A stretch of DNA of 61,735 nucleotides, counting the filler, from Choristocarpus tenellus KU-1152 (Eukaryota; Protista; Phaeophyceae), in NCBI GenBank assembly GCA_964200185.2. It is 7 parts of 7 records of this genome, joined end to end, with 100 filler letters (N's around TTAATTAATTAA, not from the genome) between each part and the next. Parts side by side here need not be neighbours in the genome. Positions count along the whole stretch, not along the records: positions 13,462 to 29,312 come from CAXNAD020000919.1; 6 more parts are not named here. One strand, 5' to 3'. The translations under genes and the position numbers were made by a program. This document shows positions 1 to 61,735 of this stretch, piece by piece. How positions within the stretch are numbered: position 1 is the stretch's first letter; every line of letters starts with the position of its first letter. The notes beneath the pieces are model-generated. The model saw only the letters and a program-made list of their open reading frames with translations, was not told the DNA's origin and searched no databases.

Positions 1-500
1 AACGGGGGCAGGGGCCAGTTGGGAACACGGCCCCATGTTCCAAAAATGGCGCATTTCAGGGTGGAAGGGGAGGACAGGGAAAGGGGGGGGGGGGGGATAA
101 GTGCTGACTATACTTTAAACAAATAAATCTTCAAATCTGGCAGTAACCCCAATAGATAGTCATATGTCCACCCTCGTCCAAGTACTTAAGGCCCAGTTAG
201 GCCTGTAGATATGAGCAGACTCCTATCTTGCACAGGACTCTACAGGCTTGACTCAATCAATCAAGTTTTGTTTATCTGATCTGCTGCATGTTTCGCCTTC
301 CTGAGTTTAAAGTAATGTATGCTCAGTCAACATGTCCACTTCCAGATACTACACAACACCCATTAAATCTGTAGTAGTGAGCCAAGCCGTAACTCTTTCA
401 AATCTGCCAAACTCCATCTGCAAATCACATCAATATCACGATTGGGAGCACAGTTTCTTTACACCAATTGGAGATTTGTTAGGGCTAAAACGTTTCGGTA

Positions 501-537
501 AGGCTGGAGGCTGGTGAGGCTGGTGAGGCTGGTGAGG
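501..537 (+). repeat. Short tandem repeat, (AGGCTGGTG)x3 plus partial units
   Basis: Read directly: aggctgg aggctggtg aggctggtg aggctggtg agg. Confidence 0.85.
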
Positions 538-1164
538 TGGGTCATGACTGGATCATGGGACGCAACCTCTCTATTCGATGATTATCTACCGCCATCCTAC
601 AAAAAATGGCAAAGCGTCTCGAATAGAGAGAGCACGCTTGGCACAAGAGACAGTGCTTATTGTGGGGAAGAGCGCTAATCCTTCCCCAGTAGTATAATGG
701 ATGGATCGCGAGTGAGGTCCATACCAGTCACCAGGAAAGAAATTGTACTACAGGTCAACTATCTCAATGAGATTTGACAGCATGGTTGGACTGCAGGGAA
801 GGTGAAATTCCAATGAAGGGGAGGGGATACTTTAAACAGTCCTAACACTTTGCTTCTGGTCACAGCTACAACTATGTTCGTTCGTGCAGTACTTGATTGA
901 CTTGATGGGGTCAAGGAGTACGGGCGTAGCACCTGCACTTAGCTCATCCTCGTGAAGATCTTCCTGGAATATGTCAGAAAAGGAGCTGGTGGCGGTTTGC
1001 AGATCTGTATTTGGCCGCATCAAACACGCTGTTGCCACAACATCCCAAAACATTACCTTATCAAATGTGCCCACGATTTCTCTGCTGAACCACCAACTTC
1101 ATACACTCGCATTAAGATCTTACAACAGGCTAAGTAAGGTTCCATAGACAACGGTAATTCTCAC

Positions 1165-1824
1165 CTTCAGAGCAAGTCCAATTAGAGATATGGGGATCCC
1201 ATAAACAAATCCGATTCCCGAAAGGCCACCAGCCCCTCCACTGGTAAAGTACTCAGCGAATGAGGCCACGGTTATTCCCACACCAACCAGAGAAGCTGCG
1301 TTGGCAAGGGAAAATCCTCGAATTTCGAATGGTGCCTCACCCTGTGAGTTGAAACCACCCCCCGCAGAGAGTGCTTTCAATGACTCAATTTCGTCTTGAT
1401 TACTCATCTGCTTGAGAGTAACAGGGGATTTTAGGGTGTGCATGATATGAGTTTTTGTTTCTTGTTTGTCAACAAGGGTTCAAGGTGGGTAACAATGTGC
1501 TCCACATAAACAAACCCCAATGATTCGCGAAACCTCTGAGGCTCAGAAATTATGGTAAATATGGAAATAAAACCATGATAGGTAAAGATAGGAGCAACGT
1601 AGGATAACCTGGACTCCATTGCGATGACGCGATGTGCTGTAACCGCTCGAAGATTGACGTTGACTTGCTGCCACTAGATGCAACCTCAGAGCTTCCCTTG
1701 AAGAAGTCATCGCAGAGCATGGCAGGGAAGGTACCACATTGACACGCACGTTAGGTACGAAACCTGAAGCAAGGTCAGTCGCTGCCATGGCTGCAATGCA
1801 GAAGCATCCTACCGTCGCTCGCAT
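1165..1824 (-). CDS. APE1: APE1 / DUF2854 family thylakoid membrane protein, plastid-targeted; first two exons, 3' exons not located
   Basis: Exon 1 1824-1609 (72 codons, MRATVGCFCIAAMAATDLASG-FVP..., signal peptide with ASAFAP-like site); GT-AG intron 1608-1408; exon 2 1407-1165 (81 codons, APFEIRGFSLA...GIGFVYGIPISLIGLALK) ending at donor GTGAGA. FEIRGFSL and YGIPxxLxGxALK recalled as DUF2854/APE1 motifs. Confidence 0.8.
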
Positions 1825-2550
1825 GATTCTGGGAAGGGCTGCCTCTCCTCAGAGTTCTCGCAATAGTGTCAAGTCCCTCCCACTCTACACACAAGAGTGT
1901 AGCCTTGTTCGTTGGATAAGGGCAAGGGAAGGAAGGGAGCGATTCCTGGGCTGAGGGGGCACACGCGCAATGTTAGGTAGATGCTTTTGGGTATTACGTA
2001 CTTTGGTAACAAAGAGACAGTCCACAAAACAATCACCTTCGAACTACAATTCAATGATACATTCGTTGTTCAGGAAGAGTGTGTTGTGAATCTGTAACAT
2101 GATCATTTTGAGTCAGTATCAGTATGACGAAATATTCATTAGTATTTTATTATTATGCCCTCTGACATTTTGTAGATGTGTCATTAGTATAGTTAGTTGT
2201 TTTAACGTCCAGGGTTTCCACAAGATTGCGATGACTCTTCTGTCATAACAAGAAGATGTGAAAAGGTGCTTGTACAATTAATTACTCTTTCAGTCACTAA
2301 ATTAGTGGTTCATCTATGTAGTGACTACTCAAATGGATATCACGGTTCGAACCCCTTCGGTGCCAGACCCCTTTTCACGATAACCTGGTGATCCAAACAC
2401 CTGCAAGACAAAAACATCCTGTTTGTGGCTATACCACAAAAAGCCTGACCAAGAACGATGTGGAAATCCCGAGGCGGGGGGGGGGGGGGGGGGCGGGAAT
2501 AAAAGCGGCAGGCCAGACACGAGGAACCCAACACCCGCACAACACAGCAA

Positions 2551-2650
2551 NNNNNNNNNNNNNNNNNNNNNNNNNNNNNNNNNNNNNNNNNNNNTTAATT
2601 AATTAANNNNNNNNNNNNNNNNNNNNNNNNNNNNNNNNNNNNNNNNNNNN
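2551..2650. other. Artificial contig linker (44N-TTAATTAATTAA-44N)
   Basis: Identical 100-nt block with stops in all six frames, present six times in the window. Confidence 0.98.
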
Positions 2651-2656
2651 AGAAAT

Positions 2657-2702
2657 TGACCCCAAATGGACAGCCGCCACCCCCTCCCAGATACTTTGAG
2701 CC
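2657..2702. mobile_element. MITE family B terminus (partial, at contig edge)
   Basis: CCCAAATGGACA...CCCCCTCCCAGATACTTTGAGCC is the reverse complement of the left end of the complete copy at 10935-11117. Confidence 0.8.
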
Positions 2703-3923
2703 TCAAGGAGATTAAGGGCAAAGGAATGGACTATCTTTTCGATGAGGAGAGGAGGGGGGAAAGTATGGGAAAATCCCATATGGACGGCGAATACCGTAAT
2801 TGGAATACAGTTGTTTAGCTCCAGCACCAAGTAAAATGCATATTTGCGTATGTAGAATTCAACAATATGACATATGGAGTTCCAGCCTCGTCAATGACTA
2901 AGATTTTGTTGGAAAGGGCAAGATTGAACCTTCTCGAAAGGGATTTAAAAATAATACGCGTATATATGAAGACATGAAAGAGACGCAAAACCAAAGAACA
3001 CACAATGCATGACGTTCAACTATGCTGTCTGGTATGGAAGAGAGTAAGATGCATCCCAAGCGGAGGGATGGAGAGAACTCGATAGTGTGAACATATACAC
3101 TACCATAATCATAAACGCACACAGAAATGTGGGCAAAGATAAATCCAAAACCGTGGGCAATACAGGGATAGTGCTGGCCGTGTAACATCACATATCCAAC
3201 CGTTCAAGCTAAAACAGTTGTCCTCCTGCGTGAAAGAAATCCGTTGTCGAAATGGCCATCAAAAACATAAAAAGAAAGCAATCACAAGGAAGGAAGGAAA
3301 GAAGGAAAAATGAAGAAAGCGGAAACGTGTATGAAAGAGTCATTTGGAAAATGATCTCAGGTTTTCTCCGTCCATACATGGGTGCACATACATGTATAAT
3401 TAAACGACTTAGCATATATTGATACTTCGAAGTAATTTATTTTAGGGCAAACATTTTTTTTAAGTTGAAAAAATCAAACAGCACAACCTCAAATCGTTTG
3501 TACAGATGCACAAGTAGTTCACAGCACCAAACTATCACTCGCAATATTATGTGGTCCAGTCAAGTATTTGGCATAGAAATTACTTTTTCTCGAGCAGAAT
3601 TGACAGTGACTATTGGCGTAGCGTTGGAAACAGGTATATCTAGGCACAATGTTATCGACGATAGCCAGAAATCATTTTCAGGTGTCGGGCCAATTCACGT
3701 GGACTATAGAATACATCAGAGGCATGATGATAACTTCTTGAGGGGTGGTCTGTTTTTATGTTTGTAGGTAAGTGAGGTCCTCAACCAAGTTTCGATCCCA
3801 CAATAGTTTCCATAATGTAAAGACTAATTGTTGTTTGGGACTCGGAACTTTCAAGGTCTGGTAAGGACAAAGTACGTCAAAGAAAAAATTAATTGAGCTT
3901 CGTGAAGCCAGGCTCAGGTGGTT

Positions 3924-4180
3924 GAGCGAAAGTATCTTAGAGGGTACGAGTTTTGCCCTGTCTGTCCATTTGGGGCTTGACTTCCCATTATTTTTTATTA
4001 CATTTTCCTATTCCAAAATGTTTAGGAATAGGTAAAATGCGTACGTTATGAAAAGGTGTGTCCGGAACAAGGATATTGACACTTCCTAACTAACACAATA
4101 GCCAAAATGACATCAAAATCGCAACATTGGATTTTGGCTCCCAAATGGACACAGCTCTACCCTCTAAGATACTTTGGCTC
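3924..4180 (+). mobile_element. MITE family A, complete copy (~257 bp)
   Basis: TIRs GAGCGAAAGTATCTTAGAGGGTA / TACCCTCTAAGATACTTTGGCTC; GTT on both flanks; eight related copies in the window; no coding capacity. Confidence 0.9.
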
Positions 4181-5004
4181 GTTGGGTGTTCAGAATGTAA
4201 GGTTTCAAGTAGGTCAAGTGGACAGAAACGTCCTTGATGTCACCCTGTTTTCAGACACAGTAGGGTACGGGGGAAGTTATAGCAATGCGAAAAGCCCAAC
4301 ACCATTTTGGGGTTAGGTCAATCATGGTGTGAATATGTGACCGACGTATCACGACTTGAGCTCCAACTTGACATATAGGGAAAGCAAGAGTGTTGTTCAT
4401 AGCAATTCGTTTAACATTCTGTTCTCCCAGATTGCGACCAGGCTAATTCAAAAGCTAACCTTGAATTCTCAGCCGTTGATTGAGTAAGTAGACTTCAACT
4501 AGATTTCATTGGGTTACTGTTGATTTGGATATGCCAAAAACTACGTCTATAAACAATGATGGACAGCATCCAAAAAGCACTGGAATATGTGTTCCCTATA
4601 ATGTGGTATTGTACGCTGTATTGCGAACAAGATGAAGGAAATGAACAACACCAGTACCTCAATTACTATACTATGGTTACTCTACATGGGCAACATTTGG
4701 TGCAGAGTAGAATGGACACACTCTAAAACAGAGTTTGCCTGTGGTCTATATATAGGGTGTGGTACGACTTTGATGGCACCTAATTACTGTTTGTATTTCG
4801 AGAACAAGTATATTTTCAATATCTAACCTTGGTCAGAGTGAAGAATTTCAAGTGCTCCAAATATCGAAAATACCCTTTCACAAACAAACCTTTTTTTTGA
4901 AAATGGGCTGTTCTTGTTTGTCTGAAATGGGAATGAAAAAAACGAAGCTTGTTAATTGTCAGATCGTCGAAATAACATATCAGCATCCTCAGTCTCATAC
5001 CAAT

Positions 5005-5155
5005 CTCTGATATCTCTCCCCGAAACATGGGCCACCAGTATCGGTCCCGTACCTTGCCCAGTGTGTGGGAAAGACCGAAGTGACCTCCCGAAGCAACATG
5101 ATCATGACAGACATGCAAGACCAGGGATTGCAATTCTCTTGGAATCACTCTAGTG
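5005..5155 (-). mobile_element. Gypsy-type retrotransposon integrase zinc-binding fragment (relic)
   Basis: VIPRELQSLVLHVCHDHVASGGHFGLSHTLGKVRDRYWWPMFRGEI matches the H-x-GH...YWWP pattern of the Ty3/Gypsy integrase H2C2 domain; isolated fragment. Confidence 0.8.
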
Positions 5156-5499
5156 ACCCCGAAAAGCATGATGTTTGCGTAGGTGGTTTGGACACTATAT
5201 GTTGATGCTCGTGGAGGTGAAGGCACTGAGTTGAGGCCTCTAAATATGCAAATAAAGGAGAAATCGATTAATTTGTGGTGAACGAATTTTGATGACTCGA
5301 AGTGGGGAAAATATACACTGTTTTCGACGTCTCAGTTCTGGCGATGGCCACGACAACAACTTCGTCACCGAACCAGTTCTGGTAACTGTCAAGATATATC
5401 TGTCAAAGCTGCTGTTTTTATGATGCCTCAAAAAATATATATGCGTTTGTCTGTTTCCATTGAGACTACCCTTGTGTTGTGTGTGAGTGGTGATTCTAA

Positions 5500-6860
5500 C
5501 AGATTGTTGGCGGATGAGCTCCCTCCAGAACCCAAGACTGTAAGAGCAGCATGTAGCTCTCCTGAGTGTGATTTATGGGATCGACCTAGAGCATTGGAGA
5601 TGTATGGTTTGTTGTTGTATAATTTTTGGGCGGAGGCCTTATTGCCCCCTGGACGTAGGGCAATAGACACAAAAAGGATACACAAGCGTAAGACCAATAA
5701 ATTTGGTGAGGTATTCAGATACAAACAAGGCACGTTTGGGAAAGGTTGTGCATTTGGTGAAACCTCTTTATGGCAGCATCAAACAAGCTAGCAGGGAGTT
5801 TAATCGTTTGTTGATGTACATTTTGGAACAATGTGGTTTTGAGCAATGTGAAGCAAATCCCTATGTGCTACGATATGAAAGAGGTTGCATTGTTTGTGGT
5901 GTAATAGCCGTCACGCTGATGACCTCAAGGTGGCAAGAATACCCGGTGTTTTCTTTTGGGTTCGATCCAGGATCAAGGAGCAGCTTTCTATAGAAGATTT
6001 TGGTGATCTTGAAGTACTATATGGGTTGTGAGATTTCACATGACCGAATTGCAAAGACAGTTAGCATTAGTTAGACTAAGTACATTACGAGCGCTTGTCA
6101 AAGATTTGGATGGATGGAACAAAGAAAAGGACTGTACCCAATGATCTTTCAAGGACTTTAGACAAGAGTGAGGATCATCCAAGTGTTGATTAAAATATCC
6201 CGTGCAGAGAGGCAGTTGGTGGTTTGATGTGGCAACTGTCATGACAAGGCTAAACATTGCAAATGCAGGTCGTGAGGTTGCCAAGTACAATCCCAAAGTT
6301 ACACATTGGCGTGCAGTTAAGTGTACTTTTGCATGTTTGGATACGTGTCCAAGTGCTGCATTGAGTTTTGGTGGTTTTGGTACTGAATGTGAGTTATTTG
6401 CATATGGTGATGCTAGTTATGCTTGAGATTGTAGTAATCGTAGATCAGTGACTGGAGGAGCCATAATGTTTACTGGGCGAGCAATAGCTTGGATGACAAA
6501 GGTCCAAAAGGTTATACCTCTGTCCTCAACGAAGAGTGAGCATATAGCCCTTAACAGTATGGCACAGGAATTGCTTTTCTTGCAAAGTGTTTTTGAGTAT
6601 ATTCAGCTACAGTTCCCTAGGCGTTCCATTGACATGCTTGAGGAAACGATGGTGCATGCAAACTAGTACGAAATGCCACAAGCTCTACTAGAACAAAGCA
6701 CATTGATGTCCGACAACATTTTCTGAGGGACTTAGCTAGAAAAAGAGAGATTCGTGTTGTTTTTTGTTGGTACTGAAAACCAGAGGGAAGATATGTTGAC
6801 AAAGAACTTGCCAGTAAGAATCGTTAGACAATACGTGAAGGTTTTTGATGAATATGTAGA
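5500..6860 (+). mobile_element. Degenerate Ty1/Copia retrotransposon, RT and RNase H remnants
   Basis: Frameshifted segments EPKTVRAA, KRKTNKFGEVFRYK, KPLYGSIKQASREFN, HWRAVK, YGDASYA*..RRSVTG, AIAWMTKVQKVIPLSSTKSEHIAL, RTKHIDVRQHFLRD in Copia RT-RNaseH order; multiple stops. Confidence 0.92.
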
Positions 6861-6932
6861 GGGATAACATGTGTGTATTACATATTTTTGTTATCTTTCG
6901 AGAACTAATGTTTGTTTTCAGCAAGGGGAGGA

Positions 6933-7289
6933 TGTCGAATAACTACTATCATACTTACGGTGTTTGTGCGGATAGAAGCATGTAACATAGTTTCACGATG
7001 TTAATCTTTAGTTGGGTACAGTACGGAGTGGTGGAGTAGTAACGTACATAGCGATATGATCAGTCGGTCCTTGTCCATGCGTCAGTGATATAAAGGATGG
7101 CTAAGCAAATGGACATAGGATAATCAATAAACAGTCTACATTCACAATGTAACCCACCAGCAGCTTCTGGCAACGAGCAGTCTAAATCACAATGTAAAAC
7201 TTGTATATGTCAAGATGAGGTATATCAGTGATTCACAAGCGTCTTCTCTTGAAGGATAGGGACAAATCATATGTACATGGTAACCAACA
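6933..7289 (+). mobile_element. Probable 3' LTR of the Copia relic
   Basis: Polypurine tract AAGGGGAGGA (6923-6932) directly followed by TGTCG; internal AATAAA; candidate end CCAACA. No 5' LTR partner seen, so the right boundary is tentative. Confidence 0.55.
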
Positions 7290-8205
7290 AGGATACATTA
7301 ACAAATCGAGATTTGTATACCATTCCTGGGTAGAACTGATTCGTAGATCTTTACCAGTCCGACCTTCACATATAAAGTTCTAATCATTCACGAAGCACAA
7401 AAGAGATAAATTATGATTTTCCAACATACTGAAGGATTCCTACTTGGGCATTGAAAGTTTTAGTTCCTACATCTGGGACAGAAAATTCACTCTAAACATT
7501 GATCACTCTGCCTCGATCTGGCCCTTAAAGGGGGCACGACCTTTCTCTCAAGTTCTGCCTGCAATCTAATTGATTTTCTGATCACGACACAGAGTTGAGG
7601 TGGTGATCTGACTCAAAGGATTAGCGATATGGACCACCAAGACTCTCTCCCTTTGCCGACTCAGGTTTTGATATTAATGACTCGTCTGTAGTAAACCCCA
7701 GGACTAATGCAGGTCAGAAGGCCCTGACTTCGAAGTGTTCATTTGCAGGACTTGGGGGTGCCTGATATAGTGTAGTCAAGCTCCTCTTTTTCCCCTGTCT
7801 TCATTTTTATACTTTTAATCGTAGATTATCATGAACTCAGCCTCACTGCTCTTGATGATGCCCTATGTGATACACGCTTGTATTGTGTTACAAATAAATT
7901 TTCCGAGTTGAGTAGTTTATGTAAATAGAAGAGCAATCTTAGTTCTACCAACTGAGTATTATTTTCACACAGTAAGTACAAAGAGGAAAGTCCACCCGAC
8001 TTCACTACCTCCCCCCCTCGGACTGGATAGGACCATATGTTATGGCTGGTACAAATCTCTTCCATTTATGAAGCATCCCCCTCTATCAGATCAAAACCCA
8101 GACACTAGTAGGTGGATTCCTTTAAACCCCTTAACCCAAAGAGAGTCCAGAAAAGAGAGGGGAAGTGGAGGACTTAACTACACCCACGGTTTGTTGGATT
8201 CATTG

Positions 8206-8561
8206 GAGTGAAAGTATCTTAGAGGGTACAAGTTTTGCCCTGTTTGTCCATTTGGGGCTTGNNNNNNNNNNNNNNNNNNNNNNNNNNNNNNNNNNNNNNN
8301 NNNNNTTAATTAATTAANNNNNNNNNNNNNNNNNNNNNNNNNNNNNNNNNNNNNNNNNNNNTTCTCATGTTTTTTTTAAATGTCTTTTTCCTACTTTGAA
8401 ATATTTGGAGTACGTAAAATGTATGTTATGAAAAGGTGTGTCTAGAACAAGGATACTGACACTTCCTGACAAACAGGCTAACCAAATTTTTTATCAAAAT
8501 CGCAACATTGGATTTTGACCCCAAAATGGACGCGCCCCTACCCTCTAAGATACTCTGGCTC
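8206..8561 (+). mobile_element. MITE family A, interrupted by a linker (one copy or halves of two)
   Basis: Left TIR GAGTGAAAGTATCTTAGAGGGTA before the linker, right TIR TACCCTCTAAGATACTCTGGCTC after it. Confidence 0.85.
8262..8361. other. Artificial contig linker
   Basis: 44N-TTAATTAATTAA-44N. Confidence 0.98.
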
Positions 8562-10141
8562 ATTATCGTCGGTGTGACTACCTTCACTCTTGGTGTGATT
8601 CTAACACGTGAGTACGGTAGATAGGTGAACATGACTTAGGGATATTGCACTCATTCCCAGGGAGAGAGCTTTCGTTGGTGGGGCCATTAACTGCTGAATA
8701 CCTGAGGGTGTGAGGAATGGAGGTCGGATGATGACCCTTTACTTCATTACTTTGCTGAAGACAGAGTGAACGAGTCCAGTGTATATCCTTTTCTCTTGCT
8801 GCTCTTTTGGCTTCCATCTTGTGTTATATCGTTGGATGCTTGCTTGTTATGTTTGAGGTAGGGGATTATCTATATCAATTCCTCTGCTGACACATCTCAC
8901 GCAATTCGGTAGCAGTACTGCTCTGAAAGCAACACCGTGTTGTCTATTTTTTCAATTTCTTCCGGATCCCACACTGGAATGAAACACAGGTCAACTCTTA
9001 TGAGCCTGAGATACATAATTGAGTGTAGCAAGAAGCGCCACTGAATAGATTAAATTCCTCGGATATATTCCAAGGTTTTGTAATTTAAACTTTTCAAAAA
9101 CTCGTCTAATCATTCTGTGGCCATCGATGGGGAGAGTTATGCTGCTTTGGCCCATAGTATCCTAGTTGGGAGGTCAGGCTTCCATTTGGAACTTTTGCGA
9201 CTCTGTAGTGATTTTGATGTAATCCGAGTGAACATGTCAGATGTAAGGGAAATTTCCTTTTTCTGGATGCACCTTCCCTTTCTATCCCCTAGTCTGGACT
9301 AAATCCAAAGGAAAACCACCTGCAAAATGGGCATCAAACTGAGGGTTTACAATACCCCTTCAAGCCCCTAATGGATGACGACCTGGTCTAAATGCTCCCA
9401 CCCTCTGGGGAAATTTGCTGCTTTGCATTGTATGGGTGCCTAGGTTATCACTCTGAACTTGACCAATAGTGAGGATGTATAGAGTGTCACAATGACCTTG
9501 AAGTAAATCAGAGGATTTCCGGGATGCATATACTGGACCTCAATTGTTTAGTCTCAACTCCACTCACTCGTGCTGGTAGTATTTTTTATAAGTAGGGGTT
9601 GCACGCATAGTATGACCCTCTGTTAATGAAGATGAACAAGGAGTAATATGCACTGAGATGTTGTATGTGGCTACAGCCTTTAGTTGTTTGGCATGCTCTC
9701 TTGCTGTGTTGTAGGGCTCTGTGTTGTTAGTCCTGTATAGGCCAGACCTTGATATAGAAAGAAGGATATTTTCCTTTCGATATAGAAGATTGCATGCACA
9801 ATCTAGGTTAGCAATGCATTTGTAGCATTAGTGTCATGCCTCCTTATACCACAGTTTGTTGGCCATCAGTTACAAACCATTTTTTTTCTTCAAGCTTTGC
9901 CTAGAGCATTCACTGCTTGTTCTGCAATATCCCAAGAGACTATTGCGAATGTCAACTTGTACTCAGTATATTTCCACCCTGAATTTGGTATATTTCCACC
10001 CTGAATTTGGTAACACTCTAAGTATTCATTTCCTCCAAATAGTAACAACAAAACCAAAAGAAAAAATGTATATAATTCAGTAAGCATATTGTGCCTTTTA
10101 GGGAGTAGAAACCCCTCTTCACACCCTTTTCCATTTCTCAC

Positions 10142-13089
10142 CTTATGGCCAGTGCCACCTGGGCCACCATCCCTAGTCCACCTAGCCATCCCAGTGCCCC
10201 TGCCCTCATCAATTGTCGTGTCTGGCTCCACAACATTTGTCTCTGTTGCCTAAACCAAAGCAACTTGTAGATTTCCCACCAGCTAAGTCTCTCCCCTCTT
10301 GAGTCCAGTTCTCCTTCCTTGGATAGCTCTGCTCTCCCTGTCCCCTTTTCGTGCCATTCCATAGTTTCTCCGTTGGGCGCAACACCTGAACTTTCCTCTA
10401 TTTCTTTATCAGCAGTATTCTTATCACCCACACACCTTGACATAAGAACTCCTTCCTCAGACTGTGCTTCCCTATGGTCCGGCCTTGACTGTGTAACACT
10501 GATCATATTTCTCCCCCACCCTTTATCCCCACCGTTTTTTCGACTTTCTGCCCCAATATTTTGTTTGGCAGCCGCCATCCCATGGTGAGACTGCACCTGC
10601 AAGATAGTCCATGAGCTCAATGAGTGAGTGTTTTGACAGAGGGGTATAGTGGAAGTACTGCGGTGCAAGGTGGATAAGCCCCTTTGCTGATTCCTCCAAA
10701 ATCATGCCAGCTTGTGTGCTTATGCTGTGATTGATGCCAGAGCACGATGCTGTAGCTACGGCAGTGCTTCCTGCTGAAGGGTGATCATTGCACAAAATAT
10801 CAGTGTCTGTACGAAGCATGTATGGATGGTGTTCTTTCCAGTCCACCAAAATATCTTTAACATTGACTGTGTATGTGCAAGAAGGGGTAGAATGAGTCGA
10901 ATGGAGGTCCTATCAGAGCAGATTAGTTGTGTTCGACTCAAAGTATCTGGGGAGGGGGGGTGGCAACTGTCCATTTGGGGCCAATTGTTCCATGTCGTGA
11001 TTTTTGGGTAATTTGGTTCCATATGTTGAATGGATAATAAAAGTGCACTTTTCCTGGTTTTGGTCCAAACGGACACTCTGGTGTAGACCCCCTCCCCCCC
11101 CCCAGATACTTTGGGTCTTCCCCGCACTCAAGGAATTTTATTCATACTATTAGTAACCCTAACCCTAATGGTACCGGTGCTGTATATGCTACATAGTATA
11201 TATAGTCGGAAACGTTGTACTTTGTGTACTTTAGTAGAAAATGAGCTCACACCTTTCACAAATGGCATCAATTATGTGTCTATTTTGTTTATCCCACCAG
11301 AACATAAGCATCTATGTGAGTACAGCTTGGGGAAAACAACAACATGTCTTCATTGAAATACTCCAGAGTAGAAGAAATACCAAATTTTGCTTAACACCCT
11401 TAGCTGGCCAAGCTGTTGCGATTAGTACACCAGGTGTGGGAAACAAGGAGAGGATGCTGAAGAGTAACAGGTAAAATGCTAGAGCAATTTCTTTAGATAC
11501 CTTCACCGCCTGCAGGGCTGCTGCCTGCCTTTGCGCCTTTGCAAGCCTCCTTTGCCTTGCGTTCTCCTCACCTTCGGCTTTCATAGTGGCCATACTCTCT
11601 GTCATGCTCATTGTGACCGCACCAACGAAAAGAGACAGCATCACCTGAATAATGCAGTGTATGTCAAGATGAAAATATAAACAAGAGGAAAAGAGCAGAC
11701 AAAGTTGAGTTGGCTGGAGATACCATCCTTCTCCTTACAATGGCCCTTGACAAGAGTGCAGCAAGATCGTGCAAGTGGATAAGAAGAATCGTTCATGTAC
11801 TGTATGACCCCAAACACAACTGAGTATATGCAAGGGTCTTTACGTACTACTGATGTTGAGGGCATTGAGGAGGTGTCAAGGCAAAATAACTCGGTTAGCA
11901 TTCATTTCATTCGGGTGAATGCTGCATTTTGCACCATTTCAAATATTACCGACTTCATAAGTCTAGCAATCCTGGCATTACCCAAGGCTTCATGCAACCA
12001 GACTTGCTCTTGGAGGAATGGGAGATACCGTACTACCACCGTAACATATCGTGTCTAAGAAAATGGGGAAATGCATCGCCCTGAAAGATGCACGAGCTCT
12101 ACTATGGATGATGAAGATGTCATTTTCAGAGTAGGGGACATTGAATCTTCAACTTGATAGTCACAGCTCCCCCCACCAAGAGCTATGGTCCAGGGGGAAC
12201 AATATATGAAGGGAAAACCTCATACATAGAACCAAAAATGTTTAGGTTAACAATATAACGGTGGGTACTAACAGCAAAATTCAGAATGTACAATGCTGAC
12301 GCCTCTTCATTTCATGGAAATATGCTCCCTTTCGGTTGCATGCGATCCTCACTTTCTTGCTACTGACCAACTCACGAGTGCAGATATTACAATGAAGGAG
12401 ACCCAGTAGATGGTGCTGAGGAATGCGGAAGCTGATGGCTGGCTGCAGTAGGAGATGCTCCCAAAGTAATCAGATGGCAGGGTATTATTGGTGTGGTATA
12501 GGCCTCCCATGGTATACTCATCACATCCAAACATATTGATGTACATTACATCCGACCAGTCTGCAATATGAACACAGAGCAGGGAAGAAACACAAGATAG
12601 GCAGATAGGCAAGAAGCGCTGGGTCTGGTAAAAAGTATTTTATTCTGGGATCTCACCAGGATACTGAGACAACATCGCTGTGCACTTGGCTGATCACCAT
12701 GTTATATGTCAAACTATGTCACAACACAAACAGAAATAGTATGATAAGGTATCCCCTTTATGTGCAGATATGAATGTTTCTAGTACCTGGAGCGTACTAG
12801 GTTTCAAGATAGTCAACACTTCACCATGGTGGGTCTAACCTTCAAGAGTGGCTGCCCGAAACAGGGTTAGGAGGGATAGGGGCAGTGTGCTGAAGTGGAA
12901 CGGGTCGTTCATGCGGAATGCATAGATGCCGCTGATGGCATATAAGTAGAATACCAGGAAGAGGAGGACCATGATGTATCCAATGGATTTCACGCCCCCC
13001 ACCAAGCCCATCACGATTATCTGCAGCTGAGGAACTTTCTTCAATATTTTTGCCACCCTCATCAGACGGAGGAGGCGGAGGAATGCCAC
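10142..13089 (-). CDS. Voltage-gated cation channel (Ion_trans; Nav/Cav/CatSper/single-domain-like), partial: S4-S5-pore-S6 and cytoplasmic tail
   Basis: Phase-consistent GT-AG exons 13089-12840, 12560-12376, 11644-11501, 10596-10142. S4 FLRLLRLMRVAKILKK; S5 SIGYIMVLLFLVFYLYAISG; pore LLTLFRAATLE|DWSDVMY; S6 IYWVSFIVISAL|VMLSLFVGAV; then a coiled-coil-like stretch. S1-S3 exons not seen before the linker; the last listed exon is less certain. Confidence 0.9.
10935..11117 (+). mobile_element. MITE family B, complete copy (183 bp), in a channel intron
   Basis: TIRs GACTCAAAGTATCTGGGGAGGGGGGG / CCCCCCCCCAGATACTTTGGGTC; TTC on both flanks; interior matches 61577-61735. Confidence 0.88.
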
Positions 13090-13336
13090 CTGTGATAACA
13101 GAAGAGTCTGTAAGAGGTATACGTTTGTGTTTTGGAAGTGAGCCCACCGAGTTGACCACAGTGAACTAGCTTTCCTTCAGGGGGTTGATCGCTTCTGCTT
13201 GTATTGTTAGCTAGCTCGGTAGATTTTTTTTTTGTACTTCTATTATTCGGCAGTGTTTGGTGTCAATCTGATCTACCAATCGTAACCTTATGCCCACCAT
13301 GTAGAAGCTGGTAGTAGAGGTGTAGAAGACATATAT

Positions 13337-13484
13337 GAGTCAAAGTATCTGGGGGGTGGGGNNNNNNNNNNNNNNNNNNNNNNNNNNNNNNNNNNNNNNN
13401 NNNNNTTAATTAATTAANNNNNNNNNNNNNNNNNNNNNNNNNNNNNNNNNNNNNNNNNNNNCCCCCTCCCAGTTACTTTGGGTC
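13337..13484. mobile_element. MITE family B termini on both sides of a linker
   Basis: GAGTCAAAGTATCTGGGGGGTGGGG on the left, CCCCCTCCCAGTTACTTTGGGTC on the right; flanks differ (TAT vs AAA), so possibly two copies. Confidence 0.75.
13362..13461. other. Artificial contig linker
   Basis: 44N-TTAATTAATTAA-44N. Confidence 0.98.
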
Positions 13485-14685
13485 AAAGCAGACTTCGGTA
13501 GTAAGAGGCAATAGATGAGGTTCACTTGTGTGGGATGAATGAAGCAGTGAATGGAATAGAAGAACTGTGATACTAGGATATGAGAGGAGGCTGTTGCTAG
13601 TAAAGACGGTGGATAATGAAGGGTGAGGTTTATGTTGACCTTTTTCGTATTATAGAATGAACACCAGTGTTGCAGTAGTCTTTTTTTATTGATTTGCCTT
13701 TCATCAGTTTTTTTCACATCTACATGTGCACACATGAACTTGCTCCTACCCAGTTGACTTATTTTCTTCTGTGATGGATGTACCTTCTTCCAGGCAAGAG
13801 CTACTGCATTTCTTCAGTATGTGTTCTGTCCCCTGCCTGCACTCTAGATATACTGTGGTCGTAAAATATTGGTTGCCCCAGAGTAATCCTATCTGAGAAT
13901 TACATAGCTGCATTATACGGGTCTCCAGAGATAGGCGAAAACAGGTCTTCTTATATGCCACAAGAAAGGCCTCTGCTCAATTATGGGACAAAGTTTATTT
14001 TTCAGTCTCTCTTCCACAGTGGTGCAGTCGTTTGTGGAGCTTCTGTTGTGTGCATAAAATTTGAAAATAGTTTGCAGTTCACTGGGGTTAAAAAAAGATG
14101 TACAAATGAAAAACAACGAAAATTTGTGTATCTCTCAGTTATAGTGGTATGACTCCCTTGATATGTAGGGTAGAGGTTGCTTGTTGTGAGATTTGATTAT
14201 ACAGGCAGTGTTAGCCAAAGAATGACCGACTATAGTAATAATATAGGTGTTGCATACAAGTAAGTTGGTGATGACAAGTTGTTGGCATTGTTGCCAGAAC
14301 TGCTGGTGGAACTCTTCTAGCAAAGTACAAACATGTTCTGCTTAAATAGAAGGAACTATAAAATGGAAATGGATAGCGCTTTGTGGTGATGATCTTCCCG
14401 TGAATGTTCTGATTCAAATTGTCATCAATGTATAGTACAGTGGTGTGGATGAGATTAAAGCTGTGAGGGAGCCAAAATGTTTGAACTTGTCCTTTTGAAT
14501 TTTATTGCTAATTTTTCTGTTTTGGGTATGACTAGGTATTTGTTTTATGGAACACACAACATAGGATCGAATGCCATTGTAATGCAAGTCCAGCTGTGCT
14601 CTGATGACTGATCTCTCTTGTTGTCCTCACTGATTACTGCATCTCTCTTGTTGTGCTGAAATACAACTCTTGTTATTTTGAACAG

Positions 14686-17600
14686 CTTCAAAGCCAGCCT
14701 CGTGGCAATGACAAGATGAACAAGATTTCTGACACCATCAAGGAAGGGGCCAAGGCCTTCCTCATTACTGAGTACAAATGTGCGTGTCAAAGAGAGACAA
14801 TTAGAAGCCCCTCCTACAGAATATTGAAAATGTATCCCCCGCCCTCACCCCAATTTACCTCCCTTTGCCACAAAGGTACAAGATGTTTTTTACCTTTTTT
14901 CTGTTCCACTTCACTTATTTCACCCAAATTTTGCAGGGCTTTTCACCTGGCCAGGCAGCTGTGAAAGGTTCGGTCTCTTCCATAACCAGGTTGCATACAC
15001 TTGTAAAAGGTTCTGTGTCGGCCCAGAAGCACTTCTATGGTTTGGTGTATAAATACAGCCGTGTTTAACTCAGAGGGACAATTTTCTAGGGTTCGGTCCA
15101 TAACTTGATCCTTGTGTTTATGAAAGGTTCTGTGTCAGACCAGAAGTATTTCCAGGGTCCAGTCTATACTATCCATGTTTGACTTCAGGCTAGCCTGTTT
15201 GTGATGGACATGTTTGGTTGTAAGGGATGGTCTGGGCATGCATTGTCTAGACAATGAAAACCGTTGAAATCTGTTGACTCCTTGTGTTCTTACTATTGTG
15301 TTCTTACTATTACTCATTAATGTAATCCAGAGTACGTGTTGAAAGAAACATCCACCTTACAGTTTGACCCACAGTACTCAGGACAGAGGTAGGGTTGGAC
15401 CTCTGTGTTTTGACAAGACTGACCCAGTGTAAACTGTTCCGAATAGGTCTGGTCTGCACCAAGGCTAGTGATGTTTGGCAGACATTTTTCTTGTGTGTTG
15501 CCCTGATTCACTCTTTCATGAATATCACAGTGTTTATGAAAGGTCCAGTCCTGGGCAGACATCTATTTCTACAGGCCAAGTCTGATGAGAAGCCCTGAAA
15601 GTTTGTCAATGTGATACATACTCTCACCCCTGTGCCATTTTATGACTCAATCCTCTCGGTAGGTTTTTGATAGCATGACAGTGACAAGTGGAATGTCCTC
15701 ATGGTACTACAGCATTTTGCTCTAATGATTGTGCCTCCATCTCTCCTGACTTGAATCCGCATGTTGGTATGTTATTGTTGGTTTTTCAACTTCATAAAAT
15801 CTTCCTCCATGGAAGCAACGATATCATAACGGTCTGCAGGTGTTAGTTTTGTATACTGATGGGGTTAACATTGTAGTGTTTGGCATTTTCATGCCCATCT
15901 TTTTACACCCAACCTAAATCGTGTTGCAAATGGGGGCCAATACTCGTCTTTGTTCCTCAGGAGCAAGCTTGTGAAAGCAAACAACTTGATGGGTTGGAAA
16001 GTAGAACATGAAAATCTTGAAAGAGAGTAATTTTACCTTTTCTACGTTAGATGGGAGATACATAATATTTCTATAGGTCCCTTGATGGAAAGATCAATGA
16101 ACTAATTGGTATGTTGATTTGCTTTGAGCTGCTTTTTGGACAAGGGAGCTGACTCAGAAGTGACTTCAGGAATAATGTTCTTTCCCTGGTTCGACTATTT
16201 CATTCCCATTCTTTGTTGTTTGACCCCTGTCCTGATTATCACCTGCCCAATCTGTGCCTCTCTTCGTTGCCATGTACCCGACACGGTGCAGATCTGGCAA
16301 TATTTGTCACTATCTTCTTTGCCATCCTTGTCATCATATACACATTGGTAAGCCCACACCCCCTCACAGCCCCAGTGCTTCACACAGAAAGTATTAGTTG
16401 GGCTTACACCTCCCTGACTGTTTCATGCCATCGGTTGTTGTCATGACATTCTGAGACTTGAGTCCTGTAACCCCAACCATACAGTTAATGCCAAGGAGTT
16501 GATTTTTTTACCAGGTAGACCCACCGGTTCTTGCCGCAGACTGCTTCATAATCCTTACTGCTTTCAGCCTCTTTGCTTACACATTGATGACTATGATCAA
16601 TATTTTTCTATGATCAATATTTTTCACAATTCACACACATTTTGGTTGAATCAACCTGTTCACGGGATCTAAACTAGCACCTCATGTTTGTTATAGTATA
16701 CATTTTTGTCGAATTTTATTGATACACATATTTGCCACACCTAGAACCTTGTTCATTTTTTTCTCGTGCAGTTGTGTTTGAAGCTTTGGATGAACCTGGT
16801 GTGTGAACAGGCTTATCACATAAAACACTCCCTTGAACCTGAAGACATCCTGGTCCCCTGCGAGTCTTACCACTCTTGATTTGAGCTTGTATTTCAGTAC
16901 AAAGTTCCTGCCCATAGTTTTAGCTTTGAATTTTGTTCTGTTTGTGAATGGATCAGAAACTGTGTTTGCTGTTGTACTTCATTGACGTCAGTTTGTATAA
17001 AGGCGGCATGGCAGAGATTCTACCCTGCTGTGTGCTGGGTGGGTCACTTTTGAACCACTAGGAGATGCACTACTGTTTCGTGCTCAAGTTATATTGATAT
17101 ATCATGGTTGGAGAGAGTACTATTTGACCTGTTCTCCAACACTTGATATAATATACTACCCCTTTCTTTTCTCCTGAAAAAGCACAATTCACCCACACAC
17201 ATGTACCAGTACTCAGCAGTCTTACTCCCTTCAAATAGTGTATGTAATTTGTTCAGTGGTGTACAGAGTCTCCATTCATTTTTTTTTATTTTGTGATCTG
17301 CCTTCTTCCCAGTAGGTGCTTTTTATCGCTGCGAAGATGTTTTGCTGAACTATATGCTTAGAGATGGTGATCCTCCATGCAACCATGTTGTGCTTCATAT
17401 TTGTACTTCATTGTGTACTTAGAATATAGGGCTAGCTTCAAGGGGTAGGAACTGTGTTAGGTTGTCAGACTTGAAGCATGAGAAGGGAAGTATGAGCTCA
17501 TAGCATTTTGTCAGACCTTCTGATAATGTCTTCAGATGATGCCTTCTAATGATGCTTCGTCCATGAAACTTTGACAGTACAATGGAAGGGAGGATCGCAC

Positions 17601-20600
17601 CGATGGTATTCGCATTGCCTCTTGCTTTTTTGCTGGTGCCATCCTATCAGCTGCTGCTGGTTGGGGAGGAAGTGAGATACCCTTGTTTTTTTGTCTGTGC
17701 TCTACACCCTTGGTCTGTGGTACTGTGATATGGTACACATACCCTTGACCATCTTGGTAGGCTGACAATATTTTGTACATTGGTTGTGCATCTCGCAGAT
17801 GTAGTGCTAAAAAGCAAGATTAAATGTCTGGTTTGTCCAAAGCTCCAAATCTTCTTTGGATACGTGCAATTTTTTAATCTTTTCTCTCCTGCCTGTCAGT
17901 GGATAGATAGGAGGGTAGTTCTAGTGTCAATATTGGATGGTCCAACAACAAGGATATGTGATTCTATATAATAGTATGCTTTGCCTTTTTTACTAACAAT
18001 ATGACGCATGTATGCCTTGAAAGCATGAATTATAGGCTCTGGACATGATATATCCCTCAGTTTTGTTTCCAGTAATGTAGTAGTAATCATGCTGAGATAT
18101 CAAAGGCGTGCTGCTATAAGTGTATTAAAGAGTTGGAAAATATCCCTCCCTCCTTCAATAGTAGCCCCCCTACTCTTCTATTATAATGCTCCTTCTGTGA
18201 TGGCCTGTTGTCATTGAAATGTGATATGGAAAATAGTTGGGAATCATTGCCATATTTTTGAAAGTATATTTCGTTTGGGTTACCTGGCGCTTGGTGTTAA
18301 AAATATTGGAATTTGGACTGGTAATAACCATTCCCATTCATTTTCCTAAGCATGATATTATTACTATCAAAATCAACACTGGTTAAGATTGGTCATTATC
18401 ATGATGCACTTTTCACACTTTCAATCATTTGAAAATCGATTACCAAAATCCTACATCTACCAAAAATTCCCTGTAAAACCAAATCTTGTTTTAGTGTTGG
18501 TCAATATGCCCCTTTGGGAGAAAAATGCCAGTTATTGACATTCTTCTCAACTTTTTTGAAGTTGACGGACTGAACTTTGGAATATGAATGGTGACTAACA
18601 AGTCCTCTATTCTAGTTTAGACTCCTATGTGAGAAAGGTGGTAGACCTAGAAAACCCTATAGCATGAGCGATTTTGTCATCACAGATCACAGAGAGGACC
18701 TCATGTTCTGTGCAGGATTGCTATTAAAGTGGTAGTGGCGTAGTGGGCATTTATGTAGCATTTCCTGTGCATGTATGACAGCTGTATGGTGTTTCTGATT
18801 CTACAAGAAATTCTTTGTTGGTTTGCTATTCCGAAGTACATACATCTATTTTTTATTTTTGTTTTGTTTTGAAATTCTCCCTGCTTCTATGAAAAACTCT
18901 CCACAAGTCTGAAGGACAAGGTTGTCCATCTTCTCTTGCCACTGTAAATTGATGGTGATTAATCACTTCTTTAGTCTTGCATATTTTCATCCCCGCTACC
19001 CCTCACCTCTTGACCACTCCCACACTTTCCTGAGTTAGACATGTCAACCTTTGGTCCTAACCCTAACCTTCTGGTCAAAACATCCATCGCCAATAGAGAA
19101 AAGCTCCATGTTTTGATTTTGTTTTGCAGTGATGATTGCAACAGATGCTAATGTGCGAACAACAGCAGCTGCAGAAGCGTCTGGGTTAGACCAGGCTCTA
19201 AGGGTGGCCTTTACTGGTGGTGCTGTTATGGGTTACACAGTTGTTGGCCTTGCTCTTCTGGGTATCAGCGGGTAAGTGTGAGAACTGTGTTGGAGTAGGA
19301 TGGGGGTTAGAATGTAGAGGGGTAATCTGTAGCCCTTGACCATTGTTGTCACGGCATTGTATGCAAACATCTAGTACATCAGGTACTGCAGGTATACCTC
19401 AGGACTTTTCACCAGGCAGGGAAGTTAGCACGGTCGTTGGCCATGATGAAATGGTCAATGGTCATGGACCTGGTCATATTTGACTTTGGTCGTACATAGC
19501 CAGCCAGTGGCCCCAGTCATGTTGAGTAGTGACGGCCATACATATCTTGGTCATGTTATAATATTTATTCTATGGGTGAACAGGTAATATTTTTCTTGAC
19601 ATTCAGGTCAGCCATGTCATGGTCCTACCTCCCTATTTGCCATTCACTCTACTTGTGTCTTGTATCATCCTATGCCACTACTGTAAGTACAAAATAATGT
19701 TTGTTAATGTTTCTATAATATTTCCTATTTTTCCTTCTTAGAGACTACAATTTCAGAATTGAATGAAAATACTTGGTCCGGACATGTTGAGAGAATGTTT
19801 GACCCATCAGACCGGCGGACATGGACCAGTTCAACACCTAGTGGATATGGGCTGATTGTATTGAAAACCCCTCCCTCACTCCAACCCTCAGCCTCTATTT
19901 AACCATGTCTTGTTCTATGTTGATTCCCTATTTTCTAATCCTCTCTCTTAATATTGCTTTGTACTCCTTCTACGATGCCTTTTTTGTGGTTTCTATGTGT
20001 GCTTCTTTGTGTTTTTTTATGTGTGAAATTTATGGGCAGGTTTATGTGGTTGATGACAGCAGATCGTGATGACATTTCCTCCACAAATGAGAGTGAAGAT
20101 CTCCGCCTAGCTGTGGAATCCCTTTCAGGGTTTGGTTTTGGTGCGTCCTCTATTGCACTCTTTGCACGTGTTGCCGGTGGCATCTACACCAAGGTGAAGG
20201 ATCTCTATACCAATTTAACATCATTATTGCACCTTGATATATATTCAAGGAAGTGTGTGTTGATTGTTTGGTTGTTATCAAGGACACCTTACAGAAACAA
20301 CCTTCTTCTAACTGCCGAGTCAAACTTTCCCTGAACACAATTGTGTTTTGTTTGGGCTAGCACCAAAATTTATTCTCACTATCGGTGTTCTTGCAATCAA
20401 ACACAAAAAATATCCTCAGATTTCATTCAGGAGAGCTTTCTTCCTAAAAATAACCTCTGAATAGTCAGTCTCATACTTACCACCTTTTTGTCTCAACCCA
20501 TATTTGGTGACAACCAGCAATGAACAAGGTAAGAAGTTTGTGAGGTGCAGCCAATGACACTGCTTCATTTTTGGAAGAGGATGCAAGACTCTCTGGAAAA

Positions 20601-23600
20601 TGTTGATATTATGTTTTTTTTCTGCTCCTCATGTGGATCTAATTCGTTCATAATAAAACTTGATGCTGAGAATATTATTGAGGACATGAATCAAGAGCTC
20701 AATTTCTGCTTGCCATGATATACTCCTCCTTGGCGTGTGAAGGAAGGAGAGTCAACGGCAATGGCATTGGAGAAGTGGGGTACAAAAACCCCTTTTTTAT
20801 GTTGCATATGGAGCCGAGTATATTAAGGCCAAAAAAAGGCAAGATCCTACTGCTCCTTCTCAGCTCCCTGCTACTCTTATTACTCCAAGCAATTTGTTAT
20901 AACCATGCGTCTTTCCAGAATGTAGTAGTGATGGTGGTGTAGAGCGGTTAGGGTTGGCAAAGGATGGAGCAGGCAAATCATGTGGGAGGCGCTGGTGCAA
21001 CTGCACTCCCAAATATTGAGAGTTGGTATCTGTGACATGTATGCATAAGGCGTGAGATGGTCGAGCAGATGCACGATTCAGAGGAGACCTTAATGGCGAT
21101 GGGCTCTTGACCCTAAGCATTTCAGAGGGTATAACTGTGTCCGTTCAGATCATAAATCCAATGTTGAGATTTTGATGAATTTTGACTATCATGTTTGTTA
21201 GCAAGTGTCAATATCCTTGCTCCAGGTACACCTTTCATATTTGTATACATTTTAGGTAACTGTGATCACACAGAACACCGAAAAAGGGCATGAAAAACCT
21301 GTGGGAAGCTATGCCCCGAACGGACAAACAGTTCAAAACTCCTACCCTCTTAACTGCTTCGACTCTCTTAATAGAACTGGTTCAAGCCAACCCAATCTGT
21401 GGCATGTACGAACTAGTTAATTTGGAAATGTTATTTTGTGACTTACCATTTTTATGTTAAAGAGATTCATTTGTACAAGCACACATAAGAAGACTTGCAA
21501 GGATGAGAGTGGTTCTGGTATGTACAGACCCAAAGATGCACAGACAGATAAACAGACAGACAGACAGACGAATGGATGGATGGATGGATGGATGGATAGG
21601 AATAATTCTATTGTTTGTGAGACTTAGGTGTGGAGATCTATCCTCAATACTCAGCAACTTGAGGTGCATTTTTCAATTGATACACTATACCATGTGTGGC
21701 TTTGGGAATCTCTACAACGCCTTACTGCTTTGTAATCCTCTTAACCAAACCCGTAAATAACTTTACCTCAAACCTAGCCCTACCTTAACCTTGTCCCTCA
21801 CTCATGATCCCATTAATCTACCAACCATAATCAAACCTATTATTTTTATGTGGATATAAAAATTCCATAGGGAGGAAGCTACCCTGGTAGGTAAGGGAGA
21901 AGAGTTCTAGAACTCCACGACGCATGTATGGGATGTATTGGATGCGATAATAAATTTTATGTAACATCATGACTGGTGTGTAAGGCCAACCTGGATCCCC
22001 TCCAACCCCCTAGCTTCTCTATGACTGGTGGTAACTGTGTTGAATACCCAGGTCGTGAAAAGTGTGTACACTATATTGTATTGACATTTATGCAACATAT
22101 CCAGATTAGGTGCCATATTTCAGCAGCGGTTCTGAACAATTCCCTGTGAGATCCACCATCAGACCCTTTCAATATACAATAATTTATTGGGTACTACGTT
22201 AGATCCTGTCACAAATGAAGCGATTAAGTGCAGTGCATGGTAAACTTTCATTGCTGCACATAACGTTTCTGTGGATATGGACAGAAGTAGTGAGAGATTC
22301 TTCTGAGGTCACATTGCTCATGCACTCAACCATCTAAGTGAGGTCCTGGCCCAGTAGAGTGTGTCTGAGGTTGGTAGTGAGGGAGAACATGTAGTTATTG
22401 CCATCTCATCTGTTGCTCCCATGCTACACTGCCAGCACTCCCCTACAGTGTGTGTGCAGTGGAACATAAATTGAGCTACTTTATACTGCTGGGAGGGCAT
22501 AGGGTGATATTTAGTTAAATTGTTTGCATAAATAAAAACTGCACTTCAACAAGTAATATAGAGATCTTATGTACCAGGATTACATTGAGGTATTTGTGTA
22601 CCGCAGGTATTATGAGAATATACTGAGAGCATTGCTGATACCTACAAACATTTGTCATGGCTTGAAGCACTCAGTTATCCTCATCATATTTCTACCTGTA
22701 GCAAGAGTCCTAAAGCAGAGCAGTGTCCCCTCACCTCTAGGAATTATAAGAATTGGCTCGGAATCCAGGGAAGTGGGTAGGGTCAGTTGGTACTTGACGA
22801 GGAAGCTTTGATGGTGACAAGGATTCTGTTGCTACCACCCCTGACTGTTCCGAATTGCTGCAGGCAGCTGATGTGGGTGCAGACCTTGTGGGCAAGGTGG
22901 AGGAAGACTTGCCTGAAGATGATCCCCGTAACCCTGCTGTGATTGCTGATAATGTGGGGGATAATGTGGGAGATGTAGCAGGTGAGCTCTGCAGGAAGTA
23001 TGTTGGTTAGAGGCACAGGAGTGAGTGAGAAAAAGTGGGAAATGATATTTCATCGTTCACTATTTACCAGGACAGCACTGACCTGAGTTAGGTTATGTAG
23101 ATTGCTCTGTTCAGTAAGAGTTTGTTATTGTACATCATTGGTTTTGATATTAACTTCGAGAATGATAGTGGCACTCTTGGTACCATGAATAAGATCTTAG
23201 TGGTCATGTTATGTTGTGCACTAAGCCAGAATTGCTACCTTAAACTGTATGGTGTTGTACCTACTACTGTAGATTCAATGAGATGTTTTATCATTCAAGT
23301 CTTTTGTGGAGTATCCTGTGACATTCTTAAATGTATGCATGAAAGAAGAATAGCATTGATCATCGCACCAAGCCACCTTGAAGCAAAGGACAAAAAAAGG
23401 TCATACGGTACCAAATTTTGCCTTTGCTTTCTACCACTGTAGTACAGCTTGGTAAATCTGTAGGAAAAAACTCAAAACATTGTAGTCATGAATTGTATAA
23501 TATAACCCACTTATATCACCACCTCATTCTCCCTCCACTCTGGATTCGCAAGGCATGGGTGCTGACCTTTTTGAATCTTATGTGGGGTCAATCATTGCTT

Positions 23601-26600
23601 CTGCAACCTTGGCCGATGGTAACCCTCGTCTCATTGCCCTCCCATTCTGGATTGCCGGCGCTGGAATGATTGCATCCTTTATCAGCTACTTCTTTGTGGG
23701 GACGAAGGTCTGCTACCACCCGTCCCCATCATCCTCCTGCTTAACTGTACCTGATATACTTCCGAGCATATAGATTTGCAACTGACTCTGTGCAGTCTAG
23801 TACTGGTCTTCCTGCTGCAGTGTAATGGCACCACTCTTTTGATGACTGGAGGATCATTGTGCTTGTGCATGGAAGTTGTCTTTTCCTGGGTTGTTGGCAA
23901 CTACTGCAGCAGCACAGAATCTTTCCACTTGCAGTTAACTTGACCGGAAAATAAGATTATTACCTTACAACCTTATGAGAACAAGACAAGTTCAAACTTA
24001 TGACTCTCCTCTCTCATCCCTTTTTTCTATGCCTGATGCTGAACCTAGGTCTTGAACCTAACCCTGACCCTCAGCCTAGCTTGTACTATGTTCCTAATCT
24101 GGTCTCTGATACATATCTGCAATGGTGCAACAGTAAAGGTCATAATGCTGATGAATCAACACTTCTGGAAAATATAGCCTTTGACACACACAATGATACC
24201 TACAAGTTCATTGCAATGAAATATTGCCAATACTCCCTTTTCCCTGATTTTACTTTTTCCCATCACTTCCACTGCTGTTCATTTCCCTGCTCTGGACCAT
24301 GCTTACCTCTTTGTCCTTATTCTATAGCTACCCTTTCCCACCGCTTCCTCTGCTCTGTGCTTAACCACTGTTCCCCTATGCCTTTGTTCCTCCTCCATCA
24401 CCCCCTCACCCCCACATCATACCTACTGTCACTGGGATGAATAGGAGGGTGCATCCCAGCGACAGTTGATGCAGGCACTTCACAAGGGTACCATAACTGC
24501 CAGTGTTCTTGTTGTAGCCTTTGCTGCAGTCATCATCTCGCTCTTCTTTGATGGGGATGACGAAAATGAGGGATGGAAGATCTTTGCCTGTGTGGTTATT
24601 GGACTTGTCTCAGGCATCATTATTGGGGAGTTCACTGAGGTGATGAGAGTTGTTTATTTATCTCTACTAGGTATATGTGAGGGGTGATGTGCTGCTCATG
24701 TGTGACTTATATTCACCATTACATGTGTGAGATTTGTGGAATAGAGATAGATTGCGTACCCTATGATATTATCTTGACTCCTCTGCATTTCACAAGCGGA
24801 TGTATTACATATTGAAGAGTTCAAATATGCAGCATTGTTGTAGGGGAGAACATTTATTCAAGGTCAGTTCTCATGATGGATACGTTGAGTTAATGATAAC
24901 TTGTTGGCATGTTCCAGCATCTGCCTTGTGTGCTACTCTATGCACTCAATAATCCTTCCTCCTCCTGCCTAGCTAATAATCCCCACATACTATACCAAAT
25001 CATCGTCTTCCACATTTACCCACTGCATTATATGCCCCTCCTGCACCATCCTGTAACAGGTCTTCACATCGTATTCATTTGGTCCTGTAAAGTCCATCAC
25101 TGCTGCAGGAGTTACAGGGCCGGCCACAGTAGTTATCCAGGGACTGGGAATTGGTATGATCTCTTGTGTCCCGGTGAGTGGGGTAAGAGTTTGCATTACT
25201 GTACTCTAGCGGAAATGGTGATGGGCATGCAGTTGGGAAGCAAGGATAGACATTGATTCTGTACAAATACATACATACACAGTTTAAGGTATATGTTATA
25301 CTACAGTGCCCTTGCATGGTACATAGATGAAAAGAGGTAGAAGTGGGTACTTTGCAGGGATATATGGTTATAGTGGAGGCAGGGCACGCACAACCCACTT
25401 CTGCTACTGTGTGCTATGGATTTCTTCAGGGCAGGCCATTGTGCTTTGAACTATTACTATTCTAGGTGGCTTTAGTGAGGAGATGAAGGTTGATAGCAGG
25501 GAGATAAATGTTTTCTCGAGCTTTCTGACTCAGTATTAATGACATGAATATGATGTGGAGGGGGGAAGGAAGGACTGCAAAGAGTGTGGTGATCTAGTGA
25601 TACAATGCTAGTTAGTGTGGGAAGGTGTGTAGCAGGAGGTTGGGTGTCATGCACACTTGACTTCACAGTTTCACACAACTCTATTTGCATATCCATGGAT
25701 TTTTTTCGAGATGTGAAAACTTTTATGTTTCAAAGGACATTTTCCCAAGCAAAGAACTTGCTAAAGCCTGTTCTTTCCTCCTTTTCTTCCCTTCCCTTGC
25801 CTGTAATCCTCTAGCATTCACCTTCATCTCTGTGAGCATTTCACCTCTTTCTTGTTCAAATTTATCTTTGGTGCACTTGTGCGGTGTTGCAGATCATTAC
25901 AACACTTGTGATTGTGATTATTGCATGTGATGCCCTCTCTGGAGACTATGGCATTGCTATTGCTGCCGTGGGCATGCTCTCCACCCTGGTATGTTCTTCA
26001 AGTACTCCTTGATTGGTTGCAAGACTTCGCCTCTCTGATGCGTTCATGATGCGACTCCTGTACTTCTTTTTTTTCTATTTTATAGTGAACAGGTATTGCA
26101 AATTGCAGTGCGATTTTCCTTGTCATGACTGATATCAAGAGGCAGAATGTAAAAAGAGAAACATTGTAAGAGTTTTTGCCAAAAATATAGGCAATGCTCA
26201 CTCTTTCCTCACGTATTGTGTGTTCTTGAGGAGGTCATGATATACTGACCTAAGACTAGATTAAGCTGTGATGTCATGTGTCATACACACCTCAAGATAG
26301 ACTTGAAGGCTTGATGTATGCGTCAACTGTAAATGGTATTGTTAAAGCTGTGGAGCGTCATCCCATGTCATCATGATCACTCCCCAATCCCAGTCCAAAA
26401 TCCCTTTTTTTATATATATTCAATTCGTCTCAGGGAATTTGCTTGGCCACTGATGCATATGGTCCTATTGCAGACAATGCAGGAGGTATTGCAGAGATGG
26501 CAGACATGGAACAACGTGTGCGGGACACAACTGACGCCCTTGATGCACTGGGAAACACAACTGCAGCGACTGGTGTGTTTATTCTCAAGTGCCCAGCAAT

Positions 26601-29296
26601 AAATTGATATTTAAGGGTGGAGGATGGGGGTATGGGCAGTGAGATAGGGGTGGGGGCCTAATTCTTACTCTTACCCTAACCCTGGAACAGAATTATGGAA
26701 TTGGTCAGGGTTCATAGAGAACTAAGCTATGGAGCCAGGTGTTTCGATCTGGAAAAGTAGTGGGTGAAGTTATTTGATTATCTTCGTGCAGTAGTCCCCC
26801 AGGGCACCCTTATTCTTTTCCCCATAAGAAATCTTTGTGCAACATATATATATACTGTAGAACTCTCTGTTACTCCACTTGGAAGTATTAAGTGTGGTGT
26901 GTGTAAGCTGGATTTCCGTTTACACATTCACCTAAATGGTCTGTTGTCAGTCCCTTGGTCCTTACTGCACCCTAGACTGTTGGGATTCCACATCTGCCAG
27001 TTTATGATAATGGGCCTCTCAGCTATTGCATGCAATGCCAATGGGAAGCTTGCACAGGTTTTATTATTGGAACTGCACACTTGCCACAACTCCCCTTTGA
27101 CCTCCCTCACATATCACCTCTCCCATCCCCACCTTCATATTACATATTACAGTGTAACTCCTTCCACCCTCTCTAGATTCCATGAAGTTGATGCCACTTA
27201 TTTTGTTTTTGTGCACCTCCCTCTTCCAGGCAAGGGTTTTGCCATTGGGTCTGCAGTGCTGACTGCCCTCTCTTTGCTGACCGCCTTCACAGACGAGGCT
27301 GAGGTGAGCAATGTAATGTGTTTGGACTGTCTTGGTTGTGGTGTTCACGAATTTGTTGTTTTTGTTGTGGTTCTTTATTTTTGCTTGTAATATTTTGTTG
27401 TAGGTTATTGAATTATTTAAGTTATGCTTCAAAGTACTCTACTGTAACTGATGTTGGTATGTGTTGAGGTTTCTTGTCTTTTATCAGATGTTTTTCCACT
27501 GCTGATTGGAACCCTTTCTCTTGTGGAAGCATTAGCAAAGTGTGTTCATTTTATTTTTTGTGACGATGATAGCACCAAGAACATCTTAATACTTTTCACA
27601 CTGTTTGATGACAATAGTGGAAGGCTGTCTAATTGTGAAGATAATATATAAACATATTGATAGATGCACCAGTGTTGTTCTGTTGTGATATTTGTTTGTA
27701 ATGTCCTTGAATTTGATAAAATTTGACTGTGTGAAACCATCTAAGAGGGGGGTTGATTTTAGCCCTTTTGTTTCAAGCCCTTGTTGGATCTTGTGTAATA
27801 CAGATCATACTCACATGAACCGCAAGCTGAGCCTCCTTAAGAGAGTGCTACTGAAGAAGAAGATTAGCTGCGAATACATTGTTGGGTGAAAGTGGCCTCC
27901 ACAATGCTCAAAACACATGTACCATAAGGCAGTCATAGGGGACCCTTAAAAGCCAGCAACACATCCCTCTTACATGGTATCACTCACACTGAAATGCATT
28001 TTCTGCTTACTCTGGAGTGCATGGCTTTTGTCACTGACCATGCATTTAGTGCATCTTTGTAGTATATTCCAATTATAGCAATCAGAGTAGTATACTTGTT
28101 TTGTTATTGTTTGAATATGCTTGTGGCATGTTCACACAAGAGATTAATATATTAGGGTTAGGGTGAATATCTTAAGGACCCTGCATCAATACTAGTTGTA
28201 GCGCATACTAGTAGCACCAATATTTGTTTGTGTGAGGAAATTGTAACTTCAGAGAAGGTTCTCTTGTCTAAGGTCTAACTCTAACAGTTTTGCCTTCCCT
28301 AACTTTGCTGCGGTGCTCTTCCTTTACTAATCACAGGTCACAGATGTCAATGTGTCTGACCCCATTGTGCTAGGTGGTGTGGTCTTTGGGGCCATGCTTC
28401 CTATGCTCTTTGCTGCGTGAGTGTGGATACAAGTAGAAAAGATTGCTTGGATATAAGCTGCTTTGGAAAAACTCAAGCATCTGGGTTGGAGGAAAGGGTT
28501 TGACAAATGTGTTGATGTATATGCCTTGTTTAAAATATTGTTTTGTGCATCCTCTTGATTTGGTTTTACGAGATCTAAAACAAATGAAGCATTGAAGTAC
28601 ATCCCAACTGAACGAAATCATCATCCCTAAGAAAAATGAACAAATCAATGTCTTCTCGCAATTTATTAGTACGTATGCTGAGTTCAAAAGTTCAATTAAG
28701 TATTTGAATGAACTTTCCTCATATTTTGAAAAGAGGGAATAGGACCACCATTGCCTTGTCAATACTTTTTCAGTCTGGATGATGTATGTCCTCTCTAGTG
28801 GTACAGTGATATATCTCTTTTGACTGAGCCGCCACTCTGCACTGTTTTGAGTTTACACCTCATCCACATACAACCCCAAAAACAATTTGCAGCACCCTTG
28901 TTATTCTAACTAGACAAAGTATCTTAGAGGGTAGAGCTGTGTCTGTTTGGGACCAAAATCCAATGTTGCGATTTTGATGAAATTTTGGCTGTTGTGTTTG
29001 TTTGGAAGTGTCCATATCCTTGTTCCGAACACACCTTTTCATAACTTACACATTTTACCTACTCTGAAACATTTCAGAGTAGGAAAACATTATAAGAAAT
29101 CTGTGGGAAGCCAAGCCCCAAATGGACAAACAGGAAAAAATTCTTACCCTCTAAGATTTTTTCACTCTAACTCAACCTCCCACTTCGTCCCTTCTTTCCC
29201 AACCTATGCTACATTCTGTCCTAAAAACATCAATGGTCTTCTGATCATGTTCTATGCTCCTTTTTCTGCTGGCATGGTGCGAACCAGCCTTACCAT
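14686..29296 (+). CDS. Membrane-integral cation-translocating pyrophosphatase (H_PPase family), K+-dependent type; first and last exons missing
   Basis: Fourteen phase-consistent GT-AG exons: 14686-14779, 16292-16347, 17578-17671, 19130-19271, 20040-20193, 22864-22981, 23553-23707, 24445-24639, 25060-25173, 25893-25988, 26434-26572, 27230-27303, 28337-28416, 29288-29296. Hallmarks [71 protein letters not shown]. Confidence 0.97.
21109..21365 (-). mobile_element. MITE family A, diverged copy in PPase intron
   Basis: Degenerate TIRs GACCCTAAGCATTTCAGAGGGTA / TACCCTCTTAACTGCTTCGACTC; interior matches the other copies, closest to 51981-52238; TCTT on both flanks. Confidence 0.8.
21541..21598 (+). 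repeat. Compound microsatellite (CAGA)n(GATG)n
   Basis: cagacagataaacagacagacagacagacg aatggatggatggatggatggatggata. Confidence 0.9.
28911..29167 (-). mobile_element. MITE family A copy in PPase intron
   Basis: TAGACAAAGTATCTTAGAGGGTA...TACCCTCTAAGATTTTTTCACTC; TAAC on both flanks. Confidence 0.88.
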
Positions 29297-29312
29297 GTGA
29301 GATTGGGGGGGG

Positions 29313-29412
29313 NNNNNNNNNNNNNNNNNNNNNNNNNNNNNNNNNNNNNNNNNNNNTTAATTAATTAANNNNNNNNNNNNNNNNNNNNNNNNNNNNNNNN
29401 NNNNNNNNNNNN
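29313..29412. other. Artificial contig linker (truncates the PPase gene)
   Basis: 44N-TTAATTAATTAA-44N; a family B MITE end follows at 29413-29437. Confidence 0.98.
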
Positions 29413-30290
29413 CCCCCCCTCCCAGATAGTTTGGGTCACAACCCCTAATGCTTGGCGGTAGGGTTTGGATATTCAAAACAACTATTAACAAAAGAAGTTG
29501 AAATCCATGCAATACTCATGAAGGGCATAACCTCCCTCACCTCCGAGTAACAAAGACACTCTGTTATTTTTTGGATGAATTAAGGGCCAGCTTTGGAGGT
29601 AGGCATTGGTTCTGTTGCATGCCAGAACCAATTGGAACACACACTGGATTTTTTTACTCAGACTGATTTTCTTCCTTTACTTTTTGATATACTTGTATAC
29701 ATTTCTTTGCATTTATTCATTCACTCATTTCCTCTGATATTTTTTACCATGGGCCTTGAGAAGATTGGATAATGTGAGGTAATACATAAACTCTATATGC
29801 ATACTTAAACACCCCGTCAGCCAAAGACAAGAGACTTTTTCGATGTGCACGATTCCTAGGACATTGCATCTAGAAGGTGTGCAGAAAACTTGCAAACTAT
29901 GCTCGGGTTCACTCCACCCACACCCAAAAATCAAACTACATTCCTGTTCCAAGGTGTTAGCCTCCTTGCCACCAATGTACCCAACTGACTTTCGTTTAAT
30001 CTTACCTGCGATTTTGGCAACATTTGTCGAAAAAAGGGTCTTTAAACAGAGATGAATCCTCTTCTGCAGCACCACCCTCAGCATGGAACACCATGCTCCA
30101 GCACAAGCTTGTAATTAGGATCAAAAACTACATTGAAGCCCCCTACCTCAAACCTTGCAGAACATACTATGCATCATGATAGCTACATAGGGGTTAGGGT
30201 TAAGTTATGAATATGTGGTCGTTGTGCTTTCTTATAAAAGTAGGTCCTAACATAATCCAATGGTGCATACTCCTTGCTGTTAGTTCCATG

Positions 30291-31914
30291 TTAGCAACAA
30301 TCTTGAAGAGCAGGAACAGACACAGTACGGAGGCTTTCATTCTGTTCATCTAGAAGCCAAGCGAGTTTGAAAGATCCAGCAGCATCATGGTACCCTGGCC
30401 AGGAGTTCCTCCCATATGCCCAAAGGAGGAACATGCCTTCGGTCCTGGGGTTGAGCCACCACTTCAATCGTGTATTTTGTTCCTCATCCCCAACAACATC
30501 ACCCTCTTGACTATAAATCTCATCACGAACTAGGCCCCCATTTTTATCTCCACCTCTATATTGACCTTTCTTCCTGTCCTTGTTCATCTGTATATTCTCT
30601 CTTTCTACTGGTTGGTGATACTGACATGATCCTTGCTCCACGTCTGTCAATGCTCCTTCACACTTCATTCCAGGGGCATCTCCAGGCATTGGAGTTGTTG
30701 CTACCAGCCCTTTATACTGGACATGGTCATCATCAAGAAAATCAGCTTTATTATCAGCGCTACTAGGCTTACCAAAGCTGTCTGCCATCTCCCATGTAGT
30801 GCTGATTGCAACCTTGTCAACTGTGGCGAAGGTTGACGGAACAGGTTGGAGTGGCTGGTGCAAGGGTCTCCGGAAGTGCATGATAAGTGCATTTGTGGAG
30901 GGGTCAGACTCGACTGAGGCATTCCGTAACAGCTGCTCCTGCTTGGGCAGCAAAGAAACCGAGCTGGACTGATAGCCCCCCATGTGATAGCGGGCAACTG
31001 TTCCAACCCTCAAAGTGTTTAGAAGATTGCACCATAGGAGCATGATTGGGAGATCTAGCATATGAGAATAGACCTCAAAAGGCTTCATGTAAGGATTGGG
31101 GGTGTTAGGAGGAGTTACTTGAGGATATTGGCTCCTAATCGTACGTTGTATCTTAAGTGCAAGTTCGTTTCAGGAGTGCATCTGGGTACAATGGTATGAG
31201 GACCTCACCAAAGAATAAATATTTTTGGTGCTGCAGTGGATACCAGATAGCCTGGAGATTTGCGGCAAGTGGAAGGATGGAGCCAACAGATCCTCGGGGA
31301 GTATACTAAGGAAAAACATACAATCCCATCGAAGGTGCAGTAATCGTTTGGCAGAGTATCATATGTACTACAACATGCAACAAAGTTTGTGCCATCCAAC
31401 TATAGTGAAAGTGCCCTCAATATTTCTAACCCTAGTGGATAGAAATGTAAGTCATGGTCTAGAATACTCAAGATATCACTCATGGTTCGCGAAATTACGT
31501 CTATCCAACAAGTAGCTTATAGTAGTAGCTGCTGCATGTGCAAACCACGTGTCAACAACGTAACTTTCCCAGAAGAAACGCACCGTGAGGACTGTCTCCC
31601 CCCACTCCGATAATAGCCTCGCTCGGTCCGGCCATTCGCCCATTCGGAGATATACCAAGGGAAACCCAACCTCCAGCTCCAGCTTTCCCCCCGAAAACTC
31701 TTACAATCAGGTCTTCTTCATCTTCAGACAACCATAACTCCAACTCGAACTCCCCTGCGAAAGTCCCGTGTGGCTTCAATACGAGGCAGTGGGTTGGAGT
31801 GGTCTGAATATCACATGGTTGGACTTCCTGGCGATCTCCTCTGACCTTATAGGAGGCACCAACCCTGTGAGGAGCGAAGATAATTATGACGTAGATATAC
31901 CTCCACAACTTCAT
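30291..31914 (-). CDS. Secreted DOMON-domain protein (~345 aa, 2 exons)
   Basis: Exon 1 31914-31584 (signal peptide; GGWVSLGISPNGRMAGPSEAIIG), GT-AG intron, exon 2 30997-30291 (VARYHMGG...MHFRRPL...FLLWAYG...GYH). WVxxGxS-GxM, RPL, WAYG and YH are DOMON hallmarks, with the Met/His heme-ligand pair present. Confidence 0.85.
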
Positions 31915-32278
31915 GTCTTAGAGGTGCAATTGGGTTAGGTGTAAATATATAGGGGTATTACAATCTTACACACCAATACATGTACAATAATGCATCCTAC
32001 AAAGAGAGACTTGCCGAGATTATGCCGAGATAATTGGGTTGTTGAACTGATGGAGAGTTTTCGTTGGATAGTAGAAAATTTCACAATCGTACCGAAAAGC
32101 AGGTTTGAGATTGAGATGAAGACGTTAGATAGGTGTGTTGAACTCTTTTGGAGATCCCATACTCGAACTTCAATCCTTGAACAGTGTGATTTTTTTCGTC
32201 GTTGCTACTCAAACGTTGGTAGGTGGGCTTGTGTTGCAAAGTTCCACTACGAGTCTCTCTGTCGTGGCAAATTGCCCA
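31915..32278. promoter_or_regulatory. Putative bidirectional promoter between divergent genes
   Basis: 364 bp between inferred ATGs at 31914 (-) and 32279 (+) within one contig; inferred from layout only. Confidence 0.45.
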
Positions 32279-35200
32279 ATGTTCCACCATTCTCGCACGA
32301 CATTGCTATTATTTATAGCAAGCGTGATCAGAGTATTTCATGGATCTCCTGGCACTTATGCCCTGGTCGCACGTACCGATTGGAGTAGAGTGGTGGGCGA
32401 AACTTATCGTACCGTGCATGTGAAACCCTTGGCGCTGAAAATGTCGACATCACGGTGAGGAATACGTGTCTTGCAACTTCCTGGTGATGGACTGGGCTGT
32501 ATTGATGAATACGTGTTACGTTGTACTGGCTGTAGTCCTGTAGCTGTCTTATCCATTGTAAACGACTGTGCTTCGACAGTCGAAATAGTGTATCCTTCTT
32601 GCATGATCACAGTGCTCCAGTGCCTCTTCTCTGGTGTTCGATTGGAATTTTCCATCCTTGTGAAAGAATGGAAATATTTGGCTATTCTATATTGTATCCC
32701 CAAATAAAGATGCGCTGTACCCGCCTTGGCTGTAATCGCCCTACAAATATGCTCCCCAGTATTAAATAGCAGTGCCATTAGTGACAAGGGATGCTATGTT
32801 GTTTGGAGCTATCTCACAATATCCAATGTATCTCCGTCTTTCTCTCTCTTTGTAATTTTTCGTCTCGTGACCTCATCCACTAACAAGATCAAGCTGGGAC
32901 AAGGAGAAGATCAGTCGTGAGACAAATGACTTACTTACCAAGAAAGCACTTGCTACCCTTCGCCACTATTGGAGCGAGATGAGAGGTGCATACAGCCATT
33001 GTCGCTATTCACCTGCCCACCTTCCACCCCAACCCTCTCTGCTTGTCTACACACCCACCTTCCATAGTCATCACTGCACCCTCCAAAACGACCTCTCAAT
33101 AAACACACTTTTTTCTCCAGAAGATTTTTTCACGTGATGTAGTACATGCAAAGACAATCCACCCACAGTGTCCACTTCCCAGTCTCCGTCTTCCCCTCTG
33201 CCCTCTCTGCTTCTCTTTGTGGGTGCTGTCTCTACATGAAACGTTGATCATGCTGTGCAAATGAGGTTGTGTGAGTGACCAAATATTACTGGGCACTGTG
33301 TGATTATGGTGTGGCCCCATTATAGCTGAGGCCTGCATTGAAATTGTTAAGACATAAGTTGTGTTTGATGCTCGATATGTGGTCATTTTCATCAACAGGA
33401 AACTATGTGTGATGTTGGCCCTAGGGTGAGTTATGTCAGGGGGTGCTCCCCCTTACGTATGCTCTACTTTTTATTTGTGGCCTAAGGTTTGTGGAGAGGA
33501 GTCAATTTTAGAGTTCTGGATGTACATTCATTGTTATTTTTTTTATATCATTTTTTACAATACAATGAGAGAAAAACTCAGGAAGGACATTTTTTTTCTT
33601 TTTCAATAGGACTCGATTCTTTTTAGACGTGGGATAAATGTAACAGGAGGAAGAGTAAGATGGACAGATTTTGATTGAATTGGACCTCTTGGTTACAAGT
33701 AGTGAATGTCTGTGTCGCTGCATCCTTGGTCCATATAGTCGGTCAGTTGCAGGTAATATAGGCAGATTGTGAGCCAACTATTGGCTCGGAATTGGAAAAA
33801 TGAAATCATATTTTCATAGCAGGCAGTAGGATTAGAGCAGCAGATAATCTAAAGGGCTTGACTTTTGGTAATCCTGTACAAGAAATCCAGTACTCACATA
33901 AGTTCTGAATGGTGATATTCTGTTTGGGTGGGGGATGGAGGGATGAAGGTACCTGAAGGCATGTTGACATAAACATTAACCATGGTTCTGCTCTGTAAGG
34001 TCCCTCTTTGACAAGTACCATGAGTGCCCGTCCTGCTATGATATTCTGTTGTGCCTTTCACCTTTTCTGTAGACATGGTTGACTCTCACAAAGAATGGAT
34101 GGGTTTGTGTGTTTTGTCTTTTGGAGGGTGGGACCCAATAATATCCCCACAATAGTAACTGTGTTCCTGTCTTCTACAAATGCGAGCAACTCTTAAGTAA
34201 AAAAAAAAACTCAACTGCTGAGCATCCTCTACCCACACACATATTTTCACTCTCTTGCATATACTTCCACCCCATATTCACTTTTGTGCAAGGGCAGGTG
34301 ACCTGTATACTGAGTGGCTGAATCGGTTTGTGTCTGACGAAGGGGTAGGGGCTGGGGGTGTCAACAAGATGGGTTGGGAAAAGTTCTTGTGGACCATGTG
34401 AGAACAGTTTCAAACACAATTTTCACATAATATAGATTGATTTTATGGTTTTCTACTTTTTTCCTTTCCTCACAAATCTGTCATACTTGGCGGTGTGAAT
34501 GAATGATAAGGTTTCATGACCTAGCCTTTTATTGCCACTCAAGAATGCTTTTGATGCTCTCCATTATAATCAAGTCTTGGGTGCAGAACACCAAGTGATG
34601 CGTGTGAACATACAGAGTGTCACAGTTCGCTTTGAGTAAAGCATGCAGTTGAGTAAAGCATGCAGTTGGAGTATTCGCGAAGAATCAATATTCAACTGTA
34701 ATCATCCAATGTTTTTAATCGCTTCAATTTACAACACTATTAGTAGTGATATGATTAGTGATCAGCAAATCAAGCACTAATGTAATGGTGAAGTTCCAGC
34801 GGTCTTTCAGCCCCTCCCAGAAAGTGATTAGCTTGATTCCATGCTAAAGTATGAACCAAAAGGATCTGCCTTGCCCATAAAGAGATTGTGTATAATGGAC
34901 CACCCCAGCAGAGGCCCTGGGTAGGCATAGCTGTTCAAGTCCTGGTGCACCTTGATGAGTCAGTAAATCCATGTATACATACTTGGTACCCATTCCCAAC
35001 TTTGCGAAGAAGTACTTTCCTTAGAACAAAACAGCAATGAACCCTAACTATTCACTAAAGTACTACACAGATGTACATATACACTTGTGCATATATGTAT
35101 GTGCAGCAGATATTGGTACAGCATTTGTTTTAGAAAATTCCATGAAATTAATGTAAACTTTACAAATCCCAGATAGACTTTCTCTCCATCACATCAGGCA

Positions 35201-38200
35201 GAGCACAATGCATAAATACAAATCTCATCCACAAACAAATGTAAACAAAACACTCACTAGGATGCAGGCTGAGCCAGTGGAGGCAGTAGTGGAAAAGACA
35301 ATGATCAAGGACAGCAAAGAAGTTGTGGAGGCCAGGAAAAAGGTGAGAAGACAAAAGACAAATATCGGTGGAATGGCTTTGCCTTGTCCCCTCCTCCTCC
35401 AGAGGATCAGTTGGTAGTGGTTTTTCCTGCTGGTTATTCCAAACTCACTCTTGTCTGGCTTACAGTGCACTATGAATTATATTTTTTTATGGTACAAGAG
35501 GTGTAGAGGTTTTTTTTTGTGAAATCACGAGTTGGGTCAAAATTTGAGTGGGCCTGCCCTACACTAGTATCCTTGAACAGATTTGGTCCTGAAATAGAGG
35601 ATGGGAAGACGGCTGTCGTTGGTAGGAAAAATGTATCTTATTGTTCAAATTGGTGTATTCGTTAATAGCTGTTTTTACGTTGCCTTACCTGTTAATAGGT
35701 TTTTTCATTTTGGTCTTGACATAAGAAAATTGGAGGCGGGGTTGCTTCTTTAGCTTTCAACTTGTTTGAGAGTCTTAAATTTATTATTGTTACTGCGGAT
35801 GATACTTTACTGTTACAAACATTTTAAGGGGAATAAATGTGGTCAGGTCAAGGAGTGGGGGCGGAAGAGATGTAGCAGTAACAGGTTTAACCCTAACCAG
35901 TGCTACTTAGTACAACACATTATACACTGATCGTAGAAAAGAAAAGTTAATTCTTTGCACTGATATTGTCAGAGCTTGTTCATTAATGATCACTCATGTT
36001 TCACTAGGTATACAATGTTTGGTCTTATATTGGATGAGATTATTTCAAAGAACATGCACTAACCCTAACACTTATTTCACATTCAAACACACCCAATTAA
36101 TCCCTAGCTCTTCCCCCTTGCCTCACCTGGCCACCATCAAGAATTTATCACACTGTGGTAGTAAAGAAGATTAAAACTCCCAGGATAGTTGGCCAACACA
36201 AATAGTAGGGCATTCTGAAGGAGGTTAGTGCTACATGTGAATACATGGGCCCCTTGGTTGGACCAAGCACCCATAATGGTGACCTCAAACTCTTTTGTCA
36301 GGTCCTAAGGAAATCACTGTACATGGGTAGTGGTGACCTCATCTTCTCTCTTTCTCACCACTTTATTGTCTTTTTTCTTTGCTGGTGCTGCCCCACCCCG
36401 GACCCTCAATTCTGATGGTAGAAAAATATGCGGCCTCCTACTCTACACCCATGGCGCCACACAATGAAGGAGCTTTCTGCAGATTGGGACAAAGATGATA
36501 TGGTGAGGGATATGTAATATATAGAAAAGGTTGAGATGATTGCAGGTGAGTATATATATATATATTACTTTGTTTTGGGCATGTATAGTTACAATATTTT
36601 TATTGATCATGGTCTCCCTAACAGAGGGTGGTGACAACCACCAGAGACATGGCCAAGGAAAATAGTGTGCAGGGTGCTGGAGTGTGTCAATCTCTTGACA
36701 ACATACAAGAAGAGGGTACTGCTCGACTTCATCCATAGTCATCATCTCACTAGTCCCTGCATGCTTGCTATTGTTAGCAATCTTCTCAGTCTTTGCATTT
36801 CCCATTTAGTTATTTCCCGAACCGTCTCCCAGTCTGTGTATGTCCTCCATCTGAATAGATTGTCTTGAGGAAAGGGTGTGAAACCTTTTGATTTTGTCAA
36901 GATGGCCATTGCACAACTGGGGCAGAAATCCTGCACCAGAGCAATACGTGCTCTTGATTTTGCATATACCAGGAAACACATATAATCATACATACCATTA
37001 TATGAAAATGGGCATGAGAATCAAATGATACCATGGAGGAAACTCAAATAGTAAACCTCCATGTACCATTCTGGTTATTTTATCCTCCCAGTTGTCTGAT
37101 GACTTCAAAACACATGATCAAAAGATAGATTGAAAGTAGGAATAACCCTAACCCTTGAAAAGATAGAAAGAATGTACAGAAAGAGATAAATTATGGAAGA
37201 AGGAGAATAACACAGGCATGAAGCACTGGTACCCAAAAGCTGGGATAGGCCAACTTTCACATTTTTGACATCACCAGGTCGCATGGGGAAAAGGTAATAA
37301 TTTGCTATCACAACCAGTGCATCTAGTCCAAACACTAGCCATCATGTATTGCCTGAATGAAAGAGAAACAAAAGAATATTCACCCCTAACCCTAACTAGA
37401 CGTCAAGAGTACGCGAGAGGCACTACTGCAGTAAATTCTTGGAATTCTTTATCTGAAAGGGAAAGTTGACTCTTCATTAAATGGAGTGATCTGTACTCAC
37501 AATAGTTTGAGTGGTAAGCACTGTTGTACTAGGAAGTGTGCCAGGCCACGGAGAATTGTCCTGTTCAAGTTGACAGTATTGATATTGGTATTGGTATTGG
37601 TATTTTTTGGTGTATCAACACAAGCAAAAAGTAATTACTCTTAACTACCATAGATTTTGCCATCCATTTACCCAATGATCCAATAAGTGTGAATATGGCG
37701 CCATGTCTTGTTTTCCTTCATCTTCTTAATATGTCAGGAGGAAATGAAGGTGGAGTTGGATTACCCACCTGAGATGATCTCAGTTAGCAGGGGCATACTA
37801 CTGGAGCCCTTGGATGTGGCCAAGAAACTGATGGCGGTGAGGGAACAGCTGGCTGAAGAGTGGAAAGCAGACCTCAATAGCATCCAGGCACGTGCTCCCC
37901 TGACAGTAGGGGGGGTTGGATTGAAAGGCAAAGGGGGGTGATTTGTTCATTGAGAATAGCAGACATTGGTTGCAGCTATAGTAGCACAATATGCAGGCTC
38001 TGCATTGATGGGAGTTGGGATAATTGTCTTTCTGCACCTTATTGCTCCTGCAGGCACACACAACTAATAAAATTGTTAATTTAGATTTTCTCAACACTTG
38101 CTGTCATAAAGTGATACATGCAACACTGATGGATTTGTGGGATGGACAAGATCTTGGAGGTGGATTTTTTTATTGAGCTAGGATTAGTACCCAATAAAGA

Positions 38201-41200
38201 TCCGAGAAATAGAGGTGACTTCAAACACTCTAAACATTGTAGCTTTCTTGGAAACTGTGAATTTTTGAGTGAAAGTATCTTAGAGGGTACAAGTTTTCCC
38301 CTGTTTGTCCATTGGGGACTTGGCTTCCCACGGGCTTTTAATGACATGTTGCCTTCTCCAAAATGTTTCGGAATAGATACAATGTATAATGTTATGAAAA
38401 TGTGTGTCCGGAACAAGGGTATTGACATCTCCTAACAAACATGATTGCCGAAATTACATCAAAATTGGAACACTGGATTTTGAACCGCAAATGGACACGG
38501 CTCTACCCTAACCCTAAGATACTTTGACTCTTTATGGATCGTTTTTTATTAGACTCGGCACAATTGGGTATGGTGATCCATACTAGGAAATATGTGAACA
38601 GTCCTTCCTCCCTTCTACCCATTCAACCTCCCCCCTTCAGAGTATAAGACACTGCCTACAAAGTTGGTTAGGGTTGCACTGCATTGACAAAACACTTTCT
38701 TGCATGCTCTCTCTAAATCAAACTATTTCGAGGGAGTTCAGGCTGAGAACAAGGAACTCAAACGCCTTCTGGCTGACAGTGCAGTTGTGGGAGATGCTCA
38801 GGCTCAATCATGGGCACAAATGACACACGATAATGGCCCAAGCACAGGGGGCAATAGCAGCCCCTTTCGTGGGGAGAATTATGTCCAACTCGTGGACATG
38901 ACCACTGCCTCTGGTAAGTTCTAGTTGCTTCATTTTGTGGGTGATGAAGGGAATGAACCTGAGGGTGAGGGGGTGAGCTTGTGGTAAGAAACAATTCGTT
39001 TTTGGCTGACGCACAGTGGTCTCATTTTTTTTCAGTAGTGATAGATATAATGAGCATCGTGCTGTATTTTGGAGAGTAGGATGGATGATACTTTTTAATG
39101 TGAGCAAAAAAATCATGTGTGTGTGCATGTTCCTGTGTGGTGGGGGCTACAATATACTTTCTCCATTAGGAATTAATTGTAACGCATTTTTGCAGCCCTG
39201 ATGAAGAAGCAAGATTTTTTCACATGCTCATGTTTTATGGGTGTTTTGTGCAAGGTTGCCCACCAAAATCTCGAGCAAAATAGGGCAGCCTACACCAATC
39301 TATGATTCTGTCCGTGAAGCCCTCCAAAAATCCATTCCAGCACGATATTTCGTTTCATCCACCGGGGCATTTGGGGGGAGCTTGCCTGCCTTCTCAGCCT
39401 TTTCCTTGCTAAGATGGGGAATTCTGAAGGTGTTATCACCCTTGGACCCCAGCACTTCACCGTAGATTGTGAAGAGGCTCTGCCAGACATGCTCTAGTAT
39501 GTCCCGAGAGTACACATTGAACATCTCCATCATGACCTCCACATGCTCCTCTATGTTGGTCACCACCAGGTCTTCCTTCAGTTGCTGGATGGAATGAAAG
39601 AATCCCAGGTTGTTGACATTGAGGTCAGATGAGTTGGCTGACTGGATCTCTGACAATGTCGTCCCTGACGCCTCCTCGATTGCCTCCATGATCCCCCCAT
39701 TGGTGTGTGGCTTTGCCCTGTCCTGCTGCACAGAGATAGTGTATCCTTCAGGCCTAGGCATTGCAAAGCCTTGATTGCCAGGATGACATGCTTGATCATG
39801 AGCTTCTTATACCTCTCCCCATGCACAATGGCTGGTACAAGCACCTTGGTGCACTTGGGGCGGTGTTTACTGGAGTGCTGAGTAACCTTAGTATAATTGG
39901 CTAGATCCCCATTTTCCATCGAATCACACCCCATTGGATTTAGCCAATCCTCTCATCCCATTGATGACGAGATGAGCGAGTCACTCGAACAATGGGGCAC
40001 GTTCTTTCTAGGCATCCAATAAACACCCACTTTGACAGTTTCACCACTTTTTTTAACCCCGTCAAATGCAACTTCGTCGACTTTGCACTGGTGGTCCTCA
40101 GTCATGATAGCCCTCAATCTTAAACTTTGCACACCTCACAATCTATATGAGAACTATGCCTCGTCCAGAGGGTCACATTTAATTCTGAACGGAGAAAGTT
40201 TAACTTTATAGCATGTAAATTGGTATGTTTGGCTCTTTTTTTTTCACACTTCAATGTAGCATTGTAGGAATGCTCCATGTTTTTTGTAGGTTCTTGGCAG
40301 GATGGAAAGTGAAGTGACAGGTGGAATTTGTAATTTTGATCCTAGTGGTTATTGATGTGTGGGTGGGGAACTGGATGGATGCAATGAAATACGGCCTGCA
40401 CAGTGCTTGAAGTGTAGGCATGACTTTTGACTTAGAACGGTGTAGTTCAGTTGCTGTTGAAGGTCAAAATACATAATACATAAGACAGCACTCTTAGCTT
40501 ATTTAGTGTTGCATCATCCCCTTGTTTCACAAGCACCAATGCTCTCCCTGTCTACCTGCAACCAATACAAATTTATTTACCATCTTGAATTTTGTTGAGG
40601 AGTCATGTTGGCAGGGTGTTGAGAAGCCGCCATTCAAGGCTGGAGTTGATTGGCTCAGTTGTTGAAAACTGCCCATTTATGTCATTGAGGACAGCTGAGT
40701 GTCCACCATGCTCATGTCGCGACGCACGTAAAATTATTTATTTCTAACCCTAACCCTCGGCTATTTTATCATAGCCTTAAAATGACCCAATCTGATCCTC
40801 TTTGAATTTGACAGGAAATTTTTTCTTTTTACTTGTCTCAACTTTTCTTTTGTTATCATAACTTAATGGCCTTCCATTTATATAAAGGTGTGCACAAAAC
40901 AGACACTGCCTTCAAAAGGACTAAGGTATGTAAGGCATACACATACTTCAATTGATATCTGGTGCTCCAGCCAGGAGATGTTGAGATGTATATATAGCCA
41001 CAGAGCAAATAATTTTGTTGATGATAGCATATACAAGTAACATATCAACTCATTCTTCCCCAAAACTGCTGCACTACTACATACTGCGCACACACTAAAC
41101 CCATCCCTCCCCAACAACACCCAAATGACCTAAGCACAACCTCAACCTGATTACCCAAATATTTGGTCTTGTAAACCCATTAATCCAACCAATATCTTAC

Positions 41201-41752
41201 GACATAGCCACCAGATCGAGGTATATAATTAGGTCAATGTAGAACTCACCATCAGCATCTGATTCAAGGTCACAACACTGATCCTTCAACACTCAACTTT
41301 CATCCCCTCACCCTAACCCTAATCTCTGACTTTGATTTGGTATTTAATTTTGAAGCACTTGAACATGACAAGCCCACTTGTATTTGGGGTTCACATTCCG
41401 AGTCTTGTTTTGCAAATATTTGTCACCCCTGGGTACTTCTCAATCAATTCCAGGCGCAGAGTTAGTCAAGGCAAGGGTTCAGAAATCTGGAAACACCAAG
41501 GCACTTCGTTGGATTGAACAAATCCTGGCCAAAGCACAAGAGGGCAACACAAGTGGGCGATCAGGGTCTGCTGAAGAAACAGCATCACCAAGGATGGGTT
41601 CCCCTGATGGTGGGGATGATGTGAATGTCAGCGGGGGGGGGGGTATCGATGGACCAAGAATGGCTGCTGATGAGATTGGGCCATTGAGGTCAGTGACAAG
41701 GGGCAAAGAAGTGAGGAGAGAGGAGGGTATCTGTTTGTGCAATGTAGACTAG
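32279..41752 (+). CDS. Conserved algal hypothetical protein, probably plastid-targeted (8 exons)
   Basis: Phase-consistent exons 32279-32454, 32888-32985, 34298-34344, 35202-35342, 36422-36502, 37738-37887, 38742-38913, 41454-(41710 or 41752). Reads ...DLLTKKALATLRHYWSEMRGDLYTEWLNRF...LEPLDVAKKLMAVREQLAEEWKADLNSIQAENKELKR...SSPFRGENY..., resembling an uncharacterised algal family recalled from memory. 3' end uncertain. Confidence 0.72.
38267..38530 (+). mobile_element. MITE family A copy, intronic
   Basis: GAGTGAAAGTATCTTAGAGGGTA...TACCCTAACCCTAAGATACTTTGACTC; TTT on both flanks. Confidence 0.9.
39300..39960 (-). mobile_element. Degenerate Tc1/mariner-type transposase, intronic
   Basis: YKKLMIKHVILAIK (frameshift) ISVQQDRAKPH...QSANSSDLNVNNLGFFHSIQ...KGDNTFRIPH matches QQDNAxPH / QPxNSPDLNxxDLGFF catalytic motifs of mariner-like elements; the third catalytic Asp is mutated. 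Confidence 0.88.
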
Positions 41753-41788
41753 TAGTCTATATGGTTTATAGCGTAAAAGTGAATGAAG

Positions 41789-41860
41789 TAATGTAACTTG
41801 AACTTACAAGCGACTGATGTAGTGTAACTTGAACTTATAAGTGACTGACGTAGTGTAACT
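41789..41860 (+). repeat. Short tandem repeat, ~31-bp unit, ~2.3 copies
   Basis: TGTAACTTGAACTTAYAAGYGACTGAYGTAG repeated. Confidence 0.8.
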
Positions 41861-41945
41861 GTTACAAACATGTTTAAACATATCTCTGACGTGTTTGATG
41901 ACGAATGAATTAGATAACAAGGGAGAGCACCACCCCCCCACCTTG

Positions 41946-42045
41946 NNNNNNNNNNNNNNNNNNNNNNNNNNNNNNNNNNNNNNNNNNNNTTAATTAATTA
42001 ANNNNNNNNNNNNNNNNNNNNNNNNNNNNNNNNNNNNNNNNNNNN
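41946..42045. other. Artificial contig linker
   Basis: 44N-TTAATTAATTAA-44N. Confidence 0.98.
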
Positions 42046-42874
42046 TTCCAGTCTCTCTCTCTAGCAATACCTTGGCCAGTTAGCAATCAAGATGCAGCAG
42101 TGCCAACTGGGGAAAACCAATCATCTGGTGAGAGGAAAAGGAAAAATATTGCCTTCCCCCCCCCCTCCCCCCCCCTCCCAGTACCCCTTGATCCCCGCTT
42201 GCTCCTCCTGCTATAATCGCTGCAGTGGATTTTTCTCCACCACTTCTTCAAGTTCATGTCCATAGCTTTCTTTGTAGCATTAGCAGGAAGTCTGATATTG
42301 GATTGTATTCAATAATCAAGAGACCACTCTGACTGACTTCTGGGTGGGGGGGGTGGGGGGTAATCTCTTGATTAGTTTGTCAGGGTTTCAGTTTTTTTGT
42401 CCAATCGTTGTTGATTTTTTATTTTCTGCACAAAATAAAAATATTTTTGCCCAGGAAATTGATAGCGGAGGAGTGATTTGTAACTATTGGGTAACTAACT
42501 GCTTCCTTGCCTTGCAACCAAGAGATAATATTAGAAAGGTTGGACGCTTGTGTATGGAACAAGAGGGTGGCATTCCCCTCCATCTGCTGCACCCACCCCC
42601 ACTCACCTCCCTCCTTCCATTGGACATTTGACTATTGGAAATCTGAAACACACTTGCCTCAACTATTGAGTGACTCGTGCCAAGATTTCTATTAGAAATA
42701 AAAAAAAGGACTTGTAGCTAGGGAAGCATGATATGAAAGTGGCATCTTTACTACCATGGAGTTAGTAGTGAGACTGTTTTTGACCAATTGGATGCATTCA
42801 GCCCTATGTCCTTCCCTTTCCTGCTTGATTTTTTTTTATCACTTCCATGGGTTTTTTTTAATTCTTATGTCAAG

Positions 42875-43701
42875 GTCCCAGCATTGGTGGTATTCACCAT
42901 GGGTGGTCGCCACTTCCTGGAGAGGGTGAAGCGGGGTTAGGAGGGGGAATGGAGACTGGAAAGGCCAGAAAAGAAGAAGAGGAAGAAGAAGAAGAGAAGA
43001 GCAAACCACTTCCCCCTTACCTATTACCCATCATGAGCAACGACCTGGTCTATAACCCCAATGGAATTTCCACTGGAGAAGTGGCCGTGAATGTGGGAGG
43101 GGCTGTTGGGAAGAGGGAGAGATTCTTGAGGCTGATGGAAGAGATGAGATCGACTGCGTCACCTGGAGCACAAGAAAGAGATGGAGTTGTCGAGGAGGTT
43201 GGACACGGTCTTCTGTCCGCAGCTCCTACGAGCGCTGGGCCCGGGGGGAGGAAGCCGGGGCCTGGGCAAGAGGCCAGTCACCTCCGCCCTCGCCACGGTG
43301 TTAAGTTGTCCGTGTTTGTTGGGGACAGTGTGACAGACATGCTGGCGATGCTGGAGGCTGATGTGGGCATTGTGATAGGCAGTAGCGGAACCTTCAAGCG
43401 CGTGGCGGAGTCTTTTGGTATCGCGGTCGTCCCGTTGGCGTCTGCGCACGGTGTTCTTGTACGAGCCACGGCGGCAGCGGCGGAAGCAGCAGCTGTTTTG
43501 ACTGCAGTTCAAGGGCCGCGTGTTGGGGAAAAGGGGACTGCCGCTGCTGGAGAGGGGGAGGGGACTGTGGATGCCGAGCGTGTGGAAGTGTCTGGAAGGC
43601 CGGGCAGGGGGGTGGATCATGTGTTGTATCGGGCCTCCTCGTGGGCGGAAATAGATGCCTTCTTGTTTGGGTCAGGGAGACCTGATGAGACGGTGGGGTG
43701 A
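42875..43701 (+). CDS. HAD-superfamily phosphatase, TH2 (thiamine monophosphate phosphatase)/CTO1-like; terminal exon
   Basis: Open from acceptor 42874 to TGA 43701. IMSNDL, K motif (VGKRERF), VFVGDSVTDMLAMLEADVGIVIGSSGTFKRVAESFGI and LYRASSWAEIDAFLFG resemble the C-terminal HAD domain of plant TH2. Upstream exons not identified. Confidence 0.8.
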
Positions 43702-44399
43702 GTAGGGGGCTTGTAATCTTTTTCTTTCTTCTTTTTTCTTTTTTCTTTTTTTAATTTATGTCTCTATTGTTGTGGCTGTTTTTGGGGAATGAATTTGGTA
43801 AGGTTTCGTCCCCCCGGTGGGTACGTGCTTGTTGCTGTCTGGTGTACCAAGTGCTTTTGGGGGTGGGGTTGACTGTCTGCGGAACGGTATGCACATGTTT
43901 GTACCATTTGCGTGTCGAGTGTCTGCTTCTTCACCTAGGGCTACTGCTGCTACAGTAGTGCTGTATGTACTGCATGTACTGATTGGAAACATATGATACA
44001 AGATTTTACACCAGTTGGATGTTGAATTTGTGGGGGGTTGTCTCTCCATTCAGTGGGTTGGAAAGGACCTATCCCCTTCCTCTCTATGCTTTGAACCAAT
44101 TTGGGGGCGAGAAAGAGGAGAGGAGTGCAGGCTGGCCACCGTTTTGACTGTCTTTTGAAGACCACTTCATTGTGGGCGTAAGCAACCGCTCTCCTCTCTT
44201 CACTTTCACTGTTCTGTCCTGAAATCATGCCTGTTGAATCTGTTGAGTGGTCATTGGCATGATGAGAAAAGAAAGTATTAGGTGTACTGTAGTATTGCTC
44301 TGTTGACAAATACTGGGGTAGTAACATAGTCAACAACAAAACAACTGTTTGCCCAGTCACACTCTTCTGGAAGGCAATGCTTGCGCAGCTGCCTGATAT

Positions 44400-44720
44400 G
44401 GACCCTTCTTGTTTCTCAATACCTTCATTTCCCAGTAGTACTTGATCACCTCCTTAATGAGGCGCCTCGTGAGCCACAGGTACGTTAGACATTTCACCTT
44501 AGTTGCATTCATACGATTTTGCAACAAGCTAGACACCAGGGAGAGGCTGGAGAAGTTCCTCTCAGCATGACAACTCGTGCTATCAATGTTATGATAGAGC
44601 CTGACCAACAACACCAACAGAGGCAGTTGTGCCTTCAGCATTAGGTTGCCTTTCTCAACGTCAGTCTTTGGGGTAGCCTTCTCCTTCCAATATCCAATAA
44701 GGACAAGCTCTCCCTCTCAT
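44400..44720 (-). mobile_element. hAT transposase C-terminal dimerisation-domain relic
   Basis: LPLLVLLVRLYHNIDSTSCHAERNFSSLSLVSSLLQNRM fits the hATC pattern P-L-A-YL-IPATS-ER-FS-R; no intact ORF. Confidence 0.78.
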
Positions 44721-45286
44721 TCTACCTCTTCATCCAGTATCAACTTGGTGATATCCTCCTCTAGAACCTCTGAAATATGTTCTTTTCTTTTCTGAGGTCG
44801 TGCGTTGGCCAGCTCCTTCTTCTGCTGATCCACGTTTTCTGGACTTCTCTGATGCCTGCTACGGTGTTTTTTGAAGACATTATCATCTGTGAGCAATACA
44901 AATGCAATTCTTGTTGTTCTTGTTGTGGTATTATCTGTCTTGTACGTCATTGCTTCTTGTCTCCCCCACGACATCTCCAGAATGTCCGTGTCCGTAAAAA
45001 TGATATACTCACGGGTCCACCAAAGCAGATAGTCGCGTGATTAGTGGCTTGATGGTCCACAGATTGTACTGCCTCCGATTTTGTCGGTTAATAATAGTAA
45101 TTTATCACACAAAGCAATCATCATTACAATATTTGGTTGATTTATTCATCCTGTTTGTTGTAGCTCTATTATTTATTATGATGATCAACTTCCTGAAGCA
45201 ACTGGTCTTCCTCCAAATTGTTTTTGTTCCTCCCCCTCTCCCTCACAGAAACGTGAATTGTGTTATCAGGAGGTTCTGGAACTTGG

Positions 45287-45465
45287 TGTAACGGATCTAC
45301 CCCTCTAACATTGCCACGTCTGTCCACTCGCCAACTTGTTCCCATAATTATATTTAACTAATATACTCTAACTATATCTCTCTCTTATCTATCATCTGCC
45401 CTGTTTAACTTTTCGGTGTGTGAAACACAAATCAGGGTGTACCCAAAAGTAAACATCAACTTACA
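45287..45465. mobile_element. Probable solo LTR (179 bp)
   Basis: Termini TGTAA...TTACA; exact 6-bp direct repeat ACTTGG at 45281-45286 and 45466-45471. Confidence 0.65.
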
Positions 45466-45525
45466 ACTTGGTATGTAACATCACGATCAGCATCATGTTT
45501 GACAGGGCAGATCTGTAGGCTTAAA

Positions 45526-48520
45526 ATGGCACGAACCATCCTATTAGTACTAACTGCAGGAGCTTTGGGTGCATCCCCATCTATGCCCTGCATTGTTAGT
45601 GCGGCCCAAATGCAAGCCTTTGTGGGCACTGGGCTCCTGAAATTATCCATACGTCAAGCCCCTCAAAGTCACGCCAACGAAGGTTTCTTGTGTCGCCCAG
45701 AGATAAGGTACCAACATTTTGAGCATGTAGGCATGCCTCCTAGAATCGATGTTCAGTCTCTCCTCTTCCGTCGTTCTAGGGTTGACATGTCTAGGGGGAT
45801 CTCACTCGGGAACCCTCTCGATGCCTTGGGAGACCTATTTAACAAACCAATGGAAGAGGTGTCCGTCCTTGCCCTACCGAAGCTAAGGGGTTCCGAGACG
45901 GCGGTGGTTTGGTTCACATCTTGTGACCTTCGTGTCCATGATCATGAAGGACTTGCAGCAGCTGCAGGGGCAGGCGGTGTCGTGCCGCTGTTCGTGTTCG
46001 ACAAGAAGGTGTGATTCCGATGGTGGACACAAGTAGATAGCCGACGACTCGAGCTTTTCTTTCCCATTTTATGCCTGATCGAACCATTGCTAGCGATGTA
46101 GATTACCCCAGCATTGTTTACAACACAACATTCCATCCCACGGTGGTTGAACTTTGTGCCTAGAATTTGGAGGGTGATTTTGTGTCAAGTGTGGGCATCT
46201 TAGGAATGACGCTGTCGATCAAACCTGTGTGACATCTTCGCGTTTCATACTTCGGACTCTCAATCTGTACGTACTTGATTTTATCTTTCTGTTATTTTGA
46301 TCCCAACATGATTCTTTTGTCCACTATTCGGTCTAAATCGTGGACAGAGCTGTTTATATGTATGTATATATATATATATATATGTATCTGTCGATGCTAT
46401 TCTCGGCTGGTAGGATACTGATCAAAGAACAATCGCTTCCAATCTCTGGTCTCGATGTGTCTGTTGAACTCACCTTGATTGCAACCGTATTTGAGTATCC
46501 TAGTTAGTCCTTAAAATGTTGGGATGTTAATTTACAACAGAGTGCTACGAGTAATAACAACCTTAGAATGTTGTGACCTTTATTATGTTCAATGTCATTA
46601 CCCATAGTCAGAGTGGACTCACCATCAAATCACACTAATATAATGTGGAAATGAGAAAGTGTGCTGATCCAATTGACGCAAACACACCCTGCTAGCCTTT
46701 GCGCACTACTCTTCACATAATTTTGCATTGGTCAATGCCACTGTCTGGATTGAATTGGACTTTTTCGTTTTCAACCAAGAAGCAGGTCCATTTCATGATA
46801 CTCTGTGCACTAAAGGACTTGAATCTTCTTAGTAGTAGGTGGGCCACGTCTTACATTTTGTTTCCCTGTTATGTCATCTGCAGGTCTGCTGTTGTGTGAT
46901 GAAGTTCTTTTATTTTGGTACTATTTCGGTGCAGTGTTTGTATTTGGCACACCCTGTTCCTCTTGCACACAGAAACGGCATCATACTCCAAGAGCAAAGT
47001 GAAAAAAAATAGATGTGTAACACCCCATATGCGAAGGTGCTCACCTCTGTGTGACCATTCAACAATCACACACATACACAGGCATGCACAGGTGTACCTG
47101 CACTGTGATGAAATGCATACACACCACACACACACACACACACACACTACCGGTGACAGATGCACCTTGCCTTCACCCCCCGGAACACATAGAGTCACAT
47201 ACAGAGCATAAAATGTAACTCCAGAACCGTACAATGCGGATTGTGATATGCGCGGTGCTTTCCTCCTCTGCAAGACAGGAGCTGGCGGCAGAGAGTGTCC
47301 TGGACGCAACCTACCTTTATCATGCGGTGACTGATCTTCGCCGATCCCTTCGTCACATTGGCAGTGATCTTGTCATCCGCTCTGGTGATGCCGCTGTCGA
47401 GGTGGCTGATGTAGTGCGCAGGTCTGGAGCAACTCACCTCTTCTACCACTCAAGGTACTGTGCAAACATGCATCATACATGGACTGGCATTATGTCACAA
47501 CCTGGAATTTTGTTGATATTTTTTCTTGTTAGCTTGGTTCGGACTTTGCCCTTCACAGTATGTCCTTCTGACATGAATATATTGACCTGTTGGTGCCCTG
47601 CTGCTTGAAAGCCATACCCCTCACTGGGGTGGTCCATACCATACTACACTATGTATACTGCACATTGCAATGGCGACACAAGACCGTGCCCATAATGACA
47701 GTATTTCACTGAGGTACTCTCTCTAGAGTGCACATTTAATTCAGGCAATTGGAGTACAATATTGCATACCATAATGAATGCTAGTACTGCTCTATTTTTG
47801 GGTCATGTGTCAAACACGTAATAGATCTCACCCCACCCACTGTGCTTCATGCTCCAAGTGGTTCATAACTTAGCATTGGGCATCTTGCTTTGTCCGTGAG
47901 ATCTACAACCCTCTCCCCCCTGCATCATTCCCAACACCAAAGCATGAGAAGTCTAGTACAATATGAGAATTTTAATACGCCTGCCCCTATTTTTGGAAAA
48001 TTGAGCAAAATCCCATAAAGATACGCAGTGCAAAGGCAAGCACTGCAATGATACCTTAAGATATCATATCCATCCCCTGAAGATAAGATTGTTAAGGTTC
48101 GATGTCTCTCTCCACTGGAACCACATACTGTCAGTAATACGTCCTTCCCATCCCCCCCGGCCCCTTCCTTTCTCCACACCAATCATGTGTCCAACCGTCT
48201 GTCGATGAAAACATAATTATTTTTTTAAACTGAAATTATCAGTCCAGTTCACACAGTTCGGTCCTTGCACCTGAGAGCCACCTCTGCTTTACAGGAGCAA
48301 GGTGGGGGGTTAGGAGAGGCCCAAGGTGAGGATGGATCCATCAGCAGCAACAGTGTGACTATTTATCCCTGGTCCACTCAGCTTTGGAGAACCCCTCCCA
48401 AAGACATTTCCAGGATGTGGAACTACAGAGATCATGAGAGGGAGTGGATGAAGGGTCCAGTGCGTTCTGCCTTCCCAACCCCAGAGAGCTTGCCCCCTCT
48501 CCCCTCCGGACCTGCTGGGG
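45526..48520 (+). CDS. Photolyase/cryptochrome family protein, N-terminal part, with presequence; truncated by linker
   Basis: Exons 45526-46008, 47279-47454, 48243-48520+. TAVVWFTSCDLRVHDHEGLAAA...VVPLFVFD and AVTDLRRSLRHIGSDLVIRSGD are the photolyase antenna-domain signature; hydrophobic N-terminus MARTILLVLTAGALG. Confidence 0.88.
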
Positions 48521-48620
48521 NNNNNNNNNNNNNNNNNNNNNNNNNNNNNNNNNNNNNNNNNNNNTTAATTAATTAANNNNNNNNNNNNNNNNNNNNNNNN
48601 NNNNNNNNNNNNNNNNNNNN
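48521..48620. other. Artificial contig linker
   Basis: 44N-TTAATTAATTAA-44N; a family B MITE end lies at 48668-48697. Confidence 0.98.
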
Positions 48621-49004
48621 TTTTTATTGATTTTTTTTTGTTTTGGTGCAAAATTTAAGGGGTAAGGCCCCCCCCCCCCCCCCAGATACTTTGGGTCAGA
48701 GTTGCACCTTTTTTTTTTTAAGGATTATGATAAGTGTCCGTAAAATTCTTTTTTTATTTCAAATGTGTATATATATATATATAGGATATTTTCTGTGAAT
48801 TGTGTCTGAAAATTCTTCAAACTATAGAGGAATAAACCCTCTCAGCTCAAACTTCGATGTTTTTCTGTAGAAGTACGGACAAATTTCAAAAGATTGAAAT
48901 AAACTGACTTATAATGCAAAACGACCAAAACCTAGGTACCTCTAGTTTACTTTGGCTAAAAATCGTCTCAAGAGGAAACATTGAGGGTTTTGTAACATCA
49001 CAGA

Positions 49005-49261
49005 GAGTGAAAGTATCTTAGAGGGTACGAGTTTAGCCTTGTTTGTCCATTTGGGACTTGACTTCCAGTGGAGTTTTTATGACATTTTCCTACTCTAACA
49101 TGTTTAGGAGTAGTTAAAATGTAATAGTTATGAAATGGTGTGTCCGGAACAAGGATATTGACACTTCTTAATAACACGATAGACAAAAAAACGTCAAAAT
49201 CGGAACGTTGGATTTTGGCCCCCAAATGGACACAACTCTACCCTCTAAGATACTTTGACTC
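49005..49261 (+). mobile_element. MITE family A copy
   Basis: GAGTGAAAGTATCTTAGAGGGTA...TACCCTCTAAGATACTTTGACTC. Confidence 0.9.
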
Positions 49262-49498
49262 CCCAAAGAGAAGGAAGGCACTAGTGTCACATGGAACAAA
49301 GAAACATAACGGTACAGCAAGTAATAATGGGTGTGAAGAGGAGGGTAGCATCAAAACTCAACCTCTACCAGCTCCTGCGTGGACAACTGTGCATAAAGGC
49401 ACCCCTGGTTGGTATCTTGAGTGGGAAGGGGGGCCGGAGGAGTGGTTGAGCAAAGATGCTCCATTTTGTAACTTGGATCTTGACAGGTAGAGCGCCTT

Positions 49499-49757
49499 GA
49501 GCCAAAGTGTCTTAGAGAGTAAAGCCGTGTCCATTTGGGGGTCGAAATCCAATGTTGTGTTTTTGATATAATTTTGGCTATCGTGTTTGTTGGGGAGTGT
49601 CAACATCTATGTTTCGGACACACCTTTTCATAATGTAGACATTTTTCCTACTCCTAAACATTTTGGAGTAGGAAAATGTCATAAAAAAAGACATGGGAAG
49701 CCAAGGCCCAAATGGACAAACAGGGCAAAACTCGTACCCTCTAAGATACTTTCACTC
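49499..49757 (-). mobile_element. MITE family A copy, inverted relative to 49005-49261
   Basis: GAGCCAAAGTGTCTTAGAGAGTA...TACCCTCTAAGATACTTTCACTC; interior is the reverse complement of its neighbour. Confidence 0.9.
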
Positions 49758-49938
49758 TGGGGGTAGTTGGCTGTAGCACTCCATGATATTTTTTCTTTTG
49801 TTAGACCAGAATTACATTTATGTCCTCCTTGCTTCGAACTTTACTTTGGAATATATATATTTTGTTTTTCGTAGTATGATACGCTGCATGTTGTGTGCTT
49901 ACATGGCTTGGGGTGTTTATTGACTTATATGTTAGAAT

Positions 49939-50958
49939 TTGGAAAGTATCTGCATCAAAGCGTTTTGTGTCTTATTGGTCACATTTGTATATACTCCTAT
50001 TAACACTACATTACTGCATGGACACAAACAAACGCCTCCCCATCCTCAGATGGCAAGACACTCCCAACAGGCATACGGACGCGTGGAAGGGGTGGACACA
50101 GCACCTCCGGCATGCAATTGCACCCATCGTCATCGCTCCCGCTGCCTCACACAGTCCCCTCCTGTTGCCCCTCATGCCATGGGTGTATCCTGCATAGAAT
50201 CAAAGACCAGGGAGGTCGAAGGTGGGGGGGCAAGGCTGTCTAATGGGAAGGCTACCTTACTCAGCAGAGATAGTGTTGGGCGACCGCGGAGCCTGTTGGT
50301 TAAATGTTTTGGCAGAGATGCTGACAAGGCGATGCGTGTTCCTAACAAGTGTCCCTCAGTAAGGTTGCATTCGATGTCCCAGGGGGGGGCAGAGAGTAAG
50401 CAAAGGACGGCACTGGGAGGTGTTTGTCCGGAGAGGAATAAGGAGAGGCATGCAGTTCAAGGTCCTGGTGGTAGACTTGTGAAACGAGAGATTATGAGTC
50501 CAAGATTTGCTCAAGAAGAGGATGGCAGTGGTCAGTTGTTGGATAGTGTGGTAGAGACATCACTGCTTGTTGTGCAGGGTGATGGAGTTATGGCTAGGGA
50601 AGGCGATGGTTTGAAGGATTTGACGCATAGAGGAATGACCAATACGGTGGATCTTAACAGGAGAAAGGATGCGATGATATCTCCATCATCCTCTCCACAA
50701 CAACAATGCTGCAAGCAAAGATCCCCTACCCTGGTGAGGGAGGAAGCTCTAGCTCTCGACATTACTCCAGGAGGAAGAGGACTAAGGACAGGAGTAAGAG
50801 AAGAGTGTGGGGTAGCACGGCTTACAGATCCAGAGGTTGTGGGTAAGGCAGGGGTCGCGATAGTGGGAGGTTCATACCTTCAAAAACACTTGGATCGTCA
50901 GCAACAGTGGGGGGGGAGGGAGGCATCACCTGCAGTCAGGGGACGGACTCCTAAGTAG
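49939..50958 (+). CDS. Long low-complexity ORF, probably a large exon of unknown product (possibly the 5' part of the CTFxP-repeat gene)
   Basis: 339 open codons, purine/G-rich like other real exons here; no recognisable domain; boundaries unresolved. Confidence 0.4.
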   Translation: MESICIKAFCVLLVTFVYTPINTTLLHGHKQTPPHPQMARHSQQAYGRVEGVDTAPPACNCTHRHRSRCLTQSPPVAPHAMGVSCIESKTREVEGGGARLSNGKATLLSRDSVGRPRSLLVKCFGRDADKAMRVPNKCPSVRLHSMSQGGAESKQRTALGGVCPERNKERHAVQGPGGRLVKREIMSPRFAQEEDGSGQLLDSVVETSLLVVQGDGVMAREGDGLKDLTHRGMTNTVDLNRRKDAMISPSSSPQQQCCKQRSPTLVREEALALDITPGGRGLRTGVREECGVARLTDPEVVGKAGVAIVGGSYLQKHLDRQQQWGGREASPAVRGRTPK

Positions 50959-51980
50959 TGCAGGGCTGATCCCCAAGGAAAGACAGGTTGATTAATGATG
51001 TAACATGCAACTTCTGTGTAATATTTTCTTCAAGAGGTGTGGTAGCATGCACATTAGGACAGCCGGGAGTGCAACAGATGTCACTTGTTCACATTTGTCC
51101 TTTGAATTACATGTGATTGTGAGAGGAACGATCCAATAGGGGGATCGATTTTGGACTTTTTTGAGCCTTGAGATCTTCTTGAACCTTGAGCAAAATACAC
51201 CGTGCCATACCTGAAATGCAGTTAAGCCCCTTAGTGTGACGGTAGAAGATTAGATGTGAATACATCGTTAGATGAAAGCCTCCTCCACAGTTTCGTGAAC
51301 TCACCTGTCTACCACATGGGAGAAATAGGGACTCTTCGAACTCAAGGACACTCACATATTAGTTGGTATCACTCAGTTCTTACAGGACAACCCTGCCTAC
51401 ATAATTGGAAGAGGTTGACTTGCAGGACACCTGACTTGCCCTTCACTTCATCTTGAGTTGCTCTATACTTGCAGTGAAATTTGAAGTGTGTATTTGGAGT
51501 ACAGTGCTGACAGATATACTCTGCTTTGTATAGGTGCTATAGCAGTGTGGAAAATTACAATTGATGATCAACCTGGTCTAGCTTTCTCCTTGGATTGTAT
51601 TTTTTAGGATATGAAATCAATATATCCTATGTAGTAGGAACGATGGTATAGAGCACCAAATGCCAGCTGCTCGAGCAAGTAGTGGGGAGATATGTAGTAC
51701 ATCAGAGTGCAGCTGAATCATCATGAATATTTTTGCCATCTCTTTAGTCTTAGTCTAAGGACTATCCTGACTTGTGGTCAGAGGCACTACACACTGGTAC
51801 CGCATTGCTTGTCACACTTTACTATTATACCGAACCTGTTCTGTTGCACTTTGACTGATTGTATTGCCTCTGTTCATGTCTTGTTTCTCAACGCTGGTTT
51901 CAGCAATCCCACCACTCGTCATTCTACCTCCTTCCTTGAATCTTGTGCTGGGTCACCGTGACATTGTCACCTTAATCTCT

Positions 51981-52238
51981 GACCCAAAGTATTTAAGAGG
52001 GTAGGAGCTCTGTCCCGTTTGTCCATTCAGGGCTTGACTTTCGAAAGGTATTTTATTCCCCTTTTCGGGTTTCTGTGTGAACACTGTTACCTAGAATATA
52101 TACGAGTATGAAAGGTGTGTCCGGAGCATGTATATTGACACTTGCTAACAAAGACGATAGCCAAAATTCATCAAAATTGAAACATTGGATTTATGATCCG
52201 AAACGGACGCTGACCTACCCTCTTGAATGCTTTGGCCA
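51981..52238 (+). mobile_element. MITE family A, diverged copy
   Basis: GACCCAAAGTATTTAAGAGGGTA...TACCCTCTTGAATGCTTTGGCCA; TCT on both flanks. Confidence 0.82.
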
Positions 52239-54057
52239 TCTACCGAACCAAGTTTGTATCTATCTACTCGGGTTGGATAGCCCCTTTGGCATGGCCATTA
52301 CATGGAGGTCAACTCTAACCTACTCTCGAGAAATTGACGTAATGTGTGCAGCATGCCAGAAGAAGCAAGAACTTCATGACGGTAGGGAGTTCCAATCTGA
52401 ATTTTCGGTTTGTGTAACTTATATTATTATGTCCTCTGCCATTTTCCAGATGTATCAGGTTAAAAGTCAGTTCCATATTATTATTATTATGCCCTCTGAC
52501 ATTTTCCAGATGTGTCAGGGGGAAAACCAATGAAAACTATTCACATGTCAGAAAAATCCCTGAAAAAGTCACAGTTGTCGTAAAATATGAAAGGCATTAA
52601 TCTATTTACTACTTTACCACTAGCTATGCTGGACCACTGCCTTCCTGCACCTCCAATATAGCTTAGTCCTGCACCCCAGGGTGAGGAGGTAGGGAAACAT
52701 CCCTTATAATTTGTAGTGGTGTTATGGTTATTTCTGTTACTACAATAATTAATTGTTGCTAATGTTGTTGATATTGTTTTACTTTGAAGTAATTGTTACC
52801 ATGAATGTTACTAGTATTTTAACTATAATATTCAACCTACACCGTTTATTTTTATATCTATACGAAACACTGCCGACGACATCAGCGACATCACCTCGAG
52901 AGTCAAGATAGCACAGAAGACTCACGATGACAAAATGCGCCAGACAATAACAATTCTTATACCTCACCCCCTGACCATTCAACCTCAGCTAGCTAGTTAC
53001 TGTAAACAGACTGAATAAAACGTCGAATATCTAACATATTCCTATTAACCAAACCAATCACTTACTTCACATTACACACCACAGCTTGAGCAATGAGGTG
53101 TATGCACGCTCAGAACATACGCGTATACCTCACAATGCGGTATATGGTCACCACATCATTTCAAGAACTAGCCAATACCTTTCCTTTCATTCTGCTCATC
53201 CCTAATTCAATATCCAACTTGCCTCACGACCTCCATCATTGTCTATGATACAAATAATGGAGCGATAACACCCCCAATACGTTTTGTACTTTTTTGGTTC
53301 AGCCATTCAAGTATAAAACACTACACTACAACTGCACCCATTGCCTGAGGCAGTAACAGGATAGTGTGTAATAGTATGCGTGCAGAGATAGATATCTATT
53401 GATGAAAAGAAACGTGGAATGAGAAGCGAAGGATAGTAAGAGAGGGATGGTGGTGGATATTGGTCATTTTATTAATGGGCATAAGATATTGTGATGCCCG
53501 ATGCCCTGTTCTCATGGTCCAAATTCCAGTAAGTCCGTACGGATTCTTCGGTGGATGCATATTAGCCACTGATTGGATTTTGGGGGAGATCCGCTTCCAG
53601 TTAGTTCCAAGTCGAGTCAGCTCCAGTAGTAGCCCTGGGAAAGAAGAATCAATGGGGGGGGGTCGTGTCTGCGTACAGCTGTGCAGCCTGTACAAGGGAA
53701 AAAGAGGAGGAGGCCATTCGCCAGAAAATAGGAGGCAGGGAAACGCAGTCTTGGTCGTTAATGCTTATGAACAAGCAGGACACAGGTTACCTAAGAATCA
53801 AAATTCCCCATGATCATGTTACTATTGTATTATTTATGTATTGTCGTATTGTACTACAGTAAACGTAGAGTAAATGAGTAGGTAGGAGGACACTGTAGGG
53901 TTAGGTAGAAGGAGATGAGTTACTGGTATTGTAGTTGTTGACACCTCAATTCCCAACAGAAAACAATCGTCTTAACACTTGGTCATTGGTCGAAAATTGC
54001 GTGTTACATGAACAGAGCCTTCGGGAATTGATGGGAAGAATTTCATTTAAGAAAGTT

Positions 54058-54360
54058 AAAAATATGGTCACGAGGAGATCAAAATTTCCCTCAAAAACCT
54101 CCCCAACACCATAAAATAGAAAAATATGGTCATGAGGAGATCAAACTTTCCCTCCAAAAACTCCCCAACACAAGAAAATAGACAAATATGGTCATGAGGA
54201 GATCAAACTTCCCCCAAAAAACTCCCCAATACCAGAAAATAGAAACATATGGTCATGAATAGATCAAACGTTCCCTAAACAAACTCCCCAACACCGAAAA
54301 ATATAGTAACATCGTCATGAGGAGATCAAACTTTCCCACAAAAAACCTCCTCAACACCAA
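54058..54360 (+). repeat. Minisatellite, ~62-bp unit x5
   Basis: Unit AAATATGGTCATGAGGAGATCAAACTTTCCC..AAAAACTCCCCAACAC..AAAATAG repeats near 54058, 54121, 54183, 54245, 54308. Confidence 0.92.
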
Positions 54361-54400
54361 ACTACACAACACACCTTAGTACCTAACTCATTCCCCATTA

Positions 54401-54746
54401 TCGTCATTGTAGTCGAGGCTTCGGAACTGGAGGACAGCTTAAGCAACGATTCATCCGTCATATTCAACGCATTCCCGTAAGAAAAGGGGCCTGCTGCTAG
54501 GTGAGTCAATCTCGATCAGATGGTTGTTTGATTGAGGTGTTCAATGTTCACAAATTCGACCAAACGTAGAGGTGTCGTCATTGTAGTCGCGGATTAGGAA
54601 CTGGAGGACAGGTTAAGCAACAATTCATCCATCACATTCAACGCACTCTTGTAAGAAAAGGGGCCTGCTGCTAGGTGAGTCAATCTCGATCAGGTGGTTG
54701 TTTGATTGAGATGTTCAATGCTTCACAATTCCGACCAAACGTAGAG
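54401..54746 (+). repeat. Tandem duplication, ~174-bp unit x2
   Basis: TCGTCATTGTAGTCG...GTAAGAAAAGGGGCCTGCTGCTAGGTGAGTCAATCTCGATCAG...CGACCAAACGTAGAG at 54401 and 54575. Confidence 0.92.
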
Positions 54747-55522
54747 ATAGAAGACCGACCTAAGGGGAGGGTTCCAAGTCCTTCTTCCCCCGAGTACATC
54801 ATGTCAAGGCCAAGTCGCTGTGGTCACTTCATACCTTATTTACGAGGAGGGGGAAGTCTTCTGATGCCCATGAGAATAGTGGCCGTGCACTTTCCCGTGT
54901 AATGACGATGGCCGCCACTTGGTATATTCAATACTTTGTTTTCTCGGTCCCCCAAGACGACTTCATCCGCATTGTACCATCCAACTTACCTCTCGCAGCA
55001 ATCTCTCCTTGTCCTTCTCCTCACCCTGAAAATCAGTCTTCTTTGGTTCGACGCAGGAGAGACAAGGATGTCTGTTGGGGCCGTCAAGAAGAACCCTCCC
55101 CATCACAAAAGTATGGGAGAGGAGCTACTCGGGCAGCATGTAAACCTTCAGGTGAACACTGCGTATGCCAACCGACTTCGATTTCAATCTCGTCAACAAT
55201 GCTAGTGAAACGAACACTCCCCTGTTTCTGTGTTCACTATCCATCCACCCTTGGTTGCATCTATTCCACATTTCAGAGAAGCAACAGACACAGGTGCATC
55301 GTAACCTTTATGATTACTTGCTCCATGACACTACAAAGCAAAGATGTGTGTGCTGATAGGTGAAGGAATTATACCTAGCCGTTCAAAAGGCGTCCCTTAG
55401 TTCTACCGAATAGCCAAGAAGAGTAAAGAGTGCTCAGCTCTCCAATGTCTACCCACCTTTGTTCCTCACAATCACCTCTGTTATTTTAACGCTGTGGAAC
55501 TATTGAACTCCTCTTTCTACAG

Positions 55523-58500
55523 GGAGAGCTCAAAGGATACGAAGCTAGGGTAAAGTCGGGTTGTACTTTCTCTCCAAAGGTGAGACGGTCTACTAACCAA
55601 AGATATGACCAAGACACAGTGCACTCCGAGTATATATACTGTATTTAGATAGTGACTCTCTGCTCCATGGCTCCTTATCTATTAGTCACAAACACATTTC
55701 ACGATTGGTTCTTTGTTCGGTGACCTTATGCCATCAATATATATATATATATATAGTACATAGTTGATGGGCAGATTGCTGTATTTTCAACTAGGACAGC
55801 GACTCTTCTGTCAAAATGTTGTGTGTTTACATCTCCAAATCCTCTCTGTTGACCAGCAGGAACAATGTTCACATTGATTTGTGTGGGTTGTATCTGTTGT
55901 TTAGCTCTTAACCATTCTCTGTACAGCACTATTTCAACAGAAAGAGAAAAGGGGAATCTCCATATATACACCAGAGGACATTGCACCTCATCTCATCCCC
56001 AACATCTTGCCGCCTCAAAGACTGAATTGGTCTCCTCCCTATCATGTATGTATCTCTATTGCATACATATCACACCATTACACCAACGCCCTCAAGCAGC
56101 CAGATGCGGACTCTCCTACATCTCAGGATGTACCTGCTTCCAAGAGGTGTGTTCCCCAATATTTATAGTAGGGAGTAGTTACTGGTCTTGAGAACAAAAT
56201 AGTCAACTTCATATCGTTGCTTGGTCACCCCTGTCACATTCCTACCACCTGTTACACCCTGGGATTACTGTGAATTGGGGGTTTGAGTGCTCACAAGGCA
56301 GGTACAAACAGACGCCAGTGGAACTTGTACTTCTTGTAGCTGGGACAGTGTAGTGATAGATAGCAATCTGCTTGTATACTGCAGTGGATGGAAACGACAA
56401 CACTTAACTGCAGTAATTTTTGTTGGTGTTTTTTGTTATCTAGTATCTAGTATCTAGTATTTAGTACCCAGAAATTTCTACTTGTTGACTCTTGTTGTTT
56501 GTTTGTTTGCTTGTGATGTATCTCGACCCTCTTCTCATCCCCAGGGTGTCAAATAAGACAACCAAGAGGCGAAAAGGGTCAGTGCATTCGAATTTGCACA
56601 AGCTCCACGAGGCAACCATGCTCAAGAGGGTGGACAAGAGGAAGGTGACTCTCTGGACAAGGACACCATTCGTGGCGGTTCAATGAGTCTTAGGCCCCCA
56701 AATGTATGGTGATTTTCCGGAATGGATGAAATAGTGGGAGGGCTGAGAATGTCACCACTATCAGGTGTTCCGATTCATCATCGCAATTTCACGTTCTATT
56801 TCTCAGCATTTTTGAACTCCTGCCCACACTATGGTTGCTGTGCACCCCTCTAGGAACGTGAGCAACTAGACTTCTTTTAACCTCGTGTATTTATTGTGAT
56901 GGGGCTTGGTCTTACAGGAAATTGATGCCCTAGAAATGAGGGCATGTACGTTTAGCCCAAGGCTGGTAGGAGGGCGAAATAGTGCCACCAGTGATGTACC
57001 TGTTCATGAGCGTCTCTTTGAGGGCAGGAAAAACAAGAAGGGGGATAAGGTGGCAAAGGTGGGTGGTCTGGTTCCCACCAAAGGGCAGGCATTACCTAAA
57101 CATCAGGAGACAAAGTGTTGTATATTAATACATATATATATATATACATATATCTAGAGAGAGAGAGTTCCAAGATGGTGCGCTAAATTCTGATGGATAG
57201 ATATATGTATGTATGTATATTTGTATATATATGCATGACACACTGAAACGAAATATATATATATATATATTGGAAAGTGTTTGCTGGATATATATTTTTT
57301 GACTTGGCATTGGGTGCAGCAGTGTGAATTTGTGTATATTATTTTACGGTCTGTATAAGACAAAATTGCAAATTCAAATAATTTTGTTTGATTATTATTA
57401 TTTTTTTACTTGTATCCTCCCCCTGCCCTTCTCTATGCCAAACACTAGCTCTCTTGAACTCCCCCGAATGCTCTTTCGTCTTGACTTTGTTGAAATTTCT
57501 TTATCTCTTCCTTTCTACCCACCCTCCTGTGCAGGTTGATAAGGAATGCTCTTTCCAACCCCGTCTTACTGCTAGGCAACGTCAGAACAGTGGTGAAGTG
57601 GGCATGGCTAGGATAGATACTCTGTACCAACAGGGGAAGGCAAAGCAGGTTTGTCTAAGTTGTGGTGAGGTGCTTTGTTTGCCTTGACAAGTTCATAGCT
57701 TGCTACTTGGAGGTTGTCGCTTGAATTACAAGATGTATGCAATGGTCTAAGCCTCTTGTTGGTGGAACCTTGTTCTTGCCGGAGAAACGATTGACTTTGT
57801 TCTATACCCTGTACTCTCTGTCTGCTATAGAGCTTTCATTAACTAACCCTAACACAAAGCTCCCCCTTTCTTTTGATTTTGTGGCATGTAGAGAGTAATT
57901 TGAATCACGCCATATCTAAAGGGGTGACAGTATTACGGTGGTGGCATATATATACTCATATATATATATATATATACATACATTTATATGTATGTGCATC
58001 ATGCCACTTGCTTGTCAGTGTGGTTTCAGTTCATCTCTACAGTCAAAACAATCAAGACTTGGCTCTCCAAGACAAGATGGAGTTTCATACATACATTTAT
58101 AATATTGTTATTCTTCTCCTTATTAGTATTATTATTTGTACTTCATTACAGGGAAGAGAGCTGTATTGTCATTCATTGTAGCTCAGACCGACTGTCAGTG
58201 TCTGCCTCCCTCACGCAGGCCCTTAGGGCGAAGTCTCCCCGTGGAGATGCAGAGGCTGCCCATCTACGGCAGGAGGCTGATGAGTTGAAGATGTGCACCT
58301 TCCATCCCAATCTTTCTGCTTCCAAGAGGTGCAATCTCCGCCTAACTTGCAACGCATTTTGGTTTGGCACCTTTCAACCCTTCGAATTCCCCTCCTCCTT
58401 CCTACAGAACTCGATCCCTTGTGTGCCTTGTATGCTACTCCGAACAAACCCTCAGAAAGGTCATCTTTTTCCTCTCTCCTAGCGTTTGAATAATGAATAC

Positions 58501-58702
58501 ATGCACAGAGATAGTTTACCTATCATGAGATGGTTTAACACGTTTGTGTCCATTTTTGTTTACCCTTTTATGATGGTGGTCTTAACATAGAAGCTCATCA
58601 TGTGCCTTTTATTGTTTTTTTTCACTTTTTAAACTCAATTCCAGGACCGCTCGCAAGAGGCCCCAAGTTTTTGGACGAAGCAGGGAAAATACTCGCACAT
58701 AG
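55523..58702 (+). CDS. CTFxP-repeat protein of unknown function, 3' exons
   Basis: Phase-consistent GT-AG exons 55523-55579, 56100-56146, 56545-56644, 56918-57058, 57535-57648, 58219-58328, 58645-58702 (TAG). Motifs GCTFSPK, ACTFSPRL, ECSFQPRL, MCTFHPNL alternate with VHSNLH, VHERLF, IDTLY. Confidence 0.8.
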
Positions 58703-59453
58703 GAATAGATGTCTTTAAGTGGGATAGTTCAGGAGGCAGGCAAGACAATGCAATGTTGTTGGTGCTGTCTTGGTGATGCAGTATTTGATGGAGTGTTGAG
58801 TAATGGATGTTGAAGTGGCATGTAAGTTTAGGAAGGAAGGAAAGACTTTAAACTGTACTTACTTTTTGTCTTTGCTACGCATTGCGGGATGGGCCGGGTG
58901 TTGTAATGGGTGTTGGAGTGGGATATGTAGTTAATGCTTGTTTGATACTATTGGGTATAGAGTATATAAAAGTTAGGAGTAGAAGCTGCTTAGTGGGGTA
59001 TTAATGGCAACCCCTTGTACCCCTCCTCTTGGATGCTGGGGCACTGGAGTTAGAGCTAGGGACTCCCTCCATGATAATGAGGGAAGTGTATATTTATAGC
59101 TTTGCTGAGTGTGGTTCTTTGCTGGTTGTACTGGGTGTACTTTACAGGCTGTAGTGAATGCGAGTTTTGTTTTGACCCCCAATAGGTACAATGGATGCAA
59201 TGGAAAAGGGAACTCCTCTCAGTATTGTAAGGTAGTTGTCGTTGTGTGCAGTGTCAAGGCCATATGCTACAAGAGATCAACAAGGCACCTCCTTTCGATA
59301 GTAGTGTGTATGGCATCTTTTGATAACAAAAAACATACTTACCAGATTTCTTACCAGGGCATCTTCTTGGCCCCATTACTTTGAGTCGAGTTTGGCATTT
59401 AGTTGACATTTACAGACATGGGAGGAGGACTTTGGTTCACATGAGGTTCTCGG

Positions 59454-60599
59454 CTAGTACAGCAACAAGGTCACATTATTTTTCGCCATGGCTTGGACAA
59501 ACTGTTGCGCTACCCTTTCCTGATAGACAGGCACTGACTACCCTGATTGCTCCGTGAGCAAGCTCTAGGATTGTGTTCAACTTTTTTTCATCATCACAAA
59601 ACAACATATACATATATATATATATGGTGACATCGGAAGGAGCTACCTTGACAAATGGAGTCAAAGACAAAGAAGAGTGAATAAATGTGACTGGAGTTAT
59701 GTTAAGGTTGTACTCTTTGGACTTGGACAACTACCGTAGATAATCTTCATGGAGCAGTAACCACGATGGTGATAAAATAAATGTGTATATATATATATAT
59801 GTTTTGTTAACAACAATAAAAAACGCCCCAGTTAACCGATACATTCTGGGGAGATGTAATGTAAATAGCTTGAGGTCAAAGCATGCCTCAAATGTGCCTC
59901 AGGCGTAGGGAATAAATCTTTCCTCCGGGGGGGTCTTGTGGACAAATGGGAATGTACAGGATATAGGAAAGCAACATCAGATTTTTTTATGCACCTCTGG
60001 CGGTAGGTATTCAAAGTGGACAACATGACTTTGTCCACTTGATACTAAGAGTAGACATTGTCCTAAACTTGGAAGTATGCAAACATGATGTCGCTGCTCT
60101 GGTTGTAGTTCACCTGGAGACACCCAATGGTTCTAGGCAAATGTATGTACTGTTCATCTATTCAAATTCAAACGCTAGGAGAGAGGAGGAAGATGACCTT
60201 TCTGAGGGTTCTAGGCAAATGTATATGCTGTGCATGTATTCATTATTCTAACGCAAGGCTGAGTATGTTTATTTTTAGTATTTTGGCAGTGTGTAGTAAG
60301 TTATAACATCAACGTTTTCTTGTCAATTAGGAAATAATGCAAGTCGGGTGGGTTACTGGATACAAGCATTTCGGTCATGTTGCTTATTTTTCATTCACTA
60401 CAGGTTAACAATGTTTTAGATACCTAAACTTGTAACATCAATGTTGTGTAACAGTAGCTGGCCCAGCCCCTTGACATTTTCTCAAGGTCCAGAGTAGCCC
60501 TTAAAGAGGCAACTTATCCGAGTTGCCCTTTGCCCTGGACTGAAAAAGAAATTTGTGTTCTCACTTGGAATAAGGAAATAACACTTCCCCAGTTCAGGT
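59454..60599 (-). CDS. Putative last three exons of an unidentified gene
   Basis: AG/GT-bounded, phase-consistent exons 60599-60565, 60113-60069, 59519-59454 give xLNWGSVISLFQ VNYNQSSDIMFAYFQ ERVAQQFVQAMAKNNVTLLLY*. No family recognised. Confidence 0.4.
60128..60255 (+). repeat. Short direct duplication (~45 bp, period ~79)
   Basis: GGTTCTAGGCAAATGTAT...ATTCA...AACGC occurs twice. Confidence 0.75.
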
Positions 60600-61576
60600 C
60601 TGTGAAAAGCAATATATATATATATACATGTACATACTTCAGGTCAACCCAAGGTTATGTTTCGTTTATGTTTAATAGTGTGAGTCAAATTCAACCGGAG
60701 GTGTCCAGGTATTGGTCCATTTGCATTTTATATCCCTCTTTCAATAGTTTACAATTGACCCATGTTTCTATGGGTTTATTCTAAGTTTGACCTCAGAGGT
60801 TTCTACTTATTTCCCTACTGTTTGAGGCTATTCTAACACAATTCAGAAAATATTCTATACAAGTTTGTTCAAAAAGTCAAATTTTGAACATATCTGTGAA
60901 CGTCCTTGTAATGCAACTATGGATGCCTCTCATTTACTTTGATTCTGTGTATTTCATTTCTTGTACAAGATAGGTAGCATTCGAGCTCAACACTCAATAG
61001 GATTGAATCAGAAATGGTATCAATAAACCAAAAAAACATAAGAGAGGTTTCACATAGCGACTCTGGTACAGATGTTCTGCCTCCACAACTAATATATGTC
61101 AACAGAAAATTGTCAAATGTGCTCAAGTAGTTTGTTTCCCAGTTTAATTCGCAATATACAGAAATAAATATTGAAGAACTGCACAGCATTCACCCAATGG
61201 CATGAAGGAGACAGGAGGTAGTTTCAAACTTACACCCCACAGTCTGCTCTTGTTGGAATATCGAGATTAATTGAGACTGAAAATATACAACCAATTTTGG
61301 ACTGGCTATTTCTCAAGCGCATCGCCTCATCATCATGCACTTTTGTAACAAAAGTATTTTATACTTCAACAAGGACATGGACAAACGTTTCATGGAAGTA
61401 CAACCTGGACAAGTGACTGTGATCAGGTTGGAACCGCACACCAACCTGATAGGAGTGTTTTTGGATAGGGCTGGTTCAGCAACTTTAGGGTATTGTTGTA
61501 TCAACGTCAGTCTGCAGGCCAGCCCAGGAAAAGCATGTTCAACAAGAGGAAGGGCAGACCAGGGTCATTCACTTCT

Positions 61577-61735
61577 GGCTCAAAGTATCTGGGGGGTGGG
61601 TAGCGGCTGTCCATTCGGGGCCCATTTTTCCATGTAACGTTTTTTATGTGATTTGGTTCCATGCGTCAAATGGATAATGTAAGTGCACTTCTCCTGGTCA
61701 GGGCCCAAATGGACACCCTGGTGTAGTAGACCCCC
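61577..61735 (+). mobile_element. MITE family B copy running off the window end
   Basis: GGCTCAAAGTATCTGGGGGGTGGG...; interior matches 10935-11117 (GGATAAT..AAGTGCACTT..CCTGGT...GGACAC.CTGGTGTAG). Confidence 0.85.

Follow-up and report, generated by a model that had tools for sequence, protein, structure and literature searches.

The window analysed here is a stretch of 61,735 nucleotides of DNA from Choristocarpus tenellus KU-1152, in which seven parts of this genome are joined. A membrane pyrophosphatase (mPPase) gene (Pfam PF03030) lies on its plus strand, from about position 14477 to the end of the part that comes from CAXNAD020000919.1 (29312). The Pfam model (H_PPase) matches the gene exon by exon (E = 2e-24 to 7e-07). 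The features are as follows (HMM is a model built from 74 prokaryotic mPPases; X3 is a public run, which supplied one spliced transcript contig).

14477..14578, + strand: tentative first coding exon, MFELVLLNFIANFSVLG..., an ATG-initiated ORF with donor GTAATG in phase 0; it would encode helix 1
14686..14779, + strand: exon A, 31 residues (HMM E = 1.9e-09; tblastn to diatom orthologues), with acceptor CAG after a pyrimidine tract and donor GTGCGT
16292..16347, + strand: exon B, helix 2 (weak HMM match; tblastn to P0173, E = 0.017; frame and GT..AG borders fit)
17578..17671, + strand: exon C, helix 3, 31 residues (HMM; tblastn to P0129, E = 4e-08; GT..AG borders)
19130..19271, + strand: exon D, 48 residues (HMM E = 3.4e-16; GT..AG borders)
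20040..20193, + strand: exon E, helix 5 with S5.43, R5.50 and K5.58 (HMM E = 8.5e-14; Pfam E = 2.6e-10)
22864..22981, + strand: exon F, loop 5-6 and active-site aspartates (Pfam E = 2.2e-24; aligns to PDB 4A01, 8B37 and 4AV3)
23553..23707, + strand: exon G, helix 6 with D6.50, E6.53, S6.54 and G6.57 (Pfam, HMM and structure alignment; X3-confirmed borders)
24445..24639, + strand: exon H, helices 7-8, ...IIGEFTE (Pfam and HMM; X3-confirmed borders)
25060..25173, + strand: exon I, 38 residues (HMM E = 1.3e-09; X3-confirmed borders)
25893..25988, + strand: exon J, 32 residues (HMM E = 1e-06; X3-confirmed borders)
26434..26572, + strand: exon K, helices 11-12, ALGNTTAAT(G) with A12.46 (Pfam E = 2.9e-19; X3-confirmed borders)
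27230..27303, + strand: exon L, (G12.49)K12.50 and then 23 residues (HMM; X3-confirmed borders)
28337..28416, + strand: exon M, 26 residues, start of helix 13 (HMM E = 1.9e-04; X3-confirmed acceptor)
28417..29312, + strand: 5′ portion of the next intron, in which no further exon was detected

The tentative first exon is uncertain, having neither RNA nor homology behind it. Exon M is the last exon within the part. A search with the last 200 residues of each of seven orthologues gave no significant match in 28417..29312, and HMM positions 528-690 gave no match either; helices 13-16, about the last third of the coding sequence, fall past its edge.

The X3 contig (2791 nt at depth 166, without a mismatch) runs through exons F to M, its junctions falling precisely on the predicted borders, and confirms seven introns and the donor after exon M; its loose end lies at the 3′ end of exon E. 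Past 28416 it reads (A)LTMLSVQKAA, which matches the orthologues and belongs to an exon outside the part. Sequencing depth over the introns is 2-6, against 166 for the spliced contig. All 13 introns within the part have GT..AG borders. Counting 12 introns between firm exons, one after exon M and one tentative 5′ intron, the figure of at least 13 spliceosomal introns in a resident nuclear gene, given in an initial sequence-only reading of the locus, holds. The locus is thus an expressed, spliced nuclear gene whose 3′ end is cut by the edge of the part. That it is instead a pseudogene, an assembly chimera or a contaminant is hardly credible: although the readable gene is limited to about its first two thirds and the first exon is tentative, the 13 exons contain no stops or frameshifts, all 126 near-invariant family columns (conserved at 97% or more) agree, the transcript is abundant, correctly spliced and runs into the next exon, collinear genomic contigs from a second run show zero differences, and a bacterial contaminant is excluded because the gene has spliceosomal introns. 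By these columns the readable gene is intact; among clade-conserved columns, 180 of 184 agree.

The catalytic motifs of the mPPase family, including GNTTxAxxKG, are present, and the protein is a member of this family. The helix 6 and helix 12 motifs on which the sequence-only reading relied were both found at the positions it had given. The helix 6 motif, (G) plus 16 residues...FFVGTK, is encoded in exon G, and the helix 12 motif, ALGNTTAAT|G|KGFAIGSA, in exons K and L, whose shared intron interrupts the Gly codon. The helix 5 motif GFGFGASS is also present, but in exon E, upstream of the range 22864-27303 that had been assigned to the gene, though still inside the part.

Residue numbers for VrPPase A537 and TmPPase A495 follow PMC5150537. 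In an ungapped structure alignment, the first Ala of TTAAT corresponds to VrPPase A537, and hence to A12.46; in TmPPase its counterpart is residue 504 of chain 4av3_A. The latter residue would be A495 only if the chain has 9 extra N-terminal residues. Exon F ends at VrPPase G290, which places the following D at D294 (6.50), E at 6.53 and S at 6.54, and a Gly occupies the position of VrPPase E301 (6.57). S5.43 is provided by GASS, counting back from K5.58 (VrPPase K250). The mapped set is therefore S5.43, D6.50, E6.53, S6.54, G6.57, A12.46, G12.49 and K12.50, and the five residues that had been read from the sequence (A12.46, D6.50, E6.53, S6.54 and G6.57) are borne out by alignment to solved structures.

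K+-dependent mPPases have Ala12.46, where K+-independent ones have Lys, and G or A rather than T at 12.49 (PMC5150537, PMC10897367). By A12.46 and G12.49 the Choristocarpus enzyme is predicted to be of the K+-dependent type, and the two residues rule out a K+-independent H+-PPase (K12.46, T12.49). An H+-PPase of the Flavobacterium johnsoniae type, with Glu at 5.43, is ruled out by Ser5.43. The gate has the pattern of Na+-PPases: E6.53 is accompanied by S6.54 and D6.50, while neither 5.43 nor 6.57 is a Glu. The Na+-PPase of Thermotoga maritima (TmPPase; PDB 4AV3, 5LZQ), the sole enzyme in which a Na+ site at the gate has been seen (D6.50, E6.53, S6.54 and D16.46; PMC5150537), has A12.46, G12.49, D6.50, E6.53 and S6.54 in common with the Choristocarpus protein, but D16.46 where the orthologues of the latter have N16.46.

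We placed the protein in a tree of 67 rows (IQ-TREE, LG+C20+F+G4 PMSF), in which proxies stand for experimentally characterised enzymes: one is a MAG of Methanosarcinales, the other a transcript from a land plant with a full-length score of 1518.5 bits against VrPPase. The Choristocarpus protein falls within a stramenopile clade, where the diatom enzymes come closest to it. This eukaryotic E6.53 clade, sampled from diatoms, bolidophytes, chrysophytes and Cantina, has support of 100/100; within it the protein groups with the diatoms (93/83) and branches outside those sampled. The diatom proteins of Cylindrotheca (P0140), Seminavis (P0149) and Nitzschia (P0173) are at most 73% identical to it and have every signature motif in common with it. 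All sampled clade members share GFGFGAS-, GMGADLFES[FY]VGS-, the helix 12 motif and GP[AS]LNILIKL; the last of these, which provides N16.46 and K16.50, was seen in all that reach helix 16 (orthologues only).

The sister group of the clade is Caldilineaceae (Chloroflexota; 93/98), and among prokaryotes its closest relatives are these together with other Chloroflexota (93/98, then 99/93). These mPPases (L006-L009, L011, L018, L034) share the helix 12 motif, and L006-L008 also share GFGFGASS; they differ in being bacterial, intronless, about 680 aa long and without the eukaryotic terminal extensions, and are uncharacterised. With proxies as its reference points, the tree places the Choristocarpus protein among prokaryotic E6.53/A12.46 enzymes.

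The plant-type E6.57 enzymes form a clade of their own (100/100) elsewhere in the tree, on a long stem, and a constraint that unites the two eukaryotic groups lowers the likelihood by 40.9 lnL units (p-AU 0.035, which is marginal; the group was also named after the tree was seen). The grouping with H+-PPases that would speak against a Na+ pump was thus not found for the plant type. The Vigna radiata enzyme (VrPPase, plant type I; PDB 4A01) resembles the Choristocarpus protein in being eukaryotic and K+-dependent by A12.46, in its catalytic motifs and in the database name of the orthologues, but has its gate Glu at 6.57, where the latter has Gly. The best NCBIfam model also differs: for the orthologues NF001960 outscores the V_PPase model TIGR01104 (868 bits to 789), and so it does for an archaeal control (L073; 923 against 845), while a plant control (L102) is reversed (808 against 1244). 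A plant-type K+-dependent H+-PPase is ruled out by Gly6.57, the separate clade and the preference of the orthologues for NF001960. Direct comparison of P0140 with the two solved enzymes is distant (498 bits on TmPPase, 572 on VrPPase) and uninformative on subfamily, an archaeal Na+-PPase-like control having the same bias. As had been anticipated for automatic annotation, the orthologues are labelled H+-exporting diphosphatase or vacuolar proton pump in NCBI and UniRef.

The clade keeps a gate of the bacterial Na+-PPase type, and its likeliest function, which these residues and the tree make on balance probable, would be PPi-driven Na+ transport, alone or with H+. In such an enzyme, a dimer would hydrolyse Mg2PPi on the cytoplasmic side, with K+ as activator. 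At marine Na+ levels, Na+ would be bound via D6.50, E6.53, S6.54 and N16.46 (the last seen only in orthologues), and would be expelled from the cytoplasm, either through the plasma membrane or into a compartment resembling a vacuole. H+ may be carried too, when Na+ is low or alongside Na+ in the manner of Na+,H+-PPases. The literature of Baykov et al. was counted for Na+ transport and against transport of H+ only. The initial proposal of a PPi-driven Na+ pump is accordingly upheld as regards its residue pattern and its placement away from the plant type. E6.53 and A12.46 are insufficient as proof of Na+ pumping, because Na+,H+-PPases (PMC10897367 Table 1) have the same pattern and some K+-dependent H+-PPases are also listed with E6.53, both by Li et al. 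2016 (PMC5150537) and in Table 1 of Holmes et al. 2019 (PMC6882861). Moreover, Strauss et al. 2024 (PMC10897367) state that across subclasses ion selectivity is not predictable from any residue pattern, and argue that it depends on the geometry of helix 5 and an S5.43-Glu contact, which are invisible in sequence.

These exceptions give substance to the main alternative, a K+-dependent pump of H+ only that retains E6.53 and serves as the proton pump of acidocalcisomes or vacuoles, as the database name has it. E6.53 would then contact S5.43, which is present, and be protonated, as proposed for PaPPase, an enzyme that has E6.53 and pumps H+ (PMC10897367). Every eukaryotic mPPase characterised so far is an H+ pump (PMC11486809, PMC9408878), and residue 16.46 of the orthologues is N, as in VrPPase and PaPPase (PMC10897367), and not D. 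Nevertheless, the separation of the clade from the E6.57 H+-PPases, together with its closest relatives being prokaryotic enzymes of the E6.53/A12.46 type, makes this alternative unlikely.

A dual Na+,H+ co-pump at physiological Na+ is a sub-case of Na+ transport, included in the likelihood given to it above, and is by itself distinctly improbable; the sequence-only reading had argued against it. The Na+,H+-PPases of Bacteroides vulgatus and Clostridium leptum have A12.46, G12.49 and E6.53, as the Choristocarpus protein does (PMC10897367 Table 1), and a second Na+,H+-PPase lineage is reported, at least in what PMC11210485 relays of Nordbo et al. 2016. In our trees, an FGMGAS-bearing lineage (L005, L043, L060) adjoins the group of Chloroflexota and eukaryotes. 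We presume this lineage to be the Na+,H+-PPase subfamily, the first lineage of which is recognised by the Met in the helix 5 FGMGAS motif. The Choristocarpus protein, however, lacks an FGMGAS-type helix 5, with F rather than M at position 5.40, as well as other residues of this lineage: none of the nine assessable lineage-specific positions is shared (there are 11 in total, two of them beyond the part).

With PPi-driven Na+ transport as the preferred reading, it is also quite possible, though tentative, judging from the residues and the tree, that stramenopiles, this intron-rich diatom relative among them, run a PPi-energised primary Na+ pump that came from a Chloroflexota-like bacterial donor and is separate from the plant-type H+-PPase. 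The novelty first ascribed to the locus was overstated, since every sampled member of a large stramenopile clade carries this signature, and putative Na+-PPase orthologues of diatoms and marine prasinophytes had already been described by Pérez-Castiñeira and Serrano in 2020 (PMC7438732) and in a 2021 editorial (PMC8034386); the warning that algal sequences of this kind might be on record was well placed. Those candidates are likewise nuclear mPPases of eukaryotes, and are described as grouping with the Na+-PPases of prokaryotes. The Choristocarpus gene comes from a different organism, is intron-rich (13 or more introns) and branches outside the sampled diatoms, and all are putative. It is a further member of a predicted type that is shared by diatoms and their relatives, an idea in print since 2020. 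Our literature search found no published assay for any eukaryotic member of the E6.53 clade, and in 2024 Na+/H+ co-transporters were still described as ‘found in many prokaryotes’ (PMC11593465).

What this locus contributes is sequence, expression and phylogeny, the function being predicted: it adds an example that is spliced, highly expressed and not one of the diatoms sampled, an intron map, and Caldilineaceae as the nearest prokaryotic relatives of the clade. If the prediction is true, no PPi-driven Na+ pump would have been established in eukaryotes before this one, Na+ homeostasis in marine algae would include a component that has so far carried the wrong label, and hundreds of ‘H(+)-exporting diphosphatase’ database entries would be misnamed. 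If the clade pumps Na+, marine stramenopiles would possess, in addition to P-type ATPases, another primary Na+ pump, one that runs on a biosynthetic waste product. This would have a bearing on salt tolerance, on how vacuoles or acidocalcisomes are energised, and on how the use of Na+ and of H+ in eukaryotic bioenergetics came about.

The piece at 13462-29312 is nearly all taken up by a single gene on the + strand, which encodes a membrane pyrophosphatase (mPPase, Pfam PF03030). Three-frame translation, tblastn with prokaryotic relatives and an HMM trained on 74 prokaryotic mPPases yielded 13 firm coding exons (A-M), extending from 14686 to 28416, and one tentative exon ahead of them:

14477-14578, + strand, tentative first exon

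Read codon by codon, the exon borders are GT..AG throughout and the phases are compatible; the introns are canonical (0.4-2.7 kb) and G+C is about 42%. With the tentative exon left out, the exons join into an open frame of 503 residues that contains no stop. Searches with the spliced model were made exon by exon, and the joined protein entered the alignment and trees only. In this exon-by-exon comparison, PF03030 matches exon F at E = 2e-24 and exon K at 3e-19. A hydrophobic in-frame stretch at 14608-14685, which the HMM took as helix 1, is actually the pyrimidine tract at an intron 3′ end.

HMM positions 528-690 (helices 13-16) find no match up to the end of the piece, and the last 200 residues of seven orthologues gave nothing significant against the sequence past 28416, so roughly the final third of the gene is beyond its end. 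An exact look-up of three window ORFs, seeking the missing 3′ end, returned no record. The orthologue-like open frame that runs on past 28416 is a chance likeness and not a pseudo-exon: searched alone it reaches E = 7 to 90, and at 28416 the transcript leaves it by splicing.

Three public sequencing runs from one study (X1-X3), none recorded as RNA, were aligned to 22800-28500. In run X3, a single 2791-nt contig (depth 166, no mismatch) skips 571, 737, 420, 719, 445, 657 and 1033 bases. Every skip is GT..AG and coincides exactly with the borders that the gene model gives for exons F to M. Before 22862 the contig has a loose end that is the end of exon E, and its loose end past 28416, with about 1.5 kb extending 3′ of exon M, translates to (A)LTMLSVQKAA, the continuation found in diatom orthologues. 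Intron pieces within X3 have a depth of only 2-6, and X2 contains collinear unspliced contigs at low depth, without differences. Run X3 is read as RNA, or at minimum as containing spliced mRNA, and the gene is therefore transcribed, correctly spliced and longer than the piece.

At 23555-23589, X1 and X2 contigs are 90-95% identical to the window over the conserved codons of helix 6 and then differ on both sides, reading ..IIGTMVLGAA downstream without an intron at 23552; these samples thus contain a second mPPase gene, either a paralogue or a gene of an associated microbe. At 27726-27940, in the intron between exons L and M, many X1, X2 and X3 contigs match at 90-95% and then diverge, which marks a dispersed repeat family; some copies have a 193-base skip from 27770 to 27964 bounded by TT..CA. 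Further repeats within the piece are as follows:

21115-21183 and 28917-28985, intronic repeat pair, 80% identical over 69 nt
21256-21417 and 28947-29300, ORF likeness flanking the same pair, ..APNGQT.KNSYPL..
15001-15051 and 15118-15168, 51-nt direct repeat in the intron after exon A, 76% identical, 117 nt apart

The intronic pair, a Pfam search of which gave no match, is probably a mobile-element remnant.

The residues by which mPPase classes are told apart could be placed by alignment with two solved enzymes, the Vigna radiata H+-PPase (VrPPase, PDB 4A01) and the Thermotoga maritima Na+-PPase (TmPPase, PDB 4AV3). Exon K can be aligned without gaps to VrPPase 497-538 and to TmPPase residues 464-505 (chain 4av3_A), which puts the first Ala of the helix-12 motif on VrPPase A537 and on chain residue 504 of TmPPase; we take the latter to be A495, which holds only if the chain has 9 extra N-terminal residues. 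Exon F likewise lines up without gaps on VrPPase 250-290 and the next exon continues from there, so that its D corresponds to VrPPase D294 (6.50), followed by E6.53, S6.54 and a Gly at the position of VrPPase E301 (6.57). R5.50 and S5.43 are placed by their distance from K5.58 (VrPPase K250). Since VrPPase A537 is A12.46 (PMC5150537), the window Ala is A12.46 as well, with G12.49 and K12.50 next after it. Every residue call of the sequence-only reading was correct in these alignments. The protein furthermore matches 126 of 126 family columns conserved at ≥97% and 180 of the 184 columns conserved inside its own clade, an agreement that argues for a working gene. At 25060, right at a splice junction, Val replaces the Tyr found in 96% of the clade (E-V-FTS vs E-Y-FTS); because the transcript contig confirms the junction, this is a real substitution.

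A search with exon G of a library of 1.84 billion proteins returned 116 matches, some of them full-length but many the size of single exons, and a word search from one full-length match (P0012) retrieved eukaryotic proteins in very large number. Those with a named source belong to diatoms (Cylindrotheca, Seminavis, Nitzschia, Minutocellus, Stephanopyxis and Licmophora), the bolidophyte Triparma, the chrysophyte Paraphysomonas and the anaerobic stramenopile Cantina. Save for a few divergent outliers, all of about 130 full-length proteins of this clade carry [GSA]F[GS]FGAS-, GMGADLFES[FY]VGS-, the shared helix-12 motif and GP[AS]LNILIKL, the last of which gives N16.46 and K16.50. The signature is thus the norm of the whole eukaryotic clade. 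Two full-length mPPase-like proteins, P0065 and P0097, have degenerate catalytic and gate motifs (GMMADSFDS / ARTFAGPGKG and GTGAEYFES / ASAVAATGRG, respectively) and may, judging from these motifs, be catalytically dead relatives. In NCBI and UniRef, clade proteins are named ‘H(+)-exporting diphosphatase’ or ‘vacuolar membrane proton pump’, which bears out the earlier expectation that annotation would label such proteins H+-PPases; some JGI entries read ‘K(+)-stimulated pyrophosphate-energized sodium pump’.

For phylogenetic comparison we assembled 80 prokaryotic loci having the helix-6 motif and 22 E6.57-type sequences, all full-length, found on contigs of metagenomes and metatranscriptomes (one aligns with VrPPase over its full length at 1518.5 bits), and added a few viral-contig sequences. 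Trees were built with FastTree (144 rows) and with IQ-TREE (LG+C20+F+G4 PMSF, 67 rows by 680 columns), and agree on the placements of the window protein and its neighbours. They are unrooted or midpoint-rooted, since a scan of viral contigs for K+-independent enzymes as an outgroup yielded E6.53 and E6.57 types only. In both trees the window protein falls within a eukaryotic E6.53 clade (100/100), as sister to the sampled diatoms (93/83), with Triparma next (97/93) and chrysophytes after; its best identity is 73% (P0129 and the Nitzschia protein P0173). Judged from this one gene, the tree, the introns and the G+C content suggest an intron-rich ochrophyte that is akin to the sampled diatoms yet stands apart from them. 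The eukaryotic clade has Caldilineaceae as its sister group (93/98) and falls within a set of Chloroflexota sequences (99/93). The Caldilineaceae loci L006-L009 have the helix-12 motif in common with the eukaryotic clade, and L006-L008 also have GFGFGASS. The tree suggests an old transfer between Chloroflexota-like bacteria and eukaryotes, no direction being implied by an unrooted tree. The plant-type E6.57 clade (100/100, stem length 1.09) is found elsewhere, beside sequences of a Methanosarcinales archaeon and of Gracilibacteria (98/95).

Forcing both eukaryotic groups together cost 40.9 log-likelihood units (p-AU 0.035), a marginal value for a group named after the tree was seen. In these trees, which are made up of experimentally uncharacterised sequences, the protein stands apart from the E6.57 H+-PPase clade. 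The contrast of NCBIfam scores with TIGR01104 agrees in direction with this separation; the model names are uninformative, since every NF0019xx model bears the name ‘sodium-translocating pyrophosphatase’, and only the score contrast was used. Bit scores against the solved structures are likewise uninformative as a subfamily test, TmPPase being simply divergent: VrPPase scores exceed TmPPase scores for a diatom orthologue and P0012, and also for the prokaryotic controls (Methanosarcinales and Caldilineaceae).

Two further placements were observed. P0219, from the EukProt transcriptome of the euglenid Ploeotia vitrea, groups tightly with Paraphysomonas mPPases and likely comes from prey or a contaminant. 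Giant-virus MAG contigs in IMG/VR (L195, L196, L197, L198 and L200) code for full-length mPPases (774-794 aa) that have their gate Glu at 6.57 (GMGADLFGSFAEAT, GNTTAAIGKG) and are sister to two eukaryote-like E6.57 metagenome sequences inside the E6.57 clade.

From the gate residues, a PPi-driven Na+ pump had been proposed. An H+-only pump would also fit E6.53, as K+-dependent H+-PPases with E5.43, E6.53 or E6.57 are listed by Li et al. 2016 (PMC5150537) and Holmes et al. 2019 (PMC6882861, Table 1). According to Strauss et al. 2024 (PMC10897367), selectivity is unpredictable from the residue pattern and is set by the geometry of helix 5 together with the contact between S5.43 and the Glu. A12.46 is a well-established mark of K+ dependence (PMC5150537, PMC10897367). 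As a mark of class, the position of the gate Glu is less decisive than A12.46. A Na+,H+-PPase, which falls within Na+ transport alone or together with H+, had been disfavoured because the protein has GFGFGASS rather than TFGMGAS, a motif that we take to mark such enzymes. The protein matches none of the nine assessable positions specific to the FGMGAS lineage among the fetched loci (L005, L043 and L060; 11 positions in total, two beyond the piece). A second lineage of Na+,H+-PPases was reported by Nordbo et al. 2016, as cited in PMC11210485. We therefore consider Na+ transport, alone or together with H+, slightly more likely than not, and an H+-only pump less likely. The probability of functions other than these is small.

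Putative eukaryotic Na+-PPases are already in print: Pérez-Castiñeira and Serrano 2020 (PMC7438732) stated that biochemical validation was in progress, and no published assay of a eukaryotic member turned up in the literature searched. The Baykov group (2024, PMC11593465) still placed Na+/H+ co-transporters in many prokaryotes. The Choristocarpus gene hence adds a new member to a putative type of eukaryotic Na+ pump that is predicted and already noted.
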